Below, piece by piece: positions 1-64,000 of a stretch of 64,000 nt of DNA (positions are counted from its first letter, which is position 1; every line of letters starts with the position of its first letter). Under the pieces are notes generated by a model, which saw only the letters and a list, made by a program, of their open reading frames with translations, ran no database searches and was not told the DNA's origin. This DNA comes from an uncultured Wocania sp. (lineage in GTDB: Bacteria; Bacteroidota; Bacteroidia; Flavobacteriales; Flavobacteriaceae): the NCBI RefSeq assembly GCF_964021735.1, contig NZ_CAXIBN010000001.1, forward strand, positions 5 through 64,004. Reading direction: 5' to 3'. Both the position numbers and the translations under genes were made by a program.

Positions 1-370
1 ATTCCTGCGGAATTTTCCGCTGGCAAGTATTTGTTTACTAAATTAGTTGCTTAAACACGCCACTAATCTTATACGTAAACGTTAAACGAACCTTTCAAAA
101 AACGAGATAATTTTCAATTTAAAAAATTAAGACAGCAAATAATTACGTTAGGGATTGCAGTGGCATCCTTTTTAAATTTGATTGAGAAAAAACTATGGTG
201 TAAACTGAAATTTGGTAGATTGCCACGTCCTTCGTCCTCGCAATGACGTTTAAAAAGATATTGCGGAAAGCCCGACCTGCCAACCCTAAGCAACTTGTGC
301 TGAGCGAAGTCGAAGTAAGATAAAGGGCAGGATAGCACCCAAAATAATATGATAAGTAAATAACAATTTT

Positions 371-667
371 ATGGCAAAACGCAACAACGAACATATTAGC
401 ATACAAGACGCATTAAAAGAATTTGTTGAGACAAACAAACTAGAAAAAGGTTTGAATAAAGTTAATGTTGCCGATGCTTGGGCTAAACTTATGGGCAATG
501 GTGTAAACAACTACACCACAACTGTAAATTTAGAGCGTGACACCCTTTATATACAACTAAGTTCGAGTGTATTAAGAGAAGAATTAAGTTACGGTAAACA
601 AAAAATAATTGATATGCTTAATGAAGAATTAGGAAAAAACATTATTAAAAAACTGGTTTTAAGATAA
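371..667 (+). CDS. DUF721 / DciA-family small protein
   Basis: 98-aa ORF. The pattern 'VADAWAKLMG ... TLYIQLSSSVLREELSYGKQKII' resembles the small DUF721 proteins of Bacteroidota. Confidence 0.6.
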   Translation: MAKRNNEHISIQDALKEFVETNKLEKGLNKVNVADAWAKLMGNGVNNYTTTVNLERDTLYIQLSSSVLREELSYGKQKIIDMLNEELGKNIIKKLVLR

Positions 668-729
668 TTATATATTTTAATTTAATAGATTTTTTTTAAT
701 TAAAAGAAACAAGTTATTATAATTTGTAT

Positions 730-737
730 TATCTTTG
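730..737 (+). promoter_or_regulatory. Bacteroidota -7 box (TATCTTTG) for csp copy 1
   Basis: Matches TAnnTTTG, 27 nt upstream of the ATG at 765. Confidence 0.4.
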
Positions 738-764
738 ATGCTTAATTATTTTAATACAAATACA

Positions 765-956
765 ATGAGTAAAGGTACCGTAAAATTCTTCAACGATTCA
801 AAAGGTTTTGGATTTATCACTGAAGATGACAACAACAAAGAACATTTTGTACACATTTCAGGACTTATCGATGAAATTCGTGAAGGTGATGCAGTAGAAT
901 TCGATCTACAAGAAGGTAGAAAAGGATTAAACGCCGTAAACGTAAAAGTAATCTAA
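765..956 (+). CDS. csp: cold-shock protein (CspA family), copy 1
   Basis: 63 aa, 'GTVKFFNDSKGFGFI' RNP1 motif and 'FVH' RNP2 motif. Start moved to the internal ATG (MSKGT) by analogy with copies 2 and 3. Confidence 0.95.
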   Translation: MSKGTVKFFNDSKGFGFITEDDNNKEHFVHISGLIDEIREGDAVEFDLQEGRKGLNAVNVKVI

Positions 957-984
957 GAATATACTTTTAACAATTACAATTAAA

Positions 985-1015
985 AGTCTACCATTAATTT
1001 GGTAGACTTTTTTTG
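985..1015 (+). terminator. rho-independent terminator after csp copy 1
   Basis: Stem agtctacc/ggtagact (8 bp) followed by a T7 run. Confidence 0.75.
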
Positions 1016-1082
1016 TTTATAGTGGTTTATAAATTAATTGGCACTACCTTTACAAAAATATATTAATTTAATAGTTTAAATA

Positions 1083-1274
1083 ATGAGTAAAGGAACAGTA
1101 AAGTTTTTCAATGATTCTAAAGGATTTGGATTTATCACTGAAGACGACAACAACAAAGAGCATTTTGTACACATTTCTGGATTAATCGATGAAGTTCGTG
1201 AAGGTGATGCCGTAGAATTCGATTTACAAGAAGGTAAAAAAGGATTAAACGCAGTAAACGTAAAAGTAATCTAA
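1083..1274 (+). CDS. csp: cold-shock protein (CspA family), copy 2
   Basis: 63 aa, differs from copy 1 at 2 residues (I->V, R->K). Confidence 0.95.
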   Translation: MSKGTVKFFNDSKGFGFITEDDNNKEHFVHISGLIDEVREGDAVEFDLQEGKKGLNAVNVKVI

Positions 1275-1300
1275 TACATATACTTTAATTTACAATTAAG

Positions 1301-1330
1301 AGCCTATCATTTATTTGATGGGCTTTTTTT
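1301..1330 (+). terminator. rho-independent terminator after csp copy 2
   Basis: Stem agcctatca/tgatgggct (one G-U pair) followed by a T7 run. Confidence 0.7.
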
Positions 1331-1381
1331 GTGGTATAAAGTTTGTATACTTATTAATATTAATTTAATATATATAATACA

Positions 1382-1573
1382 ATGAGTAAAGGAACAGTAA
1401 AATTCTTCAACGATTCTAAAGGATTCGGATTTATAACAGAAGAAGGTTCAAACAAAGAGCATTTTGTCCATATTTCTGGATTAATCGATGAAATTCGCGA
1501 AGGCGACTTAGTAGAATTTGATTTAGAGGAAGGCAGAAAAGGATTAAATGCCGTAAACGTAAAAGTAGTTTAG
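1382..1573 (+). CDS. csp: cold-shock protein (CspA family), copy 3
   Basis: 63 aa with the same RNP1/RNP2 motifs. More diverged than copies 1 and 2 (EEGSNK, DLVEFDLEE). Confidence 0.95.
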   Translation: MSKGTVKFFNDSKGFGFITEEGSNKEHFVHISGLIDEIREGDLVEFDLEEGRKGLNAVNVKVV

Positions 1574-1664
1574 TTAAGAAAAGACAATCTGAGATAAAAA
1601 ATCTCAGATGCTCTAATAAATTTGTCATTCCTGTGAAAACGGGAAACTATACTTTTTTTTAAAC

Positions 1665-1697
1665 AAAAATCCCGCAACGATGTTGCGGGATTTTTTT
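1665..1697. terminator. bidirectional terminator between csp copy 3 (+) and ndk (-)
   Basis: aaaaatcccgcaac-gat-gttgcgggattttt: GC-rich stem flanked by an A run and a T run. Confidence 0.8.
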
Positions 1698-1718
1698 ATA
1701 TTATTTTCTTAATGCTAA

Positions 1719-2138
1719 TTAAAACATCTCTCTACCTGAGAAATGAAATGCGCCTTCAATAGCAGCGTTATCATCACTATCACTTCCGTGTACAGCATTT
1801 TCTCCTATAGAAGCTGCATATAATTTACGTATAGTCCCTTCGGCAGCATCAGCAGGATTTGTTGCACCAATTAAGGTTCTAAAATCTTCAACGGCGTTAT
1901 CTTTTTCTAAAATAGCCGCTACAATTGGACCACGAGTCATATATTCAACTAACTCACCAAAAAACGGACGCTCGTTATGTATTGCATAAAATGCTTCAGC
2001 ATCTGCTTTTGTCATTTGCGTTAATTTCATTGCTACTATTCTAAATCCCGAAGCTGAAATTTTTTCTAATATTGCGCCAATGTGTCCTTTTTCAACAGCA
2101 TCTGGCTTAAGCATAGTAAATGTTCTGTTTGTTGCCAT
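1719..2138 (-). CDS. ndk: nucleoside-diphosphate kinase
   Basis: '[10 protein letters not shown]' and the active-site 'NAVHGSDS'. Start trimmed to MATNRTF (ATG at 2138). Confidence 0.95.
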
Positions 2139-2226
2139 TATATATTTTTTATTTTCGTGCAAAAGTAATGTATTTCTAATTAAATACAAGTCTAACCAAT
2201 TTTAAAAAATTGTATATTCGCTACCT

Positions 2227-3246
2227 ATGACAAAAGAAGACATAAAGCACATAAAACAACTACTAGCTAAACAAAAAAATATAGTTATAGTACCGCATAA
2301 AAATCCTGATGGAGATGCTATTGGCTCTACGTTAGCTTTATATCATTACTTAATAAAACACAAGCATAATGCTACAGTTATGGTTCCTAATGATTATCCG
2401 ACTTTTTTAAAATGGATACCAGGAAATGACCATATTTTAAAACATGATTCTCAAACCGAAGCTTGCGAAACACTTATCAAATCTGCCGATATTATTTTTA
2501 CTTTAGATTTTAATGCGTTTCATAGAACAGGAAATATGGAAACTGTTTTAACAGAAAGTAAGGCTTTAAAAATCATGATAGATCATCATCAAGCACCAGA
2601 CAATTATGCAACTTATATGTTTTCTGATGTAAGTATGAGTTCCACCTGCGAAATGATTTATCATTTTATAGACATGCTAGGAGATACAAGTCGTATCGAT
2701 TCTAACATTGCTACTTGTATTTATGTTGGTATTATGACAGACACTGGTTCTTTTAGATTTCCTTCAACGACAAGTAAAACGCATCAAATTATTGCAAAAC
2801 TGATTGAAAAAGGTGCAAATAATGCTGAAATTCATAATAATGTTTACGATACTAATAGCTACGAAAGATTGCAACTTTTGGGCTGTGCTTTAAGTAATTT
2901 AAAAGTTATTCCTGAGTCACGAACTGCTTATATAACACTTTCTCAAGATGAACTAAACATGTTCAATTATAAAAAAGGAGATACCGAAGGTGTTGTTAAT
3001 TATGGTTTATCGTTAGAAAATATTGTTTTTGCAGCTATTTTTATTGAAGATAAACAAGAAGGTATTATAAAAATCTCATTACGATCAAAAGGTAACTTTT
3101 CTGTAAATGAATTTTCTCGTGTACATTTTAATGGTGGCGGACATACAAACGCTGCTGGTGGACGAAGCGAATTATCTTTAAAAAACACTATAGAAAAATT
3201 TATTAGTATATTGCCTAGTTATAATAAAGCCCTAAATGATGACTAA
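2227..3246 (+). CDS. DHH/DHHA1 phosphoesterase (NrnA-like oligoribonuclease/pAp phosphatase)
   Basis: Motifs 'NPDGDAIGS', 'IDHHQ' and 'GGGHTNAAGG'. Confidence 0.85.
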   Translation: MTKEDIKHIKQLLAKQKNIVIVPHKNPDGDAIGSTLALYHYLIKHKHNATVMVPNDYPTFLKWIPGNDHILKHDSQTEACETLIKSADIIFTLDFNAFHRTGNMETVLTESKALKIMIDHHQAPDNYATYMFSDVSMSSTCEMIYHFIDMLGDTSRIDSNIATCIYVGIMTDTGSFRFPSTTSKTHQIIAKLIEKGANNAEIHNNVYDTNSYERLQLLGCALSNLKVIPESRTAYITLSQDELNMFNYKKGDTEGVVNYGLSLENIVFAAIFIEDKQEGIIKISLRSKGNFSVNEFSRVHFNGGGHTNAAGGRSELSLKNTIEKFISILPSYNKALNDD

Positions 3247-3787
3247 ACAATTAACCATAGTACTTGCGCTACTTTTTTTATTTAGTTGCAAAACTCCTGA
3301 AGCCAGAAAACCCATTTCGGTAAAAACAGGTTCTTTTATTGATGCTTCGGTAGAGCGAAACAAGCAATTAAACGCTAAAGAACAAGCTAGCATTCAAAAA
3401 GTTATGACACTTAAAAAGGATAACAATTACATAGCGTCAGAAAGTGGGTTTTGGTATTACTATAATACTAAAGCAGAAATCGATACATTAAGCACACCTA
3501 ATTTTGGTGATATTATAACCTATAATTATAATATAAAAGACTTGAATGGCTCATTAATTTATTCGAAAGCAGATATTAAAACACAAACCTATGCCATGGA
3601 TCAAGAAGAATTGTTTACTGGTTTACGTGAAGGTTTAAAACTTATGAAAACAGGCGAAACCGTTACTTTTTTATTCCCTTCTCAAAAAGCTTATGGCTAT
3701 TATGGAGACCAAAATAAAATAGGTTCAAATACGCCCTTAATTTGCGAAGTAACCGTTAATTCAATTACCCAAAATCAATCCAATTAA
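3236..3787 (+). CDS. gldI: FKBP-type peptidyl-prolyl isomerase lipoprotein, GldI-like
   Basis: Lipobox 'LFLFSC'. C-terminal FKBP-like 'GLREGLKLMKTGETVTFLFPSQKAYGYYG'. Size and architecture match gliding-motility GldI. Overlaps the upstream gene by 11 nt. Confidence 0.55.
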   Translation: MMTKQLTIVLALLFLFSCKTPEARKPISVKTGSFIDASVERNKQLNAKEQASIQKVMTLKKDNNYIASESGFWYYYNTKAEIDTLSTPNFGDIITYNYNIKDLNGSLIYSKADIKTQTYAMDQEELFTGLREGLKLMKTGETVTFLFPSQKAYGYYGDQNKIGSNTPLICEVTVNSITQNQSN

Positions 3788-3790
3788 ATC

Positions 3791-4906
3791 ATGCGAATTT
3801 TTAAATTTTTAGGCTTAGCTTTATTAATAAGCTTAACCTCTTGCAAAGCACAATACCCAGATCTTGAAGATGGTATGTATGCAGAATTTGTAACCACTAA
3901 AGGTGTTATGGTTGCGAAATTAAATTACAAAAAAACACCTATTACCGTTGCAAATTTTGTGTCGTTAGCAGAAGGCACGAATACCATGGTTGATAGTGCC
4001 TATAAAGAAAAAAAATTCTATAACGGACTTACTTTTCATCGGGTTATGGATAAATTCATGATTCAAGGCGGAGATCCTCTTGGAACAGGAGCTGGAAATC
4101 CTGGTTATAAGTTTAATGATGAATTTCACCCTGATTTAAAACATGATAAACCTGGTGTTTTATCAATGGCAAATTCAGGGCCAAACTCAAATGGAAGTCA
4201 ATTTTTTATAACCGAAATTCCTAAACCTCATTTAGACAATGTCCATAGTGTTTTTGGTGAATTAGTCCTAGGTCTTGATATTCTTGACACGATTTCGAAT
4301 GTAAAAGTTGGCTCAAGAAATAAACCAATCAAAGATGTTATTATCGAAGAATTAAATATTATTAGAAAAGGTAAAGACGCTAAAAAGTTTGATGCTCCAA
4401 AAATTTTCATTAATCATTTTGCAGAAATTGAGCACTTAGAAAAAGAAAAAGCTGCAAAAGCAGCCGCTATTTTAAAAGCTACTAAAGAAAAATTTAACAA
4501 ACAGCAGGAAACTTCTATTACTTTACCTTCTGGTTTACAATACACAATTACAGAAAAAGGAACTGGAGAAAAGCTAAAAGAAACCGATAAAGTTTTAACG
4601 CATTATGCTGTTTATTTTGAAAACGGTAAACTACTAGAAACAAGCAGTTTAAAAATAGCAGAAGCTCTTGACGTGGTTAACGAAAAACGTAAACTTGCAG
4701 ATAAATACGAACCCTTAACAGCTGATTTAAGCCCAAATGCAAGAATGATTTCAGGCTTTAAAGAAGGCTTACAACAGCTAAATGTTGGCGATAAAGCTAC
4801 TTTATTTATACCATATCATTTGGCTTATGGCGAAGCAGGAAATAGAGGTATTCCACCAAGATCAAATATAATTTTTGAAGTAGAAATTTTAGAAATTGTT
4901 AAATAA
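3791..4906 (+). CDS. dual-family peptidyl-prolyl isomerase lipoprotein (cyclophilin N-domain + FKBP C-domain)
   Basis: Lipobox 'LTSC'. Cyclophilin motifs 'FHRVMDKFMIQGGDP' and 'SMANSGPNSNGSQFFIT'. FKBP 'GFKEGLQQLNVGDKATLFIPYHLAYGEAG'. Confidence 0.85.
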   Translation: MRIFKFLGLALLISLTSCKAQYPDLEDGMYAEFVTTKGVMVAKLNYKKTPITVANFVSLAEGTNTMVDSAYKEKKFYNGLTFHRVMDKFMIQGGDPLGTGAGNPGYKFNDEFHPDLKHDKPGVLSMANSGPNSNGSQFFITEIPKPHLDNVHSVFGELVLGLDILDTISNVKVGSRNKPIKDVIIEELNIIRKGKDAKKFDAPKIFINHFAEIEHLEKEKAAKAAAILKATKEKFNKQQETSITLPSGLQYTITEKGTGEKLKETDKVLTHYAVYFENGKLLETSSLKIAEALDVVNEKRKLADKYEPLTADLSPNARMISGFKEGLQQLNVGDKATLFIPYHLAYGEAGNRGIPPRSNIIFEVEILEIVK

Positions 4907-4956
4907 TCTCAAAAAAAGTATAGCAAACCTTATATTTACGCTGAAAAACAAAACCT

Positions 4957-5886
4957 ATGCATTTTTTAAAATTTGATTGGAACCCAGTAACTGGCATTGA
5001 TATAATTGGCAATTTTAAGCTTCATTTTTATAGCCTCATGTGGGTTATTGCTTTTGTTGCAGGTTGGTATATTATGAAGCGTATTTTTACTAAAGAAAAA
5101 GTATCGCTAACTTATTTAGACCCTCTCTTTATTTATACAGTTTTGGCAACTATGCTTGGTGCACGCTTAGGTCATGTTTTATTTTATCAGTCTGAATTAA
5201 TAACCGAAGACTTTTTTAGCATTTTTCTTCCTTTTAAATTTAAAGGCGGCTTCGAGTTTACAGGTTTTCAAGGACTTGCAAGTCATGGTGCTGCCATTGG
5301 TATTATAATAGGTATGTATTTATATCGTAAAAAATACAACTACAAATCTTTACTTTGGATTTTAGACCGTGTAGTCATTTCAGTCGCTTCTGGTGCAGTT
5401 TTTATTAGAATTGGAAATTTTATAAATTCTGAAATTATTGGAAAAGTAACGGAGTCTAGTTTTGGTGTTCGGTTTATTCAAGATGAATATTATAAACGAG
5501 AAATCACTCAACTCACTGGTATTAAAGATATACAAAAAGCTTATGCAGCAGTAACTGATAATCCTCAATTTGCTGAATTATTAGAAGCTGTTCCGTACAG
5601 ACATCCTGCACAATTATACGAATCATTTAGCTATGTTTTTGTATTTTTAATTTTATGGTATTTTTATTCTAAAACTTCTAAAAAAGACCAAACTGGTTTT
5701 CTTTTTGGATTGTTTTTAATTTTACTATGGACGATCCGTTTCTTTGTTGAACGTGTTAAAGAACCACAAGGTGACGAATATATTAACTGGTTTGGGTTAA
5801 ATACTGGACAATGGTTAAGTATTCCGTTTATACTAATTGGTCTATATTTTATGTTTATTTATAAACCAAAAACGGCTACCAAATAA
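4957..5886 (+). CDS. lgt: prolipoprotein diacylglyceryl transferase
   Basis: Polytopic membrane protein with 'ARLGHVLFY', 'HGAAIG' and 'RIGNFINSEIIG'. Confidence 0.9.
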   Translation: MHFLKFDWNPVTGIDIIGNFKLHFYSLMWVIAFVAGWYIMKRIFTKEKVSLTYLDPLFIYTVLATMLGARLGHVLFYQSELITEDFFSIFLPFKFKGGFEFTGFQGLASHGAAIGIIIGMYLYRKKYNYKSLLWILDRVVISVASGAVFIRIGNFINSEIIGKVTESSFGVRFIQDEYYKREITQLTGIKDIQKAYAAVTDNPQFAELLEAVPYRHPAQLYESFSYVFVFLILWYFYSKTSKKDQTGFLFGLFLILLWTIRFFVERVKEPQGDEYINWFGLNTGQWLSIPFILIGLYFMFIYKPKTATK

Positions 5887-5887
5887 G

Positions 5888-6373
5888 ATGTTTCTAAAGT
5901 CCTTAAAATTAATTTTAGTATTGCTTGTTTTATTATGTGCATTGTCTTGTAAAGACGATAAAAAAATAATTAAGCAAACTGAGGTTGTTTTTACAAAAGA
6001 AGGTGAACTCACGTTTTTTAAAACAACCACAGACTCAACAAAGGTGGTTATAGATATTGAAATTGCGAATACCGAATATGAAACCCAAACAGGTTTAATG
6101 TACCGCAGTTCTATGCAAAACAACCAAGGCATGCTGTTTGTTTTTGATGATGTTAGTGAGCGTTCTTTTTATATGAAGAACACCAAAATCCCGTTAGATT
6201 TAATTTTCATTAACGACAAAAAAATCATTGTAAGTTTTCAGAAAAATGCAAAACCCTTTGATGAAAGTTCTCTGCCATCAAATGCACCTGCAAAATATGT
6301 TTTAGAAGTTAATGCAGGCTTAATTGACACTTGGAAGCTTTCTGCTGGAGACAGTATAAGCTATACTAAGTGA
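5888..6373 (+). CDS. DUF192 domain lipoprotein
   Basis: Start set at MFLKSLK (ATG 5888). Lipobox 'ALSC'. 'GLMYRSSMQNNQGMLFVF ... MKNTKIPLDLIFI' is typical of DUF192 (COG1430). Confidence 0.75.
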   Translation: MFLKSLKLILVLLVLLCALSCKDDKKIIKQTEVVFTKEGELTFFKTTTDSTKVVIDIEIANTEYETQTGLMYRSSMQNNQGMLFVFDDVSERSFYMKNTKIPLDLIFINDKKIIVSFQKNAKPFDESSLPSNAPAKYVLEVNAGLIDTWKLSAGDSISYTK

Positions 6374-6732
6374 AAACAGAATTTATAAATATCTCTCCTG
6401 TTTTACCATCATCACAAATTGATAGAGATGTAACTTGGTATATAAAAAACGTTGGTTTTACTTTAGTGCATAAAGATAATATGTATGCCGTTTTAAAACG
6501 AGATAAACTCTATATTCATTTACAATGGCATGCAGATACTGAAGATGACCCATTGCTTGGAGGCTCAGTGATTAAAATATTTGTAAAAAATATACAGCCT
6601 GTTTTTGAAGAGTTTGTAAAACGTGGCACTGTAAAAAAAGACAAACTAAGAATAAATACACCTTGGCGCACTAATGAATTTGGTTTTTATGATTTGAATA
6701 ATAACGCTATTTTTTTTGTTGAAGATGTTTAA
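6370..6732 (+). CDS. VOC/glyoxalase-bleomycin-resistance-like small protein
   Basis: 120 aa with a GTG start overlapping the upstream stop (GTGA). Weak bleomycin-resistance-like pattern ('FGFYDLNNNAIFFVE'). Confidence 0.5.
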   Translation: MKTEFINISPVLPSSQIDRDVTWYIKNVGFTLVHKDNMYAVLKRDKLYIHLQWHADTEDDPLLGGSVIKIFVKNIQPVFEEFVKRGTVKKDKLRINTPWRTNEFGFYDLNNNAIFFVEDV

Positions 6733-6827
6733 TTCCTCTTCTTGATTAAGGCCTGTTTTTTTATAAAAAACCGATAAAATCATTTAACGTAATACGATAA
6801 TATTTTTAAAAATATTTAACAAACCCC

Positions 6828-7409
6828 CTAAATTAATAACTTAATATTAGCATAACTATTCTCTAATGCTTTTTTTGTTTCCTCTTTATTAAGCCATTCA
6901 ACTTTAGTAATACCTTCATTTTCTTGAGGGTAAAAATTTCCTTTAAAGCTCGTTTTCATTTCAAACCAATAGGTTATCTTTATTTTATAACGTCCGTTAC
7001 GCTTAAAAATATGGTATGTAGTTTCTAAAGGTTTTGTAATCTCTAATCCGCTAACTCCAGTTTCTTCAGTAACTTCTCTAATAGCAGTTCTCTCAATGCT
7101 TTCGTTACCTTCGGTTTTTCCTTTAGGCAAATCCCATTTATCATTTCTGTAAATAAATAAAATATCGCCATTATCATTATAAACTTTTCCACCTCCCGCA
7201 ATAACATTAGGTAACTTTTTAAGAAATCTTTTAAGCAGTTTATCCTCTTTTTTTCCAATAAGTCTAACCTCTTTAAGCTTTGTTCTGTTAAGTTTTCTAA
7301 TTACTTTACCCATATCTACTGTTTTAAGTAAATAATTTTTAAAGCCATCTTCTTTTTCAACTTTAGTCGTTAAAATTAAAGGTTTATCGTTAACAAAAAT
7401 TTTGTGCAT
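6828..7409 (-). CDS. NUDIX hydrolase with N-terminal extension
   Basis: Nudix box 'GKTEGNESIERTAIREVTEETGV'. Confidence 0.85.
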   Translation of the reverse strand: MHKIFVNDKPLILTTKVEKEDGFKNYLLKTVDMGKVIRKLNRTKLKEVRLIGKKEDKLLKRFLKKLPNVIAGGGKVYNDNGDILFIYRNDKWDLPKGKTEGNESIERTAIREVTEETGVSGLEITKPLETTYHIFKRNGRYKIKITYWFEMKTSFKGNFYPQENEGITKVEWLNKEETKKALENSYANIKLLI

Positions 7410-7543
7410 AGTAGGTTTTACTTAACTATTTTGTTTTGGTAAAAATATCATTTTTAAGCACATTTCAACTATTGTTAAAAAAAATAATTTTATTCATCAA
7501 TCTTCGGCTAAATAAAAATAAATTTATGTGTAATTTTACGCCT

Positions 7544-8188
7544 ATGATTTTTAACAAACACACCGCTAGAAAAACCGCTGAGGTTTTATTACAAGTTAAT
7601 GCTATAAAACTAAGCCCTAAAGAACCTTTTACATGGGCTTCTGGATGGAAATCACCAATTTATTGCGACAACAGAATTATATTATCCTTTCCTCCTATTC
7701 GTAACTATATTCGGGAAGTTATGGCTAAGCAAATTGAAAAACATTATGGCAAACCAGATGTTATTGCTGGTGTTGCTACTGGTGCTATTGGTATTGGTAT
7801 TTTGGTTGCAGAATATTTAGGCTTACCTTTTATTTATGTAAGACCAGATGCTAAAGGGCACGGTCGCAAAAACCAAATTGAAGGTTTTATTGAAAGCGGA
7901 CAGAATGTTGTAGTTGTTGAAGATTTAATTAGCACAGGTAAGAGTAGTTTAAATGCTGTAAAAGCTTTAAAAGAAGCCAATATTAATGTAAAAGGAATGG
8001 TTGCCATTTTTACTTATGGGTTTGATGTGGCTACCGAAAATTTTAAAAAAGAAAACATAAACCTTCATACCTTAAGCAATTACGAAAGTTTACTTGAGCA
8101 AGCTTTAGAAACTAATTATATATCTCAAAAAGAACTAGAAACTTTGTCTGAATGGAACACCAATCCTAGTGAATGGAACGCTAATTGA
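7544..8188 (+). CDS. pyrE: orotate phosphoribosyltransferase
   Basis: PRPP loop 'VVVVEDLISTGKS'. Start trimmed to MIFNKHTARK (ATG 7544). Confidence 0.9.
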   Translation: MIFNKHTARKTAEVLLQVNAIKLSPKEPFTWASGWKSPIYCDNRIILSFPPIRNYIREVMAKQIEKHYGKPDVIAGVATGAIGIGILVAEYLGLPFIYVRPDAKGHGRKNQIEGFIESGQNVVVVEDLISTGKSSLNAVKALKEANINVKGMVAIFTYGFDVATENFKKENINLHTLSNYESLLEQALETNYISQKELETLSEWNTNPSEWNAN

Positions 8189-8266
8189 TAACATAAGTAT
8201 GTTGTTTAGTTGTAATGCTGTTAAGATGCACGACTAAATAGCGTAACGACAAACAAATTACAACAA

Positions 8267-8662
8267 ATGAATTTAGAATCGCCCAAAATTAACGTTAATA
8301 AATCACCACAGGAGGTCTTTGATTTTTTATCTGATGTTAAAAACTTTGAATCTTTAATGCCAGAAAACATAAGTAAATTTGAAGTTTTAGATAACGACAA
8401 ATTTCTTTTTGCTTTAAAAGGCATGCCCGAAATAATACTTAAAAAGAAAGAAGCTATTGCTCCAAACAAAATTGTTTTAGGTGCTGCTGGTGGTAAATTA
8501 GATTTTTCGCTTATTGGTAATATAATTGAAGTAGAAAATGACTCTAGCGAAGTGCAGTTAGAATTTACTGGCGACTTTAACCCTATGATGGCAATGATGA
8601 TTAAAGGTCCAATAAGTAAATTTATTGAAACTCTGGCTACTAGTATTCCAAAGGCTATTTAG
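8267..8662 (+). CDS. SRPBCC (START/polyketide-cyclase-like) family protein
   Basis: 131 aa. N-terminal 'SPQEVFDFLSDVKNFESLMPE' is typical of SRPBCC proteins. Confidence 0.5.
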   Translation: MNLESPKINVNKSPQEVFDFLSDVKNFESLMPENISKFEVLDNDKFLFALKGMPEIILKKKEAIAPNKIVLGAAGGKLDFSLIGNIIEVENDSSEVQLEFTGDFNPMMAMMIKGPISKFIETLATSIPKAI

Positions 8663-9387
8663 TACATTAAAGTAATTTCTTTAAGATCAAATTTCTTAAC
8701 AATTTCGTCTTCTAAAAGCACTTGAAGTTTACCATATTTGGTAACACCCTTTATAAACCCAGAAAACAAATCACCTTCAGTGTTTTTAAATGTTGAAGGT
8801 TTATTTTTTCTAAATAAATTGGCCTCATATTCATTTTTAACAGCATCATATTCACCTTGCTGCAAAAGTTTGGAATATTCCTTAGTGTGCTTGATAATAC
8901 GATGCAAAATTTCATCTAAATTATAATGTACTCCTGTAATGTTTTTTAAAGACGATGCTTGAGGAAGATTGTTAAACTCCGTCTGATTTACATTAATTCC
9001 AATACCAATAATTGTAGAATTAAGCTTGTTTTTTATGACATTTTCAATCAAAATCCCACAAACCTTCTTATCTACTGACAAAATGTCGTTAGGCCACTTA
9101 ATACTTAAATGAGGGATATTTAAAGTTTTTAAAGTTTTTAAAATCGCCAAAGAAATAGCCATGCTAATATAAAAAGGAAACTCAACCTCATGCAAACGCA
9201 AATCCTTAAACATGCTAAAGATAAGGTTCTTACCCCTATCAGAATCCCAATTCGTACCCATTTGCCCACGACCATTTGTTTGGTATTCTGCAATAACAAC
9301 AGTATAATCGGCAACATCTTCATTACAAATCATTTCTTTTAAAAAAGAATTTGTTGAGTCGATGGCATTAAGTTTGATTATACGCAT
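8659..9387 (-). CDS. birA: biotin--[acetyl-CoA-carboxylase] ligase (no HTH domain)
   Basis: 'QTNGRGQMGTNWDS' (GRGRxGRxW-type), 242 aa. Confidence 0.85.
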   Translation of the reverse strand: MRIIKLNAIDSTNSFLKEMICNEDVADYTVVIAEYQTNGRGQMGTNWDSDRGKNLIFSMFKDLRLHEVEFPFYISMAISLAILKTLKTLNIPHLSIKWPNDILSVDKKVCGILIENVIKNKLNSTIIGIGINVNQTEFNNLPQASSLKNITGVHYNLDEILHRIIKHTKEYSKLLQQGEYDAVKNEYEANLFRKNKPSTFKNTEGDLFSGFIKGVTKYGKLQVLLEDEIVKKFDLKEITLMY

Positions 9388-9453
9388 TTACAAGTTATTT
9401 TAAACCTTTAAAATCTTATGATTATTTTAAAGTATAAAGAACTAAAAAAATAA

Positions 9454-9461
9454 TAACTTTG
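9454..9461 (+). promoter_or_regulatory. -7 box TAACTTTG for rsfS-ftsH
   Basis: TAnnTTTG 19 nt upstream of the ATG at 9481. Confidence 0.45.
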
Positions 9462-9480
9462 CACAAATTAAATAAAATTA

Positions 9481-9852
9481 ATGGCGAAAGAAAAAATAAG
9501 CCCAGATCAATTAATATCTGTTATAATAAGTGGCATTGAAGATGTTAAAGGTAAAGAAATAAATATCCTAGATTTAAGAGATATAGAAAACACAGTTTGC
9601 GACTACTTTATAATTTGCGAAGGTACTTCAAACACACAAGTAAACGCCATAGTAAACTCAATTCAAAAAAAGGTAAGTAAAGAGTTAAAAGATAACCCTT
9701 GGCATACAGAAGGTTTAGATAATGCCGAATGGGTATTAATAGACTATGTTAATATTGTTGTACATGTGTTTCAAAAACATATTCGAGAATATTATGATAT
9801 TGAGAGTCTTTGGGGAGATGCAAAAACAACAGTAATAGAAACTAGCTACTAA
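9481..9852 (+). CDS. rsfS: ribosome silencing factor
   Basis: 123 aa, 'DYFIICEGTSNTQVNAI ... WVLIDYVNIVVHVF'. Confidence 0.9.
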   Translation: MAKEKISPDQLISVIISGIEDVKGKEINILDLRDIENTVCDYFIICEGTSNTQVNAIVNSIQKKVSKELKDNPWHTEGLDNAEWVLIDYVNIVVHVFQKHIREYYDIESLWGDAKTTVIETSY

Positions 9853-9857
9853 AACAC

Positions 9858-11810
<1,953 letters not shown>

Positions 11811-11841
11811 ATTTTAATTAATTTTGTTAAGCTTTTAGTAA

Positions 11842-11881
11842 AAATCTTAAATTAAGCCTATGGTTAATTTAAGATTTTTTA
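11842..11881 (+). terminator. rho-independent terminator after ftsH
   Basis: 14-bp stem aaatcttaaattaa/ttaatttaagattt followed by a T run. Confidence 0.65.
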
Positions 11882-11926
11882 TATTTGATAAACCCCTAAA
11901 AAATTGAGTTAATAGCATCAACCTAA

Positions 11927-12535
11927 ATGAGTCTTTTTAGAAAATTTTTTGGATCAAAGTCTGATAGTTCACAAGAAGAACTAAAATCCAATGATAGAGG
12001 CAAGTATATGCCTGAAATAAAACTACCAATAGACGAAAGGTTTACCATAAACTTTAAAGCTAATGGTGGTAAGTTTCTGTATTGTGAAGACTTAAATGAA
12101 ATCTTCCAAAACTTAGAAAGCATTATTGATGAAAACAAATGGAATGATAAAAAAACTCTTTTATTAGATGAAAATTTAAAAGATAAATTCAAAAATTCTA
12201 ATATTCAAACTACCGCTAGAATTAGCGACTCTACTTTTTTCTTAACCACTTGCGAAAACTTAATTGCTAACGATGGTTCTTTACTAATTTCTTCAAAACA
12301 GATATACGAAAAGAAACTCCCAGAACTTCCTATAAATTTTATTGTTTTTGCTACCACAAGTCAAATTGTAGAAAATATTGGTGAGGGGTTACGTGGTATA
12401 AAATCTAAAAACAGACAAAGAATCCCAACAAATATCACCACCATAAAACACTTTAAATCTAATGATGATAAAGATTTCTTAAGTTATGGTAGTAGTGCAA
12501 AAAACTTATATCTATTACTTTTAGAAGATTTATAA
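11927..12535 (+). CDS. LUD (LutC/YkgG-like) domain protein
   Basis: 202 aa. Weak similarity pattern to lactate-utilisation LUD domains ('LIANDGSLLISS ... FIVFATTSQIV'). Confidence 0.45.
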   Translation: MSLFRKFFGSKSDSSQEELKSNDRGKYMPEIKLPIDERFTINFKANGGKFLYCEDLNEIFQNLESIIDENKWNDKKTLLLDENLKDKFKNSNIQTTARISDSTFFLTTCENLIANDGSLLISSKQIYEKKLPELPINFIVFATTSQIVENIGEGLRGIKSKNRQRIPTNITTIKHFKSNDDKDFLSYGSSAKNLYLLLLEDL

Positions 12536-12539
12536 ATAG

Positions 12540-13361
12540 ATGAAAGAAACCTTAATACGAGCTCTATCTGGTTTGATTTACGTTTTACTATTAATAGCCT
12601 GTTTATTTAACGAGCATGCATTAATCATCCTTTTCTTTGGTTTTGGACTAATCTGTATGGGAGAATTCAAAAAGCTTATTCAACTAAGAAGTATTATTCC
12701 TTATTTTCTTTTTATTTTACTTTATTTAGTTTTTGGCTATTGGCAACTCGTGTTAAACACCAATACAGGTTTAGATGAAGCCACACAAATATTAATGGTA
12801 ATTACCATTTTTGTGGAGTTATTTTTAATAAAAGATTTGTTTTCAGAAAAAACTATTCCGCTGTTTAGTTCTAAACGATTCATCCTTACAACCTTTTATA
12901 TTTCGAGTGCTTTTGTGTTCTTAATATTAATTGCAAATTATCATCATACTTATAATCCAAGTATATTATTAGGATCTTTTATTTTAGTTTGGATAAACGA
13001 TTCGTTCGCTTATTTAGTTGGTAAAAATTTTGGAAAACAAAAATTATTCGAAAAAATTTCACCTAAAAAAACCGTCGAAGGGTTCTTGGGTGGTTTGTTT
13101 TTCTCCTGTATTGCAAGTTATTTTATTGCTACCTTTACAGAAACACTAAACTTTACAAATTGGTTAATTTTAAGTATTATTATTAGTGTATTTGGAACTT
13201 TGGGAGATTTAATTGAATCGAAATTTAAACGTCAAGCCAACGTTAAAGACAGTGGTATTATTATGCCTGGACATGGTGGATTGCTAGATAGGCTAGATAG
13301 TATTATTTTTGCTGCACCATTTATATATTTATTTTTAAGAATTTTACAATATGTTTCATAA
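12540..13361 (+). CDS. cdsA: phosphatidate cytidylyltransferase
   Basis: Signature 'SKFKRQANVKDSGIIMPGHGGLLDRLDS'. Polytopic membrane protein. Confidence 0.88.
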   Translation: MKETLIRALSGLIYVLLLIACLFNEHALIILFFGFGLICMGEFKKLIQLRSIIPYFLFILLYLVFGYWQLVLNTNTGLDEATQILMVITIFVELFLIKDLFSEKTIPLFSSKRFILTTFYISSAFVFLILIANYHHTYNPSILLGSFILVWINDSFAYLVGKNFGKQKLFEKISPKKTVEGFLGGLFFSCIASYFIATFTETLNFTNWLILSIIISVFGTLGDLIESKFKRQANVKDSGIIMPGHGGLLDRLDSIIFAAPFIYLFLRILQYVS

Positions 13362-14007
13362 AGAAGGACATAAAATTATATTTGTAACACTGGTTATAGT
13401 TGTTGCAGCGTTTTTACTAGTTGATAGTTTTATAAATATATCGTGGCTACGAACTCTAGTTTTAATTGTATTTCTAATTTTATTTATATTAATTCTGCAG
13501 TTTTTTAGAAATCCTAAACGACTTACTTCTTTTAACGATAAGCAAGTAGTTTCTCCTGTTGATGGTAAAGTTGTGGTTATTGAAGAGGTTTTCGAAAAGG
13601 AATATTTTAAAGAAAAACGCCTACAAGTAAGTGTATTTATGTCTCCAATAAATGTGCATGTAACACGTTACCCAATCAGTGGAAATGTGATTTTCAGTAA
13701 ATATCACCCAGGTAAATATTTAGTAGCATGGCATCCTAAAGCGAGTGAAGAAAACGAACGAACAACTGTTGTTGTAGAAAATGAAACCTACGGAAAAGTA
13801 CTTTACAGACAAATTGCAGGTGCTTTAGCAAAACGTATTGTTAATTATGCTAAACAAAACGATAAAGCTATTCAAGGTGCAGATTCTGGGTTTATAAAAT
13901 TTGGCTCGAGGGTTGATTTATTTTTACCTTTAAACACTAAAATAAAAGTACAGCTTAACCAAAAAGTAAGGGGTGGCGAAAGTATTATTGCAGAAATTAA
14001 TGAGTAA
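13351..14007 (+). CDS. psd: phosphatidylserine decarboxylase family protein
   Basis: 218 aa with N-terminal TM helices and 'FIKFGSRVDLFLP' (G-S self-cleavage region). Overlaps cdsA by 11 nt. Confidence 0.85.
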   Translation: MFHKEGHKIIFVTLVIVVAAFLLVDSFINISWLRTLVLIVFLILFILILQFFRNPKRLTSFNDKQVVSPVDGKVVVIEEVFEKEYFKEKRLQVSVFMSPINVHVTRYPISGNVIFSKYHPGKYLVAWHPKASEENERTTVVVENETYGKVLYRQIAGALAKRIVNYAKQNDKAIQGADSGFIKFGSRVDLFLPLNTKIKVQLNQKVRGGESIIAEINE

Positions 14008-14266
14008 TAGTGAGTTAGACATAGAGTTTCTTGATGCTGTTAATCGTGTAAATGCGCATACCGATCCTTTTCCTGCCGATACGCTTTTAAAGCTCTACGC
14101 TTACTACAAAAGAGCTACTAATGATTATGGAAAACCACGAAGCAGAAAGCCCATAATTAATGCCTTTAAAACCAATGCTTTATTTCAAACTGAAAACATT
14201 ACCGAAGACGAAGCCAAACAAGAGTATATTAACTTGGTAAACAATTACTTTTTGTATAGAAAGTAA
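14000..14266 (+). CDS. acyl-CoA-binding protein (ACBP)-like
   Basis: 'LLKLYAYYKRATNDYG' and 'EDEAKQEYINLV' follow the ACBP pattern. Start set at MSNSELD (ATG 14000), overlapping psd by 8 nt. Confidence 0.7.
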   Translation: MSNSELDIEFLDAVNRVNAHTDPFPADTLLKLYAYYKRATNDYGKPRSRKPIINAFKTNALFQTENITEDEAKQEYINLVNNYFLYRK

Positions 14267-14279
14267 TGGTATCTTATCT

Positions 14280-15479
14280 TTAATCTTTAAAAATAAACGT
14301 GCTATTTAAGTTAATAATGGCATCATTTTTACTATTCACAATTCTTTTAGAACGCAAATACCTATTTAAATTGTAAGCATCAAAGTTTACAGCATTCTTA
14401 TCAACACTGCCTATTTTTACTTGTCCAGAAGAATGAATAAACTCATTGTTACCAATCCACATACCTACATGAACTACTTTTTCAGCAGTAGAATCGGTTG
14501 CTTTTCTACCAAAAAACAATAAATCACCTGGAGCTAATTGAGAAAAATTCTTTATTTCATCAGTTAATTTACCTGTATGAACTTGCTGTGAAGCATCTCT
14601 TGGAATAACCATTCCGTTTAAAAAATAAACTGTTTTTGTAAATCCACTACAATCAACACCTTTTGTTGATGTCCCTCCCCATAAATAAGGTAGCCCCATT
14701 AATTTTTTTGATGTTGTAATTAATGATTCTGCCGTTGGCTTTGTTTTTTGTAACCAATCTGTATATAACTGTGCTTCTTTTTTGTTAATAAAAGCTATTC
14801 TACCATCTGGATATTTTACCTTGTAAAATCCATTTTCTTCATCTAAAAGAACTAGAATATTACCTGCAACTATATCTGAAATAACTTGAGACTCCTTATT
14901 TGATTTTGAATAAGTGCTTCCTGTAATATTCGTATATATAACTTTAGGTAAAGATTTCCAAGAAGATAAATCGGATGTAGTAATTTCTATAATGCCTCCA
15001 TCGTCAACCCATGCTAAATACTTATCTGGAGTCTGGATTAGTGTCCAACTACCTTCTTTTTTAAGTAAATTAACAGGTGTTCCTAAAAGCGCTTGAGTTG
15101 CTAATTCTGCTGAATGTTTTGGATTGCTTCTTAAATTCGCAACTGAAATGTTAACCAAACCAAATATGTTTCCATTTAATTCTTTTGAAGGCAGCATTTG
15201 AATACTATCAATAAAGTTGATGCTTTTTGCCTTTAATTTATCTTTTAATGCATTTATAGCTTTGGGCAAGTTACTTTCTCCTTTTAACAAATAGCTTTCC
15301 TTTTGTTTTATAGCTTCTACATTAAATAGTGCAACTCGCTTATCTGGAGCGTATTCAGCTTTAACTAGAGATATATCATCACTTAATACATTATCTTCTA
15401 TAGCGTCTTTTTCCTTACAAGAAGTAAAAATTAGTAATACTATAAAAGTATATAGTAGCTTTATAAAAATATTTTTCAT
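14280..15479 (-). CDS. NlpC/P60 (C40) peptidoglycan endopeptidase lipoprotein with SH3-like domains
   Basis: Lipobox 'IFTSC'. Catalytic 'GVDCSGF' and 'HVGMWIG'. Start trimmed to MKNIFIK. Confidence 0.85.
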   Translation of the reverse strand: MKNIFIKLLYTFIVLLIFTSCKEKDAIEDNVLSDDISLVKAEYAPDKRVALFNVEAIKQKESYLLKGESNLPKAINALKDKLKAKSINFIDSIQMLPSKELNGNIFGLVNISVANLRSNPKHSAELATQALLGTPVNLLKKEGSWTLIQTPDKYLAWVDDGGIIEITTSDLSSWKSLPKVIYTNITGSTYSKSNKESQVISDIVAGNILVLLDEENGFYKVKYPDGRIAFINKKEAQLYTDWLQKTKPTAESLITTSKKLMGLPYLWGGTSTKGVDCSGFTKTVYFLNGMVIPRDASQQVHTGKLTDEIKNFSQLAPGDLLFFGRKATDSTAEKVVHVGMWIGNNEFIHSSGQVKIGSVDKNAVNFDAYNLNRYLRSKRIVNSKNDAIINLNSTFIFKD

Positions 15480-15534
15480 AATTAAATTTATTTTATAATG
15501 AAACAAAATTAAAAAACTACAAAAGCCACTTTGT

Positions 15535-18168
15535 TTACTTTAAACTTATTAAACTAGCTTTTAATGTTTCAATCTTTGCCAAAGCATCTGCTTCTTTTTT
15601 CTTTTCGCTTGCTACTACTTGCTCGGGTGCACCTGAAACAAATTTAGCGTTTGAGAGTTTCTTTTGTACCGATTTCAAAAAGCCTTCGGTGTAGTTTAAC
15701 TCTTCTGTTAACTTTTTAACCTCAGCTTCAACATCAATATTTCCTGCCATTGGCACAAAATACTCGTTAGATTTTACTCTAAAAGTTAAAGCACCCTCAA
15801 CTGGTTCAGAAACATAATCAACATTTTCGAGATTACCTAATTTAGCTATAATAGCATCAAAAGTTTTGCCTGAATTTTCATTATTAATTATCGAAAACCC
15901 AATAGCATCTTTAAAGGCAATGTTTTTTTGTTTTCTAATGGTACGAATACCCGAAATAACTTCGGAAGCAAAATCAAACTCAGGAATTAGCGTATTATTC
16001 ACTGTTTTATTTTCTGGCCATTTTGCTACTATTAAAGCTTCATCTGGAGTACGTTCTGTAATATGCTGCCAGATTTCTTCGGTTAAAAATGGCATAAACG
16101 GATGCAGTATTTTTAAATTATTCTCTAAAATGGAAATGGCAGCATTGTAAGTTTTCTTATCAATAGGTTGCTGATATGCTGGTTTTATCATTTCTAAAAA
16201 CCATCCGCAAAAATCGTCATAAATTAACTTATACATACTCATTAGAGCATCACTCAAACGGTATTTACTAAAATGATCTTCAATTTCAGATAAAGCCTTT
16301 TGGAATTTCGCTTCAAACCAATCAATTGCTATTTTAGAAGACTCTGGCTGATTAATCTCTGCTACTTCCCAACCATTAATTAATCTGAAAGCATTCCATG
16401 TTTTATTAGCAAATCCTTTCCCTTGATTACATAAAGCTTCATCAAACATTAAATCGTTTCCAGCGGCAGAGCTCAACAATAACCCAACACGAACACCATC
16501 GGCTCCATAAGTTTCAATGAGTTTTAATGCATCTGGCGAGTTTCCTAAAGATTTACTCATTTTACGACGTTGCTTATCGCGTACCAAACCTGTTAAATAT
16601 ACATTCTCGAAAGGTTTTTCGTTTTTATATTCATAACCAGCAACAATCATTCGCGCTACCCAAAAGAATAAAATATCTGGCCCAGTAACTAAATCGTTGG
16701 TAGGGTAATAGTATTTTATGTCCTCATTTTCAGGGTTTCTAATACCATCAAACACACTCATTGGCCATAACCAAGACGAAAACCAAGTGTCAAGTGCGTC
16801 TGTTTCTTGATGCAAATCATTAGTTGCTAGTTGGGGGTTGTTAGTTTTTTCTCTAGCTTTTTCAAGAGCTTCATCAATAGTTTCAGCTACAACAAAATCT
16901 TCTTTTCCATCGCCATAATAATATGCAGGAATTTGTTGTCCCCAAAGTAATTGACGTGAGATATTCCAATCGCGTACATTTTCCATCCAATGGCGATAGG
17001 TGTTTTCAAACTTTTTAGGGAATAGCTTAATTTCAGGATTTTCATCTAAAACTGCCTTTAAAGCTGGTTTAGCTAATTCTTCCATTTTTAAAAACCATTG
17101 ATCGCTTAAACGGGGCTCAATTACAGCATGTGTACGCTCGCTAGTCCCAACTTTATGGGTAATATCTTCGGTTTTAACCAAAATTCCCATATCGTCTAAT
17201 TCTTTGGCTATATCTTTTCTAGCAACTACTCTATCTTTACCTTCATGGTGCAATCCGTAGCTATTTAACGAAGCATCCTCATTAAGGATATCTATAATTT
17301 CAAGATTATGCCTATCGCCTATTTCTTTATCGTTAACATCGTGAGCAGGTGTTACTTTTAGGCATCCTGTACCAAACTCAATATCAACATAATCGTCTTC
17401 AATAATGGGAATAATTCGATTACAAATTGGCACAATTACCTTTTTACCTTTTAAGCTTGTAAAACGCTCATCATTTGGGTTTATACAAACTGCCGAGTCA
17501 CCTAAAATAGTTTCAGGACGTGTTGTTGCAATAGTTATAAATCCATCTTCGTCTTCAATTTTATACTTTACATAGTACAATTTGTCAGTCCGTTCAACAT
17601 GATTTACTTCTTCGTCTGACAAAGTTGTTTTAGCTTCAGGGTCCCAATTCACCATACGATATCCGCGGTAAATCAAACCTTTTTCATATAAATCAACAAA
17701 AACCTTAATAACAGCTTCACTCATGTCGTCATCCATGGTGAATTTTGTTCTATCCCAATCGCACGAACAACCTAGTTTTTTTAACTGTTCAAGAATAACA
17801 CCACCATATTCGTGCGTCCAATCCCATGCATGCTTTAAAAACTCATCACGAGACAAATCATTTTTATCAATGCCTTGTTCTTTTAATTTAGCAACTACTT
17901 TAGCCTCGGTAGCAATAGATGCGTGATCTGTACCAGGAACCCAACACGCATTTTTTCCTTGTAAACGTGCACGGCGAATTAACACATCCTGAATGGTATT
18001 ATTCAACATATGCCCCATGTGTAATACGCCCGTAACGTTTGGTGGTGGAATTACAATGGTATATGGCTCTCTTTCGTCTGGCTCTGAATGAAAATAATTA
18101 TGTTTCATCCAGTAATCGTACCACTTACCTTCTACCTCTCTTGCATCGTATTTTGATGGAATTTGCAT
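15535..18168 (-). CDS. valS: valine--tRNA ligase
   Basis: 'HMGH' and 'KMSKS' class I motifs with a C-terminal coiled coil. Start trimmed to MQIPSKYD (ATG 18168). Confidence 0.97.
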
Positions 18169-18491
18169 ACTTTGGAATAGTTTTTGAATATTGATGTGCA
18201 AAAGTACTTATATTTCTTTTTCTATGAAATGAGCATGATGAAAAGTTTACATTTAGTTTGAACTCTTGAAATACGAATTACGTTTGATAATTATATCAAA
18301 TATAAATCATCAGACGATAGTTTTAACTGTGATTGATAAAGATGATTCTTTATTATTTTAATTGCAAATAAAGAAAAGTTGTATGTACTTATAACTAAGT
18401 TGAATATGTTAACATACGTGCATTACATCTAATATTTTTGCAGATTGTAGAAAAAGTAAGTATGTTTGACTTGAATTTAAAATTAAAAGTA

Positions 18492-18917
18492 ATGAAACAA
18501 TTAATTACAATTTTATTTATCGGACTGATTAATTTCTCAGTAAATGCGCAAGACAAAGTAGCGAAAATAGAGTTTAAATCGGATACTATAGATTATGGAA
18601 CTATTGAAAAAGGAGCTGATGGTGTAAGAGTTTTTGAATTTACAAATACTGGTGATGCGCCACTTATAATCTCGAAAGTATCTTCTACTTGTGGTTGTAC
18701 TATACCTAAAAAACCAGAAGGCCCCATTTTACCTGGAAAAACTGGCAAAATAGAAGTGAAATATGACACAAAAAGAGTGATGCCTATAAGAAAAACTATT
18801 ACCGTTATTTCTAATGCTGAAACGCCAACAGTTGCCTTAAAAATAAAAGGACTTGTTGTAGATTCTAGCAAGGATAGTGTCTTAGATAAGAAAAACAAAA
18901 GTGTTATGGAACAATAG
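18492..18917 (+). CDS. DUF1573 domain secreted protein
   Basis: Signal peptide ending 'VNAQ'. 'FEFTNTGDAPLIISKVSSTCGCT' is the DUF1573 hallmark. Confidence 0.8.
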   Translation: MKQLITILFIGLINFSVNAQDKVAKIEFKSDTIDYGTIEKGADGVRVFEFTNTGDAPLIISKVSSTCGCTIPKKPEGPILPGKTGKIEVKYDTKRVMPIRKTITVISNAETPTVALKIKGLVVDSSKDSVLDKKNKSVMEQ

Positions 18918-18940
18918 TACTTTAATAGTCTTAAAAATTA

Positions 18941-18972
18941 AGTCCAAACACCAATAGTGTTTGGACTTTTTT
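18941..18972. terminator. bidirectional terminator (DUF1573 gene / protease gene)
   Basis: Stem agtccaaaca/tgtttggact flanked by A and T runs. Confidence 0.75.
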
Positions 18973-20308
18973 ATTTAAAAAAATCTTCTAGTAAAAATGA
19001 GTAGTTTAAAATAATGCCACCTCTATCTATTCTTAGTTTTATTCTTTTTCCATCACTATCATAAAACATATACATTATTTGCTGTAATGTATATTGATGA
19101 GCTGGTTTTCCGTTAATTGATAAAACAATATCACCATTTTTTAATCCAGCTCTATACGCTGGCGAATCTATCCTAAGTTCTACTATTGCGTAAGCAGGTT
19201 TAAGTGAAAATTTGTAACGTGCATCAAAAACAATTCTTGTTCCGTTTTGATTAGTTTCATTACTCAAATTATTATTACTTGGAACGAAATTTTCTCTTTC
19301 CTTTACAAACCTAACACCATCATGTGCTAATTCTATTCCACTTTTATTATAGCTAAACTTTTCTTGAAAATATCCATTCTTTTTAAAGGTTACTATGGCA
19401 TTTCTATAATCCATTATAATATTGAACCGTTTTAAAATATTACCAGCTAAACTTCCATTACGCCCAGTAAACTTTTTTGCAAAGGAAATAGATGTAGAAT
19501 CTGGATATGCCACATTTGCTTTTTTAAAAACAAAACTTTTTAAATAAAATTCGTCAATTTTAGAACGTTTACCATACACACTCCCGCTTAGTCCATGTCC
19601 CAAAAAATCTTCAAAATATTTATTATTAGACACTATTCCTAAACTATCATCTTCAAATAACCACAACGCATCACTACCGCCAGAATCGATTAATAACTTT
19701 ACAGGAATTAATTTGTTATTTATTCTAACCTTTGTATTTATATAGGGTTTATTGTTGTAAAACTCCAGATTAAATCTTTCACATTTTCTGCACCCTTTAT
19801 ACCGATAACTAATTGGTTCTGTTATTTTTAAATACTTATGAGAATAGTTTATTTCTACAATTAAATCTTTAAAAAAATCGAAACCTAAAATACCGTGAAT
19901 TGGAACGCCTAATCTTGGTGCAAAATTTAAATTAGCATCGTATACTGCATATAAGTCTTGGTTTAACTTAATGGCATTTCCAATTTTAAAAACATTATTT
20001 TTTGACTTTAAAGCCTCGACTGACTCGCCTTCGCCTAAACCTCTTAGAAATATTTTCTTAGTGTCTTTAATTTTCAAAGTATCAGAAACATTTAAAAAAT
20101 TAAAAATAATGGGCTTACTAACACCTGTATCTAATAAAAATGACAACTCTACACCATTAATTTCAACTGGAATAACAATTAAATTATTTATTAATCTAAA
20201 CTTTATTTTATCTGATCTTTTTTTATTTTGGATAACAAACTTTCCTTGTGAGTACGCAAGATTACTCAAACAAAACAACAACAAAATAAGAGCTAAGCCT
20301 TTTTTCAT
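18971..20308 (-). CDS. secreted retropepsin-like aspartyl protease with C-terminal PDZ domain
   Basis: Signal peptide. Two catalytic-type motifs, 'LLDTGVS' and 'LIDSGGS'. PDZ 'GLKNGDIVLSINGKP'. Confidence 0.6.
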   Translation of the reverse strand: MKKGLALILLLFCLSNLAYSQGKFVIQNKKRSDKIKFRLINNLIVIPVEINGVELSFLLDTGVSKPIIFNFLNVSDTLKIKDTKKIFLRGLGEGESVEALKSKNNVFKIGNAIKLNQDLYAVYDANLNFAPRLGVPIHGILGFDFFKDLIVEINYSHKYLKITEPISYRYKGCRKCERFNLEFYNNKPYINTKVRINNKLIPVKLLIDSGGSDALWLFEDDSLGIVSNNKYFEDFLGHGLSGSVYGKRSKIDEFYLKSFVFKKANVAYPDSTSISFAKKFTGRNGSLAGNILKRFNIIMDYRNAIVTFKKNGYFQEKFSYNKSGIELAHDGVRFVKERENFVPSNNNLSNETNQNGTRIVFDARYKFSLKPAYAIVELRIDSPAYRAGLKNGDIVLSINGKPAHQYTLQQIMYMFYDSDGKRIKLRIDRGGIILNYSFLLEDFFK

Positions 20309-20431
20309 ATACACATGCTAAATATTTCTCTTATCAATTTACTAATCTTTATAATAGCTTTCTCATTTATAGCTATTTTTTAAAAAAACTTTAAGATAAT
20401 TTTCTCAACTTTGTACTTTAAATACTTTTAA

Positions 20432-21622
20432 ATGCCAACAATCTCGAAAAAAGGGCAATTAATGCCTCAATCACCTATACGGAAATTAGTTCCATTTGCT
20501 GAACAAGCTGTAAAAAATGGTAAGTCTATTTATTATTTGAACATTGGGCAACCCGATATTAAAACTCCAGAAATTGCTTTACAAGCTGTTAAAAACAGTA
20601 ATATTGATGTTTTGGCTTATTCAAGATCTGAAGGATCGGAGGTTTACAGACAAAAAATTTCGGCTTATTACAGAAAGCATGATATTAATGTTAATCACGA
20701 TGATATTATTGTAACCACTGGAGGAAGTGAAGCCTTATTATTTGCCTTTGGCAGTATTATGGATGTAGATGATGAAATAATTATCCCAGAGCCTTTTTAT
20801 GCCAATTATAATGGGTTTTCAACAGCTTCTGGTGTAAAAGTTGTACCAGTAATTTCTAAAATTGAAGATAATTTTGCATTACCGCCAATTGAGGAATTCG
20901 AAAAACTTATTACTTCAAAAACTAAGGCTATTTTAATTTGTAATCCTGGAAATCCAACAGGATATTTATACTCTAAAGAAGAAATTCAAAAACTTGCTGC
21001 TATTGTTAAAAAACATGATTTATTTTTAATTGCCGACGAAGTTTATCGAGAATTTGCTTACGATGGTAATACACATTATTCTATAATGCAAGAAACTGGT
21101 TTAGATGATTATGCAATAATGATTGATTCGGTTTCTAAACGGTACAGCATGTGTGGTGCCCGAATTGGCTGCTTAGTATCTAAAAATAAAGCGGTTATAC
21201 AAACGGCATTAAAATTTGCTCAAGCACGTTTAAGTCCTCCAACATTAGCACAAATTGCAAGTGAAGCTGCTTTAGAAACACCACAAAGTTATTTTGATGA
21301 TGTTATTGAAGAGTATGTTGAAAGAAGAAACATTGTAATTAGCGAATTACAAAAAATTGATGGTGTTAAAGTAGCAAAACCAAAAGGTGCTTTTTATTGC
21401 ATAGCAGAATTACCTATAAAAAATTCGGATGATTTTGCGCAATGGCTTTTAGAAGGTTTTGATGTTAATGGCGAAACCATTATGGTTGCTCCAGCAGGTG
21501 GATTTTACTCAACTCCGGGTGTTGGTTTAAACCAAATACGTATTGCCTATGTACTAAAAAAAGAAAGCCTAGTTAAAGCCGTAAATATTTTAAAAGAAGC
21601 CTTAAAGGTTTATAAAGACTAG
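20432..21622 (+). CDS. PLP-dependent aminotransferase (class I/II, aspartate aminotransferase-like)
   Basis: 'NPGNPTG' and 'DSVSKRYSMCGARIG' (PLP lysine region). Confidence 0.9.
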   Translation: MPTISKKGQLMPQSPIRKLVPFAEQAVKNGKSIYYLNIGQPDIKTPEIALQAVKNSNIDVLAYSRSEGSEVYRQKISAYYRKHDINVNHDDIIVTTGGSEALLFAFGSIMDVDDEIIIPEPFYANYNGFSTASGVKVVPVISKIEDNFALPPIEEFEKLITSKTKAILICNPGNPTGYLYSKEEIQKLAAIVKKHDLFLIADEVYREFAYDGNTHYSIMQETGLDDYAIMIDSVSKRYSMCGARIGCLVSKNKAVIQTALKFAQARLSPPTLAQIASEAALETPQSYFDDVIEEYVERRNIVISELQKIDGVKVAKPKGAFYCIAELPIKNSDDFAQWLLEGFDVNGETIMVAPAGGFYSTPGVGLNQIRIAYVLKKESLVKAVNILKEALKVYKD

Positions 21623-22635
21623 TGAAGATTAAAGAAAACATATCTTTAAAACCTTACAATACTTTTGGTATTGATGTGCTTGCAAAACATTTTGTATCGG
21701 TTTCTAATCTTGATGAATTAAAAAACATTCTATTACTAAAGGGTTACCCAGACAAACTTATTTTAGGAGGCGGCAGCAATATATTGCTTACCAAAAATCA
21801 AAAAGCCTTAGTTATTCATGTTAATTTAAAGGGTATTACTATAATCTCTGAAGATGAAAACTCAGTAATAGTAAAAGCAAATGCTGGAGAAAACTGGCAC
21901 GAATTCGTGCTTTGGTGTTTAGATCATGATTTTGGTGGTATTGAAAATTTATCATTAATTCCAGGTAATGTTGGTACGGCACCTATTCAAAATATTGGTG
22001 CTTATGGTGTAGAATTAAAAGACTCCTTTATTTCGTGCGAAGGCCTTTCTTTAGAAAGCAATACAATAAAATCATTTTCAAAAGCGAATTGCAATTTTGG
22101 TTACAGAAATTCCATTTTTAAACAACACGAAAAAGGAAAATACATTATTACTAACGTAACTTTTAAACTTTCAAAAAAAACACATAAACTCAATATTAAT
22201 TACGGAAGTATTGCTTCTCAGCTTGAATTAATGCAAATCACAAGTCCAACAATTCAAGAGATTTCAAAAGCAGTTATAGCCATTCGTGAAAGCAAATTAC
22301 CAAACCCAAAAGAGATTGGAAATAGTGGTAGTTTTTTCAAAAACCCAATAATTTCAAAAGCGCATTATGATACTTTACTTGAAAATTTTCCTGAAATACC
22401 AAGTTATACTATTTCTGATAATGAAATAAAAATCCCAGCAGGTTGGTTAATTGAAAAATCAGGTTTTAAAGGTAAACGTTTTGGCGATTATGGTGTACAC
22501 AAAAATCAAGCTTTAGTACTGGTAAACTATGGAAATTCCAAAGGTTCAGATATTTTAAATCTTTCAAAATTAATTCAAAAAACCATTAAAAGACTCTTTG
22601 GTATTTCAATAGAAGCTGAAGTAAATATCTTATAA
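21622..22635 (+). CDS. murB: UDP-N-acetylenolpyruvoylglucosamine reductase
   Basis: FAD-binding 'ILGGGSNIL' and C-terminal 'AGWLIEKSGFKGKRFGDYGVHKNQALVLVN'. GTG start abutting the upstream stop. Confidence 0.9.
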   Translation: MKIKENISLKPYNTFGIDVLAKHFVSVSNLDELKNILLLKGYPDKLILGGGSNILLTKNQKALVIHVNLKGITIISEDENSVIVKANAGENWHEFVLWCLDHDFGGIENLSLIPGNVGTAPIQNIGAYGVELKDSFISCEGLSLESNTIKSFSKANCNFGYRNSIFKQHEKGKYIITNVTFKLSKKTHKLNINYGSIASQLELMQITSPTIQEISKAVIAIRESKLPNPKEIGNSGSFFKNPIISKAHYDTLLENFPEIPSYTISDNEIKIPAGWLIEKSGFKGKRFGDYGVHKNQALVLVNYGNSKGSDILNLSKLIQKTIKRLFGISIEAEVNIL

Positions 22636-22650
22636 TCTAAAAGAAATTTC

Positions 22651-22658
22651 TAACTTTG
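22651..22658 (+). promoter_or_regulatory. -7 box TAACTTTG upstream of the sigma/anti-sigma pair
   Basis: TAnnTTTG 45 nt upstream of the TTG start at 22704. Confidence 0.4.
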
Positions 22659-22703
22659 ATTTTATTACTAACCTATAAACATCTTGTTTAAACCAAACAT
22701 ACC

Positions 22704-23234
22704 TTGATTTCACCTATAGAAAAAGACATAGTTAATTTACTTGAAAATGGCGATAAAAAAGCCATAACCTTATTGTATGAAAACTATGCAGATGCATTAT
22801 ACGGCGTTATTAAAAAGGTAATAGCAGATGACGATACGGCACAAGATGTACTACAAGAAACTTTCGTAAAGATTTGGAGATATTCAAAAAAATATGATGC
22901 TAGCAAAGCAAAATTATTTACTTGGTTATACAGAATAGCTTATAATACATCTATCGACAAAATTCGCTCTTTAAAGAATAAAACAGGAAAAGAAGTCCAA
23001 ATGGAGACTTCTGCCGTATATAAAGTATCATCAGGAGAATTAAATCAAGATGTTTTAGATATAAAAAAACACCTTAGCAGCTTAGATGAGAAATATCAAA
23101 TAGTGATAAATGCACTCTTTTTTGAGGGCATGACACAACAAGAAGCTAGTGACGAATTAGATATTCCGTTGGGAACTATAAAATCGAGATTAAAAATTGG
23201 ATTACGAGAATTGAAAAAAATATACAATCCTTAA
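22704..23234 (+). CDS. ECF-type RNA polymerase sigma factor
   Basis: Region 2 'DVLQETFVKIWRY ... FTWLYRIAYNTSID'. Region 4 'MTQQEASDELDIPLGTIKSRL'. A TTG start is forced because the first in-frame ATG is about residue 100. Confidence 0.85.
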   Translation: MISPIEKDIVNLLENGDKKAITLLYENYADALYGVIKKVIADDDTAQDVLQETFVKIWRYSKKYDASKAKLFTWLYRIAYNTSIDKIRSLKNKTGKEVQMETSAVYKVSSGELNQDVLDIKKHLSSLDEKYQIVINALFFEGMTQQEASDELDIPLGTIKSRLKIGLRELKKIYNP

Positions 23235-23245
23235 TAAATAAAGTC

Positions 23246-24034
23246 ATGAATGAGAAAATAAATACTTTTTTAAGTTCTGGCCTATTGGAAAAATATCTAC
23301 TAGGTGAAACTACTTCTGCTGAAGCAGAAATGGTTGAAACTTATATTTTAAAATACCCAGAAGTACAGAACACATACAACACATTACAATACAACTTAGA
23401 AGTAGTTGCAAAAAGCAATGCTGTTGAAGCTCCTAAAGGCATCTTAAATAATATTTTAGAAGCCCTTGATGAGAAACCTGTTGTTAAATTAAACACCTCA
23501 TACAAATCTAAGAAATGGTATAAATTTAGTGTTGCTGCTAGTATTGCTGCATTAATTTTTGCTGGGACATCTTATTTGTTTTACTCTCAAAATCAAAAAC
23601 TCTCTGAAGAAAACCAAGTAGTTGTAGATGAAATTTTTGATTTACGTAGTGATATTGCACAAAACAATAAAATGCTTGATAATGTGATGAGACAACTTTT
23701 AAAGCTCAATAATCCTGAAACCGAAAAATACATTATTAAAGGAAACGAGCGTGCAAAAGATTTAAAAACTGTAGCTTACATAAACCCTAAAGAAAAAACA
23801 TCTATGATTGATGTAGTTTCTCTACCTCAATTACCAGAAGAGCAATGCTATCAAATTTGGGCTGAGTTGCAAGGTAAAATGGTGAGTTTAGGCATTTTAA
23901 GTGAGTCGGACAGACAGCTCAAATCACTTCCTTATACAGAAGACGCATTAGCTTTAAAAATTACTATTGAGCCTAAAGGTGGAAATAGTATTGCATCTGT
24001 AGAAAATTCTGTAGCACAAATTAGCTTGCAATAA
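23246..24034 (+). CDS. anti-sigma factor (RskA-like C-terminal domain)
   Basis: Central TM 'FSVAASIAALIFAGTSYLF'. C-terminal 'YQIWAELQGKMVSLG ... ITIEPKGG'. Directly follows the sigma gene. Confidence 0.7.
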   Translation: MNEKINTFLSSGLLEKYLLGETTSAEAEMVETYILKYPEVQNTYNTLQYNLEVVAKSNAVEAPKGILNNILEALDEKPVVKLNTSYKSKKWYKFSVAASIAALIFAGTSYLFYSQNQKLSEENQVVVDEIFDLRSDIAQNNKMLDNVMRQLLKLNNPETEKYIIKGNERAKDLKTVAYINPKEKTSMIDVVSLPQLPEEQCYQIWAELQGKMVSLGILSESDRQLKSLPYTEDALALKITIEPKGGNSIASVENSVAQISLQ

Positions 24035-24055
24035 GATTAATAGCGATAGTTAAAA

Positions 24056-24097
24056 ATAAAAAGCCTCATTTTATTAAATAAAATGAGGCTTTTTTTA
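24056..24097. terminator. bidirectional terminator (anti-sigma / aqpZ)
   Basis: Stem aagcctcatttt/aaaatgaggctt flanked by A and T runs. Confidence 0.8.
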
Positions 24098-24120
24098 TGC
24101 TATAAAATTTTTAATTTTCA

Positions 24121-24807
24121 CTACTCTTTATCAAAAAAAGCTTTGTGAATAAAACCTGCAATTATGGCGCCCGCAATTGGAGCTACCCAAAATAACCATA
24201 ATTGACCAGTAAAATCACCGCCAGCAAATAATGCTTGACTTGTTGAGCGCGCAGGATTAACAGACGTATTAGAAATTGGAATACTTATTAAATGTATTAG
24301 CGTTAAAGCTAAACCAATTGCAATACCTGCAAACCCTTTAGGTGCCTTAGGGTACGTACTTCCTAAAATAATTAATAAGAAAAACATGGTTAAAACAAAT
24401 TCAGTAACCAAAACAGAGGCCATATTATAACCTCCTGGAGACAAATCACCATAACCATTGGCAGCAAAACCACCAACATCGGTAAAATCAGACTTACCAG
24501 AAACTATTAAGTATAATACGCCTGCTGCTGCAATAGCACCAATAACTTGAGCAATAATATAACCAAATAAATCTTTTGCAGGAAACTTACCTCCTGCCCA
24601 CAAACCTAAAGACACCGCAGGATTAAAATGTGCTCCAGATACATGTCCAACAGCATAAGCCATAGTTAAAACTGTAAGTCCAAACGCTAAAGAAACGCCT
24701 ACAAAACCTATTCCTAAATCTGGATAACCAGCAGCAAAAATAGCACTACCACAGCCTCCAAAAACAAGCCAAAATGTTCCAAAAAATTCTGCAAATAATT
24801 TTTTCAT
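24121..24807 (-). CDS. aqpZ: aquaporin Z
   Basis: Two NPA boxes ('HFNPAVS', 'SVNPARS'). Six-TM MIP fold. Confidence 0.95.
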
Positions 24808-24923
24808 AATTAAATAATTTTAATGGTTAGATGATTAAATATAATAATTAAACATTAGACACGAAAAAGCAACAATGTCACATTAAACACATTAAACGCT
24901 TTAAAAATTAGTGTTAAAAGCTT

Positions 24924-24931
24924 TATCTTTG
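24924..24931 (+). promoter_or_regulatory. -7 box TATCTTTG for the 24952-28030 operon
   Basis: TAnnTTTG 20 nt upstream of the ATG at 24952. Confidence 0.45.
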
Positions 24932-24951
24932 CACAAAATAATTTTATCTAA

Positions 24952-25155
24952 ATGAAACTCCTTTTAATTACCATTGCTTTACTAGGTATAGCAATTGCTG
25001 GGATTGCCATAAAAATTTGGGCAAAAAAAGATGGCAAATTTGCTGGCACTTGTGCAAGTCAAAACCCTGTGTTAAATAAAAATGGAGAAGCTTGTGGTTT
25101 TTGTGGAAAAACGCCTGATCAATTTAGTGACTGTAATGAACCTCAACACTCTTAA
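24952..25155 (+). CDS. small membrane-anchored Cys-rich protein
   Basis: 67 aa with one N-terminal TM helix followed by 'GTCASQNP ... EACGFCGKTP ... DCNE'. Function unknown. Confidence 0.5.
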   Translation: MKLLLITIALLGIAIAGIAIKIWAKKDGKFAGTCASQNPVLNKNGEACGFCGKTPDQFSDCNEPQHS

Positions 25156-25161
25156 TTGTTT

Positions 25162-26274
25162 ATGGGTTTTCTTGATTATTTATTCTACACATTTATTGTT
25201 GTAGTTTTATTTCAAGTTATTTATTATTTATTTATTTTAGGACAATTTGCTTTTCTAAAACAAAAGAAGAGTGCTCTACAAAGCCTTCCTGTTTCAGTTA
25301 TTATTTGCGCCAAAAATGAAGCTGAAAATTTAAAAATATTTTTACCTTCAATTATATCTCAAGAGTATTCAACTTTTGAGATTGTATTAATCAATGATGC
25401 TTCACACGATGAAACACTTCAAGTTATGGAAACGTTTTCATTACAACATTCTAACATAAAAATAGTTGATGTAAAAAACAACGAAGCCTTTTGGGGTAAT
25501 AAAAAATATGCCTTAACACTAGGTATAAAAGCGGCTAAACATAATCATTTATTATTTACAGATGCTGACTGTAAACCAGTTTCAAAACATTGGATTACTG
25601 AAATGTGTTCTCATTTTAACACAAAAAAGACAATTGTTCTAGGTTATGGTGCGTATTTAAAAATTAAAAATTCATTTTTAAATAAACTTATTCGGTTTGA
25701 AACCTTAATTACTGCTATTCAATATTTTTCGTTTGCGAAAATTGGTATTCCTTATATGGGTGTTGGTAGAAATTTAGCTTATACTAAAACCGAATTTTTT
25801 AATACAAATGGCTTTATGAGTCATATGAAAGTTCGATCTGGTGATGATGATTTATTTATAAACCAAGCTTCGAACACAACCAATACTTCAATTTGTTTTT
25901 CAAAACATAGTTTTACAAAATCTAATCCAGAAACAACATTTAACAACTGGTTTAAACAGAAAAGGCGACATGTTTCTACAGCCAAATATTATAAACTAAA
26001 CCATAAAATTTTATTGGTTTTAATCTATCTTTTAAACTTACTGTTCTGGGTTTTAGCTTCAATATTATTGGTGTTTCATTTTAATTGGCAAATAGTAATT
26101 TCTTTACTTTTATTACGAATCATTGTGCAATATTTTACTATTGGGTTTTCAACAAAAAAATTAAATGAAGAAGACCTTTTGATTTTGATTCCTTTCTTAG
26201 AAATCTTTTTAATTATTATACAATTAACTATCTTTATAAACAATCTTATTTCAAAACCTAACCATTGGAAATAG
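25162..26274 (+). CDS. family 2 glycosyltransferase, membrane-bound
   Basis: 'VSVIICAKNEAENL ... EIVLINDASHDET ... FTDADC'. N- and C-terminal TM segments. ATG at 25162 preferred over TTG at 25156. Confidence 0.8.
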   Translation: MGFLDYLFYTFIVVVLFQVIYYLFILGQFAFLKQKKSALQSLPVSVIICAKNEAENLKIFLPSIISQEYSTFEIVLINDASHDETLQVMETFSLQHSNIKIVDVKNNEAFWGNKKYALTLGIKAAKHNHLLFTDADCKPVSKHWITEMCSHFNTKKTIVLGYGAYLKIKNSFLNKLIRFETLITAIQYFSFAKIGIPYMGVGRNLAYTKTEFFNTNGFMSHMKVRSGDDDLFINQASNTTNTSICFSKHSFTKSNPETTFNNWFKQKRRHVSTAKYYKLNHKILLVLIYLLNLLFWVLASILLVFHFNWQIVISLLLLRIIVQYFTIGFSTKKLNEEDLLILIPFLEIFLIIIQLTIFINNLISKPNHWK

Positions 26275-26810
26275 AGGAAGCAATAAAACGCGCTAAAAAA
26301 AATGATCAAAAAGCATTCAACTATTTATTGGATATGTTTTGGGATAACGTTTATGGATTTCAATTAAAACGTACTGAAAATGAGAATGATGCTGAAGATA
26401 TAACCATTCAAACATTCTCAAAAGCTTTTGATAAAATTAAAACGTTTGATGATAATTACAAGTTTAAAACCTGGTTAATTACCATTTCAAAAAATATTCA
26501 TATTGATTTACTGCGGAAGGAAAAAAACTCAATCACTCAAGTTATTTCAAAAAATAACAGAGACGCATTTAAAGTTTTAGACGAATCACCTTCACCTGAA
26601 GATAAGTTAATTACCGAGCAACATTTAGCCAAATTACTTCTAGATATCAAAAAACTAAAACCTCATTATCAAGAAGTTATAAATTTAAGGTATTTTCAAG
26701 AGTTAAGCTATAAAGAAATTTCAGCAGAACTTAAAGAACCAATAAATAATGTTAAAGTTAAGCTTCTTCGCGCTAAAAAGTTATTGGCAGAAATTATTAA
26801 TAAAAAGTAA
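26265..26810 (+). CDS. ECF-type RNA polymerase sigma factor (no adjacent anti-sigma)
   Basis: Region 2 'AEDITIQTFSKAF ... FKTWLITISKNIHIDLLR'. Region 4 'LSYKEISAELKEPINNVKVKL'. The TTG start overlaps the GT2 gene by 10 nt. Confidence 0.8.
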   Translation: MEIEEAIKRAKKNDQKAFNYLLDMFWDNVYGFQLKRTENENDAEDITIQTFSKAFDKIKTFDDNYKFKTWLITISKNIHIDLLRKEKNSITQVISKNNRDAFKVLDESPSPEDKLITEQHLAKLLLDIKKLKPHYQEVINLRYFQELSYKEISAELKEPINNVKVKLLRAKKLLAEIINKK

Positions 26811-28030
26811 TGATTAGCAAACTCAAAAACCTTGGTCCTGGTTTGCTATTTGCTGGTGCAGCTATAGGTGTTTCACATTTAGTACAATCTACTCGTGCTG
26901 GTGCCGATTTTGGCTTGGGTTTATTATGGGCATTGCTATTAATAAACTTATTTAAATATCCCTTTTTTCAATTTGGACCAAGATATGCATCTGCTACTGG
27001 AGAAAGCCTTTTGGATGGTTACAAAAAATTAGGAAAAGGCGTTTTAGTTACTTACTATATTATAACTTTTGCAACAATGTTTACAATTCAAACGGCAGTA
27101 ACTATAGTAACCGCAGGTTTAGCTTCATCACTATTTGGAAATTTTTTTAGTATAGAAATATGGACTGTTATTATTATAATTATTTGTTTAACCCTGCTTA
27201 TTGCTGGGAAATATAAATTATTAGATAACCTTATGAAGGTTATAATTATAATATTAACTATTACTACAATTTTAGCAGTAAGTTTAGCATTAATTAATAA
27301 TACAGAACCTATTAATTTTAATCAAGTACTTCCAAAAAACAGTATTGAAATTGCATTTTTAATAGCCTTTATGGGCTGGATGCCTGCTCCATTAGATATT
27401 TCTGTAATTAACTCACTTTGGGTTGTAGAAAAGAAAAAAAATATTAAAAAGTTTGGGACGAAATCCGCTATATTTGATTTTAATGTTGGTTATATTAGTA
27501 CCATTATTTTAGGAATAGGTTTTTTACTATTAGGTGCATTAGTTATGTTTAACAGTGGAGAATCATTTAGTAATTCAGCAAGTAAATTTTCTAGTCAGCT
27601 AATAAATATGTACAAAACCAGTTTAGGTAATTGGAGTTGGGCATATATTATTATTGGTATTGCAGCTTTTACAACTATGTTTAGTACAACTTTAACAACG
27701 CTAGATGCTACACCTAGAGCCATGGCAAAAACAACAAAACTACTTTTTGAAAAACATACAAATTTTGGTTATCTATTCTGGATAGTATTACTTTCATTAG
27801 GAACTATTGGCATTTTTATTTTTTTAGCTTCAGAAATGGGTTTACTTATTAAAATTGCTACTATACTATCATTCTTAACAGCACCATTTTTTGCCATAGT
27901 AAATTATATACTTATTTCTAGTAAACATACACCTAAAGAATGGCATCCATCAAAGAAATTACATGCTTTAAGCTCGCTTGGAATTGCTTTTTTAATAGGT
28001 TTTAGTGTATGGTTTCTAACTACTTTATAA
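26810..28030 (+). CDS. NRAMP-family divalent metal transporter
   Basis: 'GPGLLFAGAAIGVSHLVQSTRAGADFG', about 11 TM segments. The ATG overlaps the sigma stop (TAATG). Confidence 0.8.
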   Translation: MISKLKNLGPGLLFAGAAIGVSHLVQSTRAGADFGLGLLWALLLINLFKYPFFQFGPRYASATGESLLDGYKKLGKGVLVTYYIITFATMFTIQTAVTIVTAGLASSLFGNFFSIEIWTVIIIIICLTLLIAGKYKLLDNLMKVIIIILTITTILAVSLALINNTEPINFNQVLPKNSIEIAFLIAFMGWMPAPLDISVINSLWVVEKKKNIKKFGTKSAIFDFNVGYISTIILGIGFLLLGALVMFNSGESFSNSASKFSSQLINMYKTSLGNWSWAYIIIGIAAFTTMFSTTLTTLDATPRAMAKTTKLLFEKHTNFGYLFWIVLLSLGTIGIFIFLASEMGLLIKIATILSFLTAPFFAIVNYILISSKHTPKEWHPSKKLHALSSLGIAFLIGFSVWFLTTL

Positions 28031-28053
28031 CATACTTTTAATAGAATACTTTG

Positions 28054-28061
28054 TATCTTTG
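28054..28061 (+). promoter_or_regulatory. -7 box TATCTTTG for lipA
   Basis: TAnnTTTG 24 nt upstream of the ATG at 28086. Confidence 0.45.
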
Positions 28062-28085
28062 TGCTTTTGAAATTACGATATTTAG

Positions 28086-28964
28086 ATGAACACAGATACA
28101 GCTTCAAATATATTACCAGAAAGACAAGCAAAACCTAAATGGCTTCGTGTTAAACTTCCAACAGGAAAAAAATATACCGAATTAAGGGGTTTAGTAGATA
28201 AATATAAATTAAATACTATTTGCACCTCTGGAAGCTGCCCAAACATGGGGGAATGCTGGGGAGAAGGCACTGCAACTTTTATGATTTTAGGTAATATTTG
28301 TACACGATCTTGCGGGTTTTGTGGTGTAAAAACAGGACGACCAGAAACGGTAGATTGGGACGAACCCGAAAAAGTAGCACGCTCTATTAAATTAATGAAA
28401 ATTAAACATGCCGTTTTAACTAGTGTTGATAGAGACGACTTAAAAGATATGGGAAGTATTATGTGGGCAGAAACTGTAAAAGCAGTTCGCAGAATGAATC
28501 CTAAAACAACTTTAGAAACTTTAATTCCAGATTTTCAAGGCATTGAACAACATATCGATAGAATTATTGATGTCGCACCAGAAGTAGTGTCTCATAATAT
28601 TGAAACTGTTAAACGTCTAACACGCGAAGTACGTATACAAGCAAAATATGATAGAAGCTTAGGCGTTTTAAAATATTTAAAACAACAAGGGCAACGCAGA
28701 ACAAAATCTGGCATTATGCTTGGTTTGGGTGAAACTAGAGAAGAAGTGATAGAAACACTTCAAGATTTAAAAGCCAACGATGTAGATGTGGTAACTATTG
28801 GACAATACCTGCAACCGAGTAAAAAGCATTTACCTGTAAAACAATTTATAAATCCAGATCAGTTTAAAGAATTTGAAGATATTGGTTTAGAGTTAGGTTT
28901 TCGTTATGTAGAAAGTAGTGCTTTGGTACGCTCGTCATATAAAGCTCAAAAACACATTAATTAA
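28086..28964 (+). CDS. lipA: lipoyl synthase
   Basis: Radical-SAM 'CTRSCGFC' plus the N-terminal '[12 protein letters not shown]' cluster. Confidence 0.95.
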
Positions 28965-28970
28965 TTATTT

Positions 28971-29987
28971 ATGATTAAAGTTGCCATTAATGGTTTTGGG
29001 AGAATTGGCAGGCGTGTTTTTAGATTACTACAAGACTATAAAAATATACAAGTTGTTGTTGTAAACGATTTAGCAGACACAAAAACTTTAAGCCATTTAC
29101 TTAAATACGATAGTGTTCACGGATTGTTTAACGGTACTATTTCTCATGATGAGAAGCATATTATTGTAAATAATAAAAAAATTCCGCTTTTAAATTCTAA
29201 CCATCCAAAACAAATAGATTGGACGCCTTTTAACATTGATTTTGTAATTGAAGCTTCGGGAAAATTTAAAACCGTACTCGATTTACAACATCATATAGAT
29301 AATGGCGCAAAACGTGTTATTTTAAGCGTACCACCTATAGAAGATGATATTAAAACTATTGTACTTGGTGTAAATGATACTATTATTGATGGTACAGAGA
29401 CCATTATTTCAAACGCCTCGTGCACAACCAACAATGCAGCACCAATGATTGATGTAATCAATAAACTTTGTGGTATTAATCAAGCTTACATAACAACAGT
29501 ACACTCATACACAACAGATCAAAGTTTACACGATCAACCACATCGCGATTTACGTCGGTCAAGAGCAGCCAGTCAATCTATTGTACCAACAACAACTGGT
29601 GCAGCTAAAGCATTAACAAAAATTTTTCCCAATCTTGCTAATGTCATTGGAGGTTGCGGTATTAGAGTCCCTGTCATAAATGGCTCGCTAACAGACATTA
29701 CTTTTAATGTAAAAAAAGAAGTTACTATTGAAAGCATAAATAATGCCTTCAAAGAAGCATCAAAAAATCAATATAGAGACATTATAGAATATACGGAAGA
29801 CCCAATAGTTTCAATAGATATTGTTGGAAACGCACATTCTTGTATATTTGATTCTCAAATGACATCTGTTATTGGAAATATGGTAAAAATAATAGGTTGG
29901 TACGATAATGAAACAGGGTATTCTAAAAGAATAATCGACTTAATGTGTAATTTGTCGGAAAAAAATGTGCTTTTATCGATAAAATAA
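28971..29987 (+). CDS. gap: type I glyceraldehyde-3-phosphate dehydrogenase
   Basis: 'INGFGRIGR', catalytic 'SNASCTTN', 'WYDNE'. Confidence 0.95.
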   Translation: MIKVAINGFGRIGRRVFRLLQDYKNIQVVVVNDLADTKTLSHLLKYDSVHGLFNGTISHDEKHIIVNNKKIPLLNSNHPKQIDWTPFNIDFVIEASGKFKTVLDLQHHIDNGAKRVILSVPPIEDDIKTIVLGVNDTIIDGTETIISNASCTTNNAAPMIDVINKLCGINQAYITTVHSYTTDQSLHDQPHRDLRRSRAASQSIVPTTTGAAKALTKIFPNLANVIGGCGIRVPVINGSLTDITFNVKKEVTIESINNAFKEASKNQYRDIIEYTEDPIVSIDIVGNAHSCIFDSQMTSVIGNMVKIIGWYDNETGYSKRIIDLMCNLSEKNVLLSIK

Positions 29988-30015
29988 TTATATTTGTCGA
30001 GAATATTAAATATAA

Positions 30016-32253
30016 ATGCCCCAGATAAAAAATTACATATATGCTTTTTTAATGTTGATAAGCTTCAGCTTGTACTCTCAAAACACTATTGAAAACGATC
30101 CTGAAATTATTCAAAACAACATAGACTATCGTATTACACAAGCTAAATACGATATAGAAAAATACGACTATTACGAAGCCCAAAAAAAACTTGACGAGGC
30201 TTTAGAAATTGCAATAAATGCTAACAACAAAAAAAGCGAAGGCATTATTTATACAATAAAAGGAGAACTACAACTTATTATAGAAGAAGAAGATAATGCT
30301 ATAAAATCTATAAATAAAGCCATAGAAGTACAAAATATAATAAACGATAATATAAATATTGGTAAATCTCGTAAAGTTTTTGGCGATATTTATTTAAGTA
30401 AAAACAACTATTATCAAGCATTAGATCAATATACCGCTGCAAAATCTAAATTTCAAGAAGAAGAACTAAACGAAAATTTAGGTGAAGTTTTACTTGCCGA
30501 AGCAAAAACTTATATGCGTTTAAAAAACTTTAGAAAAGCTAGAGTACTTAATGAGCAAGCAGTTGCATTAGCAAAAAGGAATAACTATTTAAAAATTCAA
30601 AGTAACGGATTAGTAAATCACGGCAAAATATATAGTGTTTTAGGTGATAATGAAAAGGCTTTAGAGTTTGCTAGTGAAGGTATACAAATTGCAAAAGAAA
30701 ATAAATATGCCAATATTTTAAATGATGGCTATTTAATTTTAAGTGAGATAAATCAAAACATTGGAGATTATAAACTATCAAATAATTATTTAAAAGCACA
30801 TATAAAACTATCAGATTCTCTTAGAGCTGTTAAACGAGCAAATTTATCACCAGATAAAAAGGTTCAGTATTTAATTGCAGATAAAACTGAGGAAAATAAA
30901 AGACAAGCCGAAGAATTAGAAGAAGCTAATAACAAAAACGATTTAAGTACATTAATATCAATATTAAGTGTCGCCTTAATTACTATATTATCCCTATTAA
31001 CCTTATCGCTTTACAAAAACAATAACATAAGGTTAAAAACAAACAATATGTTGCATAAAAAAAATGCAGAATTAATAATTGCCAAAGAAAAAGCAGAATT
31101 AGCCTCAAAAACCAAAGCCAACTTCTTATCAACAGTAACACACGAATTACGTACACCTTTATATGCTGTAACAGGTTTAAGCAATATGCTACTAGATGAA
31201 AACCCTAAGCCAGAACAAATTCAGCATTTAAAATCACTTAAATTTTCAGGAGATTATTTACTTACATTTATTAATGATATTCTTCAAATAAATAAAATTG
31301 AAGCGAATAAAGTAGATATCGAGCCAGAATCTTTCAACTTAAAAAAGAAAATAAACAATATTGTTTTAGCATTAAATAACTCAGCCTCAGATAACAATAT
31401 TAAAATTCATTTTGAGTACGATGCAGATTTACCTGAAAACTTTATAGCAGATCAGTTAAAAATTTCTCAAATACTAATAAACCTAATTGGTAACTCTATT
31501 AAATTTACAAAAGATGGAGATATTTGGATTAGAGTTTATAAAATTGACCAAAGTAATAATACTTATACTTTACGTTTTGAAGTAGAAGACAATGGTATTG
31601 GTATTAGCCAAGAAAAGCAAGACAATATGTTTGAAAGTTTCTCTCAAGGCTCTATCCAAATTAATAGAAAATATGGGGGTACTGGTTTAGGCCTTTCGAT
31701 TGTTAAAGGTTTAATTGAAATTTTAAAAGGGGATATTTATTTAAAAAGTGAATTAGGACAAGGCACAACTTTTTATTTTGAAATTCCTTTAGAATACACA
31801 TCTGTAGAAGAAATTAAAGAAAAAGCACCAACTTATTTTAGCGGTGACACTAGTGAATTAGACTTAGCTAATGTTAAAATTTTAGTAGTTGAGGATAATA
31901 AAATAAATCAAATGATAACTAAAAAGATTCTTACTAAAATGAATCTTAAATGCGATATTATTGATAATGGTGAGGCTGCTGTAGAAATGATTAAAACCAA
32001 TGCGTATAACATTATTTTGATGGATATACACATGCCTGGTATAAGCGGAATTGAAGCTACCAAAATTGTTAGAAGTTTTGATAAAGAACTAACTATTTTT
32101 GCATTAACCGCTGTAACTATTGAAGATAAAATGCATGAGTTTGAAGAAGCTGGTTTTACAGACATTATACCTAAACCATTCAAGCAAGAAGAGTTTGAGA
32201 AAAAACTCTATAATGCATTAGCTTCAAAAAAGAACTCTTCAACTAGTGCTTAA
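30016..32253 (+). CDS. TPR-containing hybrid sensor histidine kinase / response regulator
   Basis: Signal peptide, TPR-like repeats and one TM. HisKA 'THELRTPL'. HATPase 'DNGIGI', 'GGTGLGLSI'. REC 'ILVVEDN ... DIHMPGISG'. Confidence 0.9.
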   Translation: MPQIKNYIYAFLMLISFSLYSQNTIENDPEIIQNNIDYRITQAKYDIEKYDYYEAQKKLDEALEIAINANNKKSEGIIYTIKGELQLIIEEEDNAIKSINKAIEVQNIINDNINIGKSRKVFGDIYLSKNNYYQALDQYTAAKSKFQEEELNENLGEVLLAEAKTYMRLKNFRKARVLNEQAVALAKRNNYLKIQSNGLVNHGKIYSVLGDNEKALEFASEGIQIAKENKYANILNDGYLILSEINQNIGDYKLSNNYLKAHIKLSDSLRAVKRANLSPDKKVQYLIADKTEENKRQAEELEEANNKNDLSTLISILSVALITILSLLTLSLYKNNNIRLKTNNMLHKKNAELIIAKEKAELASKTKANFLSTVTHELRTPLYAVTGLSNMLLDENPKPEQIQHLKSLKFSGDYLLTFINDILQINKIEANKVDIEPESFNLKKKINNIVLALNNSASDNNIKIHFEYDADLPENFIADQLKISQILINLIGNSIKFTKDGDIWIRVYKIDQSNNTYTLRFEVEDNGIGISQEKQDNMFESFSQGSIQINRKYGGTGLGLSIVKGLIEILKGDIYLKSELGQGTTFYFEIPLEYTSVEEIKEKAPTYFSGDTSELDLANVKILVVEDNKINQMITKKILTKMNLKCDIIDNGEAAVEMIKTNAYNIILMDIHMPGISGIEATKIVRSFDKELTIFALTAVTIEDKMHEFEEAGFTDIIPKPFKQEEFEKKLYNALASKKNSSTSA

Positions 32254-33247
32254 CTGCTTGCTTAATTAATTCATTAAACTTTATCTTATTATCTATAACA
32301 ATAGTTATTGGCAAATAAAACAATTTATCTTTTAAAGATTCGTACTGCTTTAATCGCATATAATCTTTTTCGGTAGTAATAATTAATCGTTGCTTTTCTA
32401 ATTGAAAAATTTCTTGTTGCGAAAACTCGTGATGATCTTTAAAGTTTAAATGTTCAAATCTCAAATCTTTAGCTTTTAAAAAATCAACTAAAGGTTTTGC
32501 ATTTGCTATTCCTGTAACCAGAGTAAAATCATACAAAGATTCAAGGTTTTTAGAAGTATCTTTAGAAAAAACTTCATTTGAATACGCAATTGAGCTAAAA
32601 AAAGCAAACTGATAACTTTGCAACTTTAATTTATTTAAAATTACAACTTTCTCAGCCTCTTTTAAATCATTCGGGCACTTAGTAACAACTATAATATTAG
32701 CTCTTTTTACACTACTTTTAGGTTCTCGTAAATTACCTGTTGGCAACATAAAATCTTCAGTATAAATATTGCTGTAAGTCGTTAACAAAATATTAAACCC
32801 AGCTTTTACTTTACGATGCTGAAATGCATCGTCGAGTAAAATAACTTCAGGTTTATTTTCTAAATTTCTTAAGTTTTTAATGCCATTATTTCTATCCGAA
32901 TCAACAGCTACTAAAACATCATTTTTAAACTTATTATAAAACTGAAAAGGCTCATCACCAATAGATTCAGCAGTCGAATGCACATCAGCCAATTGAAACC
33001 CCTTTGTTTTACGTTTATAACCTCGACTTAAAGTAGCTACATTAAAATCATTTTTAAGTAGTTTAATTAAATACTCAATCATTGGCGTTTTACCAGTGCC
33101 ACCAACACTTAAATTTCCAACACATAGCACAGGAAAATTATACGACACAGATTTTTTAATTCCTAAATCATATAATTTGTTTCGCAACCAAGTCACTAAA
33201 TAATATATAGGAACAAATGGAAATAATATTTTTCTAATTAGCTTCAC
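32243..33247 (-). CDS. lpxK: tetraacyldisaccharide 4'-kinase
   Basis: P-loop 'GNLSVGGTGKTP' followed by 'LSRGYKRK'. Its 3' end overlaps the convergent kinase gene by 11 nt. Confidence 0.9.
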   Translation of the reverse strand: MKLIRKILFPFVPIYYLVTWLRNKLYDLGIKKSVSYNFPVLCVGNLSVGGTGKTPMIEYLIKLLKNDFNVATLSRGYKRKTKGFQLADVHSTAESIGDEPFQFYNKFKNDVLVAVDSDRNNGIKNLRNLENKPEVILLDDAFQHRKVKAGFNILLTTYSNIYTEDFMLPTGNLREPKSSVKRANIIVVTKCPNDLKEAEKVVILNKLKLQSYQFAFFSSIAYSNEVFSKDTSKNLESLYDFTLVTGIANAKPLVDFLKAKDLRFEHLNFKDHHEFSQQEIFQLEKQRLIITTEKDYMRLKQYESLKDKLFYLPITIVIDNKIKFNELIKQAVKH

Positions 33248-33301
33248 AGCTACGAAAATATAATATTTATATTTGTTTTAAATCAATACAAAAAAAATAA
33301 T

Positions 33302-34396
33302 ATGATAGTTCAAGATGTCATAAACCATTTAGAAACACTCGCACCTTTAGTTTACGCCGAAGATTTTGATAATGTGGGGCTTTTAGTAGGTGATAAAAGC
33401 GCAAAAATAACTGGTGTTTTAGCCACTTTAGACACACTTGAAACCGTTGTAGACGAAGCTATTGAAAAAAACTGCAACCTCATTGTTAGTTTTCATCCTA
33501 TTATTTTTAAAGGTTTAAAAAAACTCACTGGTAAAAATTATGTAGAACGTGTAGTTTTAAAAGCTATTAAAAACGATATTGCTATTTACGCCATACATAC
33601 AGCTTTAGATAATGCTTTACAAGGTGTAAACGATATGATTTGTAATCAATTAGAATTAACAAATAAACAAATTTTAATTCCCCAAAGCAAAACCATAAAA
33701 AAATTAACAACTTATGTGCCAAAAAATGAAGCAGAACAATTACGAACCGCTTTATTTAATGTGGGTGCAGGAAGTATTGGTAATTATAATGATTGCAGCT
33801 TTAATATTGAAGGACTAGGAACATACAAAGGCAACGAAAATTCAAATCCAACTATTGGTAAAAAAGACATTTTACATACCGAAGAAGAAACTCAAATATC
33901 TATCACTTTCCCTAAGCATATTGAATCTAAAATACTCAAAACACTTTTTAAAACACATAGTTATGAAGAAGTTGCGTATGAAATAACAACTTTAGAAAAT
34001 AACAACCAAAATATTGGTATGGGTATGATTGGCGAATTTAAAGAAGCAATGGAAGTATCAAACTTTTTAAATCATGTAAAAACTAAAATGAATACCGCAT
34101 GTATTAGATATTCTGATTTCACAAACAAACCCATAAAAAAAGTAGCTGTTTTAGGTGGTTCAGGTAGTTTTGCAATTCAAGCAGCTAAAGCCTCTGGTGC
34201 TGATGCATTTATAACTGCCGATTTAAAATATCATGATTTTTTTATGGCAGAAAGCAGCATACTTTTGGCAGATATTGGACATTATGAAAGCGAACAGTTC
34301 ACAAAAAACCTTTTAGTAGCATATCTTACAAAAAAAATTACTAATTTTGCAGTCGTTTTATCAAAGACAAATACCAATCCTGTTAAGTATTTTTAA
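33302..34396 (+). CDS. Nif3-like dinuclear metal centre protein (with inserted domain)
   Basis: 'DNVGLLVG', 'SFHPIIFKG', 'IYAIHTALD', 'ITADLKYHDF', 'IGHYESE'. Confidence 0.9.
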   Translation: MIVQDVINHLETLAPLVYAEDFDNVGLLVGDKSAKITGVLATLDTLETVVDEAIEKNCNLIVSFHPIIFKGLKKLTGKNYVERVVLKAIKNDIAIYAIHTALDNALQGVNDMICNQLELTNKQILIPQSKTIKKLTTYVPKNEAEQLRTALFNVGAGSIGNYNDCSFNIEGLGTYKGNENSNPTIGKKDILHTEEETQISITFPKHIESKILKTLFKTHSYEEVAYEITTLENNNQNIGMGMIGEFKEAMEVSNFLNHVKTKMNTACIRYSDFTNKPIKKVAVLGGSGSFAIQAAKASGADAFITADLKYHDFFMAESSILLADIGHYESEQFTKNLLVAYLTKKITNFAVVLSKTNTNPVKYF

Positions 34397-34399
34397 AGT

Positions 34400-35179
34400 A
34401 TGGCTAAAAAGAAAGAAGTAACTGTAGAAGAGCGCTTAAGAGCTTTATACGATTTACAACTCATTGACTCTCGTATAGATGAAATAAGAAATGTTCGTGG
34501 AGAACTTCCATTAGAAGTTCGTGATTTAGAAGATGAAGTTGCTGGACTAAACATTAGGTTAGAAAAACTTATGGCTAGTTTAGAAGTAATTGATAACGAT
34601 ATTACTTCAAAGAAAAATCTTATTGAAGAAGCTAAAGCCTTAATTAAAAAGTATAGCGAGCAACAAAAAAATGTTAGAAATAACAGAGAGTTTAATTCGC
34701 TTACTAAAGAAGTTGAATTTCAAGAATTAGAAATTCAATTAGCTGAAAAGCATATTAAAGAATTTAAGGCTCAAATAGAGCAGAAAAAAGAAGTTATAGC
34801 TGAGACTAAAGAACGTGTAAAAGAGCGAGAAAATCATCTTAAACATAAAAAGAATGAGTTAGATGCTATTTTAGCAGAGACAGAAAAAGAGGAAAAAGCT
34901 TTAATCTCAAAATCTGAAGATTATAAAATGCAGATTGAAGAGCGTTTAGTAGCTGCTTATAACAGAATTCGCAAAAACGTTAAAAATGGTTTAGCGGTAG
35001 TAGCTATTGAAAGAGGTGCCTCTGGAGGCTCTTTCTTTACTATTCCACCACAAGTTCAAGTAGAAATTGCTTCACGTAAAAAAGTAATTACAGACGAGCA
35101 TAGTGGTCGTATTTTAGTTGATGCTGCTTTAGCAGATGAACAAAAAGCAAAAATGGAAAAAATGTTTTCGAAACTTTAA
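34400..35179 (+). CDS. COG1579-type coiled-coil protein with a degenerate (Cys-less) zinc-ribbon tail
   Basis: Long coiled coil followed by 'ERGASGGSFFTIPPQ ... TDEHSGRILVD'. This aligns to the usual C-G-G-C ... C-x-x-C-G-R ribbon, but Ser/Asp replace Cys. Confidence 0.65.
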   Translation: MAKKKEVTVEERLRALYDLQLIDSRIDEIRNVRGELPLEVRDLEDEVAGLNIRLEKLMASLEVIDNDITSKKNLIEEAKALIKKYSEQQKNVRNNREFNSLTKEVEFQELEIQLAEKHIKEFKAQIEQKKEVIAETKERVKERENHLKHKKNELDAILAETEKEEKALISKSEDYKMQIEERLVAAYNRIRKNVKNGLAVVAIERGASGGSFFTIPPQVQVEIASRKKVITDEHSGRILVDAALADEQKAKMEKMFSKL

Positions 35180-35203
35180 TTTTAGTTTAAAAACATAAAT
35201 TTT

Positions 35204-35232
35204 AAAAGCCTTTCGTAACGAAAGGCTTTTTT
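35204..35232 (+). terminator. rho-independent terminator
   Basis: Stem aaaagcctttcg/cgaaaggctttt followed by a T run. Confidence 0.8.
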
Positions 35233-35308
35233 ATTTAATAAAACTTTCACACACTAATTATTAAGGTTTTGTATTTTTATTCGTCTATTGAAAAAAAGAA
35301 AAACACAA

Positions 35309-35968
35309 ATGAATAAATTGATTCCTTTATTTATCGTAACCTTATTATTTAGTTGCCAAAACACAGCACAGGTTAACAAACAACAACAAGAAGTAATTAA
35401 TGCCAAACCTATAGAAGTACCCATCAAAAATGGCAAAGCTCGCGCTTATTTTGCTAGCGGTTGTTTTTGGTGTGTTGAAGCTATTTACGAAAGTGTTAAA
35501 GGCGTTGAAGAATCTATTTCTGGATATGCTGGCGGACATACAAAAAACCCAACTTACGCATCAAGTAATACTGGAAGAACAGGTCATGCCGAAGCTGTTG
35601 AAATAATTTACGATCCAAAAATTGTAAGTTTTAAAACTTTAGTTGATGTATATTTTGCTTCACAGAATGTTACACAAGTAAACGGACAAGGCAATGATAT
35701 AGGCTCGCAATACCGTTCTATTATTTTTTATCAAAATGAAACTCAAAAACAAATTATTCTAAAGAAAAAAGAAGCGTTAGCGAAAACATTAAATGCTAAA
35801 ATTGCAGCCGAAATATATCCTTTTCAAAAATTTTGGGTAGCCGAAGATTATCACCAAAATTACGAGAAATTGAATCCAAACAATTCTTATATTAGAAATG
35901 TATCTATCCCTAGATTAAATAGGTTTAAATCTAAATTCCCTAAAGAGTTTTTAAAAGAAAACCATTAA
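35309..35968 (+). CDS. msrA: peptide-methionine (S)-S-oxide reductase, lipoprotein form
   Basis: Lipobox 'LLFSC'. Catalytic 'GCFWCVE'. Start set at MNKLIPL (ATG 35309). Confidence 0.9.
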   Translation: MNKLIPLFIVTLLFSCQNTAQVNKQQQEVINAKPIEVPIKNGKARAYFASGCFWCVEAIYESVKGVEESISGYAGGHTKNPTYASSNTGRTGHAEAVEIIYDPKIVSFKTLVDVYFASQNVTQVNGQGNDIGSQYRSIIFYQNETQKQIILKKKEALAKTLNAKIAAEIYPFQKFWVAEDYHQNYEKLNPNNSYIRNVSIPRLNRFKSKFPKEFLKENH

Positions 35969-36043
35969 AAATAGAGATTTATACCTAAACTTTAGACTTG
36001 TCAGATTTTAAAAATCTAATAGTCTCTTTTATAAAATAATGAG

Positions 36044-36077
36044 TAAATAAAAAAAGCCTATCAAATACATGATAGGC
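36044..36077 (-). terminator. rho-independent terminator after secDF
   Basis: Stem agcctatc/gataggct with a T run on the minus strand. Confidence 0.7.
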
Positions 36078-36104
36078 TTCTCACTATAAAGAAAAAAATT
36101 TGAG

Positions 36105-39089
36105 TTAGTCGTTCTTCTTTTTTCCTTCTAATTTATTTACGGTATCGTACATTATTGGTGTTGCAATAAATAACGATGAGTATGTACCCACTATAACACC
36201 TACTATCAAGGCAAACATAAAGCCTCTAATAGAATCGCCTCCAAAAATAAAGATAGCTAATAAAACTACTAACGTTGTTAACGATGTATTTAGTGTTCTA
36301 CTTAATGTACTACTTAATGATACATTTACCACTTTATCAAATTTCCAAGAGGTATGCTCATTAAAGAATTCACGAATTCTATCGAATACTACCACCGTAT
36401 CATTTAGTGAATAACCAATAACGGTTAATATGGCTGCGATAAATGCCTGATCTATTTCCATGCTAAATGGCATAAACTTATAGGTTAACGAGAATACACC
36501 TAATACGATTAATACATCATGGAAAACTGCTGCTACTGCACCTAATGAGTATTGCCATTTCTTAAAACGTAATAAGATATAAAGGAATACTACAATTAAA
36601 GAGCCTAGAATAGCCCAGAATGAGGCTTGTTTAATATCATCGGCAATGGTTGGACTTACTTTATAATACTTCATTAAGCCAACCGTTTTCGTATCGGCAT
36701 CACTAATAAAATCTTCGTAAGACACGCCATCTAAATGTGGTATTAATGCTGTATATAATGCCTTTCTTAATTCTTCATCAACCTCAGCTCCAGTTTCGTT
36801 TACTTTATACTTAGTTGTAATTTTTAATTGATTCGCATCACCAAAGGTTTTAGCATCAGCACTACCGAAAGCATCAGAAAGTGTTGATGTAATTTCTGAA
36901 GCACTAACATCTTGTGCAAAACGTACTTGGTAGGTTCTACCTCCAACAAAATCGACACCTTGATCTAAACTATTAGTAAATAAAGATCCTAAACTTACAA
37001 TAATGAATACAGCAGAAATAATATAAGCTACCTTACGTTTCTTTAAGAATTCAATATTAATATTTCTAAATAAATTTTTAGTAATAGCTGTTGAGAAGTC
37101 TAATTTACCCCCTCTATTTACATACCAGTCTACCAATAATCTTGTAATAAAAATAGCTGTAAATAACGATGTACCAATACCAATTAATAAGGTAGTTGCA
37201 AATCCTTTAATTGGTCCGGTACCAAAAATAAATAAAATTAATGCCGTTAAACCAGTTGTAATATTGGCATCTAAAATAGATGATAAGGCATTTTTAAACC
37301 CATCTTGAATAGCTTCTTTTTGCCCTTTCCCTTTAACTATTTCTTCTCGAATACGCTCAAAAATAAGTACGTTAGCGTCAACCGACATACCAATGGTTAA
37401 TACAATACCTGCAATACCTGGTAATGTTAATACAGCACCTAATCCTGATAAAATACCAAAAATTAATAGGATATTTAATATCATAGCAACATCTGCAAAT
37501 CCACCTGCTTTACCATAGTAAAAAATCATCCAAAGTAAAACTAATGCTAATGCAATCATAAATGATTTAGTACCACTATCAATAGCTTCTTGACCTAATG
37601 ATGGTCCTACCACTTCACTTTGAATAATATCTGCTGATGCAGGTAATTTACCTGCACGCAATACATTTGCTAAATCTATCGCTTCGTTTAATGTAAAATC
37701 TCCTGAGATTGAAGAACTACCTCCAGCAATTGGGCCAGTAGTTACACCTGGAGCTGAATACACAATGTTATCTAAAACAATAGCAATTTGACTCCCTTGA
37801 GTAAATGCTTTACCTGTCATTTCTTCCCAAATCTTAGCCCCTTTTGCATTCATTTGCATAGACACTTCAGATTTCCCTGTTGGTCCAAATTGGTTACGTG
37901 CATCCGTTACTACCGCACCGCTTAATTGAGGTACATTTTCTCTATTACCAACTAAAGCATATAAATCTACAAGCTCACTATTCTTGTCTGGTTTGCCAAA
38001 TGCAAATTTCGCATAACGTTGCTCTGCTGGTAATAAGGCTCTAACTTGTGGTAAACTTAAATAGTTTAATACTGTTTCTCTATCTTTTAATTCGAAACTT
38101 GCTATAACTGGACCACCTTGATAGCCTTGACCTTTTATTAAATCGAATAATGGGTTTACTATTGCAACTGCCGTAGAATCTGTTTCAGCTTCTCCTAAAA
38201 GTGCATCAATTTGTGAATCTTCTGCATTTTCTTCATCTTGAGATTCAACACCTTCATCAACTTTATCAACTTTAACAATGTCTTTTAAAACCTCATTAGC
38301 TTGTACTAAAAACGGAAAAAATTGTTCGCCTTTATAAGCATCCCAAAACTCTAATTGTGCCGTACTTTGTAATAATCCTGTAGCACGCTCAACATCTTTA
38401 ACACCTGGTAACTCTACTAAAATACGACCAGAATTCCCTAAACGTTGTATGTTTGGAGACGTTACACCAAACTCATCAATACGTTTACGTAATACTTCGA
38501 AAGCAGACACTATGGATTCGTCAATCTTTGTTTCAATGATGCTTTTAACTTCATCATCTGTCATACTTCCATCAATCTCTCCATCTAAGGCTTTGGTATA
38601 AAATATATCTGGCGATGCTAATTTGGTATCACCTTTTATTTTATCAAATGCGATGAAAAAATCTTCTAAATAGGTATTTTGACTATCTTTTTGAAGCTCG
38701 GTTGCATCGTCTAATGCTTTGTTAAAAACAGGGTCTTTAGTATTATTTGCCAATCCTTTTAAAATATCCTTAACCGATACTTGTAAGATTACGTTAATAC
38801 CTCCTTTTAAATCTAAACCCAGATTCATAGCTTTCTGCTTCACTTCATTATAAGTGAATTTTGCTATACCTATATTATAAACGGTATCTGTAGCTATAGA
38901 TTCTAGGTAGTTTGTTTCTTCAATACTTCTTTTTGCTCTGTAGTTTTCTTCTGTATCGGCAACTTTATTTATAGCGATTTCTTGAGCTTCGCTCTCAATT
39001 TGATTGGCTTTGAATGTGAATGATAATTGATAAATACTTACCAAACCAAACAAAAGCGCAAATAATTTTACTAATCCTTTATTTTGCAT
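36105..39089 (-). CDS. secDF: fused protein translocase subunit SecDF
   Basis: 994 aa with two 6-TM SecD/SecF-type modules ('GLDLKGG', 'SVDANVLIFERIREE', 'LNDTVVVFDRIRE'). Confidence 0.95.
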   Translation of the reverse strand: MQNKGLVKLFALLFGLVSIYQLSFTFKANQIESEAQEIAINKVADTEENYRAKRSIEETNYLESIATDTVYNIGIAKFTYNEVKQKAMNLGLDLKGGINVILQVSVKDILKGLANNTKDPVFNKALDDATELQKDSQNTYLEDFFIAFDKIKGDTKLASPDIFYTKALDGEIDGSMTDDEVKSIIETKIDESIVSAFEVLRKRIDEFGVTSPNIQRLGNSGRILVELPGVKDVERATGLLQSTAQLEFWDAYKGEQFFPFLVQANEVLKDIVKVDKVDEGVESQDEENAEDSQIDALLGEAETDSTAVAIVNPLFDLIKGQGYQGGPVIASFELKDRETVLNYLSLPQVRALLPAEQRYAKFAFGKPDKNSELVDLYALVGNRENVPQLSGAVVTDARNQFGPTGKSEVSMQMNAKGAKIWEEMTGKAFTQGSQIAIVLDNIVYSAPGVTTGPIAGGSSSISGDFTLNEAIDLANVLRAGKLPASADIIQSEVVGPSLGQEAIDSGTKSFMIALALVLLWMIFYYGKAGGFADVAMILNILLIFGILSGLGAVLTLPGIAGIVLTIGMSVDANVLIFERIREEIVKGKGQKEAIQDGFKNALSSILDANITTGLTALILFIFGTGPIKGFATTLLIGIGTSLFTAIFITRLLVDWYVNRGGKLDFSTAITKNLFRNINIEFLKKRKVAYIISAVFIIVSLGSLFTNSLDQGVDFVGGRTYQVRFAQDVSASEITSTLSDAFGSADAKTFGDANQLKITTKYKVNETGAEVDEELRKALYTALIPHLDGVSYEDFISDADTKTVGLMKYYKVSPTIADDIKQASFWAILGSLIVVFLYILLRFKKWQYSLGAVAAVFHDVLIVLGVFSLTYKFMPFSMEIDQAFIAAILTVIGYSLNDTVVVFDRIREFFNEHTSWKFDKVVNVSLSSTLSRTLNTSLTTLVVLLAIFIFGGDSIRGFMFALIVGVIVGTYSSLFIATPIMYDTVNKLEGKKKND

Positions 39090-39133
39090 TTTGTGTTTTT
39101 TTGTGTTTTAGTTTCCCACTTTCGTAGGTATGA

Positions 39134-39141
39134 CAAATTTA
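39134..39141 (-). promoter_or_regulatory. -7 box TAAATTTG for secDF
   Basis: The minus strand reads TAAATTTG, 44 nt upstream of the ATG at 39089. Confidence 0.4.
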
Positions 39142-39289
39142 ATAATTCACAAGGCTATACCTTGTTCAAAATTGTTTTCATTTTAAAACGAGCAAATATA
39201 GAATTTTCTCGTAGGATTTTACAATTTTATGTTTTAATAATTTTGATAGCTCTTGGATTGATGATAAAAGCTAATTTTTATGAATTGAA

Positions 39290-39904
39290 TTAAGCTAAAG
39301 GTCCAGCTCTAACTTCTGGTATTTTACATGAAGTATTGTCTATTGCAATGGCAATATTATAATATATTTTATAAGCTACTTTTTCAATGCTTTCGTTTAT
39401 TTCAACAACATTAATAAAAGCGTATATATTTAGGTTTAAAAACCTATTGCTTTCAGCTTTTAACTCAACAACAGAAATGCCATTTAAATCCCATTCAACA
39501 TCACTTTCATTTTGAATTTCATAAATATCGAGATTATAGTTAATCTTATTTTTATCAAAAGGAAGTTTTGAAGAGTCTTGATTTTGATTATTAAAAGCGT
39601 AATCTAAAGTTAGATTTTTTTCTTTTGAAAAGGTCTTTTTTATACTCGCTACATCTGTATCACTGTAATAAGTTATTACAAGTTTTCCGTTTTCTTCTTC
39701 CTTTATTTTAATATTATTAACACCTAAATCTTGCAATTGCTTTTTTACAATGGCAACAGTATTTTGAGTCTCCTCAGATGTTATTGAAGTATTTGTAAAC
39801 TGTAATACAATTTCTTGATTTGGCACAGTAATTTGCTGCTGAGAAATAGCACCAAATAGGGTAAGAATAATAATAAAAGTACTAATGTACCATTTTGCCT
39901 TCAT
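39290..39904 (-). CDS. hypothetical exported/membrane-anchored protein
   Basis: 204 aa from MKAKWYISTFIIILTLFGA (signal/anchor). The longer ORF in the track runs into the mdh terminator and mdh 3' end, so it was trimmed. Confidence 0.5.
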   Translation of the reverse strand: MKAKWYISTFIIILTLFGAISQQQITVPNQEIVLQFTNTSITSEETQNTVAIVKKQLQDLGVNNIKIKEEENGKLVITYYSDTDVASIKKTFSKEKNLTLDYAFNNQNQDSSKLPFDKNKINYNLDIYEIQNESDVEWDLNGISVVELKAESNRFLNLNIYAFINVVEINESIEKVAYKIYYNIAIAIDNTSCKIPEVRAGPLA

Positions 39905-39911
39905 GCGCCAA

Positions 39912-39946
39912 ATATAAAAAATAAAGACTGTATTTCTACAGTCTTT
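39912..39946 (-). terminator. rho-independent terminator after mdh
   Basis: Stem aaagactgta/tacagtcttt with a T run on the minus strand. Confidence 0.75.
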
Positions 39947-39977
39947 ACATAAATATCTAATTTTATAAGATTTAATT

Positions 39978-40904
39978 TTAAAACTCAAGTAAGCCATTAG
40001 TTTTCTTAACACCTTCTGCACTTTGTTGCATATGTGCTTTTTCGGCATCACTAAGCTCAATATTTACAATACGTTCTATACCATTTCTGCCTAAAATTAC
40101 TGGCACACCAATACATAAATCGCTTAAACCATATTCGCCTTCTAATAAAGCTGAGCATGGAAACATTTTCTTTTGGTCACAAGCAATAGCTTGTACTAAT
40201 CCTGAAACTGCTGCACCTGGGGCATACCAAGCTGAAGTGCCTAATAATTTAGTTAGAGTTGCTCCACCAACTTTAGTATCTTCTTTTACTTGATTTAATC
40301 TGTCTTCACTTAAAAATTCAGATACTTTTACACTGTTTCGTGTGGCGTGTGATGTTAATGGCACCATACCAGTATCGCTATGTCCACCAATTACCATACC
40401 ATCTACATCGCTAATTGGAGCTTCTAAAGCTTCAGCTAATCTGTATTTAAAGCGAGCAGAGTCTAGAGCGCCACCCATTCCTATAATCCTGTTTTTAGGA
40501 AGATTTGTTGATTTATGTACTAAATACGTCATCGTATCCATTGGGTTACTTACTACTATAATAATTGTGTTTGGAGAATACTCAATTAAACTTGACGATA
40601 CCGATTTTACTATACCTGCATTAATCCCAATTAATTCTTCGCGAGTCATTCCTGGTTTACGAGGAATTCCAGAGGTGATTACACAAATATCACTATCTGC
40701 CGTTTTACTATAATCGTTTGTGATACCTGTAATTTTAGTATCAAACCCGTTTAAAGATGCACATTGCATTAAATCCATAGCTTTACCTTCGGCATAGCCT
40801 TCTTTAATGTCTAATAAAACAACTTCCGAAGCGAAATCTTTAATTGCAATATATTCTGCACAACTAGCACCAACTGCACCTGCTCCAACTACTGTAACTT
40901 TCAT
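39978..40904 (-). CDS. mdh: malate dehydrogenase (LDH-like)
   Basis: 'MKVTVVGAGAVG', 'GIPRKPGMTREEL', 'IGGHSDT'. Confidence 0.95.
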   Translation of the reverse strand: MKVTVVGAGAVGASCAEYIAIKDFASEVVLLDIKEGYAEGKAMDLMQCASLNGFDTKITGITNDYSKTADSDICVITSGIPRKPGMTREELIGINAGIVKSVSSSLIEYSPNTIIIVVSNPMDTMTYLVHKSTNLPKNRIIGMGGALDSARFKYRLAEALEAPISDVDGMVIGGHSDTGMVPLTSHATRNSVKVSEFLSEDRLNQVKEDTKVGGATLTKLLGTSAWYAPGAAVSGLVQAIACDQKKMFPCSALLEGEYGLSDLCIGVPVILGRNGIERIVNIELSDAEKAHMQQSAEGVKKTNGLLEF

Positions 40905-41044
40905 AAGTTTATTTTTTAAATGATTTGTGATTTGTTATAAATTCTAATCAAAATTCATGCTTTTTATTTACTTAAAACATGACTTTTGTTTGTTTTAAAA
41001 GCTATTTATTTTGGTTAACAAAAGTATGAATTTAAATGCTGTAA

Positions 41045-41077
41045 ATGAAAAAAGTGCAAGATTAAATCTTGCACTTT
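41045..41077 (-). terminator. rho-independent terminator after the 41172-42206 gene
   Basis: Stem aaagtgcaagat/atcttgcacttt with a T run on the minus strand. Confidence 0.75.
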
Positions 41078-41171
41078 AAATTCAAATAACTAATATAAAC
41101 TAACTAAAACATAAATTTTTTTAATTATTAAAATATCTTTTTTTCATCTTTATAAAAAGAGAACTTAAATA

Positions 41172-42206
41172 CTATCTAAACCCGAAGTTTAAACCTACTG
41201 AAAATGCATTAAATTCGGCTAAATGATATTCGGCATTAAGTCTAAAAAAACCTAATTTTAATTTTGTCCCTATAGTACCTCTAACCGCTGATGCTTCACT
41301 TGAAACTGAAAAAGGGTCTGTAATAGTTTGAGATAATAATGGTCCATTTGAAATAGTATAACTTCCTAATAAATCGGATTCTGATTTACCTTTAATATAT
41401 CCTAAACCACCATAAAAATTAATGACAGGTAATTTTGTTGATGCAATTAATTGGAACAACCACGTATTTGTATCATTTTCTATGCGTTGATTATTACCAC
41501 TTATTCCAGATGAATCTGTTAAATCGTAAGTACCATCTAAATGCGTATAAGCTATCAAACCTGAAATGGCGACAGGCAATAATTTATCGGCAGGTAGCCA
41601 TTTGGTAAATTCCATTTGCAATCCGGCACCATACATGCTAATATCCACATCATCCGTATCAATTTTGGGTACAAAACGTGCTTTAACTTCTATGCCTTTA
41701 CTAAGTCCAATAGCTCCTTGAATAAAAGCTGTTGGTAATAAGTTTGCTGTATCAGAACCTATGCCACTAGGCAACGTTATGGTTTCCTGTTGCTGTCCTA
41801 AAATAGGATCATCATAAGTAACTACTATATTGATATCTGGATCATTTTCCCCTAAAGCTGTTGCTACAGATTTTGAAGTTGAAGCATCTGTAAACGAAAC
41901 AACAAAATCTTGGTCTGGATCACTATTGTAATCTGCAATATTCATTAAGAATGATTTATGATTATTTTGTATTGTAGCTGCATTAGCTATAATTGAAATT
42001 TCAAAACCTCCAAGTGGTTTTGCATCTGCTGTATTAAACCAACCAGCATTCATACTATGCATTAAACCATTGGTACCTGTCATTAAATAATCATTCGCAA
42101 AACGTTCAGCATTTTTTACACCTGCTGTTAATAAAGCATCAATATCTTGTGCTTTTGAAGTAATTGTCGCTAAAAACAACAACATAAGTAGCATTAACTT
42201 TTTCAT
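41172..42206 (-). CDS. hypothetical outer-membrane beta-barrel-like protein
   Basis: Signal peptide ending 'SKAQ'. Alternating amphipathic strands and an aromatic-rich C-terminus '...NAFSVGLNFGFR'. Confidence 0.5.
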   Translation of the reverse strand: MKKLMLLMLLFLATITSKAQDIDALLTAGVKNAERFANDYLMTGTNGLMHSMNAGWFNTADAKPLGGFEISIIANAATIQNNHKSFLMNIADYNSDPDQDFVVSFTDASTSKSVATALGENDPDINIVVTYDDPILGQQQETITLPSGIGSDTANLLPTAFIQGAIGLSKGIEVKARFVPKIDTDDVDISMYGAGLQMEFTKWLPADKLLPVAISGLIAYTHLDGTYDLTDSSGISGNNQRIENDTNTWLFQLIASTKLPVINFYGGLGYIKGKSESDLLGSYTISNGPLLSQTITDPFSVSSEASAVRGTIGTKLKLGFFRLNAEYHLAEFNAFSVGLNFGFR

Positions 42207-42229
42207 TTTATTTTAAGATTTGGGTTTGA

Positions 42230-42237
42230 CAAAAATA
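42230..42237 (-). promoter_or_regulatory. -7 box TATTTTTG for the 41172-42206 gene
   Basis: The minus strand reads TATTTTTG, 23 nt upstream of the ATG at 42206. Confidence 0.35.
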
Positions 42238-42313
42238 TAAAAAAAATCACATAAAACAACATTTAATCGTTAAAATATTACTTTTTATCGATTTTTTCAT
42301 AATAATTCCTTTT

Positions 42314-44866
42314 TTAAAAATTTATTCTTAGACTTAAATTTGGGGTTAAACCAAGGGATTTATTATTTATTTGAATAGCTGAGTTAGAGTTCTCTGGATC
42401 TACCTCATAATATCTGTTAATACTGTTTTTCTTATTAATAAGATTAATAACTCCTGCACTTATAGAGGCATTAGTGGTGTTTGAAATATTAAAATTATAT
42501 TTAACAGAAGTATCTAATCTCATGAAATCATCTAAATTTTCATTATTAGGTAAATCATAATTAACTACTGTGTTATTACCATTCTGTATGGTCTCATTTC
42601 CTTCAACTGGTTTTGTATAGGGATGACCAGATCTCCAAATACCACCTATTGATATTTTTAAGTCATCTACAATATCATAATTAAAAGCCAAAGAAAACGA
42701 ATGTCTAATATCTACATTGTTAGGAAAAACGGATGGTGTAAAACTTTCAAATTTGTAATCATTAATACTATAAGTATAACTTAACCATGTACTATATTTA
42801 TTTGCGGTTTTATTTATAAGAAATTCTACTCCTTTTACATGATAACTTCCTTCAGCATTTAAATGTTGAAAATTATTATAAAACCCTTGATTAGAAGCTG
42901 TAATTCCTTCAACAACTTTATAAAAACCTTCTACATCTATTACTAAATTGTTTTGATTAAATTCTAAACCAAAAGACGCTTGTTTACTCTCAGAAATTTT
43001 TATTTCTTTTTCATCGGCTAAAATCCAGCGTCGGTTTTCAACACCTAAAAAATCATCTTGAAAATCTATAATCTGAGTTGCTGATTGGTTTTTAAATTCG
43101 CCTTGTAACTTTAATGCAAAATAATGACTTAGTTTTTGCCTAAAATTTAATCTAGGCTCCATTAAAATTTTATTGAATTTTTGAAAATAATTTCCTCGAA
43201 CTCCTAATCTGAGGTAAGTATTCTGTTTTTTAAATTCTATTTCACTAAAAACTGCATGATTTAACAACACATCCTTTTTAGTTTTATCATAAGAAGGTAC
43301 ACTTACAGTGGTTTCGTTCAAAATACCAATTTCACTAAATTGATAACCACTTAAAAGGTTTAAGTAAGTATTAATTTTTAAATTAGTTTTAAGCTTAATT
43401 CCAGTTTCTAATACTTCATTTGCTTGCGTTAGTTTTTGGTCTGTTTCAATTCTGTAATCAACAGCGTCAACATTATACTTTGAGTAAAACATATTAAAAT
43501 TTGTTGCAAACTTAGTACTCCAACGTGCATTCCAGCTAGCTCCAATACCTAAATTTTGTTGCTTTAAGTTACTGGTTTTAGATTCCGTTTCATCATCAGT
43601 ACTAGTATAACTTTCCGTGTAATCTAAATTATTATTTATGCCAATAATGTTGGCTCTAAATTTATGATTCTCATTAAAATCAAAAAGCAGTTTTGCTGTA
43701 TAATCGTAAAAGAAAAACTCTGACGACTTGTTGCTTTCACTTATATTATCGCTGTTAGTAGTCAACTCACTATCTTGAAAACTACGCTCAAAATAAGTAT
43801 CGTAAGTCGGTGAGTTAAAAACATCTGTAAATGATCGCCTTCCGGATACATGCAATGCCAGTTTTTTACTTAATGGTATTTCAAAAAAAGCATCGGCATG
43901 TATTAAATTAATACCTAAACCGCCAGTAAAAACATCCCCTATTTTGTTTTTTGTTGACATATTAATGGTACTAGAAACACCATCACTAAACTCACTTGAA
44001 GTCCCATTTTTGGTAACTGTAACTTTGTTTGTTAAATAAGGGTTGTAAGCTGATATAAGTCCGAAAAAGTGCCCAGAATGATACATTTTAATATTATCCC
44101 AAAGTATTAAATTTTGGTCATTTGTACCTCCACGAACATTAATGTTTGCAATACTTTCGTTAACACTTTCTACTCCTGGTAAAGCTTGAATAGATTGCAT
44201 AATATCTGGTTCTGTGAGACCCGGTAAAATACCAAACTTCTCCGTATTTAAAACAGTACTCCCATCTATGCGTTTTTGTAAACCAGTGGTTAAAAATTTT
44301 GATATTAAAACCTGATTGAGTTCTTCATTCTTCATTTGCATTTCTATGGTCTTACAAGTATTACTTAATAACATTAAATCCACAGCTTTGAAGATCTGTG
44401 TTTCAAAGCCTAAAAATGATATGATTATCTTTTTACTTATATCAACTTCATTCAAAGTAAAAGTGCCATCAATATCTGAGACAACTCCATTTGTAGAGTT
44501 TTCAATTAAAACCGAAGCCCCAAGTAAAGGTTCTTTATTTTTTTCTGAAACCAAAACACCACAAATAGATATGGTTTTATTAATGGTAGAGACTGTTATA
44601 TAACGCTCGTTGAGGAATTTAAAATTTAAAAGTGTGGTTGCATTTAAATTCTCAATAATTTGATTTAATGTATCAGATTTGTTCGGTGTGTTAACCAAAA
44701 CACCACTTACATCATTTACCGAATAGGAAAACTTAACATCAAATTGTTTTTCTAATTTCTGCATTAAATCCAATAAAGGCATCCTTTCTTCAGTTTGAAA
44801 ACCAAAAGAAAAACAACAATAGATAGAAAATAAAATTAATAAGTATTTAGTTCTTAGCATAGTCAT
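42314..44866 (-). CDS. TonB-dependent receptor with N-terminal STN signalling domain and CarboxypepD_reg domain
   Basis: STN-like 'LLDLMQKLEKQFDVKFSY'. CarboxypepD_reg 'ICGVLVSEKNKEPLLGASVLIENSTNGVVSDIDGTFTL'. Plug 'ALPGVESV ... INVRGG'. Terminal '...LSLRINF'. The start is ambiguous (44860, 44866 or 44887). Confidence 0.85.
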   Translation of the reverse strand: MTMLRTKYLLILFSIYCCFSFGFQTEERMPLLDLMQKLEKQFDVKFSYSVNDVSGVLVNTPNKSDTLNQIIENLNATTLLNFKFLNERYITVSTINKTISICGVLVSEKNKEPLLGASVLIENSTNGVVSDIDGTFTLNEVDISKKIIISFLGFETQIFKAVDLMLLSNTCKTIEMQMKNEELNQVLISKFLTTGLQKRIDGSTVLNTEKFGILPGLTEPDIMQSIQALPGVESVNESIANINVRGGTNDQNLILWDNIKMYHSGHFFGLISAYNPYLTNKVTVTKNGTSSEFSDGVSSTINMSTKNKIGDVFTGGLGINLIHADAFFEIPLSKKLALHVSGRRSFTDVFNSPTYDTYFERSFQDSELTTNSDNISESNKSSEFFFYDYTAKLLFDFNENHKFRANIIGINNNLDYTESYTSTDDETESKTSNLKQQNLGIGASWNARWSTKFATNFNMFYSKYNVDAVDYRIETDQKLTQANEVLETGIKLKTNLKINTYLNLLSGYQFSEIGILNETTVSVPSYDKTKKDVLLNHAVFSEIEFKKQNTYLRLGVRGNYFQKFNKILMEPRLNFRQKLSHYFALKLQGEFKNQSATQIIDFQDDFLGVENRRWILADEKEIKISESKQASFGLEFNQNNLVIDVEGFYKVVEGITASNQGFYNNFQHLNAEGSYHVKGVEFLINKTANKYSTWLSYTYSINDYKFESFTPSVFPNNVDIRHSFSLAFNYDIVDDLKISIGGIWRSGHPYTKPVEGNETIQNGNNTVVNYDLPNNENLDDFMRLDTSVKYNFNISNTTNASISAGVINLINKKNSINRYYEVDPENSNSAIQINNKSLGLTPNLSLRINF

Positions 44867-45761
44867 AGAACTCAACTTTATTGCCATTTATTTTATAGCT
44901 TAATTTAAGCGGAATGGTTACAGACTGCAACGCAATATTTTTATCGACGTGCGTAAAGCTTCCTGAAAAAGCTTTAGTAACATCGACCTTTGAAGCATCA
45001 ATAATTATATTATATTGAATTTCTAATTCATTAATAACTTGCCAAAGTGGCACATTATCAAATGAAGACTCTTTAGCTAACCAAGATGGGTTTTCAGCAT
45101 TAAAGTCTTTAGTTAAATCAATTTCGTTATTAATAACTCTAAATGATTTTCCTGGTGTAAGTATCACTTTTTGTTTATTATGTGTTACACTTACGGAACC
45201 TTCATAACATTGTACTTCAAAATAATTAGAACGCTCTTTTACATTAAATTGTGTACCCAATACTTGAATACTACCGGCATCTGTATTAACTGTAAATTTT
45301 TCGCCTTTTGTTACTTTAAAAAAGGCTTCTCCTTCTAAATCTAGACTTCTGTTATTTTTCCATTCTTTTTTATTAAAGGATAATTTAGATTGTGCATTTA
45401 AAATAACTTCTGAATTGTCTGGCAGATTAAACGTTTCTGTTTGTGCAATTTCAGTTGAATACGATTTTGTATTGTTAAAGAATAAAAAATAAGACGATGT
45501 TAACATAACTACTAAAACAGCAGCTACTTTTAAAAACGATTGAAAATTTAAAGGAATTACTTTAGAAGCTTCTTTCTTAAAAGCTTTAGTTTTAAATTCT
45601 GCTAAAGCTTTTTGAGCATCCACTTTAGGCGTATCAATTTGTTTGGCATAAAAAGCTGTTTTTTCCAATGCTGAAAAGTCTTCATCGGGATATCGCTTTT
45701 TAATTTCAGTAGTAGATATATCACCATTAAACCATTTTAATATGTCGTTTTCTTTGTTCAT
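44847..45761 (-). CDS. FecR-family anti-sigma factor / signal transducer
   Basis: Central TM 'VAAVLVVMLTSSYFLFF'. FecR domain 'LPDNSEVILNAQSKLSF ... LEGEAFFKV ... VLGTQFNV'. C-terminal DUF4974-like tail. Confidence 0.85.
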   Translation of the reverse strand: MNKENDILKWFNGDISTTEIKKRYPDEDFSALEKTAFYAKQIDTPKVDAQKALAEFKTKAFKKEASKVIPLNFQSFLKVAAVLVVMLTSSYFLFFNNTKSYSTEIAQTETFNLPDNSEVILNAQSKLSFNKKEWKNNRSLDLEGEAFFKVTKGEKFTVNTDAGSIQVLGTQFNVKERSNYFEVQCYEGSVSVTHNKQKVILTPGKSFRVINNEIDLTKDFNAENPSWLAKESSFDNVPLWQVINELEIQYNIIIDASKVDVTKAFSGSFTHVDKNIALQSVTIPLKLSYKINGNKVEFYDYAKN

Positions 45762-45780
45762 TTTTAGTTCATTCTATAAA

Positions 45781-45807
45781 TAAGACACCTATATATATAT
45801 TTACCCT
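45781..45807 (-). promoter_or_regulatory. candidate ECF-sigma promoter, copy 1 (AGGGTAAA-N10-GGTGTCTTA), drives fecR and the TonB receptor
   Basis: Perfect match on the minus strand, between the sigma stop (45815) and the fecR ATG (45761). Confidence 0.5.
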
Positions 45808-45814
45808 ACCCTAA

Positions 45815-46330
45815 TTAAATATTTTCTATATGTGCTCTTAATATTTTTAGTGCGCCAGACATTCTTTTTTCAACTGCTTTTTGAGAAACCTCTAATAACT
45901 CAGCTATTTCTCTATATTTTTTTCCGTCTATTCTGTTTAATAAAAACACTTCGCGTTGCGCTTCAGTTAATAATGATATGGCATTTTGTAGTTTCGCTTT
46001 AAACTCTTCTTCTTCTAATAAGTATTCTGGACTCTCATTTGTTTTATCAACATAAGGAGCGGCTTTTGCATACTCTAAAACTACTTTATTATGCTTCACT
46101 TTATTTAAAAACAAATTATTAACTGTAGTAAATAAATATGTTTTTGCCTTTGTAAAATCTATTTTAGAACAATTCTCCCAAATTTTAGAAAATGCATCTT
46201 GAACCAAGTCTAATGCATTATCCTTATCACCACATTTATAGTACGCAAAATTACTAGCATGCTGAATGTTCTCTAAATAAAATGCATTAAAGTAAGTTTC
46301 TTCGCAAAGTTTAAGATCGTTACTATCCAT
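45815..46330 (-). CDS. ECF-type RNA polymerase sigma factor (FecI-like)
   Basis: Region 2 'ALDLVQDAFSKIWEN ... AKTYLFTTVNNLFLNKV'. Region 4 'KKYREIAELLEVSQKAVEKRM'. Adjacent to FecR and the TonB receptor. Confidence 0.85.
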   Translation of the reverse strand: MDSNDLKLCEETYFNAFYLENIQHASNFAYYKCGDKDNALDLVQDAFSKIWENCSKIDFTKAKTYLFTTVNNLFLNKVKHNKVVLEYAKAAPYVDKTNESPEYLLEEEEFKAKLQNAISLLTEAQREVFLLNRIDGKKYREIAELLEVSQKAVEKRMSGALKILRAHIENI

Positions 46331-46371
46331 TAATTGGTAAATATTAAAATTATAAGTTATTATTCTTTTTA

Positions 46372-46379
46372 CAAAAATA
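46372..46379 (-). promoter_or_regulatory. -7 box TATTTTTG for the ECF sigma gene
   Basis: The minus strand reads TATTTTTG, 41 nt upstream of the ATG at 46330. It abuts motif copy 2 on the other strand. Confidence 0.4.
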
Positions 46380-46405
46380 GGGTAAATTAATTTTTAGTTG
46401 TCTTT
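46379..46405 (+). promoter_or_regulatory. candidate ECF-sigma promoter, copy 2 (degenerate: AGGGTAAA-N10-GTTGTCTTT)
   Basis: Same -35-like half and the same 10-nt spacing, with 2 mismatches in the downstream half. Lies 8 nt before the ATG at 46413. Confidence 0.35.
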
Positions 46406-46412
46406 AAGTTAT

Positions 46413-46541
46413 ATGAAACAAAAATATAATATTATGAAATCTGAAACAATTATTAAGATAGTTGAAACTCTATTAAAAATTGTATTGATTGTATGCGTTT
46501 TAGCCTCTATAAATTTAATAACAAAAATTATTTTTAAATAA
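46413..46541 (+). CDS. unannotated small hydrophobic ORF (42 aa; alternative start 46434, 35 aa)
   Basis: MKQKYNIMKSETIIKIVETLLKIVLIVCVLASINLITKIIFK: one predicted TM helix with Lys-rich ends. Sits exactly between motif copies 2 and 3. It is below the ORF-track length cut-off. Confidence 0.3.
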   Translation: MKQKYNIMKSETIIKIVETLLKIVLIVCVLASINLITKIIFK

Positions 46542-46546
46542 AAAGT

Positions 46547-46573
46547 AGGGTAAACTTAAACACAGGTGTCTTA
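46547..46573 (+). promoter_or_regulatory. candidate ECF-sigma promoter, copy 3 (AGGGTAAA-N10-GGTGTCTTA)
   Basis: Perfect match, 65 nt upstream of the ATG at 46638. Confidence 0.5.
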
Positions 46574-46637
46574 CTTATAGAAAGGCGAAAAAATCGCTAT
46601 GAAAAAGAAAAAAATATAAACCCAAAAAATTAGTATT

Positions 46638-47690
46638 ATGAAAACCTTAAAATTATTTACAGCAATCTTATTTCTATCATTTTTAGGATTAACGTCTTGT
46701 CAAGATGAAATTGATAACGAAAATGGACAAAATCCAAACACAAACTCAGCAAACTCAGAAACAGCAAATAACTTAGAACGCTCATCAATGTACGATGGTA
46801 GTTTTGATGACTTTTTAGACGGCATGTCTTGCTCTTCTATTTTATTGCCCGTTACTGCAACAATTAATAACACAGAAATAACTATTGTTAGTGAATCTCA
46901 ATACAACTTAGTTTTAAACATACTTGGAGAGTTTACTAATGATGAGGATTCTATTGAATTTCAATTCCCGCTTTCAGTAAAGTTAAGTAATTATACAGAA
47001 GTACAGATAGCAAATCAAACAGAGTATGATGCACTTATGAATGCTTGCGAACAGGCTGAACAAAATGCTGAAGATGCTATTAATTGTTTAGATATAGATT
47101 TCCCAATAACCATTCTAACTTACAACTTAAACATAGAGCAAACTGGTAGTGTTGTTATTGAGTCTGAAAAACAATTATACACTTACATGAATAACTTTGG
47201 TAATGATGAAAAATTTGCAATTAATTATCCAATAACAGCTACTTTAAATGGAGATACTATAGTAGAAATTACAAGCGATATTGATTTAAAAGCTCAAATT
47301 ACTGAATGTTTAGCTACAGACGAACTTAAAGAAGAGGCTGAAGAAAAGGCTAATACATTAGAAAGCATTTTAGTTGATGGGGCATTTAAAGTAGAATCAT
47401 TTGTAACAGCTGGTGTTGATACAGCTAATGATTATGCTAACTATTCTATAGATTTTGCTAACGATTTAACATGTTTAGCAAAACATACAGTAAATGCAAC
47501 TATTGATGATGTACAAGGTACATATGCCGTAACATCAGAACTTGAAGTATTTTTAAATCTAACTTTTTCAGGAAATGCTACTTTCGAATTATTAAATAAT
47601 ACATGGGAAGTTACAAGCTACTCCGAAAGTTCGATCTCTCTGCAAAGCACAACAAATGCTGCAATAACTCTAGTATTAGCCCAAATATAA
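46638..47690 (+). CDS. hypothetical lipoprotein with internal Cys-bounded repeats
   Basis: Lipobox 'LTSC'. Two roughly 75-aa units, each bounded by Cys and containing two '(F/Y/L)P(I/V/L)(T/S)' sub-repeats (LLPVTATI, FQFPLSVKL, IDFPITILT, INYPITATL). Confidence 0.7.
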   Translation: MKTLKLFTAILFLSFLGLTSCQDEIDNENGQNPNTNSANSETANNLERSSMYDGSFDDFLDGMSCSSILLPVTATINNTEITIVSESQYNLVLNILGEFTNDEDSIEFQFPLSVKLSNYTEVQIANQTEYDALMNACEQAEQNAEDAINCLDIDFPITILTYNLNIEQTGSVVIESEKQLYTYMNNFGNDEKFAINYPITATLNGDTIVEITSDIDLKAQITECLATDELKEEAEEKANTLESILVDGAFKVESFVTAGVDTANDYANYSIDFANDLTCLAKHTVNATIDDVQGTYAVTSELEVFLNLTFSGNATFELLNNTWEVTSYSESSISLQSTTNAAITLVLAQI

Positions 47691-47726
47691 AACTAGATTC
47701 GCATTTGTTACGTATGTTATGGTAAA

Positions 47727-47756
47727 ACAGCTGTCAAGAATAGACAGCTGTTTTTA
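47727..47756 (+). terminator. rho-independent terminator after the repeat lipoprotein gene
   Basis: 9-bp stem acagctgtc/gacagctgt followed by T5. Confidence 0.75.
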
Positions 47757-47775
47757 ACAATTAAAAATAATTATA

Positions 47776-48561
47776 ATGAAACATAAATTTTTAATAACAC
47801 TTTTGCTTTTAGTCTTCATAAATTCATGTTCTAAAGAAGACATAACTAATACAGACCTTAATAATGGTACAGATAATGTAAATATAACTGCGAATCAAAA
47901 AGCAACAGGATCTTCATCTAACGATCTTTTATCTGATAATATATTTAAAAGTATGGTTATTGAAGTTGTTTATGTTGAAGGGTTTGAACCTACCCAAAAT
48001 ACTATTAATAATTTTAAATCATTTTTAGAAGCTCGAACTTTTAAACCTAATGGGATTACTATTGAAAAAAGAGCTATTACACCTACTGGAAAAGCAAAAT
48101 ACACCATTCAAGATATTATAACTATTGAAGATGCAAATAGAACCAAATACAACACGAATAATCAAATAGCCGTTTGGGCATTTTTTGCGGATGGAGAGTC
48201 AGACAAAAACACTAATAATAGTGTTGTTTTAGGCACTGCTTATAGAAACACCTCTTTTGTGATTTTTGAAGAAACTATTAAAAATTTAAGCAATAGTACT
48301 TTTGAACCCGATAGAAGTGTTTTAGAAACAACAGTTATAACACATGAGTTTGGGCATATTTTAGGTCTTACAAACCTGGGTTCAGATATGGTTAATGACC
48401 ATGAAGATTCAGAGCATGCTAAACATTGTAATGTTGAAAGCTGCTTAATGTATTGGTCTGCAGAAACTGGAGATGGTCTATCAAATTTAATTGGAAATAG
48501 TAATGCCCCACAATTAGATTCGCAATGTATAGCTGATTTGCAAGCTAATGGCGGGAAATAA
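47776..48561 (+). CDS. zinc metalloprotease lipoprotein (HExxH; archaemetzincin/M54-like CX4CXM)
   Basis: Lipobox 'INSC'. 'HEFGHILGL' followed by 'KHCNVESCLM'. Confidence 0.6.
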   Translation: MKHKFLITLLLLVFINSCSKEDITNTDLNNGTDNVNITANQKATGSSSNDLLSDNIFKSMVIEVVYVEGFEPTQNTINNFKSFLEARTFKPNGITIEKRAITPTGKAKYTIQDIITIEDANRTKYNTNNQIAVWAFFADGESDKNTNNSVVLGTAYRNTSFVIFEETIKNLSNSTFEPDRSVLETTVITHEFGHILGLTNLGSDMVNDHEDSEHAKHCNVESCLMYWSAETGDGLSNLIGNSNAPQLDSQCIADLQANGGK

Positions 48562-48588
48562 TTTTTTTTAACTCAAAATTATAGAAAT

Positions 48589-49182
48589 ATGAAAACTAAA
48601 TTTTTAACAACAATATTAATTATAACGGTGCTTTTTAATGCAAAAGCACAAGAAAATAAAAACTCAACTAAGTCTAATACTGGTATAAAACTAGGCTATA
48701 ATTTAGCAGCTGTTAATTTTGATGGCGATACTGAAACCGGACAAAGACATGCATTTCATGTGGGTTTTTATGGAGAATCTTTTTTAAACGAAAGTGTTGC
48801 TCTTCAAATTGAATTATTATACTCACAACAAGGTTACGAATTACAAGATAATGGCGGCACTTTTACCCAAAAATTAAATTATATAAATCTACCATTACTA
48901 CTAAAAATATATCCAAGTGAAAACTTTTTTTTAGAAGCTGGTCCTCAAATTGGTTTAGCCATTTCTCATAAAGAAGAGTTTGATAGCAGCTTTGGTTTAT
49001 TTGATACCTCTCAAGAATTTAACCCTAGCAACTATGATTGGGGTATAAACTTAGGTGGTGGTTTTAAAACAAACTCAGGAGTATCTTTAGGCATTCGTTA
49101 TCATATAGGAATGGGTGATGTTTACGACGAAGGAAGTCCAAAAAATAGAGTATGGCAATTCTCATTGGGCTTTGATTTTTAA
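48589..49182 (+). CDS. small outer-membrane beta-barrel (porin-family / OMP_b-brl_2-like) protein
   Basis: Signal peptide ending 'AKAQ'. 'GIKLGYNLA', 'YINLPLLLK', terminal 'WQFSLGFDF'. Lies 27 nt after the protease gene. Confidence 0.75.
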   Translation: MKTKFLTTILIITVLFNAKAQENKNSTKSNTGIKLGYNLAAVNFDGDTETGQRHAFHVGFYGESFLNESVALQIELLYSQQGYELQDNGGTFTQKLNYINLPLLLKIYPSENFFLEAGPQIGLAISHKEEFDSSFGLFDTSQEFNPSNYDWGINLGGGFKTNSGVSLGIRYHIGMGDVYDEGSPKNRVWQFSLGFDF

Positions 49183-49200
49183 ACTTAAGAACTCAAACCA

Positions 49201-49238
49201 AAAAGACCATCAAAACTAATATTTTTGATGGTCTTTTT
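49201..49238 (+). terminator. rho-independent terminator
   Basis: 15-bp stem aaaagaccatcaaaa/ttttgatggtctttt followed by a T run. Confidence 0.8.
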
Positions 49239-49316
49239 ATATATAAACCTACGAGGTTTATTAATCATAGATGTATAATTAAATGACACTTTTCCAATTT
49301 AAATTAAAATAATAGT

Positions 49317-49343
49317 AGGGTAAAAAAGGTTTAAGGTGTCTTA
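49317..49343 (+). promoter_or_regulatory. candidate ECF-sigma promoter, copy 4 (AGGGTAAA-N10-GGTGTCTTA)
   Basis: Perfect match, 43 nt upstream of the ATG at 49386. Confidence 0.5.
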
Positions 49344-49385
49344 ATATTGAAAGTTAATTATTAATAACATTAAAATTATTAAGTC

Positions 49386-49841
49386 ATGAAAATATTTAAA
49401 ACATCAGTATTTATTATTGTTCTAAGTTTTTCATTTGTGATACAAGCTCAAGATTCTGAATCATCAAATGAAACAAAAATTGATAAAAAATCATATTATC
49501 AAAAAAGAGCATTAGAAGATGCTAAATATGAACAACAATTTAGTGCAGCAACTAAAGCAGAAGAAGAAACCTTTTGGAAAGATCAAAAAAATTATGAAAG
49601 TGATTTAAAAAGAAAAGACAGAAAAGCCTATAAAGCTTATATGAAGGGCAAAAAAGATGCCTATGCAGAACATTACGAGCATTGTAGCCATAATTGTCAT
49701 CATAGTGATTACTATTATCACCACGCAACATTTTATTATTACAGGTACGATGGATATTACTATGAGAGATATCCTAGAAGAAGTACTATAAACACAAGAG
49801 TAAACGTAAGTACTCCAAATGTACGTTTAGGATTATTCTAA
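49386..49841 (+). CDS. secreted His/Tyr/Cys-rich protein of unknown function
   Basis: Signal peptide ending 'IQAQ'. Lys/Glu-rich helical middle. C-terminal 'HYEHCSHNCHHSDYYYHHATFYYYRYDGYYYERY'. Confidence 0.65.
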   Translation: MKIFKTSVFIIVLSFSFVIQAQDSESSNETKIDKKSYYQKRALEDAKYEQQFSAATKAEEETFWKDQKNYESDLKRKDRKAYKAYMKGKKDAYAEHYEHCSHNCHHSDYYYHHATFYYYRYDGYYYERYPRRSTINTRVNVSTPNVRLGLF

Positions 49842-49852
49842 ACATTTTACAG

Positions 49853-49896
49853 TAAAAAAAAATAGGCTATCAGAAAAAAGATAGCCTATTTTTTTA
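49853..49896. terminator. bidirectional terminator (His/Tyr-rich gene / gyrB)
   Basis: Stem aataggctatc/gatagcctatt flanked by A8 and T8 runs. Confidence 0.8.
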
Positions 49897-49912
49897 TTTT
49901 ATAAATTATTAT

Positions 49913-51880
<1,968 letters not shown>

Positions 51881-52136
51881 CTATTCTGGTTATTTTTTTC
51901 ACAAAAAAAGACGCTATAAAGCATCCTTTTGAATACAAACAAATATACAAAATTAAAAAGCCTTTAAAAAGCCTTTTAGCATGTTTGCTTAATAATTATC
52001 AACAATTGTTAATTACTCAAAACGCTCTTAAATCGACTAAAAAGCATCTTAAAATTGATTTTATAGTTTTTTAAATCGTTATTAAATCTAAAAAATCATA
52101 AAATGCCTTAAAACGCATATTTTAGATTTTATTATA

Positions 52137-52167
52137 ATGAAAAAGACCAACACAAAGCTGGTCTTTA
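52137..52167 (-). terminator. rho-independent terminator after asnB
   Basis: Stem aaagacca/tggtcttt with a T run on the minus strand. Confidence 0.65.
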
Positions 52168-52196
52168 CTAATAAAAATATATAACTGAATACTCAA

Positions 52197-53861
52197 TTAA
52201 TAAGCATCATCGTGTACTTTTGCTACTGCTCTACCCGATGGGTCATTCATGTTTTTAAATGCCTCATCCCATTCTAAGGCAATTTTTGTACTACATGCTA
52301 CACTAGGCTCTTGTGGTACACATAAAGCTGCTGCATCGCTCGGGAAATGCTCTTCGAAAATAGAACGGTAATAAAACTCTTCTTTGTTTTGTGGTGTTTG
52401 GATTGGAAATCTGAAATGTGCATTTTGGATTTGCTCATCGCTTACAGCGTTATTAACAACCTCTTTAAGCGTATCAATCCAACTGTAACCAACACCATCG
52501 CTAAATTGCTCTTTTTGCCTCCAAGCTACACTTTCAGGCAACATATCTTCAAAAGCCTTACGTACTACCCATTTTTCCATACGCTCACCGTTAATCATCT
52601 TGTCTTGAGGGTTAATTCTCATCGCAACATCCATGAATTCTTTATCTAAAAATGGAACACGACCTTCAATTCCCCATGCTGCTAAACTTTTGTTAGCTCT
52701 TAAACAATCGTACATATGAAGCTTGCTTAATTTACGCACGGTTTCTTCATGAAATTCTTGAGCATTAGGTGCTTTATGAAAGTACAAATAACCCCCAAAT
52801 AATTCATCTGCTCCTTCTCCAGATAACACCATTTTAATTCCCATCGATTTAATAACACGAGCCATTAAGTACATAGGCGTACTAGCTCTAATGGTAGTAA
52901 TATCATAAGTTTCTAAATTATAAATCACATCGCGAATAGCATCTAATCCTTCTTGAATAGTAAACTTAATTTCGTGGTGAATGGTTCCTATATGATCTGC
53001 TACTTTTTGTGCTGCAGCCAAATCTGGAGAACCTTCTAACCCTACTGAAAATGAATGCAATTGTGGCCACCAAGCTGCTTGTTTGTCATCAGATTCTATA
53101 CGTTTTTCTGCATATTTTTTCGCTATTGCTGAAGTAACAGATGAATCTAAACCACCTGATAACAAAACACCGTAAGGCACATCACTCATTAATTGTCTGT
53201 GTACCGCAGCTTCAAGCGCTTCTTTTATCTCGCTGATACTGGTTTCGTTATCTTTAACCGCATCATATTCTGTCCATTCTCTGTTATACCATTTTACAAA
53301 CTCACCATCTTTACTGCTTAAATAATGCCCTGGAGGGAACAATTCTATTTTAGTACAAACACCTTCTAAAGCTTTTAATTCTGAAGCTACATAGAATGTT
53401 CCGTTTTGATCCCAACCTATATAAAGTGGAATAATTCCCATGTGGTCTCTTGCTACAAAATATTCATCTTTTTCAACATCGTAAATAGCGAAGCCAAAAA
53501 TACCGTTCATTTCATCTACAAAATCTACTCCCTTTTCTTTATACAATGCCAAAATAACTTCGCAATCGCTTTCTGTTTGAAATGTATATTTACCTTCAAA
53601 CTGTTTACGTAATTCTCTGTGGTTATAAATCTCACCATTTGCTGCTAGAATTAACTTTTTATCTTCACTAAAAAGTGGCTGCTTTCCTGAGGCTGGATCT
53701 ACTATAGCCAAACGCTCATGTGCCATTATTGCTTTGTCGTCACTATAAATTCCACTCCAATCTGGTCCACGATGACGAATGGTTTTAGACATTTCTAATA
53801 TTTGAGGTCTTAAATCTTCAGCCTTTTGCTTTAAATCGAATGCACATACAATTCCACACAT
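52197..53861 (-). CDS. asnB: asparagine synthase (glutamine-hydrolysing)
   Basis: N-terminal 'MCGI' Ntn nucleophile. PP-loop 'LLSGGLDSS'. Confidence 0.95.
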   Translation of the reverse strand: MCGIVCAFDLKQKAEDLRPQILEMSKTIRHRGPDWSGIYSDDKAIMAHERLAIVDPASGKQPLFSEDKKLILAANGEIYNHRELRKQFEGKYTFQTESDCEVILALYKEKGVDFVDEMNGIFGFAIYDVEKDEYFVARDHMGIIPLYIGWDQNGTFYVASELKALEGVCTKIELFPPGHYLSSKDGEFVKWYNREWTEYDAVKDNETSISEIKEALEAAVHRQLMSDVPYGVLLSGGLDSSVTSAIAKKYAEKRIESDDKQAAWWPQLHSFSVGLEGSPDLAAAQKVADHIGTIHHEIKFTIQEGLDAIRDVIYNLETYDITTIRASTPMYLMARVIKSMGIKMVLSGEGADELFGGYLYFHKAPNAQEFHEETVRKLSKLHMYDCLRANKSLAAWGIEGRVPFLDKEFMDVAMRINPQDKMINGERMEKWVVRKAFEDMLPESVAWRQKEQFSDGVGYSWIDTLKEVVNNAVSDEQIQNAHFRFPIQTPQNKEEFYYRSIFEEHFPSDAAALCVPQEPSVACSTKIALEWDEAFKNMNDPSGRAVAKVHDDAY

Positions 53862-54122
53862 AATCTTTATCTTTTAATATATTTTATTCTAATTAATGAT
53901 ACAAAAATGCTATTATAGTTTTATTATAAAAACACAAAGCGAATAATTCGTTACAAATTAAAACTATTTAATAAGTATTTAGATAAATATGAAACTATAA
54001 AATTAATTTTTAGAAAGACCTTCTTGAAAAATGTAAACTTTAACATTCTGAAACGACTTTTATAAAAATATTAAGAGAATATCCCATTACCTTTAAAACA
54101 TTCTAAAAACTTAAGAATTATT

Positions 54123-54659
54123 ATGAAAAAATTATCATGTATTACAGCCATTGCTTTTGTTATGCTTTTATCAACTAATGTAAACGCTCAAGAGTTCGCA
54201 AAAGTGGACAAAAGCCCATTAGATGCTTCATTTTATAGAACTGAAAGAAATGCTCCTGCTTTAATAAAAATAGTATATAGCAGACCTTTTCTAAAAGGAA
54301 GATCTCTAAGTAAATTAGCCCCAAATGGAAAAGTTTGGAGAACAGGTGCTAATGAAGCTGCTGAAATTACTCTTTACAACGATATGAAAATAGCAGGAAA
54401 AAATGTTAAAGCTGGAACCTATTCGCTTTTTACAATTCCAGGAGAAAATGAATGGACTATTATTTTAAACTCAGACATTAATGTTTGGGGTGCTTACTCT
54501 TACAAAGAAGCAAATGATGTTGTTAGGGTTAATGCTCCTGTTACATCAGATGAAGAATCTATTGAAAACTTCTCTATAGCTTTTAATAAAACTGACGATG
54601 GTGTAAATATGCATTTAGGATGGGGAACGACAAGAGTAACAGTTCCGTTTACTAAATAA
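54123..54659 (+). CDS. DUF2911 domain secreted protein
   Basis: Signal peptide ending 'VNAQ'. 'WRTGANEAAEITL ... GTYSLFTIPGENEWTIILN' is typical of DUF2911. Confidence 0.7.
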   Translation: MKKLSCITAIAFVMLLSTNVNAQEFAKVDKSPLDASFYRTERNAPALIKIVYSRPFLKGRSLSKLAPNGKVWRTGANEAAEITLYNDMKIAGKNVKAGTYSLFTIPGENEWTIILNSDINVWGAYSYKEANDVVRVNAPVTSDEESIENFSIAFNKTDDGVNMHLGWGTTRVTVPFTK

Positions 54660-54675
54660 GACGTTGAACAAAACT

Positions 54676-54717
54676 AAAAATATCCATAAAGATTTTTTAA
54701 TCTTTATGGATATTTTT
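54676..54717. terminator. bidirectional terminator (DUF2911 gene / queE)
   Basis: 17-bp stem aaaaatatccataaaga/tctttatggatattttt. Confidence 0.8.
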
Positions 54718-54745
54718 AGTTTAGAAAAACCGATGAACAATGAAT

Positions 54746-55375
54746 TTACGGAATATTTAAATATTTATGCGTTTGTAGCGACACTTTCCATTTAGGATTT
54801 GCCATTACATAATCTACAATTTCTGGAACAACTTTATCACGTTTACTCCATTCTGGTTGCAAATATAAAATGCAATCTTTATTTACTTTAGAAGCTTGTT
54901 CTTCTGCAAAGCGAAAATCGTCTTTATTATATACAATCACTTTAAGTTCGTGTGCTTTTTCGTAAACCTCTTTAGTTGGAAGTTTCATTTTTTTAGGAGA
55001 CAAACAAATCCAATCCCAAGTTCCTGTCAATTTATAAGCGCCAGAGGTTTCAATATGTATTTGTAAGCCTTCAGCTTTAAGCTTATTAGTTAAAAGCGTC
55101 ATATCCCAAGTTAAAGGTTCTCCTCCAGTTATTACAATAGTATCACTATATTTTTTTGCATTTTCTACAATTTTGTTTGTATGGGTTGGCGGATGTAAAT
55201 CGGCATTCCAACTTTCTTTTACATCGCACCAATGGCAACCCACATCGCATCCTCCAATTCTAATAAAATAAGCCGCAGTGCCTTTATGATACCCTTCTCC
55301 TTGGATAGTATAAAACTCTTCCATTAATGGTAACATTTCACCTTTATCAACTAAACTTTGAAGCTCTTTTTTCAT
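54746..55375 (-). CDS. queE: 7-carboxy-7-deazaguanine synthase (radical SAM)
   Basis: 'GGCDVGCHWCD' (CX3CX2C), 'ITGGEP'. ATG at 55375 preferred over TTG at 55384. Confidence 0.85.
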   Translation of the reverse strand: MKKELQSLVDKGEMLPLMEEFYTIQGEGYHKGTAAYFIRIGGCDVGCHWCDVKESWNADLHPPTHTNKIVENAKKYSDTIVITGGEPLTWDMTLLTNKLKAEGLQIHIETSGAYKLTGTWDWICLSPKKMKLPTKEVYEKAHELKVIVYNKDDFRFAEEQASKVNKDCILYLQPEWSKRDKVVPEIVDYVMANPKWKVSLQTHKYLNIP

Positions 55376-55492
55376 AGTTTGCAAAGATACGTATTCCTAT
55401 TATAAATTTGCTATTTTGATTTCCAAATGAAATTACCTACTTTCGTGTCTTATTAAAATTTTAAAGTAAATTGCTCTCAACCTCTCTCTCAA

Positions 55493-56218
55493 ATGAAAAA
55501 AACTGCGTATTTAATAATACTGCTTTGCTGCAGCTATTATTACAGTGCCGCTCAAGTTGGTATTGGCACAACAAATCCAGATGCTTCGTCTATACTTGAT
55601 GTAGAATCTACAGACAAAGGAGTCCTTATCCCTAGACTTACTACTGTTCAAATTAATGCTATAGTTAATCCAGCTAACGGATTAATGATATATAATACTG
55701 ATTTAAATGAGTTTCAGTTTAATTGTGGCACCACGGCAATACCAGACTGGAGTAAAATTTCTCATGGAAACTCTGTAAAATATAGTAACACAGACATAAC
55801 GTCTAATTTAAACTCTTCGTCATATACTAATATTCCTATTTTTGGATTATTAGATTGGAATGATGATACTACGTTGTATTCCCAATCTGGAAATACAATA
55901 ACTATAAACACTACTGGAAGATATAGGATTACTACTAATATTGCTTATACTGTGCCAAGTGTGGGTAACAATACTCATCAGCGTGTTTCTGTAGAGGCTC
56001 GATTAGCAATTAATGGAACACCAACAGGAGCTATTGCCAATACAGGCTATGTAAGGCGTGCTAATAACCATAATGAAGCATCATTACATATAACCGAGGT
56101 TTTTAATATTATAGCAGGACAAACCATAAGTGTACAAACTATAAGAGGTGGAAATAGTGCCCCAGCAAATTTTAGAAGTGTTGGCACCTCAAATATTTAC
56201 ATTGAAAGAATAAAATAA
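55493..56218 (+). CDS. secreted protein with a Bacteroidota-typical N-module and a C1q/TNF-like C-terminal jelly-roll
   Basis: Signal peptide ending 'SAAQ'. 'VGIGTTNPDASSILDVESTDKGVLIPRLTT ... NGLMIYNT'. C-terminal 'GRYRITTNIAYTV ... VSVEARLAINGTP ... ISVQT'. Confidence 0.55.
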   Translation: MKKTAYLIILLCCSYYYSAAQVGIGTTNPDASSILDVESTDKGVLIPRLTTVQINAIVNPANGLMIYNTDLNEFQFNCGTTAIPDWSKISHGNSVKYSNTDITSNLNSSSYTNIPIFGLLDWNDDTTLYSQSGNTITINTTGRYRITTNIAYTVPSVGNNTHQRVSVEARLAINGTPTGAIANTGYVRRANNHNEASLHITEVFNIIAGQTISVQTIRGGNSAPANFRSVGTSNIYIERIK

Positions 56219-56291
56219 TTAACTTTATTTACTAAAAACCTTATTTTTTTCTTCTTCATTTTTCCTGTATTTTTATGCAAAATTATTAGGC

Positions 56292-57833
56292 ATGAGTAAT
56301 AAGGAAAATTTTTTTAAGCATATCTCTGAGGGCAATACCACCAAAGGCGATTTTATTCCCATTGGTGCTGCAATGTTAAATGGTGAAACTGTTACAGGTG
56401 CACATGTAAAAATTCCTTTAAAAACCATGAATCGTCATGGTTTAATTGCTGGAGCCACAGGTACTGGTAAAACCAAATCGTTACAAGTTTTAGCCGAAAA
56501 TTTAAGTGATAAAGGTATTCCTGTTTTACTTATGGATATAAAAGGTGATTTAAGCGGATTAGCGCAACCAAGTCCTGGGCATCCTAAAATTAACGAACGC
56601 CACGAAAAAATTGGATTACCATTTGAAGCTAAATCGTTTCCTGTTGAAATTTTAACACTTTCTGAGCAAGATGGTGTTAGGTTAAGAGCTACTGTTAGTG
56701 AATTTGGTCCTGTTTTACTATCGCGTATTTTAGGTTTATCTGAAACCCAATCTGGTGTAGTAGCTGTTATTTTCCAATACTGCGACGATAATAAATATCC
56801 TATTCTTGATTTAAAAGATTTTAAAAAAATATTACAATATGCCACTAACGAAGGTAAAAAAGAATTTACCGAAGCTTATGGCAGAATATCAACAGCATCA
56901 ACAGGCGCAATCCTAAGAAAAGTTATTGAGTTAGAGCAACAAGGTGCTGATCTATTTTTTGGCGAAACCTCTTTTGATGTTGATGATTTATTACGTGTTG
57001 ATAAAGATGGTAGAGGCTACATTAACATTATCAGACTTACCGACATTCAAGATAGACCCAAACTATTCTCAACATTTATGTTAAGTTTATTGGCTGAAAT
57101 TTATTCAACTTTCCCAGAACAAGGTGATAGCGATAGGCCAGAACTTATTATGTTTATTGACGAAGCACATTTAATTTTTAACGAAGCATCAAAAGCCCTA
57201 TTAAATCAAATTGAAAGCATAGTAAAGTTAATACGCAGTAAAGGTGTCGGATTATATTTTGTAACCCAAAATCCAACCGATGTTCCCGAAGCTGTTTTAA
57301 GTCAATTAGGTTTAAAAGTGCAACATGCTTTAAGAGCTTTTACTGCAAAAGATAGAAAAGCCATTAAACTAACCGCACAAAATTATCCAGATTCTGAGTA
57401 TTACGATACTACCGAAGTTTTAACATCCTTAGGTATTGGCGAAGCTTTAGTCTCGGCTTTAGATGAAAAAGGGCGACCAACACCACTTGCAGCAACCATG
57501 ATGCGCGCACCAATGAGCAGAATGGATGTTTTAACCGATAGCGAATTGAGCAATTTATTATCTGAATCTAAAATGGTTAAAAAGTATAATGAAGCTATTG
57601 ATAGAGAAAGTGCTTACGAAATGCTCAACGAAAAAATAAAACAAGCTGAAGCTGAAGAAACCAAAGAAAAAGCGCGACAAGAGAGAGAAGCACTTAAAAA
57701 AGTAGAATCTAAACAACGAGCTTTATCAACAAGACGAAAAAGTACACGTATAAATCCCATAGTTAAAGTACTTACAAGTGCTACATTTATAAGAAGTGTT
57801 TTTGGCATTTTAAATAAAGTTTTAAAAAAATAA
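56292..57833 (+). CDS. DUF853 (YjgR/HerA-like) P-loop ATPase
   Basis: Walker A 'GATGTGKT'. Walker B-like 'LIMFIDEAH'. Basic C-terminal tail. Confidence 0.85.
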   Translation: MSNKENFFKHISEGNTTKGDFIPIGAAMLNGETVTGAHVKIPLKTMNRHGLIAGATGTGKTKSLQVLAENLSDKGIPVLLMDIKGDLSGLAQPSPGHPKINERHEKIGLPFEAKSFPVEILTLSEQDGVRLRATVSEFGPVLLSRILGLSETQSGVVAVIFQYCDDNKYPILDLKDFKKILQYATNEGKKEFTEAYGRISTASTGAILRKVIELEQQGADLFFGETSFDVDDLLRVDKDGRGYINIIRLTDIQDRPKLFSTFMLSLLAEIYSTFPEQGDSDRPELIMFIDEAHLIFNEASKALLNQIESIVKLIRSKGVGLYFVTQNPTDVPEAVLSQLGLKVQHALRAFTAKDRKAIKLTAQNYPDSEYYDTTEVLTSLGIGEALVSALDEKGRPTPLAATMMRAPMSRMDVLTDSELSNLLSESKMVKKYNEAIDRESAYEMLNEKIKQAEAEETKEKARQEREALKKVESKQRALSTRRKSTRINPIVKVLTSATFIRSVFGILNKVLKK

Positions 57834-57874
57834 TCAAATATCAACACTTCAATAATTCTAATAAAAAATAATCA

Positions 57875-58435
57875 ATGCACAAATCAATTTTCAGCCTCAT
57901 AATCTTAACCCTATTTGTAGTTAGTTGCAAAAAGGAACAAGACCCTTTTCAAATTAGCAAACACCATGTTGGACTACTAACCGACTCTACTCAAGTTAAA
58001 GATTTAGAACTAGTCTTTAGTAAAGATTCAGTTGTAAAACTTATTAGTGGTGATGAGTTTACTGGTAACAATAGTGATATTAAAATTTTTGAAAAAGGTG
58101 GTAAAAAACTATTATCGTTAACCCCAAGACAATCTTTAGATTCAACCTCGGTTATACAAAGTGTTCAAATTTTCGATCCTCGTTTTAAAACTGATAAAAA
58201 CATAACAACTTTAAGCACTTTTAAAGACATCACAAATAATTATAAAATTTCAAGAATAGACAATTTAATAAATTCTATTGTAATTTCTGTAAACGACATT
58301 AATGCTGCTTTTACAATTGATAAAAAAGAACTACCTGCAAACCTTCGTTTCGATATGAATTTAAATATTGAATCTGCACATATTCCTGATGATGCAAAAG
58401 TGAAATACTTTTTCTTAAATTGGAGTAAAATTTAA
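57875..58435 (+). CDS. hypothetical lipoprotein
   Basis: Lipobox 'FVVSC'. No recognisable motif. Confidence 0.6.
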   Translation: MHKSIFSLIILTLFVVSCKKEQDPFQISKHHVGLLTDSTQVKDLELVFSKDSVVKLISGDEFTGNNSDIKIFEKGGKKLLSLTPRQSLDSTSVIQSVQIFDPRFKTDKNITTLSTFKDITNNYKISRIDNLINSIVISVNDINAAFTIDKKELPANLRFDMNLNIESAHIPDDAKVKYFFLNWSKI

Positions 58436-58448
58436 TAAAACAAATCCT

Positions 58449-59420
58449 ATGAATCCACTTATCTCAAAGCTTTTAGTTAATATCGCTCGCAAAAGGCTTG
58501 AAGATAAACACACAAACAAACCAATAAATACAAATGAACTTGCTCCTGCTGTTAGAAAACTAAAAGTAGAACTGTCTCATGGTATTAAAGAATATATTTT
58601 CATATTAATTGGTGTGTTTTCTGCTGGTTTTGGTTTAAAAGGTTTTTTATTACCTAATAAATTTATAGACGGTGGTGCCACTGGAATCTCACTATTATTA
58701 GAACATATAACATCCTTAAATTTAGGATTATTATTAGTACTAGTTAACCTGCCTTTTGTATTTCTAGCTTCTAAAACCATAGGCAATAAATTTGCTTTAA
58801 GAAGTATTGTAGCCATTACCCTTTTAGCATTTGTTGTTCATTTTGTAGACTACCCAATTATTACAGAAGACAAATTATTAATTGCTGTTTTTGGTGGTTT
58901 CTTTTTAGGTTTAGGAATTGGAATGTCTATGCGAGGTGGGAGCGTTATTGATGGCACCGAAGTTTTAGCCATTTATTTGGGTAGAAAATTATCGCTCACC
59001 ATTGGCGATGTATTGTTACTTATTAACATTATAATCTTCTCTATAGGTGGTTATATTTTATCTATGGAAACAGCTCTTTACGCTATATTAACATATTTAG
59101 CAGCAGCAAAAACCGTAGATTTTGTAGTTGATGGTGTTGAAGAATATGTAGGCGTTACTATAATTTCGAATAAACATGAAGAATTACGACTTATGCTTAC
59201 AAAAAAGCTAGGGCGGGCTTGCACCATTTATGCAGGAAAAGGCGGTTTTGGAAGTAATGGAGAAAGCTACGACAAAGACATCATTTACACTATTGTAACA
59301 CGATTAGAACTTGCTAAACTGCAGACTGAAATTGATAAAATTGATGAAAAAGCCTTTGTTATTATGGGCGTTGTTAAAGATTTAAAAGGCGGAATGATTA
59401 AGAAAAAACCGATGAAATAA
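58449..59420 (+). CDS. YitT-family membrane protein (DUF2179 C-terminal domain)
   Basis: 'FLLPNKFIDGGATGISLL', five TM segments, then a soluble C-terminal domain 'AFVIMGVVKDLKGG'. Confidence 0.85.
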   Translation: MNPLISKLLVNIARKRLEDKHTNKPINTNELAPAVRKLKVELSHGIKEYIFILIGVFSAGFGLKGFLLPNKFIDGGATGISLLLEHITSLNLGLLLVLVNLPFVFLASKTIGNKFALRSIVAITLLAFVVHFVDYPIITEDKLLIAVFGGFFLGLGIGMSMRGGSVIDGTEVLAIYLGRKLSLTIGDVLLLINIIIFSIGGYILSMETALYAILTYLAAAKTVDFVVDGVEEYVGVTIISNKHEELRLMLTKKLGRACTIYAGKGGFGSNGESYDKDIIYTIVTRLELAKLQTEIDKIDEKAFVIMGVVKDLKGGMIKKKPMK

Positions 59421-59453
59421 TCGAATTAACAAAAATTGTATTACAATAAAAAT

Positions 59454-59822
59454 ATGCCTCAAAAAAAATACACCATACAAAACAAGCCTTTTATCGTACC
59501 AACTAACGATGGTAAAATTATAAGCGAACATTTTGGAATAGCAACCGATAGGAATTCTAAAATAAGTATCGCACACATGAAAGCACCAGCAGGTTGGAGC
59601 GAACCTTTTCAAACTCCAGAATTTGATGAATACACATTCATTATCAAAGGCAAAAAACAATTTATTATTGAAAACGAAACCGTTGTTTTAAAAGCTGGTG
59701 AATCTATCAAAATTAAAAAAAATACAAGAGTACAATATTCCAATCCGTTTAAAGAAACTTGCGAATATATTGCCATTTGCACGCCTGCATTTTCTATGAA
59801 TTTAGTAAATAGAGAGGATTAA
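59454..59822 (+). CDS. cupin-domain protein
   Basis: 122 aa from MPQKKYT. Beta-rich, 'EYTFIIKGKKQFIIENETVVLKAGESIKI'. Confidence 0.55.
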   Translation: MPQKKYTIQNKPFIVPTNDGKIISEHFGIATDRNSKISIAHMKAPAGWSEPFQTPEFDEYTFIIKGKKQFIIENETVVLKAGESIKIKKNTRVQYSNPFKETCEYIAICTPAFSMNLVNRED

Positions 59823-60650
59823 ATGAAGCAGTATCTTCCAAAAATTATTGGTTTTTCTATAAACCTTATAAGTTATTTTTCATCTTCACGTGCAGCAAAA
59901 ATAGCGATTTACATTTTTTCAAAACCAAGAAAGGGTAAGCTAAAAGAAGAGGAAATAAATTATCTTAAATCCGCTATAGAAAAAGACATTATTTACAATA
60001 ATTTCACCCTAAAAACATATCACTGGAAAGGAAATAAAGAAACCGTTCTACTTGCACATGGTTGGGAAAGCAACTCTTTTAGATGGAAGGATTTAATCGA
60101 GATACTTCGAAATCTAGATTATACGGTTATTGCTTTAGATGCACCTGCTCATGGTAATTCTGGAAGCAAAACATTCAACGCTTTGTTATATTCAGAATGC
60201 ATTAATGCTACTCTAAAACAATTTAAAGTCGATACCATTATTGGGCATTCTGTTGGCGGTACAGCTAGTGCTATTGCATTAGATAGCAACAATAAATTAT
60301 CTATTAAAAAATTAATTTCACTAGGAGCTCCTTCAAACTTTATTGGCTTGGTTAAAAATTATAATAACATGATGGGGTTTAATAAAAATGTTATTAAAGC
60401 TATAAACATATACTATTTAAAACATTTTGGATATTTACCAGAATATTTTACTGTAGCAAATTTTTCAAAAAACATTCAAGCAAAGGGGTTAATTATTCAC
60501 GATAAAAAAGACAGAATTATTCCTTACAGAGATGCTTTAGAAATTAAAAAACATTATCAAAATGCCGAACTAATTAAAACCATGGGGTTTGGTCACGGGC
60601 TTAAGTCAGATAAAGTCTATAATCATATAATAGAATTTTTAAACACCTAA
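59823..60650 (+). CDS. alpha/beta hydrolase
   Basis: 'LLAHGWESN' and the nucleophile elbow 'GHSVGG'. C-terminal 'GFGHGL'. Confidence 0.8.
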   Translation: MKQYLPKIIGFSINLISYFSSSRAAKIAIYIFSKPRKGKLKEEEINYLKSAIEKDIIYNNFTLKTYHWKGNKETVLLAHGWESNSFRWKDLIEILRNLDYTVIALDAPAHGNSGSKTFNALLYSECINATLKQFKVDTIIGHSVGGTASAIALDSNNKLSIKKLISLGAPSNFIGLVKNYNNMMGFNKNVIKAINIYYLKHFGYLPEYFTVANFSKNIQAKGLIIHDKKDRIIPYRDALEIKKHYQNAELIKTMGFGHGLKSDKVYNHIIEFLNT

Positions 60651-60670
60651 GTTTATTGTACTTTTGAGCC

Positions 60671-61429
60671 ATGAGTGAAGGATTAAAACGAATCAACAAA
60701 TTTTTAAGCGAAGCTGGATATTGCTCGCGCAGAGAAGCAGATAAATTAATTGAAGCTGGTAGAGTTACAATTAACGGTGTAGTACCAGAAATGGGAACAA
60801 AAATTACACTAAATGATATTGTACATGTTGATGGAAAAGAAATTAAAAACACTAAAGAATCTTTTGTTTACTTAGCGTTTAACAAACCCGTCGGAATAGT
60901 TTGCACTACAGATACAAGTGTAGAAAAAGATAATATTATCGATTTTATTAATTACTCAAAACGTATTTTTCCTATAGGTAGATTAGACAAACCCAGCGAA
61001 GGTTTAATACTTTTAACAGACGATGGCGATATTGTAAACAAGATTCTTAGAGCAAGTAATAATCACGAAAAAGAATATATTGTTACAGTTGATAAACCCA
61101 TTTCGCAAACGTTTATTAATAGAATGTCTAACGGTATTTATCTTGAAGACTTAGGGCAAACGACAAAAAAATGTGAAGTCAAAAAAATAAATTCAAATAC
61201 GTTTAGTATTATTTTAACTCAAGGATTAAACAGGCAAATTCGTCGCATGTGCGAATATTTAACTTACGAGGTTGAAACCTTAAAGCGTATTCGAATAATG
61301 AATATAAAACTCGATATGCCTTTAGGCGGATACAGAGAACTTACCAAAGATGAGCTTAGCGAATTAAATAGATTAATTAGCACATCTAACAAAGAATATA
61401 TAGCATCTACAAATAGAATAAAAAAGTAA
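60671..61429 (+). CDS. RsuA/RluF-family rRNA pseudouridine synthase
   Basis: S4 domain '[30 protein letters not shown]'. Catalytic '[16 protein letters not shown]'. 'NRQIRRM'. Confidence 0.85.
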
Positions 61430-61442
61430 AATTATATCAAAC

Positions 61443-61865
61443 ATGGCATCTCCTTTTCATTTAGCAATTCCTGTTTATAATTTAGAAGCTTGTAGAACAT
61501 TTTATCGCGATATTTTAAATTGCGAAGAAGGACGAAGTAGTACCCATTGGATAGATTTTAACTTTTTTGGACATCAATTAGTTATTCATTACAAACCCAA
61601 ATCTAACCAAGAGTTAGAGTTACACACAAATCCTGTTGATGGAAAATCTGTACCTGTACCCCATTTTGGAGTCGTTTTAGATTGGGAAACTTTTCACGCT
61701 TTCGCGGAAGATTTAAAAAGTAAAAATATTGAATTTGTTATAGAACCTTATATTAGGTTTGAAGGTTTAGTAGGCGAACAAGCCACTATGTTTTTTTATG
61801 ATCCATCTGGTAATGCTTTAGAGTTTAAAGCCTTTAAAGATGTTGAGCAATTGTTTACTAAATAG
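61443..61865 (+). CDS. VOC (glyoxalase/dioxygenase) family protein
   Basis: '[17 protein letters not shown] ... PHFGVVL ... [12 protein letters not shown]'. Confidence 0.75.
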
Positions 61866-62598
61866 TAGTTTCCAGTTTTTTACGCTTTCTTTCAGCTAAA
61901 AAAAATGGTAAATAAATCAATAAAAAATAGGGGATTATTATTATCTGTACTACAATTATATAAAATGGCCATTCCCCAAAATAATCTAGTACCGATGCAG
62001 ACTGTGGCTTTTCATTTAAATAAAAATAATTAGCATTTAAAACGTAATTAATAACAACCATAAAAATAACGTAAAACTGCAATGCAAAGAATGATTTAAA
62101 AATACTTTTAAAAGTTGGTTTCATTTTAAACACAAAAATGGCATAAAAAATAATAATTAAAAGCCCCAAATGAACCACCCAATATCTAAAATAATCGAAT
62201 GCTGGAAACCCTTGTGCAATATCTGGTGTTAAAATACCTTGTGTTGTTCCTGCTATTATCCAAAAAAGTAATATTTCGAACATCCAAAACTTTCTGTAAT
62301 AGGTGAAAACAGGTATTAGTAATGCTATTAAACTACATAAGTACAAAGGTAAATCAGTAGTAATATTGTAATTACCCATACTTATGCTATGCAAATGATA
62401 TCCAAATACAGTAATTGAAACTAAACACCCAAATACGTGTAACGCTTTCTGCTGTTGCTTTTTACTTAATTTTTGTTTGGAGTATTTAATAAATAAAATA
62501 CAAAATATAACCGAAAAAAGAATTGGTAGTATATGCTCAAAACTACCAATAGCAACTCTTTTAAATAAAAAAATTGCGTTATAAATAATGAAATTCAT
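61858..62598 (-). CDS. polytopic membrane protein (YwaF/TIGR02206-like)
   Basis: About 7 TM helices. Start trimmed to MNFIIYN (ATG 62598). Confidence 0.55.
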
Positions 62599-62624
62599 AA
62601 CGCAATTTAATAAAATTATAACCA

Positions 62625-63503
62625 CTAGTTTGAATGTCTTTCTCTTGCTAATAATGTGTTTTTAAGTAACATGGCAATCGTCATTGGTCCAACACCACCA
62701 GGAACAGGAGTAATATAACTAGCCTTTTTACTTACACTTTCAAAATCCACATCACCTGCCAATCTATACCCATTTTTCTTGGTTGCATCGGGAACACGAG
62801 TAATTCCTACATCAATAATTACAACATCTTCTTTTACCATGTCTCCGGTTAAAAACTCTGAAATTCCAATGGCAGCAACAATTATATCAGCTTCTCTAGT
62901 TATTTCTGATAAGTTTTTTGAACGGCTATGAACAACCGTTACAGTTGCATCACCTGCCTTTCGTTTCTGGCTCATCAATATACTCATTGGACGACCAACA
63001 ATGTGGCTACGCCCCATCACAACAACATTTTTTCCAGAAGTTTCTATTTGATAACGCTCCAACAATTCCATAATACCGTATGGAGTAGCTGGCAAAAATG
63101 TTGGTAAATCTAAAGCCATTCTTCCAACATTTACGGGATGAAATCCATCTACATCCTTATCTGGATTAACAGCCATTAAAACCTTTTGCTCATCAATTTG
63201 TTCTGGTAAAGGTAATTGTACTATAAATCCATCAATATCATCATTTGTGTTTAATTCGTTAATCTTTTCTAGCAAATCTTCTTCTGAAGTGTATTCGGGC
63301 AATTCAATAAGCGTAGAGTTAAACCCAACAAGTTTACAGGCTTTTACTTTAGCATTAACGTAAGTCATGCTTGCTCCATCAGAACCTACCAAAATTGCAG
63401 CAAGATGTGGTACTCTTTCCCCTTTTGAAACCATAGAGCTAACATGATTAGCTATTTCTTCTTTAATCTCATTGCTCGTTTTTTTTCCGTCTAAAATTGT
63501 CAT
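62625..63503 (-). CDS. folD: bifunctional methylene-THF dehydrogenase / methenyl-THF cyclohydrolase
   Basis: '[10 protein letters not shown]', 'DVDGFHP', '[12 protein letters not shown]', '[10 protein letters not shown]'. Confidence 0.95.
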
Positions 63504-63510
63504 ACTAAAT

Positions 63511-63536
63511 AGTTTTCAGTCGCAGTTTTCAGTCGC
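63511..63536. repeat. tandem 13-mer (agttttcagtcgc x2), left flank of the four-helix-bundle gene
   Basis: Perfect direct duplication, with a partial third copy 'agttttcagt' at 63573-63582. Confidence 0.8.
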
Positions 63537-63632
63537 AGCTCTTACTCTGCTGACTTACTCATACTTATAATTAGTTTTCAGTTTTTACTCTAAATTTATC
63601 TGGGTTGTTAATCATATAATTTATTAGCTTCC

Positions 63633-63944
63633 CTATTTCTTTACTTTTTCTATGCATTTTGCGTAATCTCCAGACGAAATATAGTTACAAGCCAATGCAA
63701 AATCTAGCCATGTGTTAGTTTCAGAGTTTTCTCCATCTGCATCAGTCAATTTACTAATAAAATGTTTTGGATACCTTCTTTTCCGATAAGCTTCCGAGAT
63801 ATTTGCACATACTGAACGTGAACTTCTTCTTATTTGATCTGTTAAAGAATAGGTTTCTTCTTTTGGAAAGGATTTCGATATTTCAAAAATATCCATTGCT
63901 AAATCAAATGCCTTTTTGTAAGCCAATAATTGTTTAAAATCCAT
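63633..63944 (-). CDS. four-helix-bundle protein (23S rRNA intervening-sequence protein / Avd family)
   Basis: 103 aa. 'AYKKAFDLAMDIFEISKSFPKEETYSLTDQIRRSSRSVCANISEAY' is the family hallmark. Confidence 0.85.
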   Translation of the reverse strand: MDFKQLLAYKKAFDLAMDIFEISKSFPKEETYSLTDQIRRSSRSVCANISEAYRKRRYPKHFISKLTDADGENSETNTWLDFALACNYISSGDYAKCIEKVKK

Positions 63945-63953
63945 ATTTCTTTT

Positions 63954-63976
63954 AACTGCAAACTGAGACTGAGACT
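63954..63976. repeat. CAGT/ACTG-rich simple repeat (actgag x2.5), right flank of the four-helix-bundle gene
   Basis: aactgcaaactgagactgagact. Its reverse complement matches the left-flank repeat at 15 of 18 positions. Confidence 0.7.
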
Positions 63977-64000
63977 ATAAACTAGCGCATATTCTTCATC

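Follow-up and report, generated by a model that had tools for sequence, protein, structure and literature searches.

In the window, a 64 kb stretch of DNA from an uncultured Wocania sp. (Flavobacteriaceae), we found four oriented copies of a two-block element within 3.6 kb. We consider it very likely that they are promoters for the holoenzyme with the ECF sigma factor encoded at 45815-46330, together with the whole signalling model presented below. The initial annotation had proposed a cognate promoter of the local ECF sigma that links fecR and the TonB receptor with divergently encoded secreted proteins. Strong support for both the predicted promoter and the predicted link came from phylogenetic footprinting, from tests anchored on orthologues and from scanning 185,579 species genomes. 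The regulatory system is of an ordinary kind and belongs to a known class; the assignment of the four promoters is a solid and useful prediction of a small gene set. The relevant features are:

42314..44887 (-), TonB-dependent receptor gene, N-terminal extension of the signalling type; overlaps the fecR end
44847..45761 (-), fecR-type anti-sigma / sigma regulator gene, 304 aa; Pfam FecR (PF04773, 8e-20) and FecR_C
45781..45809 (-), copy 1, predicted ECF promoter of fecR-TonB receptor; GTAGGGTAAA-N12-TGTCTTA; 47.5 bits
45815..46330 (-), ECF sigma factor gene, FecI-like Bacteroidetes type, 171 aa; Pfam Sigma70_r2 and Sigma70_r4_2
46372..46379 (-), TATTTTTG box, -7 element of the housekeeping sigma-A type (TAnnTTTG), 41 nt before the start codon of the sigma gene
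46377..46405 (+), copy 2, weaker predicted ECF promoter; ATAGGGTAAA-N12-TGTCTTT; 21.7 bits
46434..46541 (+), unannotated small ORF, 35 aa, hydrophobic, single-helix-like; MKSETIIKIVETLLKIVLIVCVLASINLITKIIFK
46545..46573 (+), copy 3, predicted ECF promoter of the lipoprotein operon; 45.6 bits
46584..46598 (+), leader stem-loop GGCGA-AAAAA-TCGCT, +6 to +20 of the predicted lipoprotein-operon transcript
46638..47690 (+), lipoprotein (lipo350), 350 aa; first long gene of the operon predicted as induced
47776..48561 (+), zincin-like lipoprotein (lipo261), 261 aa; HEFGH zincin-like motif
48589..49182 (+), outer-membrane beta-barrel protein (porin), 197 aa; Pfam OMP_b-brl_2, 2.7e-20
49199..49239 (.), terminator-like hairpin closing the lipoprotein operon
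49315..49343 (+), copy 4, predicted ECF promoter of the His/Tyr-rich protein gene; 40.4 bits
49386..49841 (+), His/Tyr-rich secreted protein (HY151), 151 aa; signal peptide, three-helix bundle, tail

The four copies of the initial annotation were all recovered with the same coordinates and strands. Those at 45781-45807 (-), 46547-46573 (+) and 49317-49343 (+) matched AGGGTAAA-N10-GGTGTCTTA at 17 of 17 specified positions, and the imperfect copy at 46379-46405 (+) carried two mismatches. TAGGGTAAA was common to all four, copies 1 and 3 ran on as TTA(T/C)TTATAGAA, and the distances to the start codons were correct as counted there. The bipartite element is real, but its consensus had been drawn too short on the -35 side and partly wrong on the -10 side, where the GG thought to be conserved ahead of TGTCTTA is merely R-K in an unbiased logo of 101 sites. 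The corrected consensus reads (G)GTAGGGTAAA, nine variable nt, A-R-K-TGTCTTA, 4 nt, and a pyrimidine-purine step. The left block of the logo was G 58%, G 90%, T 100%, A 98%, G 100%, G 100%, G 100%, T 90%, A 99%, A 97%, A 84%, and the right block was A 70%, R (G 69%), K (T 73%), T 95%, G 100%, T 100%, C 100%, T 100%, T 94%, A 96%. The 9 nt between them were AT-rich, variable in sequence and fixed in length. The pyrimidine (97%)-purine (100%) step followed about 5-6 nt past TGTCTTA. Conservation was limited to the two blocks, with the spacer and flanks varying freely.

Allowing at most three mismatches, AGGGTAAA-N10-GGTGTCTTA matched five times in the window, against 0.23 expected, and none of 100 shuffled windows reached five matches. 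The fifth match, 7220-7246 (-), was judged to be chance because an independent weight-matrix scan did not place it among its best-scoring sites. The matrix was derived from 164 sites in other genomes only, and after the four copies the next-best site in the 64 kb window scored -9.3 bits. Copy 1 begins 5 nt past the sigma stop codon, and its predicted transcription start, 45775, would leave a 14-nt leader; the starts predicted for copies 2, 3 and 4 are 46411, 46579 and 49349. In Olleya, Aquaticitalea and Mariniflexile, the site equivalent to copy 2 fits the consensus exactly.

The motif also stood before the orthologous genes in other genomes: it preceded 63/66 fecR orthologues (with its end 16-23 nt before the ATG), 69/70 lipo350 orthologues and 49/49 HY151 orthologues. 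The HY151 sites were mostly retrieved via the pattern itself and carry an ascertainment bias, of which the fecR and lipo350 statistics are free. Every one of 63 orthologous sigma-fecR spacers contained the motif, 5-8 nt past the sigma stop codon, with FecR identity ranging from 44 to 100%. No motif was found upstream of the sigma gene (0/64 loci), the TonB receptor (0/41), lipo261 (0/50) or DUF6588 (0/13), and the beta-barrel protein gene had its own motif at 1 of 41 loci. The best match in shuffled controls had four mismatches. A search for a generic repeat left the proposal standing: among the matches listed, 119 of 149 exact sites precede a member of three ortholog families (HY151, lipo350, FecR) or one porin homologue, all 119 being oriented toward their gene, and, of 119 genome stretches with a match, ~107 came from named Flavobacteriaceae genera. 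The motif was kept even at unlinked targets. In 28 of 50 retrieved stretches, the 8-kb block with HY151 was free of cassette genes, and several Flavobacterium species have HY151 and the cassette on separate contigs. As judged by sequence, the motif-linked gene set is conserved across Flavobacteriaceae; F. psychrophilum, the flavobacterium with an available start-site map, does not have the system.

The cassette holds all parts of a cell-surface signalling system, according to Pfam and NCBIfam. The sigma factor scored 118.9 bits against NCBIfam TIGR02985 (Sig70_bacteroi1), with a cut-off of 126.4, and its homologues in many Flavobacteriaceae genera are 75-94% identical. The receptor showed a FecR_C-like domain (residues 35-99), CarbopepD_reg_2 and Plug in Pfam, and a SusC/RagA N-terminal match in NCBIfam. 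Its true start is probably a downstream ATG, because its relatives are 846-848 aa long. The TAnnTTTG box noticed earlier at the sigma gene was read from the sequence as TATTTTTG, and its TA overlaps the opposite-strand TA of copy 2. Such a box occurred at -31 to -54 in 29/64 sigma upstream regions; among the 18 loci having copy 2, 13 had the box directly adjoining the motif on the other strand.

In the model that we propose, GTAGGGTAAA would be the -35 element (about -34 to -25), TGTCTTA the -10 element (about -12 to -6), and the start site would fall on the conserved pyrimidine-purine step, 6 nt past TGTCTTA. ECF promoters typically carry a GTC core in the -10 element, as in RpoE-type -10 elements. 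The assignment of the blocks is uncertain, since taking GGGTAAA instead of GTAGGGT as the -35 core leaves a spacer of ~13 nt to GTCTT, under the usual ECF range of 15-18 nt (PMC7776599). The sigma gene would be read from the housekeeping TAnnTTTG-type promoter, with no ECF promoter of its own. Its transcript probably runs on into fecR and the receptor gene, because the 53-bp gap contains no terminator, and this read-through would supply basal amounts of sigma, FecR and receptor. FecR would keep sigma inactive at the inner membrane until a ligand at the receptor, with its N-terminal signalling extension, caused release of sigma through FecR. Once free, sigma would direct transcription from four promoters. 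Promoter 1 would yield more receptor and anti-sigma in a Has-type feedback loop; the receptor gene has no motif of its own, so we took it as co-transcribed with fecR. Promoter 2 would serve the 35-aa membrane peptide, promoter 3 the operon of lipoprotein, metallohydrolase-like (zincin-like) lipoprotein and porin, with a 5′ stem-loop in its leader, and promoter 4 the secreted His/Cys/Tyr-rich protein. The analysis establishes the motif, its constant geometry and direction, its recurrence at orthologous sites and its retention at unlinked targets, and from these we infer which sigma is at work, the four units, the start sites, the signalling steps and the read-through.

The choice of this particular sigma is drawn from co-location and co-conservation, the two lines on which it is based. 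An ECF sigma encoded elsewhere might read the promoters, with the adjacent sigma/FecR pair merely a target. Bacteroidetes average 22.5 ECF sigmas per genome (PMC7826278), some regulon members lie far from the cassette, and the sigma gene itself lacks the motif. However, non-autoregulation is the rule for FecI-type sigmas (PMC9249621), and the motif accompanied the cassette in every genomic context examined, holding its position just past the sigma stop codon. It also follows, in the same layout, less similar versions of the sigma/FecR pair, found in Tenacibaculum (where sigma is 47% identical), in Salegentibacter (64%) and in a Saprospiraceae bin. We therefore regard another sigma as unlikely.

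Conserved upstream motifs shared by a regulon are typical of transcription-factor sites too, and the element could in principle be the operator of an activator or repressor and no sigma recognition site. Against this, the element is asymmetric and strictly gene-directed, and its two blocks stand at promoter spacing with the pyrimidine-purine step at the expected start. Moreover, it ends ~18 nt before the fecR ATG, so there is no space for a separate fecR promoter. Hardly any TAnnTTTG boxes lie at or after the motif (3/66 for fecR, 0/49 for HY151), and the cassette has no conserved transcription-factor gene. An operator is thus even less probable than a different sigma. A dispersed repeat or chance similarity with no regulatory role has nothing in its favour except an AT-rich, repeat-prone intergenic composition. 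It is already refuted by the shuffles, by the block-only conservation and by the recurrence of intergenic, gene-directed sites at orthologous positions across genera, and we give it practically no weight.

The sigma-dependent promoter for which we argue lies between the sigma and anti-sigma genes. The initial annotation called this wiring unusual; it is uncommon relative to the Fec/Pseudomonas paradigm but not new. In the Has system of Serratia marcescens, the sigma HasI drives the genes of the anti-sigma HasS and the receptor HasR, without autoregulation of hasI (PMC9249621). Has shares with the Wocania cassette the order of the sigma, anti-sigma and receptor genes and, as predicted here, the lack of sigma autoregulation and the promoter in the gap (PMC9249621), meaning that in both systems sigma would induce its own anti-sigma with the receptor. 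Has belongs to another phylum and uses another promoter sequence (proposed HasI -35, TTTACGGGTTT); hasS and hasR have one promoter each, whereas the overlapping Wocania fecR and receptor genes would share one. Neither a haemophore nor Fur control was apparent for the Wocania cassette, whose predicted targets further include lipoproteins, a porin, a small peptide and a secreted protein encoded at an unlinked site. E. coli FecI/FecR/FecA and Pseudomonas FpvI/FoxI/FiuI likewise combine an ECF sigma, a FecR-family regulator and an N-terminally extended TonB-dependent transducer, with a non-autoregulated sigma and a small, local regulon. There, however, one Fur-controlled transcript covers sigma and anti-sigma, and the sigma-dependent promoter stands only before receptor/transport genes, whereas that predicted for Wocania precedes the anti-sigma gene and the predicted regulon adds divergent and unlinked genes.

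By taxon, domain content and neighbourhood, the cassette resembles the Bacteroidetes FecI-like, SusC-like transducer-linked ECF239/ECF240 (formerly ECF10), with a FecR-like anti-sigma and, behind it, a TonB-dependent receptor that carries a carboxypeptidase-regulatory-like domain; unlike them, it has neither a SusD-like gene nor a carbohydrate-active enzyme. According to the literature, no ECF240 member has been addressed experimentally (PMC7826278) and, as of 2020, no ECF motif was reported for B. thetaiotaomicron (PMC7366714), and FecI-like sigmas were over-represented among ECFs without a regulon prediction (PMC7776599). Compared with RpoE-type promoters (-35 GGAAC, GTC-containing -10), the Wocania -35 block GTAGGGTAAA lacks the canonical AAC motif, whereas the two-block architecture, the GTC core in TGTCTTA and a start few nt downstream, here predicted from the pyrimidine-purine step, are alike.

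As for the predicted products, HY151 has an invariant H96, C100, C104 and H106 plus many Tyr in its tail, and matched no family, sequence or fold. Homologues of lipo350 are all annotated as hypothetical protein or lipoprotein; it belongs to no Pfam or NCBIfam family, and its poor AlphaFold model gave no structural match. The NCBIfam hits of lipo261 to archaemetzincin and TIGR04549 (‘substrate import-associated zinc metallohydrolase lipoprotein’) were weak, all far below cut-off. The small ORF noted earlier is present and is not called as a gene in public assemblies. The starts TTG 46398 and ATG 46413 were unsupported; ATG 46434 is the most likely one because no start other than that 26-30 nt after the motif is conserved in relatives. 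ORFs of 33-37 aa with the same hydrophobic pattern followed the motif at this distance in 10 distinct sequences from several genera. Finally, the leader stem-loop in the window had -5.4 kcal/mol and z = -2.1. The 63 orthologous leaders had a mean z of -3.1 and stems of 32 different sequences, and in most of them the 5′ arm began 8-10 nt past TGTCTTA.

The element noted in the initial annotation, AGGGTAAA-N10-GGTGTCTTA, was matched perfectly at 45781-45807 (-; copy 1, facing fecR), 46547-46573 (+; copy 3, facing the gene of a 350-aa lipoprotein, lipo350) and 49317-49343 (+; copy 4, facing the gene of a 151-aa His/Tyr-rich protein, HY151). The site at 46379-46405 (+; copy 2, facing a small ORF) had two mismatches. 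With up to three mismatches allowed, the window contained five matches against 0.23 expected, and five were reached in none of 100 shuffles. A weight matrix built from 164 sites, all from other genomes, gave the four copies 47.5, 45.6, 40.4 and 21.7 bits, with the next-best position on both strands of the 64 kb window at -9.3. The four copies are therefore real by both the pattern search and the matrix derived from other genomes. The fifth match, at 7220-7246 with three mismatches, was dismissed as chance, being absent from the top of the independent weight-matrix scan. One detail of the pattern had to be corrected: the GG proposed ahead of TGTCTTA is variable in the alignment of relatives' loci, where the consensus reads GTAGGGTAAA-N12-TGTCTTA.

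The copies lie in a cassette whose minus strand carries the ECF sigma, fecR and receptor genes; divergent from these, the plus strand carries the genes of lipo350, of a 261-aa zincin-like lipoprotein with an HEFGH motif (lipo261) and of an outer-membrane beta-barrel protein (porin), followed by HY151. The features used below are:
41172-42206, minus strand: DUF6588 gene downstream of the receptor gene
42314-44887, minus strand: TonB-dependent receptor (Pfam and NCBIfam)
44847-45761, minus strand: FecR-family regulator (PF04773 at 8.3e-20, plus PF16344)
45815-46330, minus strand: ECF sigma, 171 aa (Pfam Sigma70_r2 and Sigma70_r4_2)
46372-46379, minus strand: TAnnTTTG box of the sigma gene (TATTTTTG), 41 nt ahead of the start codon
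46434-46541, plus strand: small ORF after copy 2, 35 aa, hydrophobic, unannotated
46584-46598, plus strand: lipoprotein leader stem-loop, -5.4 kcal/mol, z = -2.1, at +6 to +20 of the predicted mRNA
49199-49239: terminator-like hairpin before the HY151 gene
49386-49841, plus strand: HY151

A logo without ascertainment bias was obtained from 101 unique sites, taken from sigma-anchored loci or from loci retrieved via a different site.

Base frequencies (percent) in the logo of 101 unbiased sites
Left block: G58 G90 T100 A98 G100 G100 G100 T90 A99 A97 A84
Spacer: nine variable AT-rich positions
Right block: A70 R(G69) K(T73) T95 G100 T100 C100 T100 T94 A96
Gap: four variable positions
Start region: pyrimidine 97, purine 100, any base, A95

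Conservation was 100% at logo positions 24-26, which read GTC; such a core is a hallmark of ECF -10 elements. The spacing between the blocks was invariant in 181 of 185 orthologous sites, and the GTAGGGT-to-GTCTT distance of 16 nt falls within the 15-18 nt range (7-mer to 5-mer) used for ECF promoters (PMC7776599). The logo contains a conserved pyrimidine-purine step 5-6 nt past TGTCTTA. With +1 at the conserved purine, TGTCTTA is predicted to occupy -12 to -6 and GTAGGGTAAA -34 to -25, a layout that, judged from the sequences, is promoter geometry. The predicted transcription starts, at the purine of the logo, are:
45775, minus strand: copy 1
46411, plus strand: copy 2
46579, plus strand: copy 3
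49349, plus strand: copy 4

All ortholog-associated sites were oriented toward the downstream gene. The motif ended 16-23 nt before the ATG of fecR, mostly 59-65 nt before that of lipo350 (range 36-82, with two at 36 and the others at 47-82) and mostly 40-53 nt before that of HY151 (three at 23-29). TAnnTTTG boxes that coincide with or follow the motif were rare at fecR (3/66 regions) and absent at HY151 (0/49), which leaves the motif as the sole recognisable promoter of those genes.

Sigma homologues were 75-94% identical across many Flavobacteriaceae genera. Loci with a sigma orthologue from Wocania ichthyoenteri, Hwangdonia, Algibacter, Tamlana, Lacinutrix, Aquaticitalea and Olleya shared a divergent core of six genes, in which sigma, FecR and the receptor form one arm and the porin, the 260-aa lipoprotein and the 350-aa lipoprotein the other. 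The 350-aa lipoprotein gene was present in one or two copies per locus, and the flanking genes varied from genus to genus. In every compared locus the motif lay in the gap that separates the sigma stop codon from the fecR start codon, and it recurred before each 350-aa lipoprotein gene. Orthologues were then collected by tblastn, and the 130 nt upstream of each start were searched for sites with at most three mismatches to the consensus.

Upstream regions of orthologues carrying the motif
fecR: 63/66
lipo350: 69/70
HY151: 49/49
sigma, on the sigma gene's own strand: 0/64
lipo261: 0/50
porin: 1/41
TonB receptor: 0/41
DUF6588: 0/13

The three fecR orthologues lacking the motif are distant paralogues, and shuffled upstream regions came no closer to the consensus than four mismatches. 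Upstream of sigma, the best match on the sigma strand had six mismatches, equal to shuffled controls. This distribution implies four putative transcription units, namely fecR with the receptor gene, lipo350 with lipo261 and porin, HY151 alone, and the small ORF. The DUF6588 gene is syntenic in the closest genera; it is probably not a regulon member, having its own TAnnTTTG box in 11/13 loci alongside the absence of the ECF motif. HY151 occurred without any cassette gene in 28 of the 50 stretches holding it, and in several Flavobacterium species HY151 and the cassette were on different contigs with the motif retained. Retention at an unlinked gene is expected if the specificity factor acts in trans.

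A generic repeat would be an alternative explanation for the motif copies. We scanned 185,579 genomes, one per species, with a refined 17-base pattern, which matched at least 119 stretches. Among the matches listed, about 107 of 119 stretches came from named genera of the Flavobacteriaceae (Flavobacterium, Mariniflexile, Algibacter, Leeuwenhoekiella, Winogradskyella, Polaribacter and Kordia among them). A few stretches, from Shewanella, Scytonema and Streptococcaceae, were evident chance matches. The matches listed held 149 exact sites, and each was assigned to a class by the first ORF that follows it. This ORF encoded an HY151 homologue at 43 sites, a 350-aa lipoprotein homologue at 43, a FecR homologue at 32 and a porin homologue at one, and most remaining sites fell into a few recurrent classes, including the small peptide. 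Exact sites among the matches listed thus mostly precede a few ortholog families, the opposite of a generic repeat. The other recurrent classes with an exact motif (L-numbers denote stretches retrieved from relatives) were a ~146-aa membrane/coiled-coil protein family (L018, L024, L074, L076, L112, L116), a 491-aa Cys-rich lipoprotein beside a paralogous FecR-receptor pair (L025/L031/L089), a class-A beta-lactamase-like protein (L082/L124) and a DUF4382 lipoprotein (L106); a 1261-aa secreted protein with an HExxH motif also followed an exact motif (L019). None of these five had a homologue in the window. L031, on a contig labelled as a Chitinophaga pinensis MAG, was nearly identical to the Flavobacteriaceae stretches L025 and L089 in the motif flanks and the start of the 490/491-aa lipoprotein, and this contig is probably mis-binned.

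Motif enrichment, the ortholog-anchored test and the genome scan all uphold the proposal that the element is a cognate promoter, and we consider it highly probable that the four copies are promoters of the adjacent sigma. The sigma, FecR regulator and receptor form, by their predicted domains, the parts list of cell-surface (trans-envelope) signalling. As in FecIRA, the sigma has regions 2 and 4 only, a FecR regulator is adjacent, the receptor has an extension before the plug, and the sigma appears not to be autoregulated, with no motif in the 64 upstream regions. The receptor N-terminus is ordered as a PF16344-like (FecR_C-like) segment at 35-99, CarbopepD_reg_2 at 108-194 and Plug at 228-301; its barrel gave a weak profile match. 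Against NCBIfam TIGR02985, a Bacteroidetes ECF subfamily that served as the closest stand-in for the ECF Hub groups ECF239/ECF240, the sigma scored 118.9, with a cut-off of 126.4. The last 41 nt of fecR (44847-44887) also fall within the longest receptor ORF. In relatives, the receptors are shorter (846-848 aa) and the overlap smaller (11-14 nt), so the true start is probably a downstream ATG. The two genes may be translationally coupled.

The promoter between the sigma and anti-sigma genes had been called unusual wiring. In FecI-type systems, sigma genes are as a rule not autoregulated (PMC9249621), and the sigma-dependent promoter normally precedes the receptor gene, not that of the anti-sigma. 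The layout does differ from this usual arrangement, but it has a precedent in Serratia Has, the exception in which HasI activates hasS and hasR and hasI is not autoregulated (PMC9249621). As in Has, the predicted promoter lies between the sigma and anti-sigma genes, and the sigma gene has no motif of its own. The benefit proposed for Has is that accumulated anti-sigma allows rapid shut-off (PMC9249621). The same layout and motif were also found in more distant sigma/FecR pairs from Tenacibaculum, Salegentibacter and a Saprospiraceae bin. The Has-type wiring is thus a known variant that, as far as these genomes indicate, is the norm for a whole clade. It would add a second case, from a phylum far from that of Serratia, of a sigma that induces its own anti-sigma.

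As of 2020, EcfO of B. fragilis was the only Bacteroidetes ECF sigma with a defined motif, with none in B. thetaiotaomicron (PMC7366714). For ECF240, no member had been studied by experiment (PMC7826278). FecI-like sigmas were over-represented among ECFs without a regulon prediction, the class where large-scale prediction failed most (PMC7776599). Bacteroidetes ECF promoter specificities are almost uncharted. The B. thetaiotaomicron and BtModulome papers gave no motif for FecR-linked sigmas. The start-site tables of F. psychrophilum, a species without a FecI-like sigma, held no such promoter and only a CGT-type ECF motif. A literature search for the motif strings returned unrelated papers. A comparable promoter was not found in the literature reached; an earlier in silico prediction of the motif, within the ECF Hub groups, is possible. 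The regulon is an unusually clean case of cell-surface-signalling ECF regulons with Has-type feedback; the finding is useful and testable, conceptually unsurprising, and overturns no concept. With its sharply defined motif, the system offers flavobacterial genetics a promoter that can be tested directly, together with an orthogonal pair of sigma and promoter, and the regulon, conserved family-wide, joins four protein families without known function.

For lipo350 and HY151, Pfam and NCBIfam returned nothing useful; for lipo261, no family in either exceeded the threshold, with sub-threshold zincin hints. A PDB sequence search with these proteins gave nothing better than E = 0.15. The AlphaFold2 model of lipo350 was poor (pLDDT 59.8), and Foldseek with it found nothing at E ≤ 0.001. 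HY151 combines a signal peptide with a confidently modelled three-helix bundle, for which a structure search found no fold match. Its tail contains invariant H96, C100, C104 and H106 (H-x3-C-x3-C-x-H), many tyrosines and a conserved VRLGLF end; the family comprises 136 clusters, all in Flavobacteriaceae. Across the Pfam, NCBIfam, PDB and structure searches, no match of a regulon protein identified the receptor substrate. The His/Cys tail, together with the zincin-like lipoprotein, invites the speculation that the regulon handles a metal or metallo-cofactor.

The TAnnTTTG box noted before the sigma gene is indeed present, and a box at -31 to -54 was found in 29/64 sigma upstream regions. In 13 of 18 loci with copy 2, the TA of the box is the TA of the opposite-strand TAGGGTAAA. 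At 46372-46386, the TATTTTTG -7 box (minus) and the -35 block of copy 2 (plus) share two base pairs; this overlap is seen in the Wocania, Hwangdonia, Algibacter and Mariniflexile clade. The predicted starts of sigma and copy 2 lie back to back at a distance of 44 bp. Polymerases at the two promoters must therefore overlap in their footprints, and their mutual exclusion is possible. The 53-bp sigma-fecR gap contains no terminator-like structure, so basal read-through from sigma into fecR is likely.

Most likely, the ORF that follows copy 2 is a genuine gene. In several genera, an ORF of 33-37 aa that shares its charged N-terminus and hydrophobic core starts 26-30 nt past the motif, with widely differing residues; it is missing from the gene calls of all the public assemblies.

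The lipoprotein leaders were analysed by per-sequence folding against shuffles and by a stem catalogue. The mean z against shuffles was -3.1 for 63 orthologous leaders, with the 5' arm mostly beginning 8-10 nt past TGTCTTA. These leaders contained 32 different stems, including GGCGA/TCGCT, AGCAC/GTGCT, GCAAA/TTTGC and GAAAC/GTTTC; the pairing appears to be conserved and the sequence not. RNAalifold detected no consensus structure in 44 MAFFT-aligned leaders, owing to variable loop lengths and misaligned 3' arms, and Rfam has no family for the leader. The simplest reading would be a 5'-proximal stabilising hairpin. An A-rich stretch, TATGAAAAAG, follows the hairpin and is conserved in many marine genera. 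HY151 leaders of other marine genera carry a weaker hairpin (mean z -1.4), which is not in the window's own HY151 leader.

A more elaborate reading, which we consider unlikely, would make the cassette a built-in pulse generator. The active ECF holoenzyme would occlude the promoter of the sigma gene and shut off its own transcription, while the active sigma would simultaneously induce its own anti-sigma, the conserved 35-aa membrane peptide (a possible FecR modulator) and mRNAs stabilised by the 5' hairpin. Such a circuit would govern an uncharacterised module, present family-wide, of the envelope or of metal acquisition.

We also observed tandem duplicates of the 350-aa lipoprotein gene in W. 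ichthyoenteri, Algibacter luteus and Tamlana crocina (L006 8500-9788, L008, L009), each copy with a motif to itself; in the window the gene is single. In Flavobacterium (e.g. L040, L060, L062, L127), the ATG of the lipoprotein gene is preceded, at a distance of only ~6 nt, by a TAAATTTG box in addition to the ECF motif. Such a box near the ATG occurred in 31/70 upstream regions and suggests a second, housekeeping and near-leaderless, promoter of the Flavobacterium gene. An Rfam csRNA match at 49800-49891 was rejected, being below threshold and coinciding with a terminator. Between the lipo350 and lipo261 genes, a 9-bp hairpin (ACAGCTGTC...GACAGCTGT) followed by TTTTT lies at 47725-47757 (+); it is below the T-run threshold of the terminator scan and could attenuate the distal genes of the operon.
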